Positions 1 to 64,000 of a stretch of 64,000 nucleotides of DNA are shown here, piece by piece; position 1 is the first letter of the stretch, and the number at the start of each line of letters is the position of its first letter. The stretch is from an uncultured Solirubrobacterales bacterium (GTDB taxonomy: Bacteria; Actinomycetota; Thermoleophilia; Solirubrobacterales; 70-9): the NCBI GenBank assembly GCA_963763985.1, contig CAVXQO010000025.1:15660-79659 (forward strand). Reading direction: 5' to 3'. A program made the translations under genes and the position numbers. The notes under the pieces were generated by a model that searched no databases, was not told the origin of the DNA, and saw only the letters and a program-made list of their open reading frames with translations.

Positions 1-1935
1 CGACGTATCCCCAGGGACGAATCGCTGGCGCGCGTCCACGGCGTGGGCGCGCTCTTCTCGGCTGCCTACGGCAACGTGGGCTCGTCGATCTACTACGCCC
101 TCGGCGTCACCGCCGCCTTCGCCCTCGGCCTGACGCCGGTCGCATTCGTGATCGCCGGGCTGATCTTCATGGCCACCGCGGCGACCTACGCCGAGGCGAC
201 CGTGATGTTCCCCGAGGCCGGCGGCTCGTCCAGCTTCGCGCGCCACGCCTTCAACGAGCTGGTCAGCTTCTTCGCGGCCTGGGGCCAGATGCTCAACTAC
301 ATCATCACGGTCGCGATCTCGGCCTTCTTCGTCCCGCACTACCTGGCCGTGTTCTGGCCCTGGCTGGGGGACTCGCCCGGGGACATCATCGGCGGCGTCG
401 CGGTGATCGTCTTCCTCGCCGCGCTCAACGTGAAGGGCACGCAGGAGTCGACCCGCCTCAACCTGATTCTCGCGATCGCCGACCTCTGCACCCAGGTCAT
501 CCTGGTGGGTATCGGGCTGGTCCTGGTCTTCAGCCCGAGCATCCTGGTCGACAACGTCCACCTCGGCGTCGCGCCGAGCTGGGGCGACTTCCTGCTCGGC
601 ATCGCGGTCGGGATGATCGCCTACACCGGGATCGAGACGATCTCGAACATGTCGGAGGAGGCAAAGGACGCCTCGAAGACGATCCCGAGGGGGTCGGGCT
701 GACCGTCATCGCCGTTCTCGGCCTCTACGCGCTCCTGCCGCTGATCGCGCTCTCGGCGATGCCGGTCCACCACGTCGGCGGCCACTACTCGACCGACCTC
801 GGCACGAAGTTCGCCGACGACCCGGTGCTCGGCATCGTCGAGAACCTCGGCCTGGGCGGTGGCCTCACCAACGTGCTGCGCTACTACGTCGGCGTCCTCG
901 CGGCGGTGATCCTGCTGATCGCGACCAACGCCGCGCTGATCGGCGTCTCCCGGCTGACCTTCTCGATGGGCCACTACCGTCAGCTGCCCGAGCGCCTGCG
1001 GCAGGTGCACCCCCGCTACCGCACGCCCTACATGGCGATCCTGGTCTTCTCGGGCATCGCGATCGATCACACTGATCCCGGGCGAGACCGAGCTGCTGGC
1101 GACGCTCTACTCGTTCGGCGCGATGCTCTCCTTCACGATCGCCCACATCTCGGTGATCCGGCTGAGACAGCGCTATCCGGACAAGGAGCGCGAGTGGAAG
1201 CCGCCGGGCAACGTGCGGGTGTTCGGCTTCGACCTGCCGCTCACCGCCGTCTTCGGCGGTTTCGGCACCTTCGCCGCCTGGATCGTGGTGATGGCGCTCA
1301 ACCCGCGCACCCTGGTGATCGGCGCGATCTGGATGGCCCTGGGGATCACGATCTACCTGCTCTACCGCCGCTCGCAGGGACTCTCCCCCTCCCAGACCCA
1401 CAAGGTCCTCCTGCCGGAGCCGCTGGGCGTCGAGGAGGTCGAGTACAAGAGCGTCCTGGTGGCCTTCGAGGACGACGAGCCGTTCTCCGAGCAGACGATG
1501 GTCACCGCGGTCAAGCTCGCCGCAAAGCGCCGCCGGGCGATCCACGTGATCTCGGTCGTCACCGTGCCCAGCCACCTTCCGCTGGACGCCTCGCTGGGAG
1601 ACCTGGAGGAGGCGGCCCAATCGAAGATCGAGCAGGCCAAGCTGATCGGCGGGCTGCGCGTCAGCGGCCACGTCCACCGCGTCCGGCCGAACCAGGCCGG
1701 TCACTCGATCGCGGAGGAGGCCCGGGAGCTGAAGGCGAGCGCGCTCGTCATGGGGCTTCGCTACCGAAACGGCGCGCCGCTCTACGGCAAGGCGCTGCAG
1801 ACGGTGCTCGCCGAGCGGCCCACGCGGGTGATCGTCGTCGGGGAGCCTGAGCGGGCCCGCGAGGCCGCTGGGCTCGCCCACCGTTGGCGCGTGGCGGAGC
1901 CCAGATCGCGGTCACGTAGCGGCCGCGCCGCATAG
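1..1935 (+). CDS. APC-family amino acid permease with C-terminal universal stress protein (USP) domain; 5' end runs off the window; frame broken near 700 and 1090
   Basis: The frame is open from nt 1 (..GALFSAAYGNVGSSIYYALG). It continues collinearly in ORF 759.. (GVSRLTFSMGHYRQLP) and ORF 1123..1935 (TM helices, then KSVLVAFEDD..AIHVISVV..ALVMG, USP-like). Confidence 0.8.
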
Positions 1936-1967
1936 TCGTGGCCGCCGCCCTGAGGCAGCGGCCTGGG

Positions 1968-3383
1968 TCAGCCCCGCTCGAACATGCGGCGGCGCTCGTA
2001 GTCCGTCACGACCTTGTCGAACAGGCCCTGCTCGAGCTGGCCGTAGTTGAGGTAGTGCTTGTGGACGGCGTCGCCGAACGCCTTCTTCGCGAAGTCCGAC
2101 TTCTCCCAGAGGCCGACCGCCTCGCGGAGGGATGCGGGGAAGGCCTCGGCCTCCCCGGCCTCATAGGCGTTGCCCTTGAGCTCCGGGCCGGGATCCGTCT
2201 GGTTCTCGATGCCGTCGAGCCCGGCGGCGAGGAGGGCGGCAAACGCCAGATAGGGGTTCGCATCCGCCCCGGGGATCCGGCACTCGACCCGCCGCGACTG
2301 CCCGTGGCCGACGACGCGGAATCCGCAGGTGCGGTTGTCGCGGCCCCATGAGACCGAGGTGGGCGCCCAGCTCTCGGCGGCATAGCGCTTGTAGGAGTTG
2401 ATCGCCGGCGCCACGAACAGCGCCAGCTCGCGGACGTGGTTTCGCATCCCGCCGAGGAAGTGCCGGAAGGTGTCGGTCTCCTCCCCCTTGCCGTCGACGA
2501 AGGCGCTCTTGCCGTCCTCGCCGACCAGGCTCTGATGGATGTGGCAGGAGCTCCCGATGTCGTCCTCGGACGGTTTCGCCATGAAGCTCGCCGAGATCTC
2601 GTTCAGGAAGGCGATCTCCTTGACGCCGTTCTTGTAGATCGTGTGGCGGTCGGCGGCGGTGACGGCGTCCGCGTAGCGGAAGTTGACCTCGTGCTGCCCG
2701 TACCAGGCCTCGCCCTTGGAGAACTCGACCGGGATCCCGGCGCCCATCATGCCGCGGCGGATCGGCCCCAGGTACGCCTCGTCCATCGTCGTGGCGAGGA
2801 TGTGGTAATCGAGGATGTAGGGGATCGTCGGGGTGAGGTCCTTGTAGCCCTTCTCCCACGCCTCCGCGTAGCTCTCCTTGTAGAGGTAGAACTCGAGCTC
2901 GGAGGCGGCGTACGGAGTGAAGCCCATCTCCTGCGCCCGCTCGTAGACGGCGATCAGGATCTGCCGCGGGGAGGCGACCACGGGCGAGCCGTCGTGGTTG
3001 ACGACGTCCGCCAGCACCAGTGCGGTGCGGTCGAGCCAGGGGATCCGGCGCAGCGTCGACATGTCGGGCTGGATCCCGAAGTCCCCATAGCCGTCCTCCC
3101 AGTTCGCCATCTCGTAGCCGGGGAGGGGCTCCATGTCCATGTCGAGCGCCAGCAGGTAGTTGCAGCCCTCGACGCCGTGGCCGGTCACCTCGTCGAGGAA
3201 GTACTCGATCTCGATCCGCTTGCCGAAGAGCCGCCCCTGCATGTCCGTGAAGGCGGTGACGATCGTGTCGATCGTCCCGTCCTCGCCGGCCTTGCGGAGA
3301 TCGTCGAGCGTGAGCATGCCGCGGGTGCCGCCGGGGCCACCGGGTCTGGGGGCAGCTTCCTTGCTCTTCTCCCCTGATGCCAC
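1968..3383 (-). CDS. Glutamine synthetase family protein (gamma-glutamyl-amine synthetase type, GlnA-like)
   Basis: Intact 471-aa ORF. It has GS catalytic-domain motifs: EFSKGEAWYGQHEVNF, NSYKRY, RVECRIPGADANPYLA. Confidence 0.9.
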   Translation of the reverse strand: MASGEKSKEAAPRPGGPGGTRGMLTLDDLRKAGEDGTIDTIVTAFTDMQGRLFGKRIEIEYFLDEVTGHGVEGCNYLLALDMDMEPLPGYEMANWEDGYGDFGIQPDMSTLRRIPWLDRTALVLADVVNHDGSPVVASPRQILIAVYERAQEMGFTPYAASELEFYLYKESYAEAWEKGYKDLTPTIPYILDYHILATTMDEAYLGPIRRGMMGAGIPVEFSKGEAWYGQHEVNFRYADAVTAADRHTIYKNGVKEIAFLNEISASFMAKPSEDDIGSSCHIHQSLVGEDGKSAFVDGKGEETDTFRHFLGGMRNHVRELALFVAPAINSYKRYAAESWAPTSVSWGRDNRTCGFRVVGHGQSRRVECRIPGADANPYLAFAALLAAGLDGIENQTDPGPELKGNAYEAGEAEAFPASLREAVGLWEKSDFAKKAFGDAVHKHYLNYGQLEQGLFDKVVTDYERRRMFERG

Positions 3384-3407
3384 GGGCGGACCCTATATCG
3401 TCGGCAC

Positions 3408-4818
3408 GTGGCGAGCAAGGACGCGATCGAGGTCATCGAGCCGGCCACCGAGCAGGTGATGGCGGAGCTGCCCCGCGCCGGCAAGGAGGAGACCGACGCG
3501 GCGATCGAACGCGCGAAGTGCGGCATTTCCCGGCCTGGCGCGCGATGGCGCCCGGCGACCGCTCGGCCCTGCTCCACACGCTCACCGACGCGATCGCCCA
3601 CCGAGCCGAGGACCTCGCCCAGCTCGAGGCGCGCAACGCGGGCAAGCCGATCTCCGACGCCCGCGGCGAGATCGGGATGGTCGTCGAGACCTTCCGCTAC
3701 TACGCCGGGGCGCCCGAGCGGCTCACCGGCAAGACGATCCCCGTCTCCGGCGGCGTCGACATGACCTTCCGCGAGCCGCTCGGCGTGGTCGGGCTGATCA
3801 CGCCATGGAACTTCCCGCTCACGATCGCCTCCTGGAAGGTGGCCCCGGCGCTCGCCGCCGGCAACACGATCGTGCTGAAGCCCGCCGAGCTGACCCCGCT
3901 GACGGCGATCGAGCTCGAGAGGATCGCCCTGGAGGCCGGCGTGCCCGAGGGAGTGCTGAACGTCGTCGCCGGGCCGGGGAGCGTCTGCGGGCGGCGGCTG
4001 GTCGAGCACCCGGACGTCGCCAAGGTCGCCTTCACCGGCTCGACCGAGGTCGGTCGCGGGATCGCCGAGGGCGCGGCCGCGACCATCAAGCGGGTCACGC
4101 TGGAGCTCGGCGGCAAGAGCGCCAACGTGATCTTCGCCGATGCGGACCTCACGGCCGCGGCGTGCCTCCGCACCGATCGCGGTCTTCGGCAACGCCGGGC
4201 AGGACTGCTGCGCGCGCTCCCGGATCCTGGTCGAGCGCCCGGCGATGGACGAGTTCATGTCCGCCCTGGAGGCCGAGGTGAAGGCGATCAAGGTCGGCGA
4301 TCCGCTCTCCGAGGCGACCCAGATGGGACCGCTGATCTCGGCCGACCAGCTCCACACCGTCTCCTCCTACGTCAACGGCGACGCGCCGGTCGCCTTCCGC
4401 GGCTCCATCCCGGACGGACCCGGCTACTGGTTCCCGCCGACGGTGCTGGCCCCGGTCTCCAACGACGACCGGCCGGCCCGCGAGGAGATCTTCGGCCCGG
4501 TCGCCTGCGTGATCCCGTTCGACGACGAGGCCGAGGCCATCCGGATCGCCAACGACACCATCTACGGGCTGTCCGGCTCGGTCTGGACCCGCGACGGGGC
4601 GAAGGCGCTTCGCGTCGCCCGCGCGATGGAGACCGGGCGTGATCTCGATCAACTCGAACACCTCGGTGCGGGTCTCGACGCCGTTCGGCGGCTTCAAGCA
4701 GTCCGGCGTCGGCCGTGAGCTGGGCCCCGACGCGCTCGATGCCTACAGCGAGGTCAAGAACGTCTACTACGCCGACGGAGGGGATGATGCGGACGCCTCG
4801 ATGGGAAGGTCTGCGTGA
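3408..4818 (+). CDS. NAD(P)-dependent aldehyde dehydrogenase; frame broken about 3 times
   Basis: Collinear pieces lie in ORFs 3408.., 3377..4642, 4140..4718 and a fourth frame. Motifs: VVGLITPWNFPL, ELGGKSANVIF, EEIFGPV, PFGGFKQSGVGRE. Confidence 0.85.
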
Positions 4819-5532
4819 TCACCGGCGCCGCCAGCGGGATCGGGGCCGAGACGGCTCGGCTGTTCGCCGAGGAGGGCGCCCGGGTCGTCGGGCGTCGACC
4901 TGGCCGAGGGCGCCGAGGGCGAGCTGGCGCTCCAGGCCGACGTCGCCGACGAGGACTCCGTCCGCGAGATGTACGCGAAGGCGGCGGAGCAGATGGGCCG
5001 CATCGACGTCCTCTTCAACAACGCCGGGATCAGCCCCGACGACGACGTCTCGGTGCTCGACACCTCGCTGGAGGCCTGGCAGCGCGTCCAGGACGTCAAC
5101 CTGAAGTCGGTCTTCCTCTGCTGCAAGCACGGCATCCCCCACCTGCTCGAGTCGGGCGGCGGCTCGGTGATCAACACCGCCTCGTTCGTCGCGGTGATGG
5201 GCGCCGCCACCTCGCAGATCTCCTACACAGCGTCGAAGGGCGGCGTGCTGGCGCTCTCCCGCGAGCTGGGAGTGGAGTTCGGCAAGCGCGGCGTTCGCGT
5301 CAACGCCCTCTGCCCCGGGCCCGTCAACACGCCCTTGCTCCAGGAGCTCTTCGCCAAGGACCCCGAGAAGGCCGCCCGCCGGCTGGTCCACCTGCCGATG
5401 GGGCGCTTCGCCGAGGCCAGGGAGATCGCGCAGGGCGCCCTCTTCCTGGCGAGCGACGACAGCTCCTACGTGACGGCCTCGACCTTCCTGGTCGACGGCG
5501 GCCTCTCCGGCGCGTACGTCACGCCCGAATAG
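4787..5532 (+). CDS. Short-chain dehydrogenase/reductase (SDR); frame broken near the N-terminus
   Basis: VITGAASGIGAETARLFAEEGARVV (TGxxxGIG) lies in the ORF 4815 frame. The body is in ORF 4969..5532 with YTASKGG (YxxxK) and NALCPGPV. Confidence 0.8.
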
Positions 5533-6232
5533 CCAGGGTGTCGAGGAACCGGCCGCAGAGCTCGCGCCCGAGCCGGTTCCAGTCCGCGATCTTCTCCCTG
5601 GTCTCGGCGCGCAGCGCGTCCGGGTCGATGCCGATCCGCACCGCATCCTCATCCGAGCGGTAGTCGTCGATCCACCTCTCGGCGTCCGCTGCCGTGACCT
5701 CGGCGTGGAACTGGATCCCCCAGGCTCGCTCGCCGACCCGGTAGGCCTGCGCGCAGACCGGGCTGCGGGCCAGGATCACCGCCCCGTCGGGCGGCAGCGC
5801 CTCGTAGCTGTGCCATTGGAATCCGGTGAAGCGCGGCGCCAGCGGGCCGATCAGCGGGTCGGCGGCGCCGTCGTCGGTGATCTCGACCTCGCACCAGCCG
5901 ATCTCCGGCTCGCTCGCGCGCCGAGCCGAGCCCCCGGCGGCCTCGGCCAGCAGCTGGCTGCCAAGGCAGACGGCCAGCAGCGGCATCCCGTCGTCGACCA
6001 TCGCGTCCAGGAAGTCCTTCTCGAAGCGCAGCCAGGGATGGCGATCCTCCTGGTCGGCGTGCATCGCGCCGCCGAAGGTGAGGACCGCGTCGTAGTCGGC
6101 GATCTCGAGCCGCGGCCCGCCTCCCCGCTCGGAGAGCCTCCACTCGTCCAGATCCACCCCGCGCTCACGCATCTCCTCGGCGAAGACGCCGGGTCCCGCG
6201 TCGGGTTGGTGCACGATGGCGAGCGCCCTCAT
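5519..6232 (-). CDS. Class I glutamine amidotransferase (gamma-glutamyl hydrolase/PuuD-like)
   Basis: LAVCLGSQLL is the nucleophile Cys elbow and GIQFHAE carries the His-Glu pair. The likely start is MRALAIV (ATG at 6232). Confidence 0.8.
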   Translation of the reverse strand: MRALAIVHQPDAGPGVFAEEMRERGVDLDEWRLSERGGGPRLEIADYDAVLTFGGAMHADQEDRHPWLRFEKDFLDAMVDDGMPLLAVCLGSQLLAEAAGGSARRASEPEIGWCEVEITDDGAADPLIGPLAPRFTGFQWHSYEALPPDGAVILARSPVCAQAYRVGERAWGIQFHAEVTAADAERWIDDYRSDEDAVRIGIDPDALRAETREKIADWNRLGRELCGRFLDTLAIRA

Positions 6233-6276
6233 CGGTGGAATCATTGGGATACTGGCGAATCCCGAGGAGGGTCGGC

Positions 6277-6681
6277 ATGGACGCATCACAGAGCGCGCAG
6301 GCGAGTCATCGAGACCGAGGACGGCACCCGGCCCGATCGGTCCCTACTCGCAAGCCGTGGTGGCGAACGGCGTCCTCTACTGCAGCGGCCAGGTGCCGCT
6401 CGACCCCGCAGAGCGGCGAGCTGGTCGACGGCGGCATCGCCGAGCAGGCGGCTCGGTGCCTGGAGAGCCTCGAGGCCGTCTGCCGGGGGGCGGGCACCCG
6501 GCTCCAGGACGCGGCGCGGATCGGGATCTACCTGACCGACATGGAGGAGTTCCCGAAGGTGAACGACGTGTACGCGACCTTCTTCGAGAAGCCCTTCCCG
6601 GTTCGCACGACGGTCGGGGTCGCCGCGCTGCCGAAGGGCGCCCTGGTGGAGATGGACGCCACCGTTCCGCTGGCCACGTGA
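6277..6681 (+). CDS. RidA/YjgF-family reactive-intermediate deaminase; three frames used within about 130 nt
   Basis: RVIETEDG, then PIGPYSQAVVANGVLYCSGQVPLDP, then SGELVDGGIAEQ..RTTVGVAALPKGALVEMDA, read across three frames. Confidence 0.75.
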   Translation: MDASQSAQASHRDRGRHPARSVPTRKPWWRTASSTAAARCRSTPQSGELVDGGIAEQAARCLESLEAVCRGAGTRLQDAARIGIYLTDMEEFPKVNDVYATFFEKPFPVRTTVGVAALPKGALVEMDATVPLAT

Positions 6682-7832
6682 CCGACTCCGTCTCGCTCGA
6701 GGACATCGAGCGCGCTCGCGAGGTGGTCGCCGATGTGGTCCGGCGCACCTACGTCTTCGAGTCTCGCTACCTCTCGCGCACAACCGGGGGCACGATCGCT
6801 CTCAAGGCCGAGAACCTGCAGCGCACCGGCTCCTTCAAGCTGCGCGGCGCCCTCAACATGATCGCCGGGCTCGACGGAGGCACCAAGGGCGTGGTCGCCG
6901 CGAGCGCGGGCAACCACGGCCAGTCGGTCGCGTACGCGGCGCGGGCGCGCGGTCTGGCGGCGACGATCTTCATGCCCGAGCGCGCACCGCTGGCGAAGAT
7001 CGCAGCCGCCCGGGAGTCGGGCGCCGAGGTCGTCCTGCAAGGGGAGTCGATCGAGGCCTGCGTCGAGGACGCCCGCGAATACGCCGAGTCCGAGGGCCTC
7101 GCATTCATCCACCCCTACGACGACCCGGCGGTGATCGCCGGACAGGGAACGATCGGGCTGGAGCTGGTTGAGGAGGTCGAGGATCTCGCCAAGGTGCTGA
7201 TCCCCATCGGTGGCGGCGGCCTGGCGTCCGGGGTCGCAGCCGCGATCAAGGCCACGCAGCCGACGGTCGAGATCGTCGGGATCCGCTCGCAGTGCGCGCT
7301 CGCCGACGGGATCGCCGTGAAGCAGCCCGGCGAGATCACCGCGCCACTCCTCGAGGACCTGCTCGATGGACAGGTGACGGTGGACGAGAATGCGATCGCC
7401 GACGCGATCATGCTGCTGCTCGAGCGGACCAAGCTCGTCGTCGAGGGGGCAGGCGCCGTGGGCGTCGCCGCGCTGATCGGAGAGCAGGTCCAGCCCGCCG
7501 CAACGGGCACGACGGTGGTGATCCTCTCGGGCGGCAACATCGACACCGGCGTCCTCGCCGACCTCGCGCGACACCACGAGACCGGGCGCGGCAGGCGGCT
7601 GCGGATCTTCACCAAGATCCCCGACGAGCCCGGTTCGCTCGCCGCCCTGCTGACCGCAATCGGTGAGGGCGGCGCCAACCTGATCGACGTGGATCACGTG
7701 CGCGAGGGCGTGGGCCTCTCGGTCAGCGAGACCGGCGTGGAGCTGGTGATGGAGACCCGCGGGCCGGAGCACGCCGAGCGCCTGCTCGAGCTGATCAGGG
7801 AGCTCGGATATACGCCCGACGTCCTGAGTTGA
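6678..7832 (+). CDS. ilvA: Threonine ammonia-lyase (PLP-dependent, C-terminal ACT-like domain)
   Basis: The GTG start overlaps the RidA stop (GTGA). Motifs: SFKLRGA (PLP Lys), AGNHGQ, IGGGGLASG. The C-terminal segment IFTKIPDEPGSLA is ACT-like. Confidence 0.85.
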   Translation: MTDSVSLEDIERAREVVADVVRRTYVFESRYLSRTTGGTIALKAENLQRTGSFKLRGALNMIAGLDGGTKGVVAASAGNHGQSVAYAARARGLAATIFMPERAPLAKIAAARESGAEVVLQGESIEACVEDAREYAESEGLAFIHPYDDPAVIAGQGTIGLELVEEVEDLAKVLIPIGGGGLASGVAAAIKATQPTVEIVGIRSQCALADGIAVKQPGEITAPLLEDLLDGQVTVDENAIADAIMLLLERTKLVVEGAGAVGVAALIGEQVQPAATGTTVVILSGGNIDTGVLADLARHHETGRGRRLRIFTKIPDEPGSLAALLTAIGEGGANLIDVDHVREGVGLSVSETGVELVMETRGPEHAERLLELIRELGYTPDVLS

Positions 7833-8154
7833 GCAGGTACAGCATCGCGATCAGCAGGGCCGGCGCGAGCGTCAGGCTGATCGGCTCGCCCTCCTTGATG
7901 CCGGAGACGACGATCGCCCCGACCATGTCGCCGGCCAGCACCAGCGCGGCGAGACGTGTACCGCGACCGAGCAGGAGCATCGCCCCTCCCACCACCTCGA
8001 TGACGCCGATCGCGTAGACGAAGGCATCCGGCGAGGGCAATCCGTAGGTCTCGAACGAGTCGACCTCGGCGCCATGATTGATGAACTTCGCCGCGCCGAA
8101 CGCGACGAAGATGGCCCCGGAGGCCAGGCGTACGAGCAGCGGCCAGTTGCGCAT
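7795..8154 (-). CDS. DoxX family membrane protein
   Basis: 119-aa ORF with four hydrophobic segments and a DoxX-like pattern (LLVRLASGAIFVAFGAAKF). Confidence 0.7.
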   Translation of the reverse strand: MRNWPLLVRLASGAIFVAFGAAKFINHGAEVDSFETYGLPSPDAFVYAIGVIEVVGGAMLLLGRGTRLAALVLAGDMVGAIVVSGIKEGEPISLTLAPALLIAMLYLLNSGRRAYIRAP

Positions 8155-8185
8155 CCGCCTCCCGGTCCCGGGAGGCCGCCGGTCG

Positions 8186-9716
8186 TTACGCGATCAGCTC
8201 GTAATCGGCCGGGTCCAGGCGCCTCGTCCGGCGCCGGTACTCGAGCGTGAAGCCCGGGCCAGTTGTTGGTGTTCCGGCCGTGCTCGTCGACGTACCAGTT
8301 GTTGCAGCCCGTCTGCCAGACCGAGGTGGAGAGGCGGCTCTGCATCTCGCTGTCGAAGGCGCGCTGAACCTCGGGCCGGACCGATAGCCACCCGCCCGTG
8401 CGCCGCAATCTCTCGACGGCGTCGGCGATGTAGGCCATCTGGCTCTCGAGCTGGAAGATGATCGAGCCCGACCCGAGGTTGGTGTTGGGCCCGTACATGA
8501 CGAACAGGTTCGGGAAGCCGGCGACGGTCATCCCCAGGTAGGCGTTCGCCCCTTCGCGCCAGGCCTCGTTCAGGTCGAGCCCGTCCCGGCCGCGGATCTC
8601 CATCGGGGCGAGGAACCGCGTGCTCTCGAAGCCCGTCGAGAGGACGATCACGTCGGCCGGGCGCTCGGTGCCGTCCTCCGCCACGACTCCGGTCTTCGTC
8701 AGCTCCCGCACACCCTGCGTGACGAGCTCGACGTTGGGCCGCTCGAGGGTCGAGTAGTAGTCGGGCGAGATCAGGACCCGCTTGCAGCCGAGCACGTCGT
8801 CAGGGGTCAGGGCGCGCTTCAGCTCCGGGTCCGAGACCTGGTCGTCCAGGTTCCGCTCGAACATCCGGACGCCGACCCGGCCCACCGCCTTGAACTGATT
8901 GAAGGCCGCGATGAAGATCTCGAAGAAGAGCCACTGGGTGAAGCGGGCCATCAGCCTCGCCGGGGGGAACCAGCGGAAGAGACGCCTCTCCCATGGCATG
9001 TACGGGCGGTCCTTCTTGGGGATCACATATGGCGCGGAGCGCTGGTAGACGTCGACCTGGCCCACCCGTTCGGCGATCGCCGGGACGACCTGGATCGTGC
9101 TGGCGCCGGTGCCGATCACGGCCACCCGCTTGCCCTGCAGCTCGACGCCGTGGTCCCAGCGAGCCGTGTGGAAGATCGGGCCCGCAAAGCGCTCCGCGCC
9201 CTCGATCCGGGTGGTCGCCGGGCGGCTGAGCTGGCCGCAGGCGGAGACGAGCACGTCCGCCTCGACCGTGCCGTCATCGGTCTCGATCCGCCAGCGACCC
9301 GAGTCCTCGTCGAACTCGGCACGCCTGACCTCCGTTCCCAGCCGCAGGCTGGGCCGCAGGCCGTACCGCTCGATGCAGCGCTCGAGATAGTCGAGGATCT
9401 CGGGCTGCGGCGAGTAGCGGCGGCTCCAGTCCGGGTTGGGCTCGAACGAGAACGAATAGAGATGCGAAGGGACATCGCAGGCCGCGCCCGGGTAGGTGTT
9501 GTCCCGCCAGACGCCGCCGATCCCATCGGCCTTCTCAAGAATGGTCAGCGAGTCGACGCCGGCCTTCTTCAGGGTGATCGCGAGGCCGATGCCCCCGAAG
9601 CCCGCCCCGATGATCGCGACGCTGGGTGCCGGCCGGCCGTTGCTCGGGGCGCTCCCTCGCGCCGAGAGGGGCCGGCCCGCCCAGATGTCGTCGAAGGCTC
9701 CGGACAGGTCGGCCAT
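8186..9716 (-). CDS. Baeyer-Villiger-type flavin monooxygenase; frame broken near 8260
   Basis: IIGAGFGGIG (FAD GxGxxG), FAGPIFHTARWD (BVMO fingerprint FxGxxxHxxxW), VIGTGASTIQ (NADP site). After a frame change the C-terminus reads ..NNWPGFTLEYRRR..ADYELIA-stop at 8186. Confidence 0.8.
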
Positions 9717-10581
9717 CGCCTCGTCCGCCTCCCTGCAGCAGCCCGGCGGCGATCTGAAAGTCGTGCCACATGCCCTCGAAGCGCGTGTAGCCGACGTCGA
9801 CTCCGGCCGCCCGCGCCCGTTCGGCGAACAGATCGGAGTCGCTCAGCAGGATGTCGTGGGTGCCGACCTGGACGTAGGTCGGCGGCAGGCCGCCGAGGTC
9901 GGCCTCGACCGGGGAGAGCTCGGGGTCGAGCGGATCGGCGTCGCCGCGGTAGAGCTCGCCGCCGCGCACGGTCCAGTCGCGGAACAGCCCCACGTCTCGC
10001 CGGGCGTTCACGCCCATCGAGGCGCCCGAGCAGGTCAGGTCGAGCCAGCCGTTCAGGACGCACGAGCCCGCCCGGGAGCGGATCGCCCTCGGCGCGCAGC
10101 CTGCGCGGCAAGCGCCACGGCCAGCCCGCCGCCAGCGGAGTCCCCGGCGATCACGATCGACTTGGGGTCGATCCCGGAGGCGAGCAGCTCCCGATATGCG
10201 GCGATGGCATCCTCCAGAGCCGCCGGATGCTTGTGCTCCGGGCCGAGGCGGTACTCGGGCAGATGCACCGGGGCGCCGGCCGCCAGCGCGATCTGCGCGG
10301 CCAGGCCGCGGTGCGTCCGGCGGGACCCCAGAACGTAGGCGCCGCCATGGAGATAGAGGACGGCGCGTGAGCGAACCGCGCCCCCGGACTCGATCCGGTC
10401 GCTGGGGACCCCGCCGAGCGAGCCGCTGCTCGATCGAGATCCCCGGCGGGACCCGGCTGATCCTCGCCGCCGCCTCGGTCCAGGCGCGCTGGACGCGGAT
10501 CGGGATCCAGGTGCGCTGGACCGAGCGCTGCAGCGCGCGGGTCAGCAGTTTGCCACGCGGCCGAGGCAGGTACCGGCTCAC
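9700..10581 (-). CDS. Alpha/beta hydrolase fold-3 (HSL-family) esterase; frame broken at least 3 times, 3' end unresolved
   Basis: HGGAYVLGS (oxyanion HGG), GDSAGGGLA (nucleophile elbow) and GMWHDF (catalytic His) are spread over ORFs 10053..10268, 9569..10111 and the 9535..11769 frame. Confidence 0.7.
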
Positions 10582-10605
10582 GAGACGGGAGAATAGGCTT
10601 CCCGC

Positions 10606-11400
10606 GTGGCATCCCACGAGACGGTCGACCTGACCAGGGACGGGCCCGCGGCCCGGATCCTGCTCAACCGCCCCGACGCCCTGAACGCCTGGAACGAGCA
10701 GTTCGGCCGGGACCTGCTCGACGCGGTGAGCACCGTGGCCGCCGACGAGTCGATTCGCGCCGTGCTGATCACCGGCGCCGGCCGTGGCTTCTCCTCGGGG
10801 GCGGACCTGAAGGAGCAGCGCGGTGGAGATGAGGGCGGTCTGCCCGACCTGAGCGCCCGCCTCAAGGAGATCTACCACCCGGTCATCACCGCGCTGCGCG
10901 AGATGCCGAAGCCGGTCGTCGCCGCCGTCAACGGCCCGGCGGTCGGGATCGGCTGCTCGCTCGCCCTCGCCGCCGACCTGATCGTCGCGGCCGACTCCGC
11001 CTACTTCCTGCTCGCCTTCGTCAACATCGGCCTGGTGCCGGACGGCGGGTCGACCGCCTTCCTCCCCGCCCGCGTGGGCTACGCCCGCGCCGCGGAGATG
11101 GCGATGCTCGGCGAGCGCGTCCCGGCCCAGCAGGCGCTCGACTGGGGCCTGATCAACCAGGTCGTCGCCGACGACGAGCTCGAGCCGGTCTCCACCGCGC
11201 TGCTGGAGCGCCTCGCCAACGGCCCGACGCGCTCCTACGCCGGCGCCAAGCACCTGCTCAACCGCCGCATGTACGCGGACCTCGCCGGCCAGCTCGATGC
11301 CGAGGCCGAGGCCCAGCGCGACCAGGGACACAGCAAGGACTTCGTCGAGGGCGTGATCGCCTTCGTCGAGAAGCGCCCGCCGAACTTCACCGGCGGTTAG
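10606..11400 (+). CDS. Enoyl-CoA hydratase/isomerase (crotonase family)
   Basis: Intact 264-aa ORF with ITGAGRGFSSGADL and AAVNGPAVGIGCSLALAADL. Confidence 0.9.
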   Translation: MASHETVDLTRDGPAARILLNRPDALNAWNEQFGRDLLDAVSTVAADESIRAVLITGAGRGFSSGADLKEQRGGDEGGLPDLSARLKEIYHPVITALREMPKPVVAAVNGPAVGIGCSLALAADLIVAADSAYFLLAFVNIGLVPDGGSTAFLPARVGYARAAEMAMLGERVPAQQALDWGLINQVVADDELEPVSTALLERLANGPTRSYAGAKHLLNRRMYADLAGQLDAEAEAQRDQGHSKDFVEGVIAFVEKRPPNFTGG

Positions 11401-11421
11401 CGCGATCCTAACCTGGCGGAG

Positions 11422-12799
11422 GTGCTCTTCCGTCAGATCCTGCATGAGGACCTGAGCTGCGCCTCGTACCTGGTCGGTGACACCGACTCCGGCGTCGCCG
11501 CGGTCATCGACCCGCAGTGGTCGATCGAGCCCTACCTGCGGCTGAGCCGCCTGCACGGCGTCCGGATCGAGCACGTCCTGGAGACCCACAATCACGCCGA
11601 CCACGTCTCGGGCCACGGCAGGCTGGCGCGGGCCACGGGGGCGACGATCCACATCCACGAGCTCGCCGACGCCGAGTACCCGCACGAGTCGTTCGTGGCC
11701 GGCTGGCGCCTCGCCCTCGGCGGGGTCGAGATCGAGGCGATCCATACGCCGGGACACCGGCCCGAGCACACCTCCTTCCTGCTCCGCGACGCCGACCGCG
11801 GCGGCGACCCCTGGGCGGTGCTGACCGGCGATTCGCTCTTCGTCGGCGACGTCGCGCGGCCGGATCTGGCATCGAGCCCCGCGAGGGCGCGGCCGAGATC
11901 TTCCAGTCGCTCCACGAGCGCCTGATGTCCCTCCCCGACGACGTCGAGGTCTGGCCCGGGCACCTGGGCGGCTCGGCCTGCGGCAGCTCCGGGATCGACC
12001 ACAAGTCGACCTCGACCATCGGCTTCGAGCGGGAGCACAACCGGGCGCTGGGCTTCGAGACCGAGGGCGACTTCGTCGAGGACGCCGTGGCGACGCTTGG
12101 CGCCCGTCCGCCCAACGTCGAGCACATCGTCGCCCTCAACCGGGGACCCCTGATCGAGGAGATCGGTACGCCGATCCCGCTGGCGCCGCACGCGGTCGAG
12201 GTCGGCATCGCCGAGGGCGCGCTGCTGGTCGACGCCAGGACCAACGAGCAGTTCGACGAGGCCCATGTCCCGGGAGCCATCAGCGCCTCCGCATACGAGA
12301 CGGGGTTCGCCACCAAGGTGGCCAAGAGTGGTCCCTCCCGACGTCGAGCTGATCGTGGTCGCGGCCTCCGACGGGTACGAGCTCGAGGCCGCCGAGCTGC
12401 TCGCCTCCGTCGGCCTCGGCGTCCGCGGATACCTCGAGGGCGGAATGACCGCCTGGCGCTCCGAGGGCCGCCCGGTGCGAACGATCGAGCTGATCGATCC
12501 CGATCAGCTTGCCGAGCGGCTGGAGGGCGGCGACCTCGTGGTCCTCGACGTCCGCGACGACGACGAGTTCGCCGACTTTCACATCCCCGGCTCGATCCAC
12601 CTCCCCTACGGCGAGTTGCCCGGTCGCCAGGGCGAGCTGCCCCGCGACCGGGAGATAGCCGCAATCTGCAGCGGCGGTAAGCGCAGCGGCCTGGCGGCCT
12701 CGATCCTCCAGCGCGAGGGGTTCGACCGCGTCCTGCACGTCGCCGACGGCGGCGTCGGCACCTGGCGCTCCAGCGGGCGCCGGGTGGAGAGCTGGCTGA
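11422..12799 (+). CDS. MBL-fold metallo-hydrolase fused to two rhodanese-like domains (persulfide dioxygenase-sulfurtransferase type); frame broken twice, stop uncertain
   Basis: HNHADH (HxHxDH) and HTPGHRPEH, then rhodanese segments (DARTNEQFDEAHVPGAI; DVRDDDEFADFHIPGSIHLP; CSGGKRS loop). The pieces lie in three ORF-track frames. Confidence 0.8.
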
Positions 12800-12805
12800 G
12801 TCGGC

Positions 12806-14244
12806 CTACTTCTTCTTCTTCCGCTCTTCACCTTCTCGCCGCCCGACTGCTTCAGGAACGGGATCAGCCGCTTGAAGAACGCGTTCACCTTGGGCTGAGC
12901 GCTGTTCGGGTCGTTGTGCGCGTAGGTGGCTGCCGGTTGACGAGCTTCAGGTTCCGGCGGGGGATGTGCGCCGTCAGCGGCCAACGTCTTCGCCGCCGTC
13001 AGGACGTTCGGCCCTCCGAGTGCCGCCCCGAAGGCGTAGATCCGGAGCCGCTTGGGCAGCTTCGCCGCGTCGGTCGAATGCACGTCCAGGACCGACTGCG
13101 CAGGGTTCGCAACCCCGTCGCCGACCGCGCCCGAGTCGATCGACAGCCGGAGCGGGTGATACCAGGCTGTGCCGTCCAGGTTCTGCAGGCCCCAGCCCGA
13201 GAACATGTCCGCCCAGCGCTGGATCGGGGTGATCGCACCGGCGCGCTCCCAGCCGCGCGGGTCGCCGCTCGCGGCCAGGTGCCCTGAGTGGACCTGGGCG
13301 GCACGCAGGTTGGGCGGCGAGGTGGCGGCGTCGGTCGAGTAGCCGAATCCAGCTTCGTTGGTCGCGTTGACCCCGGGCGGAGGTTGGAGGTTGGTGGGCA
13401 GCAGCGGCCAGCCGGTGAACACCGAGAGGCTGTTGGGCGCCGCCTTCGCACCCGCGGACCCGACCATCCCGAATAGCCCGGCGAGCGGAGCCGGGATGCC
13501 GCCGAAGCTGAGCCACGGCGACGAGGTCTGCAGGTCGTTCAGCGAAGTCTGCGCCTGGTCCGCGCTGACCGGGATCGGGCTGCTGGCGCCGTCAATCAGG
13601 ACGAGACCCGAGAGGTCACGACCGCCTGGGCGCCCGTTGAAGTCCCAGGTGGCATAGGCGGTCGTGATCGAGCCGCCCAGCGAGTGGCCGCCCATGGCGA
13701 CGTTCCGGCCCTTCCTCCCGGCTGCCTTCACCACCTTGCGGAGATCGCTGATCTCGGTGTTCATCCCCCACTGCCGCGCGAACGGCACCTGCGAGTCCTG
13801 CACCGGGTGGAGGTGGTTGGTGATGCTGGGGTTGCTGAGGTAGCCCAGGTAGTAGTTGAAGAGGTCGGTGGCGCTCGCCTTGCCCTGCTTGAGGAGGTTG
13901 AGCTCGGACTCGTCCTCGAGGAAGTTCTCGCGGCGCTCCACGGCCCAGACCTGCCAGTTCGGGAGCATCTTCACGATCGACTTCGCGAGCGGCTCGAAGT
14001 AGGCCGCGCTCGCCGAGGTCCCGGGGTTGAGAACGAGGACGTTCTTCGCCTTCGGGTCTCCCGTCTTCAGGGCCCCGACCACGTTCAGGTTCGCCGGTGT
14101 TCCAGGTGATTGGTACCCCTGCATGACCTTGAACCGGACCTTGGGCGGCTTCGCGCTCGCCGCCGGGACGAGGCTCATCCAAAGCGCTCCGGCCCCGATC
14201 GCGACCAGGGCGAGCCGGAAAGGCATCCTCTGCCGAATCTTCAT
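12806..14244 (-). CDS. Secreted alpha/beta hydrolase (lipase/esterase-like)
   Basis: Signal peptide MKIRQRMPFRLALVAIGAGALWMSLVPAASA and a GHSLGG nucleophile elbow. The listed ORF continues antisense into the rhodanese gene, so the true stop (12806 or 12828) is uncertain. Confidence 0.75.
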
Positions 14245-14376
14245 TCCTCTCTCCTCTTCTCTCGCCCCTCACCCTTACTGATACACGCAACACAGAATGT
14301 ATCGACAAGTCTCGGTCCGCGCCGGAGCCTGCGAGGATCCGCAACTTCCCGGCAGGGAATTTGTTCTCAGCGACCC

Positions 14377-15575
14377 ATGAAGCGAACCGCCCTTCTCGCG
14401 ATCCTGATCGGACTGCTCGCCGGCCTCGTCATCGCCCCGAGCGCGTTCGGCATCAAGGCGGGCTTCAACGTCGCGACCAAGCGGCTCGAGGCGGCCTACA
14501 AGATCGCCCTGTTCGAGCGCCGCTTCAGCTCGGACGGCTGCTATCCGGCACCGCCGCAGCTCGCCAAGGCGATCCACCAGTCCAGCCACCGCAAGGTGGG
14601 CGTCGCCCCGAACACCAAGCACCTCGCCCACCTGAACCAGGTCTACGTCCTCAAGCAGGGCACGACCTGCGAGCACCTCCGGATGGCGCTGCGCGCGACC
14701 GGGGGCATCTTCGTGCTCGACTCGAAGCAGGGAACGGTCCGCCTCCAGGGGCACAAGGGCGCGGCCACGCCGGGGCTTGCCCGGCCGCTCACCAACCTCA
14801 GGCTCGCCGAGCAGGACTTTCAACGTCAGCAAGCCCGACACGGCTCCTCGCCTGCAGACCATCTGTCCCGGGGGGAAGTTCCCGGTCGGCGGCGGCATGA
14901 CCGTCAGCTCCGCCGACGGACCCGGACGGAGCGGGCATCTACCCGCATTCCTACGAGCGCCTCGGCGCCCAGCGGGGCTGGCACATCAGCGTCGTCGACC
15001 TCGACCCGAGCCCTGGCAGCACGATCCCTCGAAGCGTCACCGTTCAGGTCATGTGCGGGTTCGGCGTGATCCCGGCCACTCCGACGCCGCACCGGACGGT
15101 CTACCTGCGCCCCGGCGAGACCAAGACGGTCACCGCGCGCTGCCCGAAGGGCCAGTTCCTCGTCTCGGGCGGCTTCCAGCGCACCGACTTCCGCAGCGAC
15201 GGCGGCGACTACGTCACCGAGTCCCATGCCTCCGGCCCCAAGGCCTGGGTGGTGAGCGGGCACGCGTACGGGACCGGCTCGGGCGAGCTGACCGCGATCG
15301 CCTACTGCGCCAGGATGAAGAAGCCGATCCTCACGGAGGTCGCCTCCTCTCCCGCTCCCGTGGCGGCGAGCGGATCCGCGACGACGACCACGCCGGCCTG
15401 CCCGGCGGGCAAGCGGCTGATCGCCGGCGGGTTCAGCACGAATGGGTCGACCAACGCGCTGTTCGCGGCCGGCACGTTCAACCCGGATGGCACCTGGTCG
15501 GCCAACGCGTACGGGTTCTTCGGCGCGGCCCCGCAGCTGACCGCGTACGGCTACTGCCTGCCGGCGAAGGCCTAA
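14377..15575 (+). CDS. Secreted hypothetical protein with three Cys-framed repeats; frame broken twice
   Basis: Signal peptide MKRTALLAILIGLLAGLVIAPSAFG. The repeats are ICPGGKFPVGGG..VQVMC, RCPKGQFLVSGGF..IAYC and ACPAGKRLIAGGF..YGYC. Confidence 0.6.
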
Positions 15576-17709
15576 GCCTCCGTCGGAAGCTCCTCCCCGT
15601 GTCCGAAGCGGACGTCGGGGAGCACCCGGTCGGCCCAGCGCGGGAGGTACCAGGCCCACGGGCCGAGCAGCCTGAGCAGGACGGGCATCAGCAGCAGCCG
15701 GATCAGCATCGCGTCGAGCAGCACGGCGATCCCGAGGATCAGCCCCATCTCCTTCGGCGGCAGCGGCCCGGAGAGCGCGAAGGTGAAGAAGACCGCGACC
15801 ATCACCGCGCCGGCGGCGAAGATCACGCGCCCGGAATGCGCCAGCCCGCCGACCATCGCCTCCTTGGCGTCATGGGTGCGGTCCCAGTGCTCCCTCGCCG
15901 AGGAGAGCAGGAAGACCGTGTAGTCCATCGAGATCGCGAAGATCATCGCGAAGAAGAAGACCGGCCCCCAGGCGTCGAGGAAGCCCTGCGGCTCGAAGCC
16001 GAGCAGGGAGTGAAGCGCGCCGTCCTGGAAGATCCACTTCGCCACCCCGAACGCGGCACCGGTGGCGAGCAGGTTGGTGACCACGCCGGCGGCCGCGATC
16101 AGCGGCGCCTGCAGCGCGAACAGCAGCAGCACGAAGCCGAGGCCGAGCACCACGCCGATCACGAGCGGCGTCTTGGCGGAGAGCGCCGCCTGCAGGTCGT
16201 GGTTCTCGGCGACGGCCCCGCCGACCAGGGTCCCCGCCGGCAGGTCGGACCGCAGCCGGTCGATCGTGCTGCCCGACGGCCGGGTTGGAGGGGTCCTGCC
16301 TCGGGATCGCCTGGAGCAGCGCCAGGTTGCCGCCGATCGCTGCGGCGGGCATGACCTGGGCGATGCCCGGATCGCTGCGCGAGCCGACGCCGACGACGGC
16401 ACGCGCGTCGGCCGCCGGAGCGACGAGCTGCAGCGGCCCGGTCGCGCCCGGGCCGAGCGCCGCCTGCACCTGCTGGTAGCCGACGCGGGAGGAGTCGCCC
16501 GAGGGGACGACCTTGATCGACGGCATCGCGGTGTCGAGCTGGGTGACCGGCACGACGAGCACGACGAGGACCGCCAAGGGCGGGGACCCCGTAGCGGAAG
16601 CGGGTGCCGCCAGAGCCGCTCGCCCCAGGCCGCGAAGCGAGGCGAGCGATGCTCGCCGGAGTGGACCCAGGGCAGCGAGAGCTTGTCGACCCTGGGGCCG
16701 AGCTTGGCGAGCACGGCCGGCAGCAGGGTGAGCGTCGCCGCGAGCACGAAGAGGACGGCCAGCATGATCCCGAGGCTCATCGAGCGGAACGCCGGGCTCG
16801 GCACGAGCATCACCGCGCTCAGCGAGATCAGCACCGTGAGCCCGGAGAAGAGCACGGCCTTGCCGGCCGTGTCCATCGTCTGCGCGACCGCCTCCTCCGG
16901 CGGCAGCTTCGGAGCCGAAGAAGGCGCCGCGGAACCGATGGACGATGAACAGCGCGTAGTCGATGCCGAGCGCCAGCGCGAACATCAGCGCGAAGTTCAT
17001 CGCCCAGATCGAGACCGGCATGACCTGGGTGCCGAGGTAGAGCGAGCCGGCGGCGGCGAGCAGGCCGACCATCGTCAGCATCAGCGGCAGGCCGGCGGCG
17101 ACCAGGGAGCCGAAGGCGACCAGCATGATCGCCAGGGTCACGGGCCAGGAGATGACCTCGGAGCGCAGCATCGCGCTCTTGTTCGCGGCGTTGAAGTCGG
17201 ACCACATCCCGGCGGCGCCCGTCAGGTGAACCTGGACGCCGTCCCGGCCGAGGGCGCTCGAGCGGGCCCTTCAGGTCGTCGGCGGCGCGGACCATCGCGT
17301 TGGCGTCGCGGGCCGCGCCGGCCTGCACGATCGCGGTGTGGCCGTCGGGCGAGATCGAGACGCCCGGCCGGGGCGGGACGACGGCGCGGACGGCCGGATC
17401 GGCGCGCAGCGTGCGCTCGACGGCGGCGACCGCCGAGCGAAGGCGGGATCGCCGACGGTCTGCGTCGGCGAGTGGACGACGACCATCAGCCCGTAGCTGG
17501 AGAGGCCCGTGGAAGTTGCGGTCGATCAGCTGGCGCGCCTGCACCGACTGCGAGCCGCTCGTCTCCCAGCCGGCGCCTGAGAGGGCCGTCTCGACCCTCG
17601 GCGCGAGGAAGCCGAGCCCGAGCGCGACACCGCCCAGCCGATCAGCACGACCCGGAAGTGGGTCGCCGTGTAGCGGCCGAGCCTGCCGATGGGCCCGACC
17701 TGACGTCAT
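15572..17709 (-). CDS. MMPL/RND-superfamily membrane transporter; frame broken at least 4 times
   Basis: Collinear pieces lie in ORFs 16828..17886, 15870..17207 and 15572..16876. Examples: LPLMLTMVGLLAAAGSLYLG, GIDYALFIVHRFR, FAISMDYTVFLLSSAREH. Confidence 0.8.
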
Positions 17710-17950
17710 CTGACGCTCGTCGGTCGGATAGACGACCGAGCGCAGGCCGCAGGCCCGCTTGAGGATCAGCGAGGCCGGGCAGGCGCCGACGATGACGTAG
17801 AGCCACTGGTTGACGCCGACGAACGCGGTCAGCAGCAGGAACCACGGCGAGACGAGCGCGGCCAGGGCGACGCTCGACCAGGTCACGGTGCCGGCGAGCG
17901 CGAACAGGACGCGCTCGAGCGGCCAGCGCGGCGTGGGTCGGACGGTACAT
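17706..17950 (-). CDS. DUF2892 (YgaP-like) small membrane protein; ends approximate
   Basis: WPLERVLFALAGTVTWSSVALAALVSPWFLLLTAFVGVNQWLYVIVGACPASLILKRACGL. Confidence 0.55.
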
Positions 17951-17952
17951 CG

Positions 17953-18309
17953 TCAGCTGCCTCCCTCGAGCAGCGCGCCGAGCTCGTCGACCTGCGCGGC
18001 GCAGCCCGCCGCAGACCTCGTCGCAGAGCGAGAAGACGACCGGATCGGCGATCGAGTAGACGGAGAAGTTGCCCTCCTTGCGGCGGCTCGACGATCCCGG
18101 CGCGCAGCAGGACGCCGAGATGCTGGGAGACGTTCTGCTGGGAGGCGCCGGTGGCCTCCTGGAGGTCGCGGACGGTCGTCTCGCCCTCGCGCAGCGCGTC
18201 GAGCAGCCTGATCCGCATCGGCTCCCCGAGCACGCGGAAGCGCTCGGCGATCCGCTCCACCAGCGGGGCGGGAAGCGGATGCGGAGATCTGGCGGCCGTC
18301 GGTGCTCAT
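17953..18309 (-). CDS. ArsR/SmtB-family transcriptional regulator; frame broken 3 times
   Basis: ERIAERFRVLGEPMRIRLLDAL..TVRDLQEATGASQQNVSQHLGVLLRAGIV, then SRRKEGNFSVYSIA in another frame. The start and stop codons share one frame. Confidence 0.75.
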   Translation of the reverse strand: MSTDGRQISASASRPAGGADRRALPRARGADADQAARRAARGRDDRPRPPGGHRRLPAERLPASRRPAARRDRRAAARRATSPSTRSPIRSSSRSATRSAAGCAAQVDELGALLEGGS

Positions 18310-18359
18310 GGCCGAGAACAGTAGCACAAGTAAACAGTTGTGTGCTAGTGTAGTTGTCG

Positions 18360-18776
18360 ATGACCATGACGGCAACAACACGACCGCGTCGGCAAGCTCA
18401 GGCACGAGGTCGACGTCAACGGGCGGCACACGATCGTCACCGACGAGCCCCTCGGGCTCGGCGGCACCGATGAGGGCCCGGCTCCCCACGAGCTCCTCCC
18501 CGCCGCCCTCGCCTCCTGCATCGCGACGATGGTCGCCATGTACGCGGAGCGCCACGATTGGGAAATCGGCGACGCATTCGTCGACGTCGAGTACGACTCC
18601 GAATCCGAGCCGCGCCGATTCGAGATCGAGGTCCACCTGCCTGCCGAGCTCTCGGACGAGCAGGTCCGGAGGCTCGAGCGAGTCGCCGAGACCTGCCCCT
18701 CCGTCGGGCCCTCGAGACCGGCTTCGAGTTCGAGGAGCGCACCGTCTCCTCGCCGCACGGCGTGAGCGCTGCTTAG
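18360..18776 (+). CDS. OsmC-family peroxiredoxin-like protein; frame broken twice
   Basis: NGRHTIVTDEPLGLGGTDEGPAPHELLPAALASCIATMVAMYA..RLERVAETCP, then LRRALETGFEFEE in the next frame. Confidence 0.7.
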
Positions 18777-18780
18777 CGGT

Positions 18781-19994
18781 CTAGTACCCGGCCGGGTGGC
18801 GCGCGACGAAGCTGGAGGTGTCGTCGCGCATCACGGTGCTCCAGCGCGGGCCGTTGCCGCCGCCGGGACCGCCGGTGTCGAAGCGCAGGCCGGCGATGTA
18901 CGCCCAGGCGTGGCCGCTGTTCGCGAAGACGGTGATCCAGTTGCCGCCGCCGGGCTCGCCCCAGACCTCGAGGCCGGTCGAGTCGAGCGGGCTGGAGAGG
19001 AAGCCGCCGCCGTGCAGCGCGAAGCTGACCGATCCCGAGCAGTCGTAGCCGCTGGAGGTGAAGGAGCCGTGGCCCCCTCCCCATATGTAGGGGAGGTCGT
19101 CGATCTGGTTGGCCGCCTCGATCACGGCGCGCACGGCGAGCGGCGCGTTCGACGGCGGGATCGCGTCGCCGCTCGAGTCGAGCGTCGCCCGGCCGGCCGG
19201 CGCCGGGATGTTGCGAGAGATCGGTCTGGATCTGCTGCTCCTTGCTGAGCAGCGCGTTGAGGACGCCCTCCCGCGCGTTCCGCGCGGCGACCAGCTGGGA
19301 CTGCTGCTGCTGGATCTGCGCGTGCTGGCTGGCGATCTGCCGCTCCTTGGCGGCGACCTGGTCGCGGGCGGCCTGGATGCGGTCGTGGGTCGCCTGCAGC
19401 TGAGTGACCAGGGCCGTGATCTGATCGCGCAGGCCGCGAACGCGGGCGACGACCTCGTCGTCGTAGTTCTGGATGTGGTCGAGGTACTCGGTCCGGGTCA
19501 GCAGGTCCGACCAGTTCGCCGAGCGCATGACCACGGCGGTCACGTCGGGATCGTTCGACTTGTACATGTCGACCAGCAGCTGCTCGAGCGCGCCGACCGC
19601 CGCCTGCAGCTTCGCCCGCACCCTCGCCAGCTCAGCCTTCTCGGCATTGAGCTCGGCGGTTGCCTTGTCGAGCTCGGCCTGCTTCGCCGCCAGCTCGTGC
19701 TCGGCCGCCGCCTGCTCCTGTCGCAGCTGGGACTCCCGCCCGATCAGCTGGTCGACCTGCGCGTTCATGCTGTCGATCTGCGAGCGCAGCGGGCCCTCGT
19801 TGGACTGGATCCGGCTGAGCTCGTCCTGCTTCTGGGCGATCTTGGAGGCCGGGTCGCCGATCGCGCTCTGGCCGATCAGCGGAGCCGATCACGAGCGTGA
19901 CCAGCACCATCAGCGCCAGCACGGCGGCGCGCCCGCGGCGGGTGGAACGCCCTCTGTTCTCGAATTCGTGGAGTCGGCATCGGCAAGCGCGCAC
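18781..19994 (-). CDS. RipA-like cell-wall hydrolase: N-terminal anchor, long coiled coil, C-terminal NlpC/P60 domain; frame broken at least twice
   Basis: The C-terminus has LPYIWGGGHGSF..GYDCSGSVSFAL (catalytic Cys). The middle is heptad-rich (QLRQEQAAAEHELAAKQAELDKATAEL..). The N-terminus has AAVLALMVLVTLVIGSA. Confidence 0.75.
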
Positions 19995-20123
19995 GCGGAG
20001 CGACGCCGCCCGCGGCAGTTCGGCCAGGCTAGAGCTTCGCCGCCGAAATGTCAGCAGTTGCTAACAGGCGTGCAAGATCGCTTGCGGATCGCATACCCAG
20101 AAGCAACCAGGCGGGATGGCCGC

Positions 20124-21174
20124 TCAGGCGACGGCCGCGACCGGGATCTGGCTCATGAACGAGTCGAGCACGCGAGGATCGAAGTGGGAGCCGCGGCCCT
20201 CGGCCATGACCGCGGCGGCCGCGCTCATCGACATCGCCTTGCGGTATGGGCGGTCTCTGGTGAGCGCATCGAAGACGTCCGCGACGGCGGCGATCCGGCC
20301 CTCCTCCGGGATCGCCTCCCCGCTCAAGCCGCGGGGATATCCGCTTCCGTCGAACTTCTCATGGTGGGTCCAGGCGATGGACTCGGCCAGCTGCATCAGC
20401 GGGGACTCGGACCCCTGCAGGATCTTGCGCCCGATCTCGGCATGGGTTTGCATCTGCTCGCGCTCCTCCGCGGTCAGTGGCCCGGCCTTCAGGAGGATGT
20501 GATCAGGGACGGCGATCTTGCCGATGTCGTGCATCTGCGCCGCGAGGGCGATCGAGTCGCAGACCTCATCGGGGAGCTCCAGGCTGCTGGGCGATCTCCT
20601 CGCAATACGCGCCCATCCGCGAGAGGTGATGCCCGGTGACCTGGTCGCGCATCTCGACCGCGAAGCTGAGCTTGTGGACCGTCTCGAGGCGGGATTTCTC
20701 CAGGGATGCCTCCGAGTTCCGCAGGAGCTGGCGAACCCGCTCGGTCTCGAGGCTCAGGGCGATCACTCCTGTTCGAGCTGGCGCTCGTGCGCGCGCGCCT
20801 GGAGCTCCAGCTGCCTGCGACGCAGGGCGTTGCTCACAGTGATCAGCAGGTCGCCGCTGCGATACGGCTTGATCAGGTAGCCGTAGACGCCCATCTCGAA
20901 GGCTCGCTCGACCAGGGCCTGGTCGTCGGCGACGGTGACCATCACGACGGCGATCGTCTCCTCCCGCGACAGCACGGTCTCGACGAGGTCCATGCCGCTC
21001 TCTCCCGGCATGTAGTGATCGCAGAGCAGCAGGTCGACCATCCCGCCGATCAGCTTTCCGCGGGCCTCGTGCGCGTCGGCGGCGAGGTCCACCTCGTAGT
21101 GCGGACTCGAGGATCCGGGCGGCCTGGGTGCGCGCCACCGCGTCATCCTCGACGATGAGAATGCTCGGCTTCAT
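20124..21174 (-). CDS. Response regulator with HD-GYP phosphodiesterase output domain (RpfG-like); frame broken 3 times
   Basis: REC domain: MKPSILIVEDD, LLLCDHYMPGESG, YGYLIKP. HD-GYP domain: MHDIGKIAVP, HHEKFDGSGYPRGL. Confidence 0.8.
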
Positions 21175-21353
21175 CTCCCAGCCCGTCTGCCAGATCGCGC
21201 ATCTTCTTCCTCCCGCGGGTCGAACAAACCCCCCGGCAAAGCCGCGCTTCCACAGTAGAGAGGTCCCCGCGATTAATCAATATTTGGTAGTGGTACGTCT
21301 GTCTACGCCGCGCGGGCGGGATGTCCTGCCCGCCCGGGATCTACGATCGTCGG

Positions 21354-22308
21354 ATGCCCGAGGAGTTCTGCGACGTCGGACGGGGCGTGACCCTCTGCTA
21401 CGAGGCCTTCGGGGACCCCGACGACACCCCGATCCTTCTGATCATGGGCCTGGCGACGCAGATGATCGCCTGGCACGAGGACTTCTGCGAGCAGCTGGCC
21501 GAGCGCGGCTTCTACGTCGTTCGCTTCGACAACCGCGACATCGGCCGCTCGACCCATTTCGACTTCCGCCCCCCGACGCTGGGCCAGATGATGCGTCGGC
21601 GGGTCGGCCCCGAGCAGTACACGCTCTCGGATATGGCCGAGGACGCGGCCGGCCTGCTCCGCGAGCTGGATATCGCCCCCGCCCACATCGTGGGCGCCTC
21701 GATGGGCGGCATGATCGGCCAGATGCTCGCCGCCGAGCATCCCGAGGTGGTCCGCTCGCTGACCTCGATCATGTCGACGACCGGCAGCCGCTGGCACGGC
21801 CAGCCCGCGCTCTCGGTCTACCGCTACCTGCTCCGCCCCCCTCCGCGCGACCGCGATGGCTACATCGAGCGCTCGGCGGAGGTATTCGGGCTGGTCGGAT
21901 CGACCGGCTTCCCACGCGACGAGCAGTACATCCGCGAGCGCGCCGCGAAGCAGCTTCGACCGCGGCTTCGACGTACGGGCCGGCGGGCGGCAACTCGGCG
22001 CGATCGTCGCCTCGGGCGACCGCACCAGGAAGCTCGGCAGGATCGAGGCCCCGACACTGGTGATCCACGGCACCGTCGACAAGATGGTCAGGCCGTCGGG
22101 CGGAAAGGCGACCGCGAGGGCGATCCCCGGTGCCCGGCTGATGATGATCGAGGGGATGGGACACGACCTGCCCCGCGGCGTCTGGGCCCAGATCATCGAC
22201 GCGGTCGCCGAGCACGCCAGGGCCAGCGACTACAAGGCCACTCCACCTCGGAGCGAAGGGCGAAGCCCGAAGCGACTTGTGAAGGGTGGCCGCAGTAGTC
22301 GCGCCTGA
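21354..22308 (+). CDS. Alpha/beta hydrolase; frame broken once near 21960
   Basis: ILLIMGLATQMIAW, GASMGGMIGQ (GxSxG), TLVIHGTVDKMV, MGHDLP. Confidence 0.8.
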
Positions 22309-22326
22309 TGGCGAAGCCGTCCCGGC

Positions 22327-23031
22327 CTAGGCTCGGACGAGCGAGGCGTTGATCGTGCCGTCGGCGGCCGCGATCCACATCGACGATCCCCGCCTGAGCA
22401 AGACCGCCTCGCCCGCGACCGCCGGATCGCGGTACTCGACCTCGGCGTCAATCGACTCGGGTTCGGGTCCCGAAGCCAGTTCCTCCTCGAGCGGCACCCA
22501 GTAGTGCGAGTTGTTGATGTGGCCGGCCGGATCCATCTCGGCGGCGCGGAAATGCCACGGCGAGCGCTCCGCATCCGCGGGCGGGTCGTCGTGGCGGAGG
22601 CGGACGTTCGCGTCGCGCCCCCCGGCGCTTTCCTCGTAGACGGCGATGAAGTCCGGGGGGAATCGCATCGGCCTGCCGCGCTCGGGATCGAGGCAGACCC
22701 AGAGCGAGACCGTCTCCACCGCAGCGGTTTCGCCCCTGATCGAGGTGCGCCGCTCGGCCGAGAAGCGCCCGATCCCGCTGCAGAAGGTCCGCAAGGCGAG
22801 GTCCTCGCCGAAACGGGGAAATCGCTCGACCCGGATGCGGGTCCGACGCACGATCCAAGCTCCCCGGCCCTCGAAGCCTGAATCGATCAGATCCGCATAG
22901 GCGACGTCCTGCAACCAGCGGGCCATCGCGTCCAGCCGGCAGCGCCCCGCCGCGTCGGCGTCCGCGATGCCGGGCCGCATCGCCTGCTCGTAGGCCCGGC
23001 CCGCCCCGGGGTCCGGGACGATCTCCGTCAA
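22327..23031 (-). CDS. Acyl-ACP thioesterase-like (double hotdog) protein
   Basis: Intact 234-aa ORF with acyl-ACP thioesterase-like segments (AMARWLQDVAYADL, WIVRRTRIRVERFP, GHINNSHYW). Confidence 0.7.
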   Translation of the reverse strand: MTEIVPDPGAGRAYEQAMRPGIADADAAGRCRLDAMARWLQDVAYADLIDSGFEGRGAWIVRRTRIRVERFPRFGEDLALRTFCSGIGRFSAERRTSIRGETAAVETVSLWVCLDPERGRPMRFPPDFIAVYEESAGGRDANVRLRHDDPPADAERSPWHFRAAEMDPAGHINNSHYWVPLEEELASGPEPESIDAEVEYRDPAVAGEAVLLRRGSSMWIAAADGTINASLVRA

Positions 23032-23036
23032 GTCCG

Positions 23037-24482
23037 TTACTTGAGCTCCTCGAGCGAGTCGCGCAGCCGGTCCAGCATCGACCAGAGATCCGGCATCTGG
23101 TCGCGGTCGGCGACGATGCCGAAGTCCATCTTGCCCCGGTAGCTCATCACCGTCATGTTGAGCCCCATGCCGTCCGTGATCACCGACACCGGGTAATTGG
23201 CGACCAACTCCGCTCCCGCGCAGTAGAGCGGGAACTGGGGGCCGGGCACATTGGAGACCACCATGTTCCAGGTCGGGCGACCACGCCCGCTGGTCGAGAT
23301 CGCGAACGTCGCACGCGCCGCGCGGGCGAAGACCGCCGGCGGGATGAAGTGGTTGGTGTCCTGGAGCAGCTCGGCCGGCAGGGCCCGGTGGTGCTCCTTC
23401 ATCGCCGCGAGGGCCCGGTGGGTCTTCTCGAGGCGCCGGACGGCGTCGGGCTCGTTGGTGAAGAGGGGAGCGCTCATCAGCATGATCCGGTTGCCGAAGG
23501 TCCCCATCTGCTCGTCGGTTCTGACAGAGACCGGAACCTGGACGACGAGCGGATCTGACGGCAGCTCGTCGTGCTCGAGCAGCCAGCTGCGGACCGCGCC
23601 GGAGCAGATCGAGACCACGACGTCGTTGACGGTGACGCCGTGCTTGTTCTTTACCTCCTTCACCTCTTCCAGGTCGAGCTGGCCGAAGGCGAATCGCCGG
23701 TGCGGCGAGATTCGGCCGTTGAAGCAGGTCTTCGGCGCCTTGAGGTGCGTATGCGCCAGCACGCCGCTTTCCCGGCTGCTCACCGCCCGCGACAGCCGGT
23801 CGGCCACCTTGGCGACCAGCCCGGTCCCGGGGATCCCGGCGAAGACCGGCGACTCATCGAGGTTCGGCAGTGCGCTCGGCAGCGACCGGAGGATCCGGAG
23901 CGGGTACCGGGGGAATCCCATCAGCCCCCGGGTCAACATCTCCAGCTCCGATGGTTGACGGTCCGCCCCGTTGGCGTTGGGCTGCGGCAGCTCCCGCCCC
24001 TCCGGCGCGAGGTCGAAGAGGGCACCCATGATCTCGGCACCCGAGAGCCCGTCGACCATCGAGTGGTGGATCTTGGTCAGGAGCGCCTTGTGGCCGTCCT
24101 CGAGCCCATGGATCAGATATGCCTCCCACAGGGGACGGCCACGGTCGAGCGGACGGGAGACGATCCGTGCAACCTGCTCGGCAAGCTTCTCCTTCGCCCC
24201 CCCGGGCGGCAGGGCCAGCTCCCGGACGTGGAAGTCGAGATCGAAGTTCGGGTCGTCCAGCCAGTAGGGGTAGTCGAGGCCGAATGGGACCTCGACCAGC
24301 CGCCAGCGCAGGGGTGGCAGCAAGGGCAGCCGCTCCTCGATCAGGTTGCGGATGTCGGCGAAGGTGAGCTCGCCGCTCGCGGTGGTCGAGGGGTCGAGGA
24401 TCGTCAGCCCGGCGACGTGACCGGTCTGGTGCGAGCTCTCCAGCGCCAGGAACTGCGCGTCGAGGCTGGTCAGCTGACGCAT
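23037..24482 (-). CDS. Wax ester synthase/diacylglycerol acyltransferase (WS/DGAT)
   Basis: Intact 481-aa ORF with the active-site motif HHSMVDG (HHxxxDG) and the C-terminal NVPGPQFPLY. Confidence 0.9.
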   Translation of the reverse strand: MRQLTSLDAQFLALESSHQTGHVAGLTILDPSTTASGELTFADIRNLIEERLPLLPPLRWRLVEVPFGLDYPYWLDDPNFDLDFHVRELALPPGGAKEKLAEQVARIVSRPLDRGRPLWEAYLIHGLEDGHKALLTKIHHSMVDGLSGAEIMGALFDLAPEGRELPQPNANGADRQPSELEMLTRGLMGFPRYPLRILRSLPSALPNLDESPVFAGIPGTGLVAKVADRLSRAVSSRESGVLAHTHLKAPKTCFNGRISPHRRFAFGQLDLEEVKEVKNKHGVTVNDVVVSICSGAVRSWLLEHDELPSDPLVVQVPVSVRTDEQMGTFGNRIMLMSAPLFTNEPDAVRRLEKTHRALAAMKEHHRALPAELLQDTNHFIPPAVFARAARATFAISTSGRGRPTWNMVVSNVPGPQFPLYCAGAELVANYPVSVITDGMGLNMTVMSYRGKMDFGIVADRDQMPDLWSMLDRLRDSLEELK

Positions 24483-24564
24483 CGGGCGATTCTAAGCTCG
24501 CGAGGTTTGAGAATTACTTGTGTGGGCAAGTAGTTCATCCAGACTTCCGAACAGGAGGATCGGA

Positions 24565-25077
24565 ATGGATCTCGCATTGCTCGCACTTCGTGTCGTGGTG
24601 GGCGCGCTGTTCGCCGGCCATGGCGCCCAGAAGCTCTTCGGTGTCTTCGGGGGCGGTGGCCTGGAGGGCACCGCGGCGATGTTCGATCAGATCAGCCTGC
24701 GACCGGGCTGGCTCCACGCCCGAGCGGCGGGGACGGTCGAGTTCGTCGGCGGCCTGCTGATCGCGCTCGGCCTGTTCACCCCGTTCGCCGCGGCGGCCCT
24801 GATCGGGGTGATGACCGCGGCCGTGCTCACCGTGCATCTCCCCAACGGGATCTGGAACACGAACAAGGGCTACGAGTACAACCTCGTGATGGTCGCGGTC
24901 GTCTTCGCGCTGTCGGGCGTGGGCGCGGGCGCCTGGTCGCTCGACAACGCCTTCGGCTTCGATCTGCACGGGACCGGATGGGCGCTCGCCGCGCTCGCGG
25001 CAGGCCTGGTCGGCGGCGGCGGGGCCGTGATCAGCGGCCGCTCGATCGCCCGGCACGAGCCACATCCGGCTTCGTAG
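24565..25077 (+). CDS. DoxX family membrane protein
   Basis: MDLALLALRVVVGALFAGHGAQKLFG, followed by three more TM segments. Confidence 0.75.
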   Translation: MDLALLALRVVVGALFAGHGAQKLFGVFGGGGLEGTAAMFDQISLRPGWLHARAAGTVEFVGGLLIALGLFTPFAAAALIGVMTAAVLTVHLPNGIWNTNKGYEYNLVMVAVVFALSGVGAGAWSLDNAFGFDLHGTGWALAALAAGLVGGGGAVISGRSIARHEPHPAS

Positions 25078-25182
25078 AAGCGGCCGAGGCCCTCGGCTCG
25101 AACGTCGGTGGAGCCCCCTATCGCGCCGCGGGGCGGCGCGGTAGGGTGAGCTTCCGCCTGCCTCGACAAGGAGAAGGAACTC

Positions 25183-25761
25183 ATGCTCGGTAAGCCGTCC
25201 AAGAAGCTGATCAAGCAGCTGCAGGAGAACGGAAAGCGCGCCAACGCCACGGTCGTCGAGATCGCCGAGAAGGGCATGGCGGTGACCCGCGGCGCCGAGG
25301 GCGTGGTCGCGAACACCGAGCTCGCCCTCAAGGCGCACCTGCGGGTCCAGCCCGACGACGAGCCCGAGTTCGAAGTCAAGAAGCGCTTCAGCTTCCCCCA
25401 GATGGCGGTGCCGAGCGCGGGGCAGACGGTCCCGGTCCTCTACGACCCGGCCGACCACGACAAGATCATCGTCGACTACACCCCCGAGGCCCAGCAGGGA
25501 GCGGCGTTCGCGGCCGCCGGCATCGACCCCAACCAAATCGGCCAGCTGATGGAGCAGGCGCAGCAGATGCGCGCCCAGGCCGGGCAGATGCAGGGTGGGA
25601 TGCCGGGGATGGGCCAGATGCCGGGGATGACCCCGCCGGCGCCCGCCCAGCCTCAGGCGGACCCGGTCGAGCAGCTCGAGAAGCTGGCGAAGCTGAAGGA
25701 GTCGGGCGCGCTCACCGAGGCCGAGTTCGAGGCCGAGAAGGCCAAGATCCTCAGCCAGTAG
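25183..25761 (+). CDS. SHOCT-domain protein with Q/M/G/P-rich linker
   Basis: The C-terminal LEKLAKLKESGALTEAEFEAEKAKIL is the SHOCT pattern. Confidence 0.7.
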   Translation: MLGKPSKKLIKQLQENGKRANATVVEIAEKGMAVTRGAEGVVANTELALKAHLRVQPDDEPEFEVKKRFSFPQMAVPSAGQTVPVLYDPADHDKIIVDYTPEAQQGAAFAAAGIDPNQIGQLMEQAQQMRAQAGQMQGGMPGMGQMPGMTPPAPAQPQADPVEQLEKLAKLKESGALTEAEFEAEKAKILSQ

Positions 25762-27114
25762 CTAGTGGCCAAAAATCAAGGGCAGCTGTAGCCCGATCGC
25801 CAGCGCGGTCAGGGCCAGAGCGGAGAAGCGCTGGTATGGCCGGACCGCAAGCGCCGCCAGGGGCAGGAACCAGATCAGGTACCAGGGCAGGAACCAGGTT
25901 GTGGTCACCAGGACGGCGAAGGTCGCCCACCCCGCGTTCTCGAGCCAGTTCCCTCCGCGGTAGACCCGCACGAGCAGCAGCGCGACGGTCGGCAGCAGGA
26001 CGAGCATCCCGATCCTGCCCAGGGTGTGGGTGGTGATGCCCAGACCGAGCACGTCGTTGATCACTCCGGGGACGTCATTCGGCGTCTCCAGGCGAGCGTC
26101 GCGCTGCAGCACGTGCAGGAGGCTCGAGACGTGGGTGCCGAAGGCGAGCAGCGTGGCGACGACGACCACCGCGGCCGCGAGCGTCCCCCATAGCAACGCG
26201 CGCAACGGCCTTCGTGAGCCGAGCAGGGCGAAGGGCAGCAGGACGACCGAGGAGCTCTTCACCGCCACCGCCACGACCAGCGCCGCCATGCCGGACTCCC
26301 GCCCGATCAGGAGCATGTAGATGCCGCCCAGGGCCGCGGCCAGCATCAACAGGTCGTTATGGGCCCCGCCCACCGCGTAGGCGAGCAGGACCGGGTTGAG
26401 GCCGAAGAACAGCGTCGCCGGGAGCGCGGGCCGGCCCAGGCGGGTCGCACAAGCCCAGACCAGCGCGACGCAGGCGAGGCTGGCGAGCGCCGTGACCGAC
26501 TTGAGCAGCCAGATCGCGGCCGTGAAGCTGACCCAGCCGAGCGGCAGGGTGCCCAGGGTGAACAGCGGCCCGTAGGCCGTCGTGTTGAGCGGCCAGCCGA
26601 CGTATATGTAGGAGGGATCGGTCGGCTCCGCGGAGAGGGGATGGACATACGGGTTCAGGTGGTGAACCGCGTCGAGCCGTGCGTAGCCGACGTAGTTGAA
26701 GATGTCGCTGGAGAGGAGCGGCGGTGCGATCACGAAGAGCAGGTGCAGCACCAGGATCGCCCCCACTCCGATGCGGAATCGGACCGAATCCGCGAAGAGC
26801 AGCACCCCGAGGTAGCAGACCCCGAGAATGATGAACAGGACCGCGAACTCGGTGCCGCTCAGCGACAGCCCGATGCCGTGGAGCGGGCCCCTGATCGAGG
26901 TCGGGAGCCCGTGGTGGATGTGAAGGGTCGGCCCGTAGTGCTTGGACGCGGCGCCGGCCGCCATCAGGAAGGCGGAGGCGACCATCCCGCCGAGGAACGT
27001 GTTGGCGATCAGGGCACGGTGGCCGGCCTTGATGCCGGGCAGGGACGGGACGGCCGGAGGGCCCACGGCAGCCGGCTCGAGCGCCGAATCAGCGGTTCCG
27101 GGGAGCGACTCCAT
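25762..27114 (-). CDS. GT-C polyprenol-phosphate-mannose-dependent mannosyltransferase-like membrane protein (DUF2029/GT87-like)
   Basis: Polytopic 450-aa ORF. The loop motif SSDIFNYVGYARLDAVHHLNPY..TAYGPLF is typical of this family. Confidence 0.7.
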   Translation of the reverse strand: MESLPGTADSALEPAAVGPPAVPSLPGIKAGHRALIANTFLGGMVASAFLMAAGAASKHYGPTLHIHHGLPTSIRGPLHGIGLSLSGTEFAVLFIILGVCYLGVLLFADSVRFRIGVGAILVLHLLFVIAPPLLSSDIFNYVGYARLDAVHHLNPYVHPLSAEPTDPSYIYVGWPLNTTAYGPLFTLGTLPLGWVSFTAAIWLLKSVTALASLACVALVWACATRLGRPALPATLFFGLNPVLLAYAVGGAHNDLLMLAAALGGIYMLLIGRESGMAALVVAVAVKSSSVVLLPFALLGSRRPLRALLWGTLAAAVVVVATLLAFGTHVSSLLHVLQRDARLETPNDVPGVINDVLGLGITTHTLGRIGMLVLLPTVALLLVRVYRGGNWLENAGWATFAVLVTTTWFLPWYLIWFLPLAALAVRPYQRFSALALTALAIGLQLPLIFGH

Positions 27115-27141
27115 CGGCGCGCGGGATGGTAGAGCGGACCC

Positions 27142-28631
27142 TTAAGGCGCGCTCAGCTTCGCCTTATGCGGAACCCGGACGAGATAAGTACCCCCACCGG
27201 AGGTGAACTCCGGGCGGAAGCCTGCCGCCTCGAGCCGCTGAACCGAGGAGTGCAGATGCACGATCACCGCCCCCGCATGGATCCTGCGGAGGGCACCGGC
27301 CAGATCCGCCGCCGTCCCGGCACGAAGGACCCGGTAGTTGTCCTGGAGCTCCTGCGGCGTGTACTGCTCGAGCCAGCCGTTCAGCACGACCGGGGTATCC
27401 GGGGAGCGCCAGTTGATGTAGGAGCCCACGCCCGCGTAGGTGACGATGCGCCCGTGCTGCGGTGGATGCGCGATCGCGTAGTCGGCGACCGGGAAGCCGA
27501 GCGTCGGATCGTCGCGGGCCGGACCGAGGAACACCGCCCAGACGAGGGTCGCCGCAGCCGCGGCCGCGCCGAAGAGGGCGACGGGCCCTCGGATCGGCGT
27601 CGGGCCCCGATTCGGCGCGGTCCAGGCCACCTGCAGGGCGAGGACCGGGCCGATGAAGACGATGTTCCGAACCGAGTAGCCCGCGAAGACGAGGAATCCC
27701 GCCGTCACCAACAGGGTGGTGGCGCGGCGCGGCCGCGGCGAGCGAACCCACATCCACGCGGCGAAGCAGGTCGCCAGCGACAGGTAGACGACCGCCAGCG
27801 GAGAGCTGAACGCCGACTCCCACTCGGTGCTCGCCAGTGAGATCGCCTGGTTCTGGAAGCTGAGCAGGTAGTCCCAGATCGCCGCCCCGAGCGGGGTGGC
27901 GACGGTGACCGTCACCGCGGCGAGCACGACGAGGACTCCGAGTACGGCGACGCGCGAGAGCGGGACGGCGCCTGGTATCCCGCGCCAATTGTCGATCGCG
28001 AGCCCGATGGTGGCGAGTCCGAGAAGCAGTAAGCCGGCGATGAACCCGCCGTGAAGGTTCGCCCAGAGCGCGAACAGCACCAGGATTGCGAGCGGCGCCC
28101 ACCATGCCCCTCGACGGCCCGTCCTCGCTCCTCCCGCTCGTGCCAGAGCAGAATGAGCAGGGCGACCAGCAACGTGAAGATCAGCACCGTGAACCCCGCC
28201 GCGCGAGGGTGGATCACGGCCAGTACCCCCGGGAAGTAGAAGGCCGCCACCGCGACGAGCATCCGCCAGCCCTTCCGCCGGCAGATCCAGAGCAGAAGCG
28301 CCAGGGGTGCGGTGATCAGCACCGCGTAGAGCACGGTCAAGCCGGTGGGGCCGAGCACCTGCGAGACGCGGAAGAAGGTGAGCTCCGAGAGCCACTGCTG
28401 GTTCAGCCAGGTCCCACCCTGGGAGATCGTCGCGAAGGGATCGTGGGTGGCGACACCGTGCTGGGCGACGAACCGGCCGCTCATCAGTGACAGGTAGAAG
28501 TCGCCGTTGTGGAAACGGTCCAGGCAGAGGGCGAGCGCGCCGACTAGCGCGATCAGGGCGCCGATCAGCGCCCAGGTAGATCGCGAGGTCAGCCGCGCAC
28601 CGGAATCGATGCTGGGTTCGACGCCAAGCAC
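27142..28631 (-). CDS. Polytopic integral membrane protein (possible glycosyltransferase-like); frame broken once near 28080
   Basis: ORFs 27912..28631 and 27142..28395 are collinear, with more than 10 hydrophobic segments. I recognise no diagnostic motif. Confidence 0.55.
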
Positions 28632-28850
28632 GGGGCGGGTATTCGTAGCGGTTTCACCGGTCCCATTGCGTCACCGAGCGGTGAAATAGCCCGATTTGGC
28701 CCAAAAAGACGCTATTTGCAGGTATTTCAGCATCTGCTAATATGTATCTCCCCGCCGGGGCATGGAAACCCGGCATTTGCAGCGTTTTCGCGCAGTTCTT
28801 CCACCCAAGGCAGCCTTCGCGAACGCAGCACTCGACCGCGGAGGTAAATC

Positions 28851-29231
28851 ATGTCCAAGACCACAACCGCTCCCAGAACGCGCGCTCGCGCGCCCCGCAC
28901 ACGGCGCTGGACCTGCGCCGGCTGCGAGGTGACCGTGCGCTATGCAGCGGGCAGCAAGTCCACACCCCGGCGACCCGAGGGCTGGACCAAGGCCGGCGGC
29001 CAGTGGCTTTGTCTGCACTGCCAGCGCGAGAAGGCCGTCGAGAAGGCGACCATCGGCGCGAACGGTGACGGCTGGGCTTCCAGGCGCCAGGCTCTGCTCG
29101 AGTTCGAGCTCCGCCGCAGCCCCGAGGAGCCCGACGGCGTGATCGCCAAGCGTGCCAACTGCTCCACCGGCCACGTGCGCAAGGTCCGCGAGGAACTCGA
29201 GCGCGACGGCAAGCTGCGCAAGGCCGCCTAA
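28851..29231 (+). CDS. Small basic protein with CxxC..CxxC zinc ribbon and C-terminal HTH-like segment
   Basis: The RBS ggaggtaaatcATG precedes it. Motifs: WTCAGCEVTV..WLCLHCQ, then IAKRANCSTGHVRKVREEL. It lies in a locally AT-richer pocket. Confidence 0.5.
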   Translation: MSKTTTAPRTRARAPRTRRWTCAGCEVTVRYAAGSKSTPRRPEGWTKAGGQWLCLHCQREKAVEKATIGANGDGWASRRQALLEFELRRSPEEPDGVIAKRANCSTGHVRKVREELERDGKLRKAA

Positions 29232-29476
29232 CCGGCGCAGGCAACCGCCAACCTCACTAGCCTGGTTTCAACCTGTGCCGATCGGGTACGGGTTTCGCAA
29301 TTGCACCTGCCGAATCGCATTGTTCGGCGGCGGTGTTTGTGGCCGCCGCTGATGAAAGTGCGAACGGGGGAACCAACTGGAGCAAGTGCTCCGTGGGCGA
29401 ATCGGTCTATCCGTAGCGCACTCTTTCGGCGCGAGCCCGTCAGCTAACCCCGTAGGCCCGAGAAAGAGAGGTTGGC

Positions 29477-29605
29477 ATGGGCACGTTGATCGATCACCTG
29501 GCGACGGATCGAATTCGGGGCGCACGTCTCGTCCTCGCGTACACGATCGGAGCCATTTTCGGCATCGCCCTGGCTTTGGTCGCGCTCGCGGCGGCCGGCC
29601 CCTAG
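29477..29605 (+). CDS. Candidate 42-aa single-TM micro-protein (not in the ORF track)
   Basis: Hand translation: MGTLIDHLATDRIRGARLVLAYTIGAIFGIALALVALAAAGP-stop, preceded by aagagagg 6-7 nt upstream. Confidence 0.3.
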   Translation: MGTLIDHLATDRIRGARLVLAYTIGAIFGIALALVALAAAGP

Positions 29606-29640
29606 GGCACACCGGCACCGGTCATCTGGGGGGCCGTCAG

Positions 29641-30954
29641 CTAGCGGCCCAGCGCGCCCATCCACGCGAAGAGCGCCGCATTCGCCGCGTGCAGCTGGAG
29701 GCTGCCCTTCGGGGCGCTGGCCCTCGACGCCTTCTTCCCGTACCAGGTGCGCAGATAGAGGCCGTGCTTGTCATGAGCCCGGTGTAGAGCGCTGCGCGCG
29801 CTGCGCTGAGCGATCCCGTACCAGTTGCCGTTGGGGTCGTCCTTGGCGAACTCGAGCATCGTCCGCGCGTACCAGAAGTCGAACTGCGGCCCCATCCAGA
29901 AGCGGCGATAGACGCTGAGGGTGGCGTTGGCGAGCTGCTCGGCTCGCTGGCAGTAGGACTTCTTACCGGTCTCGTCGCAGATGATCCGGTGGGCGAGGAT
30001 CATCGGACCGTTCACGTAGGGCATCGGCGAGGCCGCGAAGGGCGGGTAGTTGTTCGACGCCTGCGCCTCACCGGGGGCGGCGGTGGGATCGCCGGCGGCC
30101 TCGAGCTTCGCGGCCTCGTCGGGGTTCGCATCGAGGGCCTGGGCGTCGGCGGCGGTCGCCTGGGCGCTGGAAGTGCCGACCACGGTGGCGGGGCCGGCGG
30201 TCGTGACCTTTCCGTAGGTACCGGGCTTACGGAGGCGGGCGTACAGGCCGGTCGTCGGGTCGACCAGCCAGACGTTGGCCCAGTCGATGAACTTGATCGC
30301 GTCGTCGAGGTAGTGCTTGTCGTGGGTGATCGCGAAGAGGCGCGCCGACAGCAGGGTTCCGGAACCCAGGCTCTCCCCCGCGTAGAAGCTGTGGTTGGTG
30401 TTCCACCAGAGCCCTCCCGGCCGCCCCGGCGTCGTGTCCCAGCCGGAGATGCTGATGAAGTTCTGTGCGATCTCGGCGTCGGCCAGGTACCGGCCGTTGC
30501 CCGTGGCGCGATAGGCATCGAGGAACGCCAGGCCCCACCAGCCGTTGTCGTCGAACCAGGTCGTCTTGCCGGGCTCGTGCTGGTGGGGCTTCGACCCGAA
30601 CCCGGGCACCGGCTCGAGCGTCGGGTTGAGGTAGCGCTGGGCGCCCCAGGCGAAGCGGTTGAGATTGTGGAGATGCTTGGCGGACGGCGCGGCGGTCTGC
30701 AGGCCCGCCAGGGCCTCGAAGAGCGGCACGACCCCCCAGAGCGAGACCGTCTGCGATCCCCCGAGAACCGAGCTGTACCAGTGCCTGCCGTGGTTCCACC
30801 AGTGGCGCGTCTGCTTGACGCCCTTGTTCGCGGCCTGCACATAGCGCGCCTGGCTACGGCTGAAGGCATCGGCGTTCGCCGAGCAGGCCAGAAACGCGAC
30901 CATCAGGGCCACGAGCGAGACGAGAACCGTGGTCGAGCTTCTTCGGACGAACAC
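29641..30954 (-). CDS. Secreted glycoside hydrolase family 76-like (alpha-1,6-mannanase)
   Basis: Signal peptide MFVRRSSTTVLVSLVALMVAFLACSANA. GH76-like motifs: WFDDNGWWGLAFLDAY, GGLWWNT. Confidence 0.75.
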   Translation of the reverse strand: MFVRRSSTTVLVSLVALMVAFLACSANADAFSRSQARYVQAANKGVKQTRHWWNHGRHWYSSVLGGSQTVSLWGVVPLFEALAGLQTAAPSAKHLHNLNRFAWGAQRYLNPTLEPVPGFGSKPHQHEPGKTTWFDDNGWWGLAFLDAYRATGNGRYLADAEIAQNFISISGWDTTPGRPGGLWWNTNHSFYAGESLGSGTLLSARLFAITHDKHYLDDAIKFIDWANVWLVDPTTGLYARLRKPGTYGKVTTAGPATVVGTSSAQATAADAQALDANPDEAAKLEAAGDPTAAPGEAQASNNYPPFAASPMPYVNGPMILAHRIICDETGKKSYCQRAEQLANATLSVYRRFWMGPQFDFWYARTMLEFAKDDPNGNWYGIAQRSARSALHRAHDKHGLYLRTWYGKKASRASAPKGSLQLHAANAALFAWMGALGR

Positions 30955-31018
30955 TTCCTACCCCCCGAACACCTTAGGGGCAGGTTCGACTCGCAGTGAG
31001 AGGTGCGCTGCGGCGAAT

Positions 31019-31373
31019 TCAGTCGAGCATGGGCAGTGCGTCGCCGGCCCCGGTCAGCTCGAGCACGCGTCTCACCTGAGGAGAGCGGGACGGGATGATG
31101 CGCAGGCGATCGCCGTTGGCCTCCGACCTGGCGCTCAGATGAAGCAGTAGACGGACACCCGAGGCGTCCATGAACTCGAGCTCACCGAGATCGAGGACGA
31201 TCCGGGGATCGTCGCTCGCCTCCGCGCGGCGCATCTCGCGATCGACGCTGCCGATCACCGACAGGTCGAGCTCGCCTAGAAGGCGGATCCGCTGGTTCCC
31301 GTTGCCCCGTTCGCTGTGAACCGCGAAGGGAGGTCGCGTCCAACTTCGCTCGCCCCTGATTCCCCTGTGACAT
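31019..31373 (-). CDS. STAS-domain anti-sigma-factor antagonist; frame broken once
   Basis: IRLLGELDLSVIGSVDREM..IVLDLGELEFMDASGVRLLL. The ATG at 31373 is in a different frame from the domain body. Confidence 0.6.
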
Positions 31374-31537
31374 TCGATCCTCCGTGATCGAGTCGCCAGC
31401 TACTCCTACAGCGACCCCGACCCAGAAAAGGGTACGTCCCTATTTGGAAAAGATCGCCAATTGCGCCAAATTAGCCCGGCGCGGGGCCTCGGCTCCGGGG
31501 AGAAGCGGCGCTGACCGGGTCTACTCCGAGATCAGCC

Positions 31538-33380
31538 TCAGGAGGCCGGAACCGCGCCTGACCGGCCGAGCACGCGCCCCTTCGAGTCGAGGGCGCGAAC
31601 GGCGAACATCGTCGCGGTGCTGCTCAGGTCGACGCGGGTCTCGAAGGAGCCCTTGCGGACCGTCGCGACCGGCTTGAGCGCGCCGGCGTTCGGGCCGGCG
31701 AGGATCCGCCACTTGGCGACCTTGGTCGCCCCGTTCCAGCTCGCGAAGACTGAGACCGCCGACGGGCCGCTGCGCTGCGCCGCGACGGCCGGGCGTGTGC
31801 TCGGCGTCGCCGTCCAGGGGAAGCGATACATCCGGTAGCTGCCGTCGTCCACGGGCAGGCTCGCGTCGAAGAGCAGCCTTCCGCGCTGGGAGAACTCCGA
31901 GAAGAAGGGCGTCGAGCCAAAGCCCACGAAGACGTTGCCGCCCGGGATCCTCTGCAGGCTGCCCTCGCTCTGAGCCGAAGTGTCGGCCGAGCGGGCGAAC
32001 TGCCTGACCAGCGTCGCCTTGTGCCGCTTGGCGTTGAGCTGGAGGATGAGCCCCCGGGAGAACGGATTCAGCTGCGGCGGCCCCGCCCCGTCATCGAACA
32101 TGCCGATCCGGCCGTTGCTCAGCATGTGCGCGTCGTGCTGGAAGTAGAACTGGGCGCCGGGGCCGAGCCGGAAGTTGCTCGCCTTGCCTCCCAGCGTCCA
32201 GAGGATCCGGCCGCCGGCCCGGTCGACCTTGTAGACCGCGGAGGTGTCGCGAGCCGAGATCAGCACCCGGCCGCGCGCCAGCGGCTGGATCGCGTTGATG
32301 TGGAAGGCGTCGTACGAGGCGCTGTTCTGCGGCGTCGCCTGGGAGGTCTCGAGCGGGATGTGGCCGTAGGAGTGCCACTCCCAGACGACCAGCCCGGTGC
32401 GAATGTCGACCTCCTGAACGATCGCGTCGAGCAGTGGCGAGAGGGTCCCCTCGGGGGTCCCCGGCAGGTGAACGCGGATCGGCGAGTAGACCGTGAAGAG
32501 GGCGTCCCCCTCCTTGGTGAGCTGGAACTCGTGCAGGTCCATGGGGTACCCGTTGCCCGCGTGTACGACCTTGATCACCCGATAGGAGTGGTCGGCGATC
32601 ACGCCACCGCCGACGCCGAAGGCAGACGGGTTGACGGTGCCCTGCCACCAGGTCAGCACCTTGCGCCCCCTGTAGTTCTGGAGCCGTAGGTTGGCCGCGA
32701 CCTCAGGTCGCGTCAGCTGCCTGAACCAGACCAGGTTGCCGGCGCCGTCCACGATCATCGGCCCGCCGGGGCCGACGGGCTTGATCGTCACCGTGTTGTT
32801 GCTCTCGGGATGGACGCCAGGCGACGGCAGCGGGGCGAGCAGGACGTCGCCATGGCCGCGCGCCTTCTTGGAGGTCTTGTTGACCGTGATCTTCGGTGGC
32901 GTGAGACCCGGCTCGGTGACGAAGTGGTCGAGCTTGTCGGGCTGCGTGGAGTTCAGGTTGAGCGGCGCCTGGGATCGTGCCCAGCGTGGCGACTGTGAAC
33001 CCGTAGTCGATCGGCTTGCGGCCCCGGATCCGGATCGCGACGGAGACCGACTCGCCCTGGGCCAGGGGCTGGTCGAGGACGAAGCTCGCGCCGCGGTGTC
33101 CCGAATAGGCGAGCAGCCGCCCGGTGTGCGGGCCGGTCGACTGACCCGTGACGCTGACCCCGCGGATCGAGCGCCTCGGCACGCCGAGCACGCTGATCTG
33201 GGTCCCCGGAGAGGCGTCCGGCGTGTTCGGCGCGGGTGAGATCGCCAGCTTGCCGCCCGAAGGGGCCGCGAGCGCCCCGGCGGGGCTCCCGAGCGCCAGC
33301 GCGACCCCGATCGCGGCCACGGCAAGGGGCAGGCCGGGTCGCCTGGCCGCCGACACGACGTTCAGATCTCCTTCTCCCAC
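31538..33380 (-). CDS. Secreted arylsulfotransferase (ASST)-family beta-propeller protein; frame broken once near 32960
   Basis: The signal peptide lies in ORF 32703..33380. The body in ORF 31538..33325 has ASST-like segments (YDAFHINAIQP, FYFQHDAHML). Confidence 0.7.
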
Positions 33381-33494
33381 CGAAATCCATCCTATGGGGG
33401 AAGGGGGACGCGGGAGGGCAGAGAGTTATCCGGGTGCGATCACACCCAGTATTCGCGGCGGCACGCTAACACGGGCCCTCGAGGGCCCGGTCGG

Positions 33495-34147
33495 TCAGTG
33501 CGGCTGCGGCACGATCCGGATGTAGGGCTTCGGCGACTCCCAGCCGTCCGGATAGGTCTCCTTGGCCTCCTCGTCGGAGACCGAGCCGGCGATGATCACG
33601 TCCTCGCCCTGCTTCCAGTTGACCGGCGTCGCGACCTTGTGCTTCGCGGTGAGCTGCAGCGAGTCGATCACCCGCAGCACCTCGTCGAAGTTCCGGCCCG
33701 TGGTCATCGGGTAGGCCAGGATCAGCTTGACCTTCTTGTCCGGGCCGATCACCACCACGTTCCGCACCGTCTGGTTGTCCGCGGGAGTGCGGTCGGCAGG
33801 GTCGCCCTCGACCTCGCCGGCAGCATGTCGTAGAGCTTGGAGACCTTGTAGTCCGAGTCGGCGATGATCGGATAGTTGGGCGCCGTGCCCTGGGTCTCCT
33901 CGATGTCCTTGGCCCACTCCTTGTGCTTGTCGGACGGGTCTACGGAGAGGCCGATGATCTTCACGCCCCGCTTGTCGAACTCGGGCTTCGCGTTCGCCAT
34001 GTAGCCGAGCTCGGTCGTGCAGACCGGCGTGAAGTCCTTGGGGTGTGAGAACAGGACGGCCCAGCCGTCGCCGATCCAGTCGTGGAACTTGATCTTGCCC
34101 TCGGTGGTCTCTGCCTCGAAGTCGGGTGCTTCGTCTCCAATCCTCAT
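33495..34147 (-). CDS. 1-Cys peroxiredoxin (Prx6-type); frame broken once near 33810
   Basis: WAVLFSHPKDFTPVCTTELG (peroxidatic Cys), then ..VIGPDKKVKLILAYPMTTGRNFDEVLRVIDSLQ in a second frame. Confidence 0.85.
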
Positions 34148-34227
34148 CTAGCCATCTCCTCGTCTCTAAGTCAGTCAGCCCTTTGACCCCGCCCTGCATG
34201 CAGCCTAATTGGTTCGTCCCGGAACCA

Positions 34228-34256
34228 CCAAGGGCCCCCGTTATGAGGGCCCTTGG
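34228..34256. terminator. GC-rich hairpin CCAAGGGCCC-N9-GGGCCCTTGG
   Basis: Perfect 10-bp arms read directly from the sequence. It sits between the DUF1365 and peroxiredoxin genes. The same arm sequence recurs at 46399 and 54117. Confidence 0.5.
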
Positions 34257-35031
34257 TTAGCCACCGAGCGGCGACGTGCCCTCGTCCGCGGGTGCTGGTG
34301 GTACGGCGCACCTCGCAGCCTCAGGCGCAGCGCGTTCGCGTAAATGCGCCCCAGCGTGGCGAGGGTCATCGGCGGATAGCGAAGGAGCATCCCGACCATC
34401 GCCCCTCCGCTGAGCTTTCGCCGCTTCAACGACATGGTCGCGTTGTGTACCGACCGACCCCCCTCGAGGTTCGTGATCCCCACACGAAGCTCCTCTCCCG
34501 GTTCGCCCACCGAGATCTCGTAGCGCTGCTTCATAGGCTGGAACGGGGAGACGTGCATTGCCTTCTCGAAGGTCCCGGTCAGAAAGCGGCTCGGATCTCG
34601 GGGGCGGCGCTCCAGGACGTAGGCGGTGCGCTCACCCCACGGCGTGCTGGTGACCTCGGCGATCACGGCCTCGACCGCGGCCCCGTCCTCGCCATAGAGG
34701 AAGAAGAACGAGACCGGATTGAAGCCGACCCCCAGATACCGCGGGTTGCCGAGCAGCCTGACCGGGCCCACGGGTCGGCGCCCCACCCGCTCTTCAACCA
34801 GGTCGCGTGCTCCCTCGGCGAGTTCGGAGGAGAGCCCCCACCGAGGTAGTCATCGCACCGAAAACGCGCGGGCGCCGGCCGACGGGCCGACCAGAGCGGG
34901 ATCGGATCGAGCAGCTCCGGCAGCTCGCCGAGGTCGAACAGGGGCATGAAGACCCGGTAGCGGAACCCGTGCCGCACGGGACCCAGCCGGCGGTGCCCCA
35001 CCCAGCCCTCGTAGACGGCCGAGGCGCTCAT
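34241..35031 (-). CDS. DUF1365-family protein (UfaO-like); frame broken once
   Basis: MSASAVYEGWVGHRRLGPVRHGFRYRVFMPLFDL, then LLGNPRYLGVGFNPVSFFFLY. Its ATG overlaps the upstream stop as ATGA. Confidence 0.8.
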
Positions 35032-36374
35032 GCCACCTCCGCCAGCTCGGGCGCAGGAGGTTCGGAGGCCGGCACCTCTGCGGGCTCCCCCGGCCGCCGC
35101 AGGAGATTGCGGCCACCCAGAGTGTGTGAGACCCGCAGCGCCGACCAGACCCCGTCCTCGTGGAAGCCCCAGCGCCAGTAGGCGCCGCAGTAGTGCGTGC
35201 GCCCATGGCCCGAGATCTCGCCCCAGGCGCGCTGGGCCTCGACGCCCTCGGGCGTGAAGACCGGATGCGCGTAGTCGATCACCCTGATCACCGCATCGGG
35301 GTCGATCGCCTCCGTGCGATTCAGTGTCACCAGCAGGTCGCAGTCGGCGCCCAGCGACTGCAGGCGGTTCATGTCGTAGGTGACCGTCGTGCGGCCCGAC
35401 GGGTCCCCGGTGAGGTGGTAGTTCCAGCTTGCCCACGCGGAGCGGCGTCGCGGCATCACGCCCGAATCGGTGTGGAGCACGGCCTCGTTTCGCTGATACG
35501 GAATGGCGCCGAGCACTCGCCGCTCATCGGGGCTCGGATCGGCGAGCATCCTCAGTGCCTGATCGGAGTGCGTCGCGATCACCACCTCGTCGAAGCTGAG
35601 GTCGGCGTCGTCCAGCCGGAGGCTCACCGAGCCCGGGTGCCGGACGATGCTCCGCACGGGCGAGCGCAGGTGCACGCGATGGAGGAACGGGGCGATCAGC
35701 GCCTCGACGTAGCGGCGCGACCCGCCCGGAATCGTGCGCCACGACGGGCGCCCCCTGAGCTGGAGGACGCCGTGGTTCTCGAAGAACTGCGCCAGGAAGG
35801 CAGCCGGGAAGCTCCACAGCTGGTCCGGGTCGGCGGACCAGACGGCCGATGCCTGGGGGACGAGCAGGCGCTCGATGAAGTACTCCGAGTAATCGCCGTC
35901 GGCCAGAAACCGCCGTAGCGATGGGCCGCCCCCGCCGCTGTCCCGGTCCGCCAGAGCCCGCGCCTCGCGATTGAAGCGGAGCAGGTCGAGCAGCATCCGG
36001 TGGAATCGTCGGTCGAGGGCGTGCCCGGGCCGTGCGAACAGCGCCCGGGGGCTTCGCGTCGCCCACTCGAAGCCCCCCCGTCCGTCGGAGACCGAGAAGC
36101 TCATCTTGGCCGGCTGGGAGGCGATTCCTAGCTCTCCGAGCATGCGCTGGAAGTTGGGGTAGTTGCGGTCGTTGAAGACGATGAACCCGGTATCCACGGC
36201 CCAGCGGCCCCCAGGTGTCTCGACGTCGATCGTGTTGGTGTGGCCGCCCGCGTAGGGGCCGGCCTCGAAGACGTGGACGTCGTGACCGGCCCGCCGAAGC
36301 TCCGCCGCGGCGACGAGCCCGGAGACCCCACCTCCGACGACCGCTAAGCGTCTTCGCCCTCCCAGAGGGGTCAT
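35028..36374 (-). CDS. NAD(P)/FAD-dependent oxidoreductase (amine-oxidase/desaturase fold, UfaD-like)
   Basis: LAVVGGGVSGLVAAAEL dinucleotide-binding fold. Intact ORF with an ATGA overlap at both ends. Confidence 0.85.
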   Translation of the reverse strand: MTPLGGRRRLAVVGGGVSGLVAAAELRRAGHDVHVFEAGPYAGGHTNTIDVETPGGRWAVDTGFIVFNDRNYPNFQRMLGELGIASQPAKMSFSVSDGRGGFEWATRSPRALFARPGHALDRRFHRMLLDLLRFNREARALADRDSGGGGPSLRRFLADGDYSEYFIERLLVPQASAVWSADPDQLWSFPAAFLAQFFENHGVLQLRGRPSWRTIPGGSRRYVEALIAPFLHRVHLRSPVRSIVRHPGSVSLRLDDADLSFDEVVIATHSDQALRMLADPSPDERRVLGAIPYQRNEAVLHTDSGVMPRRRSAWASWNYHLTGDPSGRTTVTYDMNRLQSLGADCDLLVTLNRTEAIDPDAVIRVIDYAHPVFTPEGVEAQRAWGEISGHGRTHYCGAYWRWGFHEDGVWSALRVSHTLGGRNLLRRPGEPAEVPASEPPAPELAEVA

Positions 36375-36829
36375 CGAAGCGCTCCTTCCATCGCGGCCGA
36401 TACGGCGAGGCGCTCGCACAGGCCCCGCTCGGCGCGCCGCCCGAGGCGTCCGAAAGCGGATTGAAGGGGCAGCTCGAGCAGCCGCCGGGCGCCCTTGAGC
36501 CGCAGGAAGGCGTCCCAGGTGACGCTGGAGCCCTCGGGCACCGAGAGGACCACGGCCTCGTCGAGGATCGAGAGAGCCGCGGTCTCCGCCCGGAAGGCAA
36601 TCCGATGGAATGGCTCAGAGACGACCGTCTCGTAGGGCAGGGTCACGGTGCGACCGAGGAAGCCGACATCAAGCTCATAGCGCGTCCCCACCGCGCCGGG
36701 CTCACCTTCGATCAGGCGGACCCCCAAGACGCTCGGGTCCCATTCGCCTATGGCGCGCAGATCGGCGAGGTAGCGCCAGACCGCGTCCTGAGATTGCGGG
36801 GTGCTGATTGTTGCGGTGAAGCGGGCCAT
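36371..36829 (-). CDS. SRPBCC (polyketide cyclase/START-like) family protein
   Basis: MARFTATISTPQSQDAVWRYLADLRAIGEWDP has the typical SRPBCC N-terminal pattern. Confidence 0.65.
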   Translation of the reverse strand: MARFTATISTPQSQDAVWRYLADLRAIGEWDPSVLGVRLIEGEPGAVGTRYELDVGFLGRTVTLPYETVVSEPFHRIAFRAETAALSILDEAVVLSVPEGSSVTWDAFLRLKGARRLLELPLQSAFGRLGRRAERGLCERLAVSAAMEGALR

Positions 36830-36860
36830 GCGAGATTCCTTTCTCTTGCTCGTTTCCAGA

Positions 36861-37871
36861 TCAGGCGGCGGTCGCCATCGGCGGCGCGCGCCGGGGTAGC
36901 GCGGAGAGTCGTTCGCACTCGGCCCAGAGCCGGCTGCGCTCCTCCGCGCTTTCGCGTGTCCAGGGAAGTCGGTGTGCGGCGCGCGGCATCCGGTCGTGCC
37001 AGAAGCCCCCGCTCTGCGGTTGCGGCGCCGGTGCCGTGGCCAGCCAGACGATCGTGTCGGCTCCCTGTCTGGCATCCCGCAGCAGCGGGCGCAACATCCG
37101 CTCGAAGCGGGGCAGCGAGGAACGAAGGCCGGCGGTCGCCACCCAGCCCGGGTGCATCGCGCTGAAGGCGATCCCGTCGGCGGTGTGGTGATCCGACCAG
37201 AGGCGGTTGAGGATCACCTGGACTCGCTTGGTATGGGCATAGACGCGGGGACCATCGAACGGCCGCCGCTCGAGCTGGAGGTCGTCGGCCTGAAGCCGCG
37301 CCGTGTACATCCCGCCGGAGGAAACGGTGATCACGCGCGACGGGGCGGCAGCGGTCAGGGCCGGGAGCAGGAGCCCTGTGAGCAGGAACGGACCGAGAAC
37401 GTTGGTGGCGAAGGTCAGCTCTACGCCGTCGCCGGTGCGCTCCAGCGACCGGGCGAGCACCCCGGCGTTGTTGACGAGCACATCGAGGCGATCGGAGCGC
37501 GCCAGGAAGGATTCGGCGAAGCGGCGCACGTCGGCGAGGTCAGAGAGATCGCAGACCTCCGGCACGAGACGCTTCCCGGCACCCGTCAGGCGGGACCCGA
37601 TGCGAAACGCCGCTGCGGCGACACGCCGCTCGTCGCGGCCGAGCAGGTGGACCGTGGCGCCGGCGGCGAGCAGTCCCTCGCAGACGGACTCGCCGATCCC
37701 CGAGCTGCCCCCCGTCACCAGCGCTGTCCTCCCCCAGAGGTCGCCCGCGATCGCGTCCTCCCAGCGCAGCCCGCGCAGGTCGTAGCCGAGGCGGGAGTAC
37801 CCGGGAAGCACGGTCAGATCCAGCGCCCGATCCGCCGCTCGTCGAGGTATTGTCAAGTGTTTGTCCAACAT
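36861..37871 (-). CDS. SDR family oxidoreductase
   Basis: ALVTGGSSGIGES (TGxxxGIG) and YAHTKRV (YxxxK). Intact 336-aa ORF. Confidence 0.85.
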   Translation of the reverse strand: MLDKHLTIPRRAADRALDLTVLPGYSRLGYDLRGLRWEDAIAGDLWGRTALVTGGSSGIGESVCEGLLAAGATVHLLGRDERRVAAAAFRIGSRLTGAGKRLVPEVCDLSDLADVRRFAESFLARSDRLDVLVNNAGVLARSLERTGDGVELTFATNVLGPFLLTGLLLPALTAAAPSRVITVSSGGMYTARLQADDLQLERRPFDGPRVYAHTKRVQVILNRLWSDHHTADGIAFSAMHPGWVATAGLRSSLPRFERMLRPLLRDARQGADTIVWLATAPAPQPQSGGFWHDRMPRAAHRLPWTRESAEERSRLWAECERLSALPRRAPPMATAA

Positions 37872-37936
37872 CTGAAGGCTAGCTTATAGCACCTTTGTGC
37901 TGTAATGTCCAGGGTCCGTCCAATGTCTGTTCGAAC
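37872..37936. promoter_or_regulatory. Divergent promoter/operator region between the SDR operon and the MerR-B12 regulator
   Basis: An AT-richer 65 nt with the palindrome AGCAC-CTTT-GTGCT (37887-37900). It also has TGTCCA/CGTCCA repeats at 37863, 37906 and 37917; the last two are 11 bp apart. Confidence 0.3.
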
Positions 37937-38845
37937 ATGACCCCCGACTCCGAGAACGTCCCCCGCCTGCGAATCGGCGAGCTCAGCCGGCGAACCGGCG
38001 TCCGCGCCGACACGCTGCGGGCCTGGGAGCGGCGGTACGAACTGCTGAGTCCCGAGCGCAGCGAGGGCGGCTTCCGCCTCTACGGGCGCGACGACGAGAG
38101 CCGGGTCAGGGCGATGAAGGCGCTGATCGACTCGGGCGTCTCGGCGTCGGAGGCGGCGCGCCTCGCCGTCTCGTCCGCGGCCGCCACTGTCCTCTCCCCC
38201 GCCGACGGCGGCCCGCCACCGAAATCCGATGGCGTGCCGGCGTCCCAGCAGGCCGAGCGGCTGCGCTCGGCGCTCGAGCGATTCGACGAGGCCGAGGCCA
38301 ATGCCGTGCTGGACGAGGCGCTGGCTCATCTCACCGTCGAGGCGGTCGCCGATCGGATCGTCCTGCCCGCGACGCGGCGAATCGGCGAGCGTTGGGAGAG
38401 CGGTGACGTGACGGTGGCCCAGGAGCACTTCGCGACGGGAATCCTGCGCGGCCGCATGCTCTCCCTGGCTCGCAACTGGGGCGCGGGAGCGGGCCCGATG
38501 GCGCTGCTCGCCTGCCCTCCCGGCGAGCATCACGATCTGGGGCTTGTCGTCTTCGGCGTCGTCCTGCACGCCCGCGGCTGGAGGGTCACGTACCTGGGAC
38601 CCAACACCCCGATCGAAACGATCGCCGAGGCCGCCGCCGAGCTCCATCCGGACGCGATCGTGCTGGCGGCCCTCGCGCGCGAGCCGCTCGAGGCCGAGGC
38701 AGACCGGATCTCGAGCCTGGCGGCAGGCTGGAGGCTGCTGATCGCGGGGGCGGGCGCCAGCCCGAATCTCGCTGACCGCCTCGGGGGTGAGCTGCTCGAT
38801 CAGGATCCGGTGGCCGCCACCCGAGAGCTCACCGGACCACGCTGA
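37937..38845 (+). CDS. MerR-family regulator with C-terminal cobalamin-binding domain (CarH/LitR-like photoreceptor-type)
   Basis: N-terminal HTH RIGELSRRTGVRADTLRAWERRY; WESGDVTVAQEH (Wx9EH); PGEHHDLG (ExHxxG lower-ligand motif). Confidence 0.85.
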   Translation: MTPDSENVPRLRIGELSRRTGVRADTLRAWERRYELLSPERSEGGFRLYGRDDESRVRAMKALIDSGVSASEAARLAVSSAAATVLSPADGGPPPKSDGVPASQQAERLRSALERFDEAEANAVLDEALAHLTVEAVADRIVLPATRRIGERWESGDVTVAQEHFATGILRGRMLSLARNWGAGAGPMALLACPPGEHHDLGLVVFGVVLHARGWRVTYLGPNTPIETIAEAAAELHPDAIVLAALAREPLEAEADRISSLAAGWRLLIAGAGASPNLADRLGGELLDQDPVAATRELTGPR

Positions 38846-39076
38846 GCAAGGCTGAGGGCGCCCTTCGGCGGCGAGGCTGATGCGCCGGGCCGCGGACGGA
38901 CGGCGCTGGTGACCTGGTTCGCGCGGCGGTTGGGCCGGAGGGAGCCATTGCGCTGTTCGCGCGCGGAACCCGGGTTGCGCTGCTCTGCTTCGGCCCTCCG
39001 ATCCAGGAGCTTACGGAGGCGTCCAGATCTCCGCCACCGTCTCCAAGGCCATCCCCGATGCCTTCGAGAAGCAGAA

Positions 39077-39096
39077 AGCCCTCCCGGAGGAGGGCT
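39077..39096. terminator. Hairpin AGCCCTCC-cgga-GGAGGGCT next to tRNA-fragment copy 1
   Basis: Perfect 8-bp arms with a 4-nt loop. It lies 21 nt from the 3' end of the fragment (minus-strand sense). Confidence 0.45.
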
Positions 39097-39117
39097 CGCT
39101 GGTGGTACTGAGAGACA

Positions 39118-39159
39118 TAGCGGGGGCGGGATTCGAACCCGCGATTTTCGGGTTATGAG
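39118..39159 (-). repeat. tRNA-fMet 3'-half fragment, copy 1 (2 mismatches)
   Basis: The reverse complement reads CTCATAACCCGAAAATCGCGGGTTCGAATCCCGCCCCCGCTA. There is no D-arm or 5' acceptor strand upstream. Confidence 0.8.
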
Positions 39160-39256
39160 ATGCCTCTGGGCCGTTTCCTCCGGCGCCCTCAGGCGAGGCT
39201 ATGCAACGTGAGACGAGCTGAGATCAGTTGAGTTTCGGACCCCTCGGGTTCAGGCC

Positions 39257-39475
39257 TCAAGAACTGCCCGCGTCGTACTTGAACGAGACCCCGAGCCGGA
39301 TGCGGAACTCGGAGACCTTTCCGCTGTCGATCGTCACGTCCTGGCGAACGACCTCGGCGATCCGCAGGTCGCGCACAGTCTCGCTGACCTTCTCAACGGC
39401 GTTCTTCGTCGCCTGCTCCCACGAATCGGAGCTGACGCCGACCACTTCGGTGACTCGATAGACGCTGTCTGCCAT
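39257..39475 (-). CDS. Dodecin-family flavin-binding protein
   Basis: 72-aa ORF: VYRVTEVVGVSSDSWEQATKNAVEKVSETVRDLRIAEVV..FRIRLGVSFKY. Confidence 0.8.
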   Translation of the reverse strand: MADSVYRVTEVVGVSSDSWEQATKNAVEKVSETVRDLRIAEVVRQDVTIDSGKVSEFRIRLGVSFKYDAGSS

Positions 39476-39548
39476 TTCTCTCCTTTGGTAGGGCTGCGTC
39501 AGACAGCCTCACACTTCCGGCCGCCTTCATGCTGCCCGAGGGACTCGT

Positions 39549-40730
39549 CTAGCCGAGCCTCAACTTGACCTTCCGGCCCGGCGTCCGCACGGTGCCGGGC
39601 TTCAGGCTCTGATTCGTGACCGTCTTGCCGTTGCCCCTGATCCTTCCGAGGCGGCAATGTGAATGCCTCAGACGGCGCGCGGCGGCCTTGCGGCGGATGC
39701 CCTTCAGCTCGGGCACGACGCAGGCGATGAATCTGGCGGCGATGGTCGTCGGGGCGTTCATCGCAGCCGTGCAGGTCGGCATGCGGTCACACCCGGGCGC
39801 GGTCCAACCGGTGAACCGGGCAGGACTGAGCGCCGTCGCCGTGAGCGTCACGTCAGTGCCGTTGACGTAGTCCGCCCTGCAGCTCTTGCCGCACCTGATA
39901 CCGAGAGGTGCACTTGTCACGACACCCCGTCCGTTTCCCCGCTTGCCGACGGTCAGGGTGTGGCGTCCGAGGGCTTCGGCGGCGTTGACGACGAGCGCAC
40001 CGAAGTTGCCCCTCCAGGCGGACGAGCCGTAGTGGTCGCCGACATAGGCGTTGAGGCCCACGGCGCGGCCCTTGACGGCCACCGCCGGTGTGCCATCGGT
40101 CCATCTGGCGATCTCCCTGGCGCCCCCGGCCAGTGACACTGAGTCGCGGTAGTAGGCCGACAGGGGACTTCCCCCCTCATCGTCCTGGAAGCTCGGGATC
40201 CCGGACAGAAGGGGGCTGGCCGAGTCCTGCCAGCCCACGGTGTCGTACGCGAAGGCCGTGCTGGAGCCGACTGCGTAGGGCGAATAGCCGGCCGAAATCC
40301 AGCGGCCGAAGAGCCTGCCGCCCGCGCCCGCCCGCCAGTCAGCACCCGCTGCGACGACGACGCCTCCTCCGTCCTGGAAGTCGGCGAGGTTGTCGCCCAT
40401 CGCCACAGGTGCAAGCCAGCTGCAGTCTCCGATCGCCACGACTACGTCGTAGGAGCTGAGCTGCGCAACGCTGGCAGTCGCGGCGGCCCCGTCGAACAGC
40501 TGGACTGTGGCTCCTGACTTCCCGATGATCTGATCGCGCAAGGTGGCCGCCGGTGTGCTCGGGTTGCACAGCGCCTCGACGATCATGGCCCTCAGGGCGT
40601 TCGGGCTGGCTGGCGCCGGGGCAGGGCCGGCGAGGAACGCGATGCTCGCCGCCACGAGGACGAGCAAAGCCCGCGATACGCGGGTTGAGGCTCGCGCCCG
40701 CTGGTGACTCATAGCGTGGATTGTCACCAA
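39549..40730 (-). CDS. Secreted protein with InlB-B-repeat-like and C-terminal PASTA-like domains
   Basis: Signal peptide ..LVLVAASIAFLAGPAPAPA. Further motifs: LTVGKRGNGRGVVTSAP..GIRCG..C and CVVPELKGIRRKAAARRL..VTNQSLKPGT. Confidence 0.6.
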   Translation of the reverse strand: MVTIHAMSHQRARASTRVSRALLVLVAASIAFLAGPAPAPASPNALRAMIVEALCNPSTPAATLRDQIIGKSGATVQLFDGAAATASVAQLSSYDVVVAIGDCSWLAPVAMGDNLADFQDGGGVVVAAGADWRAGAGGRLFGRWISAGYSPYAVGSSTAFAYDTVGWQDSASPLLSGIPSFQDDEGGSPLSAYYRDSVSLAGGAREIARWTDGTPAVAVKGRAVGLNAYVGDHYGSSAWRGNFGALVVNAAEALGRHTLTVGKRGNGRGVVTSAPLGIRCGKSCRADYVNGTDVTLTATALSPARFTGWTAPGCDRMPTCTAAMNAPTTIAARFIACVVPELKGIRRKAAARRLRHSHCRLGRIRGNGKTVTNQSLKPGTVRTPGRKVKLRLG

Positions 40731-40757
40731 AGAGAAAGGGCCGCGTCAGCGGCCCGC

Positions 40758-40985
40758 TCAGTGATGGTTGGCGCCCTCATGCTTGGCGATGCATTTCTTG
40801 CGCTTCTTCTTGTTTTTGATCTGCCGGCACTTGTCGTCGGCTCGGGAGCTCGCCTTCGCGCCGACTCCATGGTTCGCCTGGCTGGCTGCGACCCCTGCGG
40901 GCGCCAGCGCTGAGCCGAGCACCGCCGCCGACAGCAGGGCGGCCGCCAGCCGCGAGATGCGTTTGCTGTGGATTCTGGTTTACAT
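40758..40985 (-). CDS. Candidate small Lys-rich secreted peptide; ATG is followed by an in-frame TAA
   Basis: GAGGAGG lies 9 nt upstream of ATG-TAA. The frame then reads TRIHSKRISRLAAALLSAAVLGSALAPAGVAASQANHG..CRQIKNKKKRKKCIAKHEGANHH-stop (hand translation). Confidence 0.3.
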
Positions 40986-41073
40986 GCCACGCATCCTCCT
41001 CGTCGCGGGTTAGGGCTTGGCCAAACAAGCGTTAGGCCTTCGAATGAGCGGAGTGCGTCAGGCTGAACGCCCG

Positions 41074-41730
41074 TCATTGCGGCGCCCGGAGGCGCGCCGG
41101 GTCATTTGTCGCCACACCGGCGACGCCGAGATCGGCGATCCTCGCGAACAGCGCCGGTTCATCCACGGTCCAGGCGAACAGCCGGCGACCGAGTCGGGCG
41201 ATGGCATCCGCGATCTCAGCCTCCACGAGCTTGTGGTGCAGCATCACGTCGCCGAAGCGGCCGGCGGCGAGCTCGTGCAGCAACCGCTCACGCCAGGCGC
41301 GCGGGTGCCAGCGGTTGGCGCGGCGAGAGATGTATCCGCCGATCGAGATTGCCGTCCGGGCATTCGCAGCGACCGTCCGCACCGTCTCGACGATGTCCGC
41401 CGACTGGGATGAGATCAGGGAGCGCTCCAGCAGGCCGTGCCCCCGCAGCATCGCCACGATCGCCGACTCGCAGCCCCGGCCCTTGACGTCCAGGTTCAAC
41501 CCGATCCCCGAGAAGCCCGGCTGCGCGAGGTGGTCCAGGGCGTCGCCGAGGGACAGGCAGCCGCGGCGGCGAGCCTGGGGGGCGAGGTGCGCCACCAGCA
41601 ACCGCGATCCCCGCGGCCGGACGTCGAACTCGATCATGTCGACACCCGCTCGCCGGGCCGCGTCGAAGGACGCGATCGTATTCGCCGGAGCGATCGCGCT
41701 CGCACCACCGTGGCCGATCAGGATGGTCAT
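41074..41730 (-). CDS. Glycerophosphodiester phosphodiesterase (GDPD) family
   Basis: IGHGGASAIAPANTIASF..GVDMIEFDV, LFAWTVD. Confidence 0.8.
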   Translation of the reverse strand: MTILIGHGGASAIAPANTIASFDAARRAGVDMIEFDVRPRGSRLLVAHLAPQARRRGCLSLGDALDHLAQPGFSGIGLNLDVKGRGCESAIVAMLRGHGLLERSLISSQSADIVETVRTVAANARTAISIGGYISRRANRWHPRAWRERLLHELAAGRFGDVMLHHKLVEAEIADAIARLGRRLFAWTVDEPALFARIADLGVAGVATNDPARLRAPQ

Positions 41731-42920
41731 CAGGCGAAGAACTCCCGGATCGCGTCGTGCGTCTGCTTCGGTGCCTCGAGCTGCGGCACGTGGCCGCAGT
41801 CGAGCTCCAGGTGACGCGCCGCGGGAAGTGCCCGCTCGACATGCTTCCTGAAGGCCAGCGGCACGAGCTGATCATGGCGCCCCCAGATGAACAGAGTCTG
41901 GGGCGACATCTGGGCGAGTCGCGTCCAGAAACCGCGTTCGCCGTGCGGCTCGTCGATGTAGATGTTTCGGGCCGCCTCGTAGAAGGCAACCCGACCGCGC
42001 GGGGTGAGATAGGAGCGCAGGAACTCATCCACGCCCGCGGCCGACCAGCCGTCCTTGCCACCCGGGACCAGGTTGCGGACGATCGGCTCGGTGATCACGC
42101 GCGGCGCCGGCTGGATCAGGCCGAGCATGGGGAGTGGTGCCTGGAGCAGCCAGCGCCAGCGGCGACTTCGCAACCAGGCGAGCGCCGGGCAGAGCAGGGC
42201 CATCCTCCCAGTGCGCTCGGGTCGCAGCAGCCCCATCTCGATCGCCACGCGCCCGCCCATGCTGTTGCCGATCAGATGGGCGCGCTCGATCTCCAGCTCG
42301 TCGAGCAGGGCCTCGATTGCGCGAGCGAAGTAGGGAGCGTCATAGGGGGCGCCGAGCGGCTTGTCGGAATCGCCGAACCCCGGCAGGTCCATCGCGATCA
42401 CTCGATGGTGGTCGGCGAGCGCGGCGACCGTGGGGAGGAATGAGGCCTTGGTCGCGCCCAGCCCGTGCACGCAGATCACGGGATCGCCCTCGCCCGCTGA
42501 GAGCGTCGAAATCTTGCCGAGCCGGGTGCGGACGGATTCGAAGCGAAGCCGGCGCTCATCGGCTATGGCGCTGGTGGCGGCAAGGAAGCCGACGCCGAGG
42601 TGCAGATTCTGCCGGACGCTCAGGCGGCCCTCGCGGAAGGCGACCATTCCACCGCGCACGTCACGCGCGATCTCCTCCCAGGTTGCCCAGTCGGCGCTCA
42701 ACAGGGCGTCGGGCTGGCGGTCGATCGCCGCCTGCAACTCGATCGCGCCGTCATCGATCACCGCGTCCCACTCGCCCTCGCCATCGACGGCCAGGCGGAT
42801 GCGCGCTGAGCCGCTGGGCACGTCGATCACATCGGGGTCGAAGCGCTCGATCAGGGCGGTGAGCCCGGCGGGAGGGCGGCTCTCTGGTGTCGGCCGCTCT
42901 TCGGCGTCGACAACTGCCAT
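41730..42920 (-). CDS. SCP2 sterol-carrier domain fused to an alpha/beta hydrolase
   Basis: The SCP2-like part is ADWATWEEIARDVRGGMVAFREGRLSV. The hydrolase part has VHGLGATKASF and GNSMGG. The start is taken at MAVVDAEE. Confidence 0.8.
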   Translation of the reverse strand: MAVVDAEERPTPESRPPAGLTALIERFDPDVIDVPSGSARIRLAVDGEGEWDAVIDDGAIELQAAIDRQPDALLSADWATWEEIARDVRGGMVAFREGRLSVRQNLHLGVGFLAATSAIADERRLRFESVRTRLGKISTLSAGEGDPVICVHGLGATKASFLPTVAALADHHRVIAMDLPGFGDSDKPLGAPYDAPYFARAIEALLDELEIERAHLIGNSMGGRVAIEMGLLRPERTGRMALLCPALAWLRSRRWRWLLQAPLPMLGLIQPAPRVITEPIVRNLVPGGKDGWSAAGVDEFLRSYLTPRGRVAFYEAARNIYIDEPHGERGFWTRLAQMSPQTLFIWGRHDQLVPLAFRKHVERALPAARHLELDCGHVPQLEAPKQTHDAIREFFA

Positions 42921-42961
42921 GCGCAGAGTATGGAGCTCCTGCGCGCAGCTGCGCCGAGGGC

Positions 42962-44044
42962 TCAGCGGAAGCGCTGCAGCACCCGGGTCGCCGAGTCGTA
43001 GCCCTGCTGGATCAGCCGCGGCCACTGGGTCCGGTCCAGGAACAGGTCGTAGAACGAGACCCCTCGGATCTCCGCCTCGTCGATCGGCTCGATCAGCTTC
43101 AGCTTCTCCCCCAGCTCGTCCTTCGCCCGCCGCGCCAATTCGAGGTGGTAGCCCTGCTGCAGCTGTCGGCTTGCCTGCAGCAGGCCGCCGGTCCTATCCG
43201 GCCAGCCGCTTATGTCCCGGGGCTCGAAGCCCTTGGGCAGCATCAGGTTGACGCCGATCACGTGGTCGAAGCGGTCACCGGCTTCGATCGCCGGCTGTGC
43301 CGGCCAGTTCTCGATGATCCCCCCGTCCACGTAGAGATGGCCGCGTACGGAAACCGACTCGATGAACAGGGGCAGCGCGATCGCCACCCGGACGAGGTGG
43401 CCGATGGTGACCTCCGGCGTGCGCCTCGATCCGAAGTACTCGACCGTGCCGAGGTCCATGTTGTAGACGATGGTCGTGATCGGAATCTGCGCCTCCCCGC
43501 ACGGCATCCCGATCAGCCGGGTGTCGAAGAGGCGCTCGATCGCCTCTCCCTTCGCCAGCCCCGAAAACCCTCGGAGCGCCGAGAGCGCGAACCGCGGCAG
43601 CTTCAGCCACTGGATGTCCAGGTAGTCCTCCGGCCGCCAGGAGAGCGAGAAGTCCGTCATCTCGTCGGAGCTCATCCCCGCCGCCCACATCGAGCCCCAG
43701 ATCGCGCCGCCCGAGCACCCGATGATCTCGGTCGGCTCGACTCCCGCCTCCTCGAAGGCGCGCTTGACCCCTGCGAGGGCCACGGCCGCCCCACCGCCCC
43801 CCGAGGCCACCAGGGCGATCCGCTTGCCCTGAAGCTCCGGCACCGGTCGCGAGCGGAACGGCTGCAGGTGCGCCGAGGGGTCGATCGGCGCGGGTCGGTC
43901 GATCAGCGGCAGGGGCAGCAGCGTTCGTCGCGCCCGCCGCAGGAACCCCAGGTCGGCGACGATCTCGCCCAGGTCGAGCCATTCGGTGAAGCGCTCGAAT
44001 TGCGCCTTCACCTCATAGAGGTCCAGCCGGTCGTCGAGGGCCAT
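42962..44044 (-). CDS. Patatin-like phospholipase
   Basis: ASGGGGAAV (oxyanion Gly-rich loop), GCSGG (GxSxG), YVDGG (catalytic Asp). Confidence 0.85.
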   Translation of the reverse strand: MALDDRLDLYEVKAQFERFTEWLDLGEIVADLGFLRRARRTLLPLPLIDRPAPIDPSAHLQPFRSRPVPELQGKRIALVASGGGGAAVALAGVKRAFEEAGVEPTEIIGCSGGAIWGSMWAAGMSSDEMTDFSLSWRPEDYLDIQWLKLPRFALSALRGFSGLAKGEAIERLFDTRLIGMPCGEAQIPITTIVYNMDLGTVEYFGSRRTPEVTIGHLVRVAIALPLFIESVSVRGHLYVDGGIIENWPAQPAIEAGDRFDHVIGVNLMLPKGFEPRDISGWPDRTGGLLQASRQLQQGYHLELARRAKDELGEKLKLIEPIDEAEIRGVSFYDLFLDRTQWPRLIQQGYDSATRVLQRFR

Positions 44045-44136
44045 TGCCCGGCGAGCGTACCGCCCAGGGCTCGGGCCCACGGAAGGATGAAGGCGCTAGG
44101 TTCAGCGTGAGGACACAGCGACCAGGAGGGCCGCCC

Positions 44137-45378
44137 ATGAAAGCTCCGGGCGAGACGCAGAGCGTGACCGCCGACCAGCCCTATGGCACGCGCGAGGAGA
44201 CGGTCGAGGCCTTCGCCTCTCACGTCGACCGCGGCAAGGCGAGGGCCCTCGAGGCGATCGGGGTCGACCTCGTGATCGGGGAGCGGGAGGGCGCCCGCTT
44301 TCGGGATGCGTACACGGGTCGCTGGTACTGGAACTGTCACTGCAACGGCGGCGTCTTCAATCTGGGGCACCGGCATCCGGCGGTGGTCGCCGCCGTGCGG
44401 GAGGGCCTGGATCACGTAGACGTCGGCAACCATCATCTCGTCAGCGGCTACCGAGCGCGGTTGGCGGAACAGCTCGCGGTGAGTACCGACGGCCTGCTCA
44501 CGCACGCCGTCTTCACCCCGTCTGGGACCGAGTCCGTCGACCTCGCCCTGCGACTCGCTCGAGCGGTAACCGGCCGGCCCAGGATCGTCGCCGCGCTCGG
44601 CGGCTACCACGGGGCCAGCGGGTTCGCACTGGCCGCCAGCGACCCCCGCTGGCTCGAGCCCTTCGGGTTCGGGCCGAGCGGTTTCGTACACGTCCCGTTC
44701 AACGACATCGAGGCCATTCGGCGGGAGATCGACTCCGAAACCGCGGCGGTGATCATGGAGACGATCCCGGCGACGCTCGGCTTCGTCCCGCCCGATCCCG
44801 GCTACCTGCGCGAGGTCGGCGAGGCCGCCAGGGATGCCGGCGCCCTGTTGATCCTCGACGAGGTTCAGACCGGCCTGGGTCGCACCGGGACCGCCTGGTA
44901 CTACCAGCAGCAGGACGTGAGGCCGGACATGCTGATCACCGGTAAGGGCCTCGGCGGCGGCGTCTATCCGGTCAGCGCCACCCTGCTCACGGAGGAGCTC
45001 GAGTCCTTCTTCGAGAACCACCCCTTCTCGTATGTCTCGACCTTCGGCGGTGCGGAGATCGGTTGCGTCGCAGCCAGCGCGGTCATGGACCAGATCTCGA
45101 CGCCCGGCTTCCTGGAGCGGGTCGAGGAGCTGGGTCAGCGATTCGAGCACGCCTTCGCGGAGATGCCGTTCGAGCTTCGGCGCTTCGGACTCACCATGGG
45201 CCTGGTGTTCGAGCACGAGCAGGGAGGGGTGATGGCCGCCAAGCAGCTGATCGACTCCGGGGTCTTCGCCGTGTACGCCGAGCACGACCACTCCGTGACC
45301 CAGTTCAAGCCCCCGCTGATCGTCAGCGAGTCGGAGGTCGACAAGATCGCCGCGGCGGTCGGAGCCGCGCTGTCATGA
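44137..45378 (+). CDS. Class III (omega) aminotransferase-family PLP enzyme
   Basis: AGGAGG RBS. Motifs: LILDEVQTGLGRTG, ITGKGLGGG (PLP Lys). Confidence 0.85.
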   Translation: MKAPGETQSVTADQPYGTREETVEAFASHVDRGKARALEAIGVDLVIGEREGARFRDAYTGRWYWNCHCNGGVFNLGHRHPAVVAAVREGLDHVDVGNHHLVSGYRARLAEQLAVSTDGLLTHAVFTPSGTESVDLALRLARAVTGRPRIVAALGGYHGASGFALAASDPRWLEPFGFGPSGFVHVPFNDIEAIRREIDSETAAVIMETIPATLGFVPPDPGYLREVGEAARDAGALLILDEVQTGLGRTGTAWYYQQQDVRPDMLITGKGLGGGVYPVSATLLTEELESFFENHPFSYVSTFGGAEIGCVAASAVMDQISTPGFLERVEELGQRFEHAFAEMPFELRRFGLTMGLVFEHEQGGVMAAKQLIDSGVFAVYAEHDHSVTQFKPPLIVSESEVDKIAAAVGAALS

Positions 45379-46283
45379 CCGGCACGGAGACCGGCCTCGC
45401 GGGCCTCTCCGACGATGAGCTCCGCCGCCTCGAGGATCTGGTCGAGGGGGCCCTCTCGTCGGGCGACGAGAGGGGGCTCCCCGTCCTGGGGTACGGGGAG
45501 ATCTCGCTCGTCCTGAGCTGGCCGCCCGGCGGCGGGCGATTCGCCTGCAAGCGGCTCCCCCCGTTCCGCTCCCGGGAACGGCTGGATGCCTACCGGGCCA
45601 CGCTCGACGACTACCTCAAGGCACTCGGCGCCGCCGGCGTGCGGGTCGTCGAGACGGAGATGCGCGCCGTCGAGCTCCACGACGGCAGCGTCGCCGGGTA
45701 CGTCGTGCAGCCGATGCTCCCGGCCGATCACCTGGCGACCACGACACTGCGGCTGGCGGACCCCGAGGCGGGGCATCCGCTGATCGAGGCCGTCGCCTCC
45801 GCCGCGGCTGCGGCGGTTGGCCCCCACCTCGGCTTGGACGCCCAACTCGCCAACTGGACCTGGAATGGCGACGAGCTCACCTACTTCGACGTCTCCACGC
45901 CGCTGATCTGGTCGCCCGAGGGCGACTCCCAGCTCGACCTCGACCTGCTCGCGGACGCTTATCCGGCGATCCTGCGGTGGCCGCTACGCCGCTTCGTCGC
46001 CCCGGGAATCCTCGACACCTACCGCGATCTCCGCAAGGTCTACCTGGACCTGGCGGGAAACCTGCTGAAGGAGCTGCTCGAGGGCTGGCTCCCGGCGTTC
46101 CTCGACCGCTTCAACGCACACCTGGACGAGCCGCTCACCGAGGACGAGGTGCGCCGCCACTACCGCTCGGACGCCCGGCTCTGGGCCGCCCTGCTCCGGG
46201 TCCGCAGGCTCGATCGCGCCTGGCGCCGTCGGGTCAGGCGGCGGCCGTACCCCTTCCTGCTGCCCGGCCCGATCGAGCGCTAG
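45375..46283 (+). CDS. Hypothetical protein with protein-kinase-like/phosphotransferase features
   Basis: ATGA overlap with the aminotransferase stop. LGYGEISLVLS..FACKRL resembles a Gly-loop plus AxK, and LDAQLANW resembles DxxxxN. Confidence 0.5.
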   Translation: MTGTETGLAGLSDDELRRLEDLVEGALSSGDERGLPVLGYGEISLVLSWPPGGGRFACKRLPPFRSRERLDAYRATLDDYLKALGAAGVRVVETEMRAVELHDGSVAGYVVQPMLPADHLATTTLRLADPEAGHPLIEAVASAAAAAVGPHLGLDAQLANWTWNGDELTYFDVSTPLIWSPEGDSQLDLDLLADAYPAILRWPLRRFVAPGILDTYRDLRKVYLDLAGNLLKELLEGWLPAFLDRFNAHLDEPLTEDEVRRHYRSDARLWAALLRVRRLDRAWRRRVRRRPYPFLLPGPIER

Positions 46284-46398
46284 GACGGACTCTCTCACCC
46301 AGCCTCGAGCGAGCTTCGCCCGCGAGACCGCCGCTTGTCACGGCGCGCTCAAACGCATCAACCCCGCTGGCGCCATCGCTTCGTGCGCGCTACGCACA

Positions 46399-46426
46399 CC
46401 AAGGGCCCTCTTGCGAGGGCCCTTGG
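46399..46426. terminator. Hairpin CCAAGGGCCCTC-ttgc-GAGGGCCCTTGG next to tRNA-fragment copy 2
   Basis: Perfect 12-bp arms. It sits at the convergent junction after gene 45375..46283. Confidence 0.55.
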
Positions 46427-46431
46427 CTGAG

Positions 46432-46460
46432 TAGCGGGGGCGGGATTCGAACCCGCGATT
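46432..46460 (-). repeat. tRNA-fMet 3' fragment, copy 2 (T-arm plus acceptor strand only)
   Basis: The reverse complement reads ..ATCGCGGGTTCGAATCCCGCCCCCGCTA. Similarity to the other copies ends 5' of the T-stem. Confidence 0.7.
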
Positions 46461-46701
46461 TGCGCTGCGCGAGAAGCGATAGGCCGGGCGTCGCTACCGC
46501 AAAGGATCTAAAGGAGCAGCACAGACCAGAGGTTCGAGCTTCGTTCGTTCCTTTGAACACGGCATTTCGTTTTGCCGAGCGACGCGATCGTGACGTATGC
46601 CACACCCAGATCGTGCCTTGTGTCACACATTTCTCACCGGCACTGAGGGACCATGAGTGACGTGGAGAGGACCCTGAAGAGGTTGAACGGAGGAGGGGAC
46701 C

Positions 46702-47265
46702 ATGTTTGACGGTGAAGCGCAGGTGCTCGAGCACAACGCGGAGGACGGCCAAGCTGCGATCGGGGTTACCAGAGTCCGGCAGGAACCCCCCTTCTGGGCA
46801 TCACTTCAGCTCGGCTGGAGAGTGGCCGAGTTCTACGCGCCAGAGGAAGAAGATTTTTGGCTTTTCGGCGACCTCTGCGACGCTTTCAACAGTCTCGGAA
46901 GAAGCCAGCTCGATGACCCGTTTGAGGCCAAGCCGTTTCGGTATCTGCGCGAGGACGTCGAGCTCCAAGACTATCCCGGTATTCCAGGTGCGACATGGCA
47001 TGAGGGGCACCCAGGAGCCCTGCAATGGACCATGAATCTCTGGGAGTCCTTCGGAGACTTCCACTTGGAGCCAAAAGAATTCATCCATGCAGGACGAGGC
47101 CGGTTCGTGTGCGTTACCGCCACCGTTGGGCAGGGTCGCCGCAGTGGCCTCCAGCTGAGCCTGACCGCTTACGCCGTCGTCACCGTTGAAGACGACAAGA
47201 TCAGGCGCATCGCGATAACTGCCGACCGGCAGGAGGCACTCAAATCCGCCGGCTTGTCCGAGTAG
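46702..47265 (+). CDS. SnoaL/NTF2-like fold protein
   Basis: The C-terminal 110 aa (WESFGDFHLEPKEFIHAGRGRFVCVTATVGQGRRSG..VVTVEDDKIRRI) match the ketosteroid-isomerase-like pattern. Confidence 0.55.
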   Translation: MFDGEAQVLEHNAEDGQAAIGVTRVRQEPPFWASLQLGWRVAEFYAPEEEDFWLFGDLCDAFNSLGRSQLDDPFEAKPFRYLREDVELQDYPGIPGATWHEGHPGALQWTMNLWESFGDFHLEPKEFIHAGRGRFVCVTATVGQGRRSGLQLSLTAYAVVTVEDDKIRRIAITADRQEALKSAGLSE

Positions 47266-47398
47266 CACTCTCCTCATGGTGATCTCCGTCGTGTCGCTTC
47301 AAGAGCGCGAGATCCCAGCGGAGGGGTCGGCATACCGGCCACACAGGGGTCAGGACGCCCCTTGCTACCGGCCCATGTGATCGAGTCCCGAAATCGCC

Positions 47399-48559
47399 AT
47401 GCTCATCGACTTGCACGCCCACTATCCGATGCACCTCGTTCCTCGGAATGAGGGGACAGCCCACCAAGGCTTGGTCCGCTGGCGCGATGCTTTGTGGCGA
47501 GCGCGCTTCGTGAACTTTATGTCGCGCCTTTTCAATTACGAAGGGCCTGGCGAGGAACCCGGGGTCACAATCGAGCTGATGAGAGAAGGCGACGTCGGCG
47601 TGCTGCTCTCAGTGCTCCACAACCCACTCGACGAGATGGACCTCTCGAAGAGCTACGGCGCCCCGCCCGATGGCACGTATCTCCCCTCCCTCCTAGGGCA
47701 GCTCGAATCCGTCGAGGAGAGCGTCGCCTCGGATCCCGGCGTGGCCGTCGCCCATTCGCCGGTTGAGTTCACTGCCGCCCTCACCGCGAACCAGAAGGTG
47801 CTGATCCACTGTGTGGAGGGGGGCTACCACCTTGGCGGAACTGAGGAGGAGATCCGCAGCGCGGTCGGCCAGCTGGCGGCACGTGGCGTGGCCTACATCA
47901 CGCTGGCCCATCTCTTCTGGCGGGATATCGCGACCAACGCGCCGGCGCTCCCATTTCTCCCGGACCCCCTCTACCGGCTCATCTTCCGCCAGCCACGGAA
48001 GGGCTTGAGCGAGCTCGGCATGATCGCGGCAGACGCGATGCTCGAGCACCGAGTCTTGATCGATATCACCCACATGTCCTCCCGAGCGACCGCAGCCACG
48101 CTCGACCTGATGGACCGCCGCGACCCGCAGAAGGAGATGCCGGTTCTGGCTACCCACGAGGCCTGTCGATTCCGGCGTCTGCGCCGGCGCGAGTACAACC
48201 TCTCCGATGACACCATCCGCCGGGTCGCCGAACGCCGCGGCCTGATCGGGATCATCCTCTGCCCCCACTACCTCCTCGGTGGAGGCCCATTCCGGAGGAG
48301 CCAGACGGCGGACTTCGAGGCATCAGTCGACGCTCTCTGCACCCACATCGATCACATTCACGACGTGACACAGTCGCTCGATTACGTGGGCATCGGCTCA
48401 GATCTCGATGGATTTATCAAGCCGGCGCTGACTGGGCTCGGCCATCTCGGGCACATGGCGGCGCTACAGGCCGAGTTGCGGCAGCGCTATGGCGAAGCCG
48501 ACGCCGAGAAGATCTGCTCCGGGAACGCCGTTCGCGTTCTCACCACCGCCTGGAGATAA
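47399..48559 (+). CDS. Membrane-dipeptidase (peptidase M19)-like amidohydrolase-fold protein
   Basis: IDLHAHYP, VEGGYHLG, YITLAHLFWRDIATN, IDITHMS, LATHEA, GIGSDLDGF. Confidence 0.7.
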   Translation: MLIDLHAHYPMHLVPRNEGTAHQGLVRWRDALWRARFVNFMSRLFNYEGPGEEPGVTIELMREGDVGVLLSVLHNPLDEMDLSKSYGAPPDGTYLPSLLGQLESVEESVASDPGVAVAHSPVEFTAALTANQKVLIHCVEGGYHLGGTEEEIRSAVGQLAARGVAYITLAHLFWRDIATNAPALPFLPDPLYRLIFRQPRKGLSELGMIAADAMLEHRVLIDITHMSSRATAATLDLMDRRDPQKEMPVLATHEACRFRRLRRREYNLSDDTIRRVAERRGLIGIILCPHYLLGGGPFRRSQTADFEASVDALCTHIDHIHDVTQSLDYVGIGSDLDGFIKPALTGLGHLGHMAALQAELRQRYGEADAEKICSGNAVRVLTTAWR

Positions 48560-49637
48560 CATCACCGCCGAGAAACTCGACAGCTATCAGCGCGACATCG
48601 TCAAGGGCCTCAGCAAGGCCTTCGACCGCGAGGCGACCGAGGAGCACGAACTCGACCTCGACACGGCCAAGCTCGTCGTCTTCTCCGACCACCACAAAGG
48701 CGCGCGCGACGGCGCCGACGACTTCCGCCGCTGCGAGCGCGCCTACATGGCGGCGCTCGGCTATTACCTCGAGGAGGGCCACCGGCTATATGTGCTCGGC
48801 GACGTCGAGGAGTTGTGGGAGAACTCTCCCGAGGAGCCACTCGTGGCGTATGCCAAGGCGCTGGAGCTGGAGGCCGAGTTCCACCGCCAGGGCCGCTACG
48901 AGCGCTTCTGGGGAAACCACGACGATCACTGGGGACACCGCGCATACGTAGAGAAGCGCCTCTGGCGCTACTACCCGCAGCTCAAGGTGCGCGAGGCGCT
49001 GAAGCTCCGGATCACGAGCGGCGGCGAGAGGCTCGGGCTTCTCTTCTTGATCCACGGCCATCAGGGGACGGCCGAGAGCCAGCGCTTCGCCTGGTTCTCG
49101 AAGCTCGTCGTCCGATACATCTGGCGGCCGCTTCAGCGCCGGTTCGGGTTCAGCGCAACCACCCCGGCCAGAGACTGGGACCTGCGCGCCCGCCACAACC
49201 GGGCGCTCTTTACGTGGGCCCGCTCGCACCCCCTAAAGCCAGTCCTGATCGCGGGCCATACCCACAAGCCCGTGTTCGGGACGAGCACCCCGCCGAAGCC
49301 CGAGCATCGGCCGCTCTCCGAGGTGCAGGGGGAGCTGGACGGCGCCCAGGCGAAGTCGCCTACCGACCGAGACAAGATCGCCCGGCTCCGCGCCGAGCTA
49401 GGGTGGATCGAGGCGATCGAGCGCAGCACCGAGCCCGCGTCGATCCCGATCGAGCCCCCGTGTTACTTCAACACCGGGTGCTGCTCGTTTCCCGACGGCG
49501 ACGTGACTGGCATCGAGATCGCCGACGGCATGGTCCGACTCGTTCGCTGGCCCGACGACGAGGGCAGGGCACTCCCCAAAATCCTGGTCGAGGACGACTT
49601 ACGCAAAATCCTCGGCGCGCTCGGCGCGCCGGGCTGA
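48489..49637 (+). CDS. Calcineurin-like metallophosphoesterase
   Basis: FSDHHKG, LGDVEELW, GNHD, IHGHQG, AGHTHKP. The only canonical start overlaps the upstream gene by 71 nt. Confidence 0.75.
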   Translation: MAKPTPRRSAPGTPFAFSPPPGDNITAEKLDSYQRDIVKGLSKAFDREATEEHELDLDTAKLVVFSDHHKGARDGADDFRRCERAYMAALGYYLEEGHRLYVLGDVEELWENSPEEPLVAYAKALELEAEFHRQGRYERFWGNHDDHWGHRAYVEKRLWRYYPQLKVREALKLRITSGGERLGLLFLIHGHQGTAESQRFAWFSKLVVRYIWRPLQRRFGFSATTPARDWDLRARHNRALFTWARSHPLKPVLIAGHTHKPVFGTSTPPKPEHRPLSEVQGELDGAQAKSPTDRDKIARLRAELGWIEAIERSTEPASIPIEPPCYFNTGCCSFPDGDVTGIEIADGMVRLVRWPDDEGRALPKILVEDDLRKILGALGAPG

Positions 49638-49828
49638 CCCTCGACGGTCACCTCGAGGTGTGGTTCAACTCCCGCTCGAAGGCGCAGCGAGTCCGGGGTT
49701 GATCGCTCCGGCGTCGGCGAGTAACGTCGTTGCAGGCGCTCGGCTCCCTGCAGTCTGTGGCCTGGCGCACCAGCAAGGATCGCTGGCTTGAGAATCGGGT
49801 GAGATAGACGGCCACCCCACAAGTCGAA

Positions 49829-51607
49829 CTGCACGTTGGTGACGTAAGCGAGAGCCAGCTCGTAATCGGCAACTACAACACCGTGCAGACGCCGAAGGGC
49901 GCGAAGGTGACGGTGATCCAGGCCGGCGGCGCCCCGGCGCCGCGGCTGCGGGCGGTGCCGATCGCCTATCACCCAGCCGCACGGACCGAGGCCTTCGGTC
50001 GGGAGGAGGAGCTGGCCCTCGCCGGATCCGCCTCCGCCGAATCCCCCGTCCAGCTCTACGGGGGCGAGGGCATCGGCAAAACCACCCTCTTGAAGCTCGC
50101 CGCCGAGCGGGCCAGCCCCCCTCCCGAGGGCGTGGTATTGGAATCCGTCAGGCGAAGGAGCCTGGACGAGGTCCAGGTGAAGCTGTACGCCGATTTCTGG
50201 GAATGCGATGTTCCGTTCCTTCCCGATCCCGCCCAAGTCGGGGGATTCCTGATCGACCGCGAGGCGCTCGTGATCGTCGATGACTGCGAGCTCGACCGCG
50301 AAGACCTCGATGGCCTTCTGGAGGGCGCCCCACGATGCACCTTCGTGATCGGCTCCGAGGCGCGCGCCCTGTGGTCGCGGGGGACCGCCCGGGCGCTGAG
50401 CGGCCTCGACCCGAAGGCCGCAGTCGCCCTGCTCGAGCGCGAGCTCGGCGAGGCGGTAGGTAAGGACCAGCGCGAGGACGCCGAGGCCATCGTGGAGCGG
50501 CTCGATGGGCGGCCACAGTCCCTGGTCGAGACCGCGGCCCTGATCCAGGATGGACGAGCCTCCCTCCAGGAGCTCACCCACGACGCGGGCGCGCTCGATC
50601 GGCGGATCGACCCGGAGACCCTCACGGCCTCGCAGCGGCGCATCCTCGGGGTGCTGGCGGCCCTCGACGGCGCCGCGCTCGGCGCCGAGCACATCGCCGT
50701 TCTCGCGGACGCGCCCCGGGCGGCGAGCGAGCTCGCGGAGCTGGAGCGCCACGGGTGGGTGAAGAGCCAGAGTCCCAGGTATCGCCTCGCTCGCGACTTG
50801 CCGGAGGGGCTCGCCCTCGCCCCCGAGTCGGGGTTCCCCGGTCGCCTGCTCGACCACCTCGCCGTCTGTGCGCGCGGGCAAGCGAAGCCCGCCGCGATCG
50901 CGGCGGAGGGGGAGGCGATCGAGGCCGCACTGGCCCTGGGCGCCGACTCGGGCCGCTGGCGCGATGCCCTCCCCCTCGCGGTCGTGGCCGGGACTGGGCT
51001 GGCGCTCGCCGGCGCCTGGTCGAGCTCGAGGAGCGTGCTCACCTCCGGCCTGACGGCGGCGCGCGCCCTGGCCAGCGAGCCCGCGGAGGCCTACTTCCTG
51101 CACCAGCTGGGGAGCTTCGCCCTCTGCCGGGGAGAGAGCGAGGCCGCCAGCTCCCAACTCGGGGCTGCCCTCGAGATCCGCCAGCGCCTCGGCGACCGCG
51201 AAGGCGCCGAGCTGACCCGCCACAATCTGGGCCAGATCGGGGGCGGCCCCGGCTCAGACGGCGGCGGAGACGGCGGCGGCGGACCGTGGCGGCCGCGCCT
51301 CGGCGTGACCCTGGCGGTGCTCGCCGCGCTCGGCGCCCTCATTCTGGGAGCCGTGCTCCTGACGGGCAACGGAGGGGCACCGGAGCCCGCGGCCAAGAAG
51401 TCGCGGCCGCATCACAACAAACACCCGACGACAAGCGTCGCCGGTTCGACCGACGGCCAAACGAGGGGCACCGGGAGCTCCCCGCCACGCAAGCTCCCCA
51501 CGACGTCCACCACTACCCCGACGGTCCCGCAGAGCCCAACGGTGCCCGCGAGCCCCCCGGTGCCCACAACACCCCTTCAGCAAGACACCACTCCGGCGCT
51601 CAAGTGA
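49829..51607 (+). CDS. Membrane-anchored STAND NTPase (NB-ARC-like P-loop, winged helix, TPR, TM helix, Pro/Thr-rich tail); start unresolved
   Basis: GGEGIGKTTLL (Walker A), ALVIVDDCE (Walker B), GRPQSL, TPR-like YFLHQLGSFALCRGE..ALEIRQRLGD, TM LGVTLAVLAALGALILGAVLL. The frame is open from 49808 and carries a conserved motif upstream of the GTG at 49883. Confidence 0.75.
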   Translation: MHVGDVSESQLVIGNYNTVQTPKGAKVTVIQAGGAPAPRLRAVPIAYHPAARTEAFGREEELALAGSASAESPVQLYGGEGIGKTTLLKLAAERASPPPEGVVLESVRRRSLDEVQVKLYADFWECDVPFLPDPAQVGGFLIDREALVIVDDCELDREDLDGLLEGAPRCTFVIGSEARALWSRGTARALSGLDPKAAVALLERELGEAVGKDQREDAEAIVERLDGRPQSLVETAALIQDGRASLQELTHDAGALDRRIDPETLTASQRRILGVLAALDGAALGAEHIAVLADAPRAASELAELERHGWVKSQSPRYRLARDLPEGLALAPESGFPGRLLDHLAVCARGQAKPAAIAAEGEAIEAALALGADSGRWRDALPLAVVAGTGLALAGAWSSSRSVLTSGLTAARALASEPAEAYFLHQLGSFALCRGESEAASSQLGAALEIRQRLGDREGAELTRHNLGQIGGGPGSDGGGDGGGGPWRPRLGVTLAVLAALGALILGAVLLTGNGGAPEPAAKKSRPHHNKHPTTSVAGSTDGQTRGTGSSPPRKLPTTSTTTPTVPQSPTVPASPPVPTTPLQQDTTPALK

Positions 51608-51710
51608 GCATTGATCAGCAGCCCTTCGGAACAACCGCCAGCGACCGACCGGCAACCTGTCCCGCGAATCGGCCGCCCAAGAGGCGGCCGTCGGCCAGGA
51701 GGTAAACGAA

Positions 51711-52133
51711 ATGTCCGCAGACGATGAATCCGCCGGCAAGTTCAACATTCAGATCGGCGACGTCAGCCGCAGCCAGGTCGTGATCGGCGACTACAACACC
51801 GTTACCCAGAAGGCCGGCCTTACGCCCGAGGAGGCGGCGAAGCTGCGCGGGGTGTTTGAGCAGTTCCGATCATCGGTGGAGAAAGAGGCCCCGCCCGAGC
51901 GGCGCGGCGAGGCGGTGGCGCAGGCCGAGGAGCTGGAGCGCGCGGTGGTCAGCGAGCGGCCCGACGTCGGCCGCGTGCGGACGGTGCTGCGCTGGTTTCG
52001 GGACAACGCCCCACAGTTGGCGGGCGCGGTGGTCAGCGTCGTCGTCAATCCGCTGGTCGGAAAGGCCGTGGAGGGGGCGGGCGAGGCGATCGCCGATCAG
52101 TTCAAGGAGGTGGTCAAGGAGGAGACCGGGTGA
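51711..52133 (+). CDS. Small protein sharing the N-terminal IGDVSxSQVVIGxYNTV motif with the upstream STAND NTPase
   Basis: KFNIQIGDVSRSQVVIGDYNTVTQKAG aligns with QVELHVGDVSESQLVIGNYNTVQTPKG at 49808-49900. Confidence 0.6.
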   Translation: MSADDESAGKFNIQIGDVSRSQVVIGDYNTVTQKAGLTPEEAAKLRGVFEQFRSSVEKEAPPERRGEAVAQAEELERAVVSERPDVGRVRTVLRWFRDNAPQLAGAVVSVVVNPLVGKAVEGAGEAIADQFKEVVKEETG

Positions 52134-52189
52134 TGCGCGACTGCTTCGCCTGGCTAGAAGCTCGCCATCTAGTCTGGCCGCACGAAAAC

Positions 52190-52215
52190 GAAAGGCCCGG
52201 ATCTCCGGGCCTTTC
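52190..52215. terminator. Hairpin GAAAGGCCCGG-atct-CCGGGCCTTTC next to tRNA-fragment copy 3
   Basis: Perfect 11-bp arms. On the minus strand it is followed by GTTTTCG. It sits at a convergent junction. Confidence 0.6.
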
Positions 52216-52220
52216 GTGAG

Positions 52221-52262
<42 letters not shown>

Positions 52263-52369
52263 ATGCCTTGAAGTCGTTCGGTGGGCTGATCCTGAACGAC
52301 GCGAGGCACGCTGAGAGGGGCTGACATCAGCTGAGGTTCTGTCAGTTCGGTACCACCGTTGGTACCACC
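52263..52369 (-). repeat. Conserved 107-nt module 5' of fragment copy 3 (homologous to 54191..54297)
   Basis: A gap-free hand alignment gives 81 of 107 identical positions. GGTACCAC occurs twice, 12 nt apart, starting exactly 87 nt from the fragment in both copies. Confidence 0.6.
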
Positions 52370-54095
52370 ATCGTGGTGGTCACCGGCCGATGGCGCCGAC
52401 GGGCTTCTCCGGTGGACGGCCGCGCGGATGCAGCCCGGTCGGCTGCGAACAGGCTGTGGAGGAGCTGGATGGCGACTGAGCCCTCTCCAACCGCAGACGC
52501 CACACGCTTCACGGAGCCGTGTCGAACGTCGCCGGCGGCAAGGACGCCAGGCATGCTCGTCTCGAGCAGAAACGGACTGCGCTCGAGCGGCCAAGCACGG
52601 TCGCCGCGAAGATCGGTCCCCGTGAGGACAAAGCCCTGCCCATCTCTATCGACCTCCGGTGGCAGCCACTCGGTGTGCGGGCGAGCTCCGATCATGAGGA
52701 AGAGCACATCGGCTTCGACGGTCTCCTCGCTTCCCGGGCGGCGATCGCGAAGCACGAGGTGCTCCAGCCACCCGTCGCCCCCACCGCCGACGATGTCGGT
52801 CCCGAGACGGACCTGCAGCTTCGGCTTCGCCTTCACCTGGCGAACCAGGTAATGCGACATCCCAGCGCCGAGTGACTGAGCACGTACCACGAGCGTGACC
52901 CGCCGCGCGTAACGGGCGAGGTGCAGCGCAGCCTGTCCGCCGAGTTCGCGCCCCCGAGGACGTAGACGTCGCGACCGGCCATGGCGGGCGCGGCGGAAGC
53001 CGCGCCGCCGTAGAAGACGCCGGCGCCGTTCAGAGCCTCGAGCGCCGGGATGCCGAGTCGGCGATAACTGGCACCCGTCGCCAGGAGCACCGCGCGGGCA
53101 CGCACGCGGCCGAAGTCGGAGAGGGTGACGGAGAGCCCGTCGTGCTCGCGCCGAAGGTCGGTCACTTTCTGCATGAACACGAAGTTCGGCCCCGAAGACC
53201 CACGCCTGCTCGTACGCCTGCTGAGCCAGGCGGCGACCGCTGACCCCTCGGGGGAAGCCGAGGTAGTTGCGAATCAGCGAACTGGAGGTCGCCTGGCCCC
53301 CACCCCGCCTTCGTCGACGACCAGGGTGCTGAATCCTTCCGAGGCGCCATACACGGCTGCCGACAGACCAGCCGGTCCCGCGCCGACGATCACAAGGTCG
53401 AAATCCATCCGCTCCGGGTTCACCGGTGAGCCCGACGCCCTCGCAATATCGGCGTTGCTGGGGTTCCTCAGGACCGTTCCGTCGGGAAATGCGACGAGGG
53501 GGAGCTTTGCCCCCTCCCCGCCTCGGAGACGAGCGCGCGCCCGTCCTCGGAGTCGGCCAAACAGAACGAGTGCGGGATCGCACAGCGCTCGAAGCAGGTC
53601 CCTGAGCTCAAAGGCCCTGCCAGACCAAGACTCGCCGACCATGTAGATCGTGTTCGGCGAGGTCTGCTGCGCCTCTGCCCATTCGAGCAGCAAGCTCGAG
53701 ATGGCCTGATGAAAGAGCTCGTCCGGTGTCGAGGATGGCCTGACCACATAGCCGTCGATGCGACCGCGGGCGATCGAATCGAAGATCGCCTCACCGGTCG
53801 CTGGGTCGCCCCAGTCACCCCAGCCGAGCAGCAGCACGCGCTTTGCGTGCGGATGCAGGTGACGGGCCTCATTCAACAGCTCGCTTCCGGTGGTCCCGGT
53901 GAGCCGCTGCCCGGCCAGAACCACGGCGACTTCGTCACCGGCGGCGGCAAGGTCCGCCAGACGGGCGCGAGCCTCCTCCGCCGACCGCATGCAGACGACG
54001 CGGTAATGGCGCGCGTAGCGGTCGCACAGCTCCCTTTCGATGTCCCGCAGTGCGTCCGCATCGTCCTCAACGGCGACAAGCACGGGTTCGGGCAT
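52342..54095 (-). CDS. Receiver-like domain, thioredoxin-like linker and thioredoxin-reductase-like FAD/NAD(P) oxidoreductase; frame broken at least 4 times
   Basis: MPEPVLVAVEDD.. (REC-like), FDLVIVGAGPAGLSAAVY (FAD site), VYVLGGANSAGQAALHLA (NAD(P) site), GVLAAGDVRHGS. The pieces lie in ORFs 53274.., 53468.., 52833.. and 52342... Confidence 0.75.
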
Positions 54096-54116
54096 TTGTG
54101 GCGCGCACTCTAAACA

Positions 54117-54143
54117 CCAAGGGCCCTCTTTCGAGGGCCCTTG
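54117..54143. terminator. Hairpin CCAAGGGCCCTC-tttc-GAGGGCCCTTG next to tRNA-fragment copy 4
   Basis: The arms are almost the same as at 46399. The flanking acaccaaggg and tgagtagcggggg are also shared with copy 2. Confidence 0.55.
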
Positions 54144-54148
54144 ATGAG

Positions 54149-54190
<42 letters not shown>

Positions 54191-54297
54191 AAGCCCCGAG
54201 GCAGCTCGGTGGGCTCACGCCGAGCGACCCCAGGCACGACGAGATGAGCTGGGATCGGCTGAGTTTCTCTCAGTTCGGTACCACGGCTGGTACCACG
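54191..54297 (-). repeat. Conserved 107-nt module 5' of fragment copy 4 (homologous to 52263..52369)
   Basis: See the 52263..52369 entry. GGTACCAC lies at 54277 and 54289. Confidence 0.6.
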
Positions 54298-54403
54298 TGA
54301 TACCCCTAGCGCGTAGCAGCGCGAGAGAAGGGACCGATTGGTACGCACGAGCGGGAGCTGACAATCTGGCCTGACTTGGAAGCTGGCGGACCGGCGGACC
54401 GAG

Positions 54404-54793
54404 GTGATAATGGAGATCGAACGCTTGAATGAGCTGATGTTCGACGCCGAGGCGCATCGGGATTGCGAGGGCCTGTCGTGGGATGAATTCCTCGGCCATG
54501 TTCTTGCAGACGACTTCGCCCTCCGCCGTTCGGCGGCTGGGAAACCGCTCGAGGACCGAGAGACGTTCTTGAACTCCACCCGCGCTGCGGAGCCCGTTGA
54601 TAGGAGCATCCTTCCGGGCTCAGTGCGCATCTGGCAGTCCGACATGGTTGCGGCAGTTTCGTCCGTCGTAGAGCTGGACGGCCGCCCGGAGCATTTCACC
54701 AACATCCGCGTCTTCACAGCCCGCGGTAAGTACGGCTGGCTCTGCAATTGGTGGCAGGTGACGGCTGCGCAGGCCGACTCGCCGCAGCAGTAG
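54404..54793 (+). CDS. NTF2-like (DUF4440/SnoaL-like) small protein
   Basis: 129-aa ORF. FTNIRVFTARGKYGWLCNWWQV is a typical C-terminal strand pattern for the fold. Confidence 0.55.
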   Translation: MIMEIERLNELMFDAEAHRDCEGLSWDEFLGHVLADDFALRRSAAGKPLEDRETFLNSTRAAEPVDRSILPGSVRIWQSDMVAAVSSVVELDGRPEHFTNIRVFTARGKYGWLCNWWQVTAAQADSPQQ

Positions 54794-54825
54794 CCGTTTC
54801 CGCAACTGTTCCTTAGGATCGTCTG

Positions 54826-55341
54826 ATGACGGAGTCGCCGTCGCATCCGTCGAAAGGCAGCACCCCTTCTCTCCCTGCGGACTTCACCACCGTGCTGTTT
54901 GGGGTGGTCAGCATCGTGGGCGGCGTCGCCACGGGGTTGTTCTCTGACCTCCGCCCCCTGGGACAGGCCATGGGCCTGCTCGCGTTTGCTGCGTGGATCG
55001 TTGCCATCGCCCTCATCCTCTGGGGCCCAGAATCAAGAACTTTGGCGCGGTGGATCAGCGGGCTTGCATTCCTTCTGACCGCCGCGCTCCTTCTCTACGC
55101 CTTCGTCACCGGCCCGCGACTCAGTTCGCGGACGCTCGTCCTCACGCCAGATGGCGTGGCGGTAGTCAATGCAGCGTGTCCAGGCGCCTTGAAAGGGTCA
55201 GAGGTCGCAGCCCGCGTCGCCCTTTCCCAGCTCGGCGATCAGTTCGTGCACTTGGAGATCATCGAGCCAGGGTGCGCGCGAGCCAACAGCGACATTCGCA
55301 TCCGATCTGACGACCTTCAAGGCGTTCTGCCGCCGCCATGA
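54826..55341 (+). CDS. Hypothetical membrane protein (3 TM helices plus C-terminal soluble domain)
   Basis: TVLFGVVSIVGGVATGLF, LLAFAAWIVAIALILWG, LAFLLTAALLLYAFV. Confidence 0.5.
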   Translation: MTESPSHPSKGSTPSLPADFTTVLFGVVSIVGGVATGLFSDLRPLGQAMGLLAFAAWIVAIALILWGPESRTLARWISGLAFLLTAALLLYAFVTGPRLSSRTLVLTPDGVAVVNAACPGALKGSEVAARVALSQLGDQFVHLEIIEPGCARANSDIRIRSDDLQGVLPPP

Positions 55342-55361
55342 GCAGTGGCGTGGTCTTTCTC

Positions 55362-58300
55362 TCACTTCACAAGCCGGTACTCAAGAACAAGGATCGCGTC
55401 GAGTAGCTTGGCGCTGTCGATCACGCCATCTCCAGCTGCGGCGGCCGGCGGAGACAGCGGCCCAGCATCTTTGATTGCAAGCTTGAGCTGAGTGGTCATG
55501 CCACTGGTGAACAAGGCCTCGAACCCGTCATTCGTGGGCAGGTTGCCAAGGGTGTCGTCGGCGGTGAAGCTCGACCGGTTGCTCCCGTTGATCGCGATCC
55601 TGAATCCAGTTGTCGCCTGACCCTTCTTTGGCACCAGCGCCAACCTGGCGCCCGCCACCCTCGTGGATCGCCCCGCGGCAAACATCGGCAGGAACTTCTC
55701 CGACAGGTTGAAGTCGATTTCGGTGTCCTTCGGGCTGGTCACCAGACGGTTGAATTCAGTCGGAAACTCGTGGCGCAGACTGAACGAGCGGAAGAGCTTC
55801 ACGTCCTTGAAGAAGGTCAGCACCTGATTTTGGATGGCCGCCATGCTCGTCTCAACCGAGTCACGGAACGTGCCGTCTTCCTTCGCCGAGTAATCAACGT
55901 GCAGGATCACATCACTGATCGAGTCGTAATCGAAGGGCCGGAAATTCTTCGGCAGCGAGAGTTTCCAGGAGCTCACTGCGCCGGCGCCTTCAAAGTGGTT
56001 GAAGCGCTCATCGCGGAAATTGAACTCGAAGACTCCGGCGTCGGATAGCCCGCGGCTGGTTGCGATTGAGTCGGCACGGGACAGGTTCACCGTCTTCAGC
56101 GCGGCGGCGTTTGCATCTGGCTCCCTGCGAATCTGGGACCCGGTCATGGTCAGGGTCGCGCCGACATTTGCGTACGGACCGGTCACGCAAGGCACCGACA
56201 CCCGCAGCGCGCGAATCCTCCGTGAGTAATGGCCCGGATAGGTGAGGTCGTAGAACAGCTCGGGGATCGCGAAGTCGCAGCTACCGGTCTGCTTGAGTTT
56301 CTGCAGCGCCGCCGGGTTCCACTGCGCCAGCGAGAACGACTGATTGACTTCAAGGCAGCGGTAGTTCTGCTCGATGTACTTGCGTTCAAGGTCTTGGAGG
56401 TCGGCGAGCAACCGGTCGCCGGCGAGGAGGCCGGACTTTGAGGCGTCCCAGTAGTTCGCTTCAATGACCGGATCGTCGTCGGAGTCGAGCTCGAACTGGA
56501 ATGCGCGTTCGGCCGCCTTCGCCAGCTCCAACGCGCCGTTGAACGTGTCGTGGTGCAGATCGCTGAGCTGCTTGGACATCCACGTGAACAGTCCGAGGCC
56601 GGTGAACCGCTCTCGATAGAAATCGAAGATCTCCTCGGTTTGCTCGATTGACTTCTCGTGCACTTCCAGCGAGCGCTCGGCGATCTGCTTGCGAAACTCC
56701 GCTGCCTTTATCTGCTTGTCGAGCTGTTTGAGCTCGTTGTCGGCCATCTTCGCCTGGTGCGCCCATTCCTCGCCGCGGCGCTGGAACGTGGCTTCCAGCC
56801 CTGCCGACGCGGATGCGGCCTCGGCGGCGGTGCCGAACGCCTGGCTCGCAAACGCAAAACGTGCTGCCGCGCCGCTGACTTCCAATCCTCCGTACTTCAT
56901 CGCGGTCGGGGCCCCGAACTGCGGCAGCAGACTGGTCGCCGCGGCGATCAGCTGAATCGTCGCTTCCAGCGTGTGCAGCCCCGAGACGACGTGGCGCGAC
57001 ACCTGCTGTGTGGTCTCCCAACCGGAAAGACCGTCGCTCACGAGCTTGTCGTAGAAATCCTTGCGGTATTGCACGCCCTCGCGCTGGCGAGTGATGCTGT
57101 CGACCGTCTCTTCGGCATTGTTGATTTCCCAGCGCTGAATCTGCGTGCGCAGCTTCAACAGGTTCTGCTCGTGCACCGCGCGGAGCTTGTTGAGCTCTTC
57201 GGTGTCCCGCTTCTCCATTGCTGCCTGTAGCTGGGAGCCGAGCGCCTGCACTGACGTCGCGCTTTGGCGAGCCTTCTCGAGTAGATAGGTGAAGCGATAC
57301 GCAGGCGTGCCGGCCGACGTGCTCGCCAGCACATCGTCGAGCGACAGCCCGGCGGCGGCCATCCGGACGAGCAATCGTGGGTCGATCTCCGGCGCGAACA
57401 GCGCGAGCTGCCGGCGCACGCCGGTGATGTCCATGCAATTGCGAACCTTGAAAAGCCGGTCTTCGACCCTGTCCCAATATGCCAGCAGCTCCTTGTTCTC
57501 GGGAACGCAGAAGATCACGCTCGAGGTCGCGACACTGGCCGGTACGAACTTGATCGATCCGAAATCGTCGTCGCGATGTGGCGCGCCGACGACGCCGCCC
57601 TGGAAGCGGGGCTCCGTGTCCAGCTTGTTCTTGATCTTCGGATCGATCTGAAAACCGCCGAAGTCCGGAATCACGCCCGGCTCGACATCGCCTCCGCGCG
57701 GCGGATCGGCCGGCGCCGGCGCGAATCCGCTGACCTCGCCGCCCAGCGACAATTCTTTGAGCGGCGTGCCTTCTGCCGCGGCCGGCAGCGTGAGCGGCGA
57801 CTGGTCCCAACCGAACGGGTTTGCGAGCTGGCCGCCGTCGTATTCGTAAGTGCCCTGGCCATAACCACCGTCGCCCTCTCCGCCTTGGCCGGCGCCGCCC
57901 CCGTACTGCGGCGCAGCCGACATCGCGTAGCTCTTCGTCACCATGACTTCACTGGCCGAGCCCGTGTCGATCGTGTAGACGTACTGGTTCGGATCGCTCT
58001 TGACCGCGCCGGCGTCAAGCGATTCGAGTTCGATCAGGAAATCCTGCGCCACGTTCTTCTTGCGCTGGTCGGACACCATCTGATACGTGACCGGGTCTTT
58101 GGCTTCGTCGCAGTCGCCGACGTCGGCGGGCCGATCGCCAAGGATCTCCGCGGCCATCAAATAGAGCATCGTGGCCTCGTTGACCGACTCCATCGTGAAC
58201 TGCGTGAACAGTGAATCCGCCCAATCGAGCAGGTTGTCGATGTACTTCATGACGATCGACTTCTGATACGCGCTGAATCGCACTCGCGCGATCGCGTGCG

Positions 58301-61300
58301 GGTTGAACGGGTCCTTCTTGTACGCGCTGATCGCGTCGGGGTCGACCAGAAGGTCGCGCATCGACTTGGCGTTGATCTTGTCGAGGTTGCGGAACTCGAG
58401 GTACTGCCAGACGCGGTTGCTGGGATTGCGCAGCCCGGCAACGTCGGGCGCGGTCGGGTCGAAGATACGGTCGTACCAGTACTGCGCCGCGGCGAACTTG
58501 CCTTGGCTGTTCAGGTGGTTCGCGATCAAAAACGGGATCTGGAAAAAGATCTCGCGGTAATACATCCCGAAGGGCCCGGTGAAGTCGAGTTTTCCGGCGT
58601 TGCCCTTGTTCTCGACGTTCACCGTCAGCGAAAGCGGCAGCTGCGGTTCCTTCAGGTGAAGCTGGTTGTCGATCTTCAGCATTTCTTCGGTGCCGTCCTC
58701 GAAGAGCTTCCGCGATAGCTGGTCGGCGAGCGTGGTGCCGAGTCGCCGGACCAGGTAAGTCGGGGCCGCGCGAACCGATCCCTGCAGCAACAGGATGTCG
58801 CCGGAGCTGTCGATCAGCGCGTCGGTGAGGGAGCCGTTGATCACGTCGAACTCCGCGGCGGGGTCACTTAGCGTCGCGACTGAGACGTGTGTGTTCGTCT
58901 CGATGTCGGTCGGGGTCCACCAGGGGAACAGCTTCATCAGCCGATCCGCGTCGGCGTACTGCGCGCGAGCCCAGTATTCACCGGCCGCGTACCATCCCGA
59001 GGAGGCCGAATAACGCATGTCGTAAATCGACGATCCCCTCCGGTATGGCCAACGCGGTACTCCGGCAGGCGCGAGTGGGTCGGATTCGAAAACACCGGGC
59101 AGCGGGCCGACCTTGCGCCGATAGAAATCCACCTTGCCATGTCTTTGAAAGCCAACTCCGGTAACGCGCAGCTCGTCGCCGGCGAGTTCGGGGAACACGT
59201 CGGTCCAGCCGAAGTTATTCAGCCTGAACGAATCCTGGGGTTCCCAATGCGGCGGTCCGTTGGGATCGGTTTGCGGCGTCGCCATCGGGGCCAGTGCGGC
59301 GCTCAGTGGCGAGAAGTTGACCTTGCCACCCTCGTCGGCCGCCCGCATGTCGTCGATGTCGGTCTTCGCGGCGGCAAAATCGCCTTCACGCACCTTCTTC
59401 TCAAGCCCGATCCAGATCGTCGCGACCTTGTACATCTGGGTAGCAGGCAACGTCGTGATTTGCTGTGCGAGGGCCCTCCAGGCCGACAACGCAGCGTTGA
59501 TCTCGGATTGCTCGGCCAGTGGGTCCCAAATCGAATCGCCGTCCGCCAGCTGAAAGCCATCCAATCCGATCCGCTGCGGCGGCGACCAGTCGCCGTCGAG
59601 CTGCAGCGACGTGTACTTCATCGCGAACTTGTGCTTGTAGCCCGCAAACTTCGAGGAACCGGCGACGATGAGGCTCTTCGGCGTCGTCGTGATCTCGAAC
59701 CACAAGACGTAGAGCTTGCCCCGGAACACCACGGGGGCGACGCGCTGGCCGGGAATCTGCACGTCGATCTTGCGCCACGGCGTCCAGGCGATGCGCGGCT
59801 TCGGGCCAGTGACGGAAGGCAGCTCGCTGTAGTACGCGTTTTCGACAGTGCGGTAGTAGAACGTCGCCGGATCGCCCGGGCCCACGCCAACCAGATGAAG
59901 CGTGTCGAGCTTGGCCACGTCGTCCTTCGCGTGGAAGCTGCCGCAAATCTTCAGCCCGGCGACTTCGTCGAAATCCGCCATGTACGTGGCGTACGCCTCT
60001 TGCACGTTCTCCGCGGTGATCTGCTTTTGCAGCAGCGTGTCCTCGAGCTGCTTGAACTGCGGTGTCTTGTCGTCCCGGAGCTCGGGCTCGATGTAATTCT
60101 CGGGAAACAGGAAGACCTTGCGGTTGGCCTCCCACACGCGGTAGTTCTTGCGCCAGGACCATTCCTTGATCGGGATCACTGCCGGCGAGACCTTCACCTT
60201 GCCATCGCGGTCCTGCTCGAGGTTCATCAGCACCCGCTGTACGTAGAACTGAACACTCGAGCTCGCGGCAACCACCAGCGACGTGCGGGCGCAGCCCTCG
60301 ACCTGCACGTCCATCAAGACGTGGTTTGAGATCTCGTCCTTCGTCCTGAATATCCACTCGTCGGTGTTGAGTCCGATGCGAAACGCTGGGCTCGTCAGCA
60401 GGTAGTCGGCCAGCGCGTCCCGCTTGCGCCCGCGCAGCTTGTCTTCAAATCCTTCGATCGTTTCGGCGAACCTGTTTTCGTCGGGATACTTGCTGCGGAA
60501 GGCGGCAAAGAAACCGTCGGCAGCGCGGCGCAGGTCGTCGAAGTTGTCTGAAAGGGTCAACTTGAACGTCTCTCCGTCGACGCCCAGGTATTCGGCCAGC
60601 GCGACGGCTCCCGCGAGCTGCTTCAGCGCGATGATCGGGTCTGAATTGCCGGCCGGGAGTGCCGACTTGACGTGCGGTAGCACGGACGCCACGCGGGCAC
60701 GCTCGGCCGCAAGCGCGGACGCGAGCTTGTCGAGATCGAGGTTGGCCGCCCTCAGGCCTGTGGTCAGCACGTAGCGAAGGTCCACTGGGCTCGGCGCGTC
60801 GGCTTCCGGATCGAAGGCGGGGTCGGGCGCAGTGGCGAGCGCGGTGAAGTCGACCACGCGATGGACTGATTCAACGGTGATGCCGGCGGTGAGGGCGAAC
60901 ATCGCCTTCGACGCGAGCACGAAGTCGAGAGCGTCCTTGTCGAAGACCGGTGAGCCGAGCAGACGGTCATAGCGGCCGAGCGCGGCGAGCATGTCCGCCA
61001 GCACGGCGGGGGCGTTGGTGACCGGATCGCGCCAGAGTTCAAGCTCGAGCTGCTGAGCCGTCGGCGCGACCGCGGCGATTGCGCTGATGCGTTCGAATCG
61101 CTCGGCCGACAGCCCGAGGAGGTTGGCCATCCTTGGCGGTAGCGCCATGGCCGGCGTAAAGCGCTTCAGCAGGTCGCGCATCGCTCGAATCGTCTCCTGC
61201 TTCCATGCAGTTCTGTCCGCGGCGGCGGTGATTTCCGTTGGGACCACCGAGTTCGGCACGTCCAACGCGCCGGCGGGGATGTCGAACCCGGCGGTGACGC

Positions 61301-64000
61301 GGTAGTCCGTGCTGCCCGCAAGCTTTGTGAAAGCCGGCGACGCGTTGGCGGGGGCGGAGTTCGCGGTGATCAGCAACCGCGACTGCTCATCGTTGACGCG
61401 GCCGGTGCCCGCGAGGACCGTGTCGTCAAACCGCAGTGCGCGCTCGGATTGGATGGCCTGTACCAACGCCACGGCGAGCTTCGACCCGTCGGGCAGGTCC
61501 GTCGGACGCAGCGTCTTCTTGCCGGTGAGCGCGGCAATCGCGTCGGCGTCGAATGCGCTGGCCGATTGCCACTCGGCGACCTCACGCAGAGCGGTCAAAT
61601 CGTCGATACCGGAAACACTGGTCTTGCCGACCAGGTCGAGCAGCTGAAAGAGCTGCGCGATCGAGACATCGAGGATCTGCGCGAGCCGTGCGTGCCGGTA
61701 GAGAAGCGTCAGGTTGGGCGCCGTCACCTTGAACTCTTTGTTCGCCGGGACCGGTGAGGCGCACAGCTTTGTTTCAAGCCCGGCGATCAGCTGCGCAAGC
61801 TGTTCGTCGCTGACCTGCAAACCGGCCGTCAGGCGATGCAGCATGTTGGCGTCTGGGCTGGCGAAACCGGCCTGCGGGTTCGTGTTGAACGCGGGGTGCG
61901 TGAACAGTTTCGTGTCCGGCCACGGCCCGTCTTGACTGCGGAATTGCGGCAGGTTGAAGAGCCTGTCGAACAACGATCGATCGTCGCTCACGGGATCGCT
62001 CGGAATCGCCGTCCACAGCGAGATCAGGTCTTCAAGCGGAATATCCCAATGCCCTTGCAGTTCGACAAGCTTCGCGACCGCAAGCAGCGCCGGCGCGTCC
62101 AGTTGCTGGGAGACCTGGTTGTCGCGCAGCGTCTTGAGCACGAAATCGAGCTCTGCGACCGTCCACGGGACGTGCCGCCAAAGACGCACGAATCGCTGAA
62201 TCCGGTCCAGCCGGTCGCCGGTGAGGCCGTTCACCATCTCGATGTCGTTTTGCACGCTGCCGCTCGATGACCGCTGCGCGTCGATCGTCAGCTTGGTGCC
62301 GGTCCCCGGCTGCACAAATCGCGTGGCGATGACTTCGCCGAATTCCGCGCGGGTCAGGCCGCTCGTTTTCAGAATCACCGATATCTCGACCGGATCGAGG
62401 ACCGCCGACATCGACGCCGGAACGAAGACCGCGAACAGCCCCTGCAGATACGCGCGGCTCTTCGACGTGATGATCAGATCGAACGTCGCCTTCGAAAGAC
62501 CGAGCTGCGCGCGGCACAGGACCTCGGGGTCCTTGCTGAAGCTACGGGCGACGTCCGCCCTCGTCCGCTCGAAATGACCTAGATAGACCGTCAAACGTTC
62601 GAGCGGCAGCGAAAACGGCTGAGCCAGAGAACCGTCGAAGCCGGCAAGCTTTTCGTAGACCTTCTTCTCGACTGCCGCTCGGTCTTTGATGTTGATGTCC
62701 GGGCTCAGCTGCTTCGCGATCAGGTTCTCGAGCACCGAGTTGACGATGTCGAGCGTCGCGACGATCTCATTTGCGTTCTTGCACGTGAGTTCGAGCGTCC
62801 AGAGGTCTGGCCGGCGCGTCTTGAGGTTCAGCGGATGAGATTGCTTCGCTCCCGTGAAGGTGGAAGCGGTGGCCGTGTCATCGACGAACTTCATGAGGTC
62901 CACGAAGTACGCCGAGGGGCTCAGCACCGACTGGCAGTGCGAGCAATTGCAGAAGTTCTGGCTGCCGAAAAGCTCCGCAAAGCCCGGCAGCCGTTTCAGG
63001 AAGTCGCCGGGTGCGTTCGCGACCGCACCGTTGAGCGAGACCATCTCGTCCCGGATCAAATTGTGAATCGCAGCCCAATCCAGGCCGGCCACATTCGTGC
63101 GGTCCTTAGCGGACGCGTGGGCAGCCTTGGTGTCCATGATCGGAATGCCGGTTTTCTTCGCCAGCACTTCAACGTCCTCAGATGCGATCTCAAATGCGGA
63201 GCCGTACCCGGCCTCGAGCAGCTTGACTGTGTCCATCGCATTACCGGCAACTTCGTTAGTGCGCTGAACCTTGCGGAGGGTCGCCAGGACGGTCTCGCGT
63301 TCGGCCTTCTTGACGCCGCTGAAGCTGATCGATCCAACGTCTTCGCTGTCGGGGTGATAGTCGAGCGAGAGAAAGTCGACGTCCGGGTTGCGGTTGTAGG
63401 TGGTTCGCAGCAGTTGCCGCTCGCGGCCCTTCATTGCGCCGCGCTTACCGGAGCCGTCGAGCACGCGGGAAAACAGAAACTGATTCGGGAAGAGGCGCGC
63501 CGTCCGCGCCGTCAGTTCGCGCGCGTAGGTCTCGCGATCAACGCCCTTTGGCGGCTTTGTCTTCGATTCCGCGAGCGCCGCCTGCCAGTCCTCGGGCTCG
63601 AGCCCGACGAGATCCTCCGTGCTCCGCAGCGCGGAATTCTTGGCTCCGGACAGCTTCGTCGCTTTGATCGCCTGCGTGAGTTCGAGTTCGCCGCCGGTCA
63701 GGTGGTAGATCGCGGCCGTCAGTCCGAGGTCGTTCGCTTGGGCGCCGGTGATTGCTTTGCGGTCGACAAGGTCGCCGATCGCGGCGTCGCTGATCAGCGA
63801 AACCTCGTCGACGGACTCCAGGACCGCACCGCGAGCGGACTTCGACAACGCCGCCGCATCCACGAGTGAATGCAGTTCGACGCGGTCGGGATGCTCGGCG
63901 AGGTCCACAGACTGCGTGAACTCGTCGGCAACGTCGCGCGACACGATGTTCTCTGCGATCGCCGCGTCGAGGGTGGCTCGCAGCGTGGTGACCGGCGTCG
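55362..64000 (-). CDS. TcA-like toxin-complex subunit A (giant, more than 2878 aa); 5' end beyond the window
   Basis: A single open frame runs to the window edge. It has the N-terminal CNCSHCQSVLSPSAYFVDLMKF motif. The channel/linker region RRGEEWAHQAKMADNELKQLDKQIKAAEFRKQIAE..RERFTGLGLFTWM and the C-terminal IRALRVSVPCVTGPYANVGATLTM match TcA pore and TcB-binding segments. Confidence 0.85.
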   Translation of the reverse strand, partial: TPVTTLRATLDAAIAENIVSRDVADEFTQSVDLAEHPDRVELHSLVDAAALSKSARGAVLESVDEVSLISDAAIGDLVDRKAITGAQANDLGLTAAIYHLTGGELELTQAIKATKLSGAKNSALRSTEDLVGLEPEDWQAALAESKTKPPKGVDRETYARELTARTARLFPNQFLFSRVLDGSGKRGAMKGRERQLLRTTYNRNPDVDFLSLDYHPDSEDVGSISFSGVKKAERETVLATLRKVQRTNEVAGNAMDTVKLLEAGYGSAFEIASEDVEVLAKKTGIPIMDTKAAHASAKDRTNVAGLDWAAIHNLIRDEMVSLNGAVANAPGDFLKRLPGFAELFGSQNFCNCSHCQSVLSPSAYFVDLMKFVDDTATASTFTGAKQSHPLNLKTRRPDLWTLELTCKNANEIVATLDIVNSVLENLIAKQLSPDINIKDRAAVEKKVYEKLAGFDGSLAQPFSLPLERLTVYLGHFERTRADVARSFSKDPEVLCRAQLGLSKATFDLIITSKSRAYLQGLFAVFVPASMSAVLDPVEISVILKTSGLTRAEFGEVIATRFVQPGTGTKLTIDAQRSSSGSVQNDIEMVNGLTGDRLDRIQRFVRLWRHVPWTVAELDFVLKTLRDNQVSQQLDAPALLAVAKLVELQGHWDIPLEDLISLWTAIPSDPVSDDRSLFDRLFNLPQFRSQDGPWPDTKLFTHPAFNTNPQAGFASPDANMLHRLTAGLQVSDEQLAQLIAGLETKLCASPVPANKEFKVTAPNLTLLYRHARLAQILDVSIAQLFQLLDLVGKTSVSGIDDLTALREVAEWQSASAFDADAIAALTGKKTLRPTDLPDGSKLAVALVQAIQSERALRFDDTVLAGTGRVNDEQSRLLITANSAPANASPAFTKLAGSTDYRVTAGFDIPAGALDVPNSVVPTEITAAADRTAWKQETIRAMRDLLKRFTPAMALPPRMANLLGLSAERFERISAIAAVAPTAQQLELELWRDPVTNAPAVLADMLAALGRYDRLLGSPVFDKDALDFVLASKAMFALTAGITVESVHRVVDFTALATAPDPAFDPEADAPSPVDLRYVLTTGLRAANLDLDKLASALAAERARVASVLPHVKSALPAGNSDPIIALKQLAGAVALAEYLGVDGETFKLTLSDNFDDLRRAADGFFAAFRSKYPDENRFAETIEGFEDKLRGRKRDALADYLLTSPAFRIGLNTDEWIFRTKDEISNHVLMDVQVEGCARTSLVVAASSSVQFYVQRVLMNLEQDRDGKVKVSPAVIPIKEWSWRKNYRVWEANRKVFLFPENYIEPELRDDKTPQFKQLEDTLLQKQITAENVQEAYATYMADFDEVAGLKICGSFHAKDDVAKLDTLHLVGVGPGDPATFYYRTVENAYYSELPSVTGPKPRIAWTPWRKIDVQIPGQRVAPVVFRGKLYVLWFEITTTPKSLIVAGSSKFAGYKHKFAMKYTSLQLDGDWSPPQRIGLDGFQLADGDSIWDPLAEQSEINAALSAWRALAQQITTLPATQMYKVATIWIGLEKKVREGDFAAAKTDIDDMRAADEGGKVNFSPLSAALAPMATPQTDPNGPPHWEPQDSFRLNNFGWTDVFPELAGDELRVTGVGFQRHGKVDFYRRKVGPLPGVFESDPLAPAGVPRWPYRRGSSIYDMRYSASSGWYAAGEYWARAQYADADRLMKLFPWWTPTDIETNTHVSVATLSDPAAEFDVINGSLTDALIDSSGDILLLQGSVRAAPTYLVRRLGTTLADQLSRKLFEDGTEEMLKIDNQLHLKEPQLPLSLTVNVENKGNAGKLDFTGPFGMYYREIFFQIPFLIANHLNSQGKFAAAQYWYDRIFDPTAPDVAGLRNPSNRVWQYLEFRNLDKINAKSMRDLLVDPDAISAYKKDPFNPHAIARVRFSAYQKSIVMKYIDNLLDWADSLFTQFTMESVNEATMLYLMAAEILGDRPADVGDCDEAKDPVTYQMVSDQRKKNVAQDFLIELESLDAGAVKSDPNQYVYTIDTGSASEVMVTKSYAMSAAPQYGGGAGQGGEGDGGYGQGTYEYDGGQLANPFGWDQSPLTLPAAAEGTPLKELSLGGEVSGFAPAPADPPRGGDVEPGVIPDFGGFQIDPKIKNKLDTEPRFQGGVVGAPHRDDDFGSIKFVPASVATSSVIFCVPENKELLAYWDRVEDRLFKVRNCMDITGVRRQLALFAPEIDPRLLVRMAAAGLSLDDVLASTSAGTPAYRFTYLLEKARQSATSVQALGSQLQAAMEKRDTEELNKLRAVHEQNLLKLRTQIQRWEINNAEETVDSITRQREGVQYRKDFYDKLVSDGLSGWETTQQVSRHVVSGLHTLEATIQLIAAATSLLPQFGAPTAMKYGGLEVSGAAARFAFASQAFGTAAEAASASAGLEATFQRRGEEWAHQAKMADNELKQLDKQIKAAEFRKQIAERSLEVHEKSIEQTEEIFDFYRERFTGLGLFTWMSKQLSDLHHDTFNGALELAKAAERAFQFELDSDDDPVIEANYWDASKSGLLAGDRLLADLQDLERKYIEQNYRCLEVNQSFSLAQWNPAALQKLKQTGSCDFAIPELFYDLTYPGHYSRRIRALRVSVPCVTGPYANVGATLTMTGSQIRREPDANAAALKTVNLSRADSIATSRGLSDAGVFEFNFRDERFNHFEGAGAVSSWKLSLPKNFRPFDYDSISDVILHVDYSAKEDGTFRDSVETSMAAIQNQVLTFFKDVKLFRSFSLRHEFPTEFNRLVTSPKDTEIDFNLSEKFLPMFAAGRSTRVAGARLALVPKKGQATTGFRIAINGSNRSSFTADDTLGNLPTNDGFEALFTSGMTTQLKLAIKDAGPLSPPAAAAGDGVIDSAKLLDAILVLEYRLVK

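Follow-up and report, generated by a model that had tools for sequence, protein, structure and literature searches.

A membrane-spanning STAND NTPase and its small neighbour resemble prion-like sensor-executioner gene pairs in an apparently reversed and so far undescribed form

Why should two adjacent genes of an uncultured Solirubrobacterales bacterium, one for a membrane-anchored NTPase and the other for a protein of 140 residues, share a short motif at their N-termini? The question was raised by the initial annotation of a stretch of 64,000 nucleotides (the window), which took the two genes for a candidate sensing or conflict module whose products may meet through a common N-terminal adaptor.

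The gene pair and its shared motif

The following features define the locus and its borders:

49808..51607, + strand: frame of a membrane-spanning NB-ARC/TPR STAND NTPase, 599 codons plus stop (orthologue alignment, AlphaFold, Foldseek)
49820..49885, + strand: receptor-side motif QVELHVGDVSESQLVIGNYNTV, with a beta-prone extension to G41 at 49930; pLDDT <50
51697..51702, + strand: Shine-Dalgarno sequence AGGAGG, 8 nt 5' of the ATG of the small gene (sequence reading)
51711..52133, + strand: small partner gene, 140 aa, unannotated family with 114 close homologues
51741..51806, + strand: partner-side motif KFNIQIGDVSRSQVVIGDYNTV, residues 11-32; AlphaFold pLDDT <50 for residues 1-34
52194..52214, + strand: GC-rich hairpin GGCCCGG-ATCT-CCGGGCC followed by TTT, 3' of the small gene, a possible terminator (sequence reading)
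52221..52274, strand not assigned: tRNA 3'-half repeat bounding the segment; partner copy at 46432-46485, family D2 of four copies

The NTPase had been annotated from GTG 49883 to 51607. Its frame indeed continues upstream without a stop as far as the TAG at 49805-49807; the upstream codons read TATPQVELHVGDVSESQLVIGNYNTVQTPKG, and between the TAG and 49883 there is no ATG, GTG or TTG, a CTG being present at 49829. As reported, these codons match the N-terminus of the small gene product, MSADDESAGKFNIQIGDVSRSQVVIGDYNTV (BLASTP of both N-termini, E=1e-8), and the two motif cores are identical at 13 of 19 residues. The DNA of the two copies is 83% identical over 47 nt (repeat family D4). Gene conversion appears to be an unnecessary assumption for this match, since identical residues and the G+C-rich third positions of a high-G+C genome can explain it. 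In the source genome, whose assembly is ~78% complete, the motif was found in these two genes only.

The tRNA-half repeats are real (46432 and 52221), and ARAGORN detected no intact tRNA in the window. The placement of the pair in a lower-G+C module was incorrect: the pair itself has 72-73% G+C, and the lower stretch covers only 46-49 kb (63-65%). The M19 and metallophosphoesterase genes nearby are not conserved alongside the pair. A scan for promoter and terminator consensus sequences gave nothing useful and did not call the hairpin at 52194..52214.

The motif is 20-35 residues long, rich in Gly, Gln, Asn, Val and Ile, and N-terminal in both proteins. Against a generic background of average protein composition, it is enriched in Q (2.4x), V (2.0x), I (2.0x), N (1.95x) and G (1.9x) and depleted in K (0.42x), L (0.29x) and P (0.28x). 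In composition it matches bacterial amyloid signalling motifs; the published bias of BASS motifs is enrichment of Q, N, G, V and I and depletion of K, P and L (Dyrka et al. 2020, bioRxiv 10.1101/2020.01.06.895854). AlphaFold predicts nothing but disorder for the motif in both proteins.

Motif copies in adjacent genes are nearer each other than other copies. The alignment scores of cognate receptor and partner motifs add up to 1450, vs 996 +/- 72 when the pairs were permuted (p<5e-5). With permutation confined to clades the effect was still significant (p = 5e-5, 5e-4 and 3e-4); neither permutation fully removes shared ancestry. The mean score is 63 between cognate receptor and partner vs 33 between orthologous partner motifs across the two big clades. 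Pair-specific variants are NNxxxVGxxNxQI..HG in locus L055, VHTGxGDII in L033 and GGQV in L027. With the NTPase N-terminus alone as query, no relatives were retrieved from metagenomes. The proposed shared N-terminal element is supported by this co-variation of cognate partners. The element is short, its disorder is predicted, and in composition it resembles amyloid signalling motifs more than a globular adaptor domain.

Folds, topology and distribution of the two proteins

Downstream of the motif, the NTPase contains the following elements:

50060..50083, + strand: Walker A motif GGEGIGKT; G88, G90 and K91 invariant in alignment A4
50267..50284, + strand: Walker B motif LVIVDD; D158 and D159 invariant in alignment A4
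50507..50515, + strand: GxP (ARC1 GLPL-like) motif GRP; G234 near-invariant, P236 invariant
50834..51229, + strand: TPR-like helical repeats, residues 343-474 (AlphaFold helices; weak TPR_12 match, stronger in orthologues)
51299..51361, + strand: single TM helix LGVTLAVLAALGALILGAVLL, L498-L518, with WRPR before it (Kyte-Doolittle mean 2.69 over 19 residues; AlphaFold helix 499-516)
51362..51604, + strand: Pro/Thr-rich extracytoplasmic tail of 81 aa, without folded ectodomain

All elements that had been read from the sequence, i.e. the Walker A, Walker B and GRP motifs, the TPR-like repeats, the TM helix and the Pro/Thr tail, are present, and the invariance of the Walker residues was judged across 29 homologues. 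In the Pfam scan the NTPase of the window has no NB-ARC match, and ATPase_2 reaches 20 bits vs a cut-off of 33.2. Orthologues score 33.4 and 33.7 with NB-ARC (cut-off 23.5), and BLASTP relates the NTPase to a Nostoc orthologue (E=3e-61) and to a second orthologue (E=2e-58). The AlphaFold model has a pLDDT of ~90 for residues 45-480, and its Foldseek matches include the STAND-TPR protein 6mfv (4.6e-10), Apaf-1 (5e-8), MalT (1.4e-7) and NRC2, at E-values from 5e-10 to 2e-7, and also CED-4. The predicted order of domains is NBD, helical domain, winged helix and then repeats, as in an NB-ARC/Apaf-1-like STAND protein with TPRs. One TM helix followed by a variable ectodomain was found in 56/56 non-redundant NTPase homologues; at the position of the tail, relatives carry Cys-pair Ig-like repeats, Big_9/cadherin, fn3, PASTA or CARDB domains. 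Homologues above the Pfam cut-off, the Foldseek matches and the TM helix throughout the family thus agree with the description of the protein as a membrane-spanning NB-ARC-type STAND NTPase.

The small protein contains, besides its motif, two conserved elements:

51825..52127, + strand: five-helix domain, residues 39-139 (AlphaFold pLDDT 80-90 for residues 40-110)
52017..52061, + strand: core of the conserved hydrophobic helix LAGAVVSVVVNPLVG, residues 103-117; G105, P114, V116, G117 and K118 invariant

The partner family includes 553 clusters at 50% identity among 1.84 billion proteins. Pfam gave nothing significant for the small protein (Metal_resist, at 16.9 bits vs a cut-off of 29.2, and DUF4404 were sub-threshold), and neither NCBIfam nor PADLOC gave a match. 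Against the PDB, Foldseek returned no match with E <1, a sequence profile search was also empty, and the helical pore formers, including HeLo and MLKL, showed no fold match. Among the PADLOC-DB 2.0 models, zero families were matched by either protein. Pfam EACC1 (PF19953), of the EACC1-caspase two-gene system, had no match in the Pfam scan, nor genome-wide at E<=10. The hydrophobic C-terminal stretch noted earlier, LAGAVVSVVVNPLVGK, is present and conserved. On the Kyte-Doolittle scale its helix averages 1.98 (15 residues) or 1.49 (19 residues), which makes it a borderline case for a TM helix; membrane insertion of the hydrophobic helix is likewise borderline at a mean of 1.56.

The partner domain always occupies the extreme C-terminus, and the motif precedes the helical domain in all family members. 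Fusions of the motif-plus-domain unit to CHAT, kinase and DUF4062 domains also occur, as does a further fusion (P0134) to an N-terminal segment that is EAD1-like by eye; the partner domain is, in addition, paired with NACHT proteins. Conflict systems typically show CHAT, DUF4062, EAD1 and NACHT associations (Kaur et al. 2020, PMC7159879), and the idea of a sensing or conflict module fits these fusions and the NACHT pairing.

Comparison of gene neighbourhoods, suggested by the initial annotation, revealed a conserved, operon-like pair that occurs patchily in several phyla. Informative loci were those with at least 1.5 kb of upstream sequence (n=78); the NTPase lies directly upstream of the small gene in 56 of them, and four more in which it is split by frameshifts bring the count to 60/78. 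The pair is found in Actinomycetota, Chloroflexota, Cyanobacteria and other phyla, on the same strand and in differing neighbourhoods, but in only 3 of the 301 genomes of the order and in none of six congeners.

The receptor start and the early stop codon

The region immediately upstream of the receptor motif contains two overlapping features:

49798..49802, + strand: Shine-Dalgarno-like GGTGA, 5 nt before ACG 49808 (sequence reading); invariant in six related genomes
49799..49807, + strand: ancestral start GTG, then AGA, then in-frame TAG (stop at codon 3)

The GTG at 49799 lies exactly 13 codons ahead of the motif Gly, in the register of the (G/A/T)TG AGC GAN starts that 13 Solirubrobacterales-type relatives have. 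This register identifies it, two codons before the stop, as the ancestral start of the NTPase. In 6/6 clade members codon 3 is a stop, either TAG or TAA. The start had been thought to be either non-canonical or hidden by an indel; no indel is responsible, and a conserved nonsense codon at codon 3 was found instead.

Several explanations of this stop were ruled out: (i) an alternative genetic code, as TAG and TAA terminate other long ORFs in the window, (ii) a suppressor tRNA, as 0/51 tRNAs of the genome have a CUA, UUA or UCA anticodon, (iii) a sequencing error, as the stop is present in six separately listed MAG records, and (iv) coding that continues upstream of the stop, as indels are confined to that side and the frame there is not conserved. 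Public soil-metagenome contigs span the start region, and one variant has CTG -> GTG at 49829.

Motif codons 1-25, which precede GTG 49883, have a pN/pS of 0.00-0.15 vs 0.24-0.34 for the core at equal pS, with 5-6 synonymous vs 0-2 non-synonymous differences per comparison over the 25 codons. Because the motif codons evolve at this pN/pS, we conclude that the receptor motif is translated despite the stop, presumably via readthrough or reinitiation and probably at a low level. It is very improbable that the NTPase is instead a decaying gene, whose motif was removed by the codon-3 stop and survives as a relic likeness, any protein being made from a downstream GTG. The in-frame stop at 49805, the missing canonical start before 49883 and the loss from the window's copy of the Ig-like ectodomain present in L016, L018 and L019 would suit such decay, as would the receptor of L017, which is shortened by a frameshift. 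However, the stop is common to six genomes that differ at pS ~0.3, yet frames of 590-692 codons are still open in five of them; the motif is under stricter constraint than the core; and GTG 49883, the first canonical start after the stop, is itself not conserved among clade members. A pseudogene was ruled out on pN/pS. The window's copy may be weakly expressed or losing function, because its motif has no canonical start and its folded ectodomain has been lost.

Proposed mechanism, alternatives and related systems

We propose, with a probability of roughly 0.55, that the locus is a two-gene signalling module in which the STAND receptor oligomerises, its motif templates the small partner, and the helical domain of the partner then acts. 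The first gene encodes a single-pass membrane protein with a cytoplasmic NB-ARC STAND core, TPRs and a variable outer ectodomain, reduced here to a Pro/Thr stalk; the product of the second, of 140 aa, combines an N-terminal motif that is predicted to be disordered with five helices in one domain and a conserved helix of borderline hydrophobicity. The pathway would include four steps: (i) a signal leads to oligomerisation of the NTPase, as in STAND proteins, (ii) the oligomer gathers the N-terminal motifs into a beta-sheet nucleus, either amyloid-like or a beta-solenoid, (iii) the nucleus recruits the small protein and templates its matching motif, and (iv) the helical domain of the small protein is freed to act, most likely on the membrane via its hydrophobic helix. 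The pairing, the co-variation, the folds, the topology and the selection on the motif at protein level come from the data; we infer the amyloid templating, the membrane action and a biological role in defence, cell death or contact sensing; it is the context of the small protein that suggests its role as effector.

A wider reading of the family is tentative and, taken as a whole, doubtful. Its members would be transmembrane NLRs that sense the cell exterior through exchangeable ectodomains (Ig, cadherin, fn3 or PASTA). They would pass the signal inward via prion-like templating of a new executioner domain, laid out as the mirror image of Bell/HeLo with the motif in front and the membrane-inserting helix at the end. 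The conserved two-codon start-stop GTG-AGR-TAR that immediately precedes the motif in the window's clade would then be a translational safety catch, a competent receptor being produced only by rare readthrough or reinitiation.

It is possible, though on balance we do not expect it, that the matched motifs make an ordinary stoichiometric contact (e.g. beta-strand pairing in a hetero-oligomer) and that the small protein regulates the NTPase, for instance as an inhibitor, chaperone or membrane tether, and is not an executioner. Co-variation and adjacency would suit homotypic contacts of any kind, no toxic or enzymatic domain can be recognised in the partner, whose hydrophobic helix is under the usual TM threshold, and loci L052 and L136 pair the small protein with a motif-TM-TPR protein that has no NTPase. 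Such a contact agrees less well with a motif that has the composition of the amyloid signalling type and that is short and predicted to be disordered in both proteins, and the terminal position of the unit in the CHAT, kinase and EAD1-like fusions suits an output module over a dedicated NTPase regulator.

Templating might also hold while the role is non-lethal transmembrane signalling, directed at the envelope or neighbour cells and leading to membrane remodelling or development, in place of immunity or cell death; we regard this as unlikely. All homologues are single-pass, with ectodomains of the adhesion or peptidoglycan-binding type, no PADLOC model was matched, and the flanking genes in several genomes are housekeeping-like, all of which would fit such a role. 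The patchy spread within the order, the position of the locus in an accessory segment between tRNA-half repeats, and the CHAT, DUF4062 and EAD1-like fusions together with NACHT pairing, which are conflict-system traits (PMC7159879), argue against it.

In HET-S/NWD2, the fungal amyloid prion system of Podospora anserina, a helical pore-forming protein has its motif templated by the matching N-terminal motif of an NLR. On the receptor side of the present pair, the motif region has two beta-arch-like halves, recalling beta-solenoid windings. HET-S/NWD2 differs in being eukaryotic, with a cytosolic receptor, an N-terminal HeLo domain and a C-terminal prion domain.

The Bell/BASS-NLR pairs, described for archaea and filamentous bacteria (10.1101/2020.01.06.895854), share with the present pair (i) collinear adjacent genes, (ii) a motif of 20-25 residues at the N-terminus of an NB-ARC/NACHT protein with TPRs, (iii) a small helical protein of ~120-140 aa with the same motif, (iv) the composition bias, and (v) occurrence in Actinomycetota, Cyanobacteria and Chloroflexota. 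However, the motif of the partner is N-terminal here (residues 11-32 of 140) and C-terminal in Bell, whereas the hydrophobic helix is near the C-terminus here and N-terminal in Bell. The partner has no similarity to Pfam HeLo, HeLo-like or SesA or to any PDB fold or sequence, Bell being compared by description only; moreover, the NLR here is transmembrane with an ectodomain, and the receptor comes first in the gene order. Published amyloid signalling pairs have the motif N-terminally in a cytosolic NLR and C-terminally in its effector, a layout that a 2025 methods paper gives as the rule (PMC12261475). By analogy, the inferred mechanism would follow the logic of HET-S/NWD2 and Bell/BASS-NLR with the parts of the effector in inverse order and the receptor placed in the membrane.

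Bab/Agp (BASS11), which mediates abortive infection in E. coli (Ibarlosa et al. 2024, 10.1101/2024.11.07.622273), also consists of two adjacent genes with a common motif, which forms amyloid and is C-terminal in Bab. There a small helical membrane-targeting protein is activated by a large sensor, as we suppose for the present pair. The effector-associated domains EAD1-11, from NTP-dependent conflict systems (PMC7159879), are likewise terminal modules common to adjacent genes that couple a core to an effector, with adjacent copies most alike, but they are small globular domains of the alpha or alpha+beta type, whereas the segment described here is short and predicted to be disordered. No EAD family was found in the Pfam scan of both proteins, and the EAD1-like sequence of P0134 is just a further fusion partner. 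The anti-phage STAND NTPases of the Avs/bNACHT type share the STAND fold, Avs3 being among the Foldseek matches; unlike the present proteins, which match no PADLOC model, they are cytosolic all-in-one proteins with fused effectors. We found no description of membrane-anchored bacterial NLRs or of N-terminal effector motifs in the literature.

Motif-detection tools are trained on the layout with the motif at the effector C-terminus. Such screens would miss a widely distributed family whose effector has the inverse layout, together with a novel effector domain and an NLR that spans the membrane. The fusions of the partner domain to CHAT, kinase, DUF4062 and EAD1-like sequences link it to the conflict-system network of Kaur et al. 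as an unexplored output module. The conserved codon-3 stop, combined with a strongly constrained motif, makes non-canonical translation tractable here in an actinobacterium of high G+C content. Finally, with such a family, NLR-type signalling would come to include extracellular sensing.

Organization and distribution of the gene pair

The studied locus is a real, conserved two-gene module that consists of the following genes:

49808-51607, forward strand: frame of the NTPase (receptor), listed from GTG 49883
51711-52133, forward strand: gene of the small partner protein, 140 aa

Homologs of the small protein at 48% identity or more number 114, and a profile search with the family, run on 1.84 billion proteins, gave 553 clusters at the 50% identity level. 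When one genome was scanned for each species, the small protein turned up in Solirubrobacterales, Chloroflexota, Thermoanaerobaculia, Rhodothermales, Dadabacteria, and the cyanobacteria Nostoc, Leptolyngbya, and Nodosilinea. Its distribution is patchy, with 3 of 301 genomes in the order of the studied bacterium and 0 of 6 congeners. In three genomes with unrelated flanks, a gene for a 557-736-aa protein is followed directly by the small gene on the same strand. Where the upstream sequence reached at least 1.5 kb (78 loci), an NTPase homolog directly precedes the small gene in 56 and a frameshift-split homolog in 4 more. The pair is operon-like and conserved, and the two genes, proposed as a candidate module in the initial annotation, co-occur across genomes. 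The M19-like and metallophosphoesterase neighbors noted beside the pair lack conservation alongside it, and the lower G+C content ascribed to its surroundings does not apply to the pair, which measures 72-73%.

Several other features were observed in the window:

39118-39171, 46432-46485, 52221-52274, 54149-54202: four tRNA 3'-half-like direct repeats, 76-89% identical to the reference copy
52185-52368 and 54113-54296: longer repeat around two of these copies, a 184-nt unit, 79% identical
46385-46425 and 54103-54143: common GC hairpin
48489-48559: 71-nt overlap of the M19-like ORF (47399-48559) and the metallophosphoesterase ORF listed from ATG 48489
55362-63944, reverse strand: unbroken ORF of 2860 aa within sequence of 60-65% G+C, similar by eye to component A of insecticidal toxin complexes

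The tRNA-half copies divide the accessory region into parts; no intact tRNA was found in the window by ARAGORN. The true start of the metallophosphoesterase may lie downstream of ATG 48489.

Receptor and partner proteins

The large protein is a membrane-spanning STAND protein of the NB-ARC type. It has only weak Pfam scores and matches its counterparts from Nostoc (E=3e-61) and Anaerolinea (E=2e-58), both of which exceed the Pfam NB-ARC cut-off. The AlphaFold model, built from an alignment of 29 homologs, reaches a pLDDT of about 90 over residues 45-480; it contains a P-loop domain and a region with helical and winged-helix parts, as well as TPR-like helices. Its Foldseek matches include a STAND-TPR protein (E=4.6e-10), Apaf-1, MalT, NRC2/3, CED-4, and Avs3. 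All 56 non-redundant homologs with a complete tail possess one strongly hydrophobic helix 26-75 residues past the TPRs, usually just after Arg, Lys, or Trp, with 10-905 residues beyond it. The predicted fold and the helix support the earlier proposal of a membrane-anchored STAND NTPase with TPRs. The homologous tails bear Big_9/cadherin, fn3, PASTA, or CARDB domains; those from Solirubrobacterales have one or two Cys-pair Ig-like repeats, and the tail in the window, as in loci L012 and L075, is a Pro/Thr stalk alone (81 residues).

Within the clade of the studied NTPase the ectodomains form a mosaic: the stalk (51362-51604) is common to the window and L012, and the Cys-pair repeat occurs in L016, L018, and L019. 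This split cuts across the relatedness of the NTPase cores, which suggests that ectodomains were exchanged or repeatedly lost.

The small protein is modeled (AlphaFold, 34 sequences) as an unannotated helical domain behind a predicted-disordered motif: pLDDT is below 50 for residues 1-34 and 80-90 for residues 40-110, and five helices span residues 39-59, 65-80, 86-99, 101-119, and 125-139. No resemblance in the PDB was detected by fold (best Foldseek E=1.1) or sequence profile, and no significant match was obtained with Pfam, NCBIfam, PADLOC, or the EACC1 model. Invariant residues cluster at W95-F96, P101, G105, P114, V116-G117-K118, and A123-G124. The C-terminal hydrophobic stretch noted previously, LAGAVVSVVVNPLVG, is a predicted helix conserved in the family. 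Its hydrophobicity (mean Kyte-Doolittle 1.98 across 15 residues and 1.49 across 19, with a family mean of 1.56) is borderline for membrane insertion.

In a representative library, the partner domain invariably forms the very C-terminal end of the protein. Where the protein is longer (P0243, P0175, P0192, P0263, P0169, P0134), the motif-plus-domain unit follows a CHAT protease, a tandem protein kinase, DUF4062, or an N-terminal segment that, judged by eye, is EAD1-like. A second motif copy (GQVHxGSGxI) was seen earlier in the chain in P0243 and P0191. Other genes also precede the small gene. NACHT-type (NPHP3_N-like) proteins lie upstream in L099 (1-3258), L113 (3-2618), and L108; their N-termini fall outside the contig ends, and the small proteins behind them have a GGDxIQxTIGD-type motif. 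A second partner class, of about 520 aa and two genes upstream (L052, 2632-4218; L136, 789-2336; L133), bears the matching motif at its N-terminus, with a TM helix immediately behind it and then TPRs, and lacks an NTPase. In L033, the small gene follows a gene for a 224-aa protein.

The shared motif and its translation

As initially annotated, the NTPase frame is open upstream of GTG 49883, and its motif resembles the N-terminus of the next gene product. The frame is uninterrupted back to TAG 49805-49807 and translates from there to TATPQVELHVGDVSESQLVIGNYNTVQTPKG; the small protein begins with MSADDESAGKFNIQIGDVSRSQVVIGDYNTV. The two N-termini match with E=1e-8 (BLASTP), with 13 of 19 core positions identical and 83% DNA identity across 47 nt (repeat family D4). 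Within the assembly (a MAG of 3.07 Mb, ~78% complete), the motif is confined to these genes.

For 23 non-redundant pairs, summed local-alignment scores were 1450 for cognate pairs versus 996 +/- 72 for permuted pairings (p<5e-5; p = 5e-4 for permutation within the Solirubrobacterales group and 3e-4 within the remaining group). The mean cognate score is about twice that of orthologous partner motifs across two clades (63 versus 33). The two copies evolve together within pairs, and the pair-specific variants listed below agree with this.

Pair-specific motif variants
L055: receptor NNHLIVGHYNIQIGSIHG; partner NNRVAVGSHNMQIDNVHG
L033: receptor ETRVGDVAGAVHTGRGDII; partner ETHIGSVSGPVHTGKGDII
L027: receptor GDVYAGGQVIVGD; partner GDVHGGQVTVGD

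Residues Q, V, I, N, and G are over-represented in the motif (1.9-2.4-fold), and K, P, and L are scarce (0.28-0.42), the same bias as reported for bacterial amyloid signaling sequences (bioRxiv 10.1101/2020.01.06.895854).

Judged from the aligned relatives, the start problem of the receptor gene lies in a stop that is conserved at codon 3. In thirteen Solirubrobacterales-type relatives, the gene opens with (G/A/T)TG AGC GAN exactly 13 codons ahead of the conserved Gly of the motif; in the same register, GTG AG(A/G) TA(G/A) is present in the window and in five relatives (L012/L020, L016-L019). Indels were found 5' of the stop and none 3' of it. The start had been described as non-canonical or hidden by an indel; the second option fails, and the claim that the motif has no ATG, GTG, or TTG upstream overlooks an in-frame GTG at 49799, two codons ahead of the stop. 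Three relatives have GTC or ATC at the position of GTG 49883. In the 25 codons from the stop to this GTG, each comparison shows 2-6 changes that are synonymous and 0-2 that are not. Their pN/pS is 0.00-0.15 versus 0.24-0.34 in the NTPase core, at similar pS in the most divergent comparisons (~0.29-0.35 versus 0.25-0.33), so selection acts on the receptor motif at the protein level, and it must be translated. This may occur by readthrough from GTG 49799 or by reinitiation at ACG 49808 (5 nt past GGTGA) or CTG 49829. An alternative meaning of the stop was rejected, as TAG and TAA terminate other ORFs in the window; no suppressor tRNA is encoded in the genome. One soil-metagenome contig has GTG in place of CTG at 49829, which would give that strain a canonical start codon within the frame of the motif.

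Proposed signaling and known systems

The analysis establishes an operon-like pair of a transmembrane STAND receptor and a partner with a predicted-disordered motif and a helical domain, linked by co-varying motifs of amyloid-like composition. We propose that a ligand or stress would drive oligomerization of the NTPase, so that the motifs at its N-terminus cluster as a beta-sheet nucleus; this nucleus would recruit and template the partner motif and so activate the helical domain, which probably acts at the membrane via its conserved hydrophobic helix. We assign this scheme a probability of about 0.55. Ordinary stoichiometric binding, with the partner being regulatory, is a distinctly less probable explanation of the paired motifs. 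The same templating mechanism serving non-lethal signaling seems unlikely, and decay of the window copy very improbable.

Among described systems, the nearest are the Bell/BASS-NLR pairs, Bab/Agp (bioRxiv 10.1101/2024.11.07.622273), and fungal HET-S/NWD2; they have in common with the present family that the genes are adjacent, that the receptor bears the motif in the same position, and that the motif is alike in length and composition. The family differs from them in several features: (i) the partner motif is N-terminal, (ii) the partner domain resembles neither the Pfam HeLo, HeLo-like, and SesA effector models nor any PDB sequence or fold, (iii) the hydrophobic helix of the partner is close to its C-terminus, and (iv) the receptor crosses the membrane. 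A paper from 2025 still places such motifs at NLR N-termini or effector C-termini (PMC12261475). The coupling principle of EADs (Kaur et al., PMC7159879) is analogous, and EAD and EACC1 models did not match the pair. No description of a layout with an N-terminal partner motif and a membrane NLR was found in the searchable literature. The present family would be a new form of motif-based signaling between NLRs and effectors, with a translational oddity added in the lineage of the studied bacterium.
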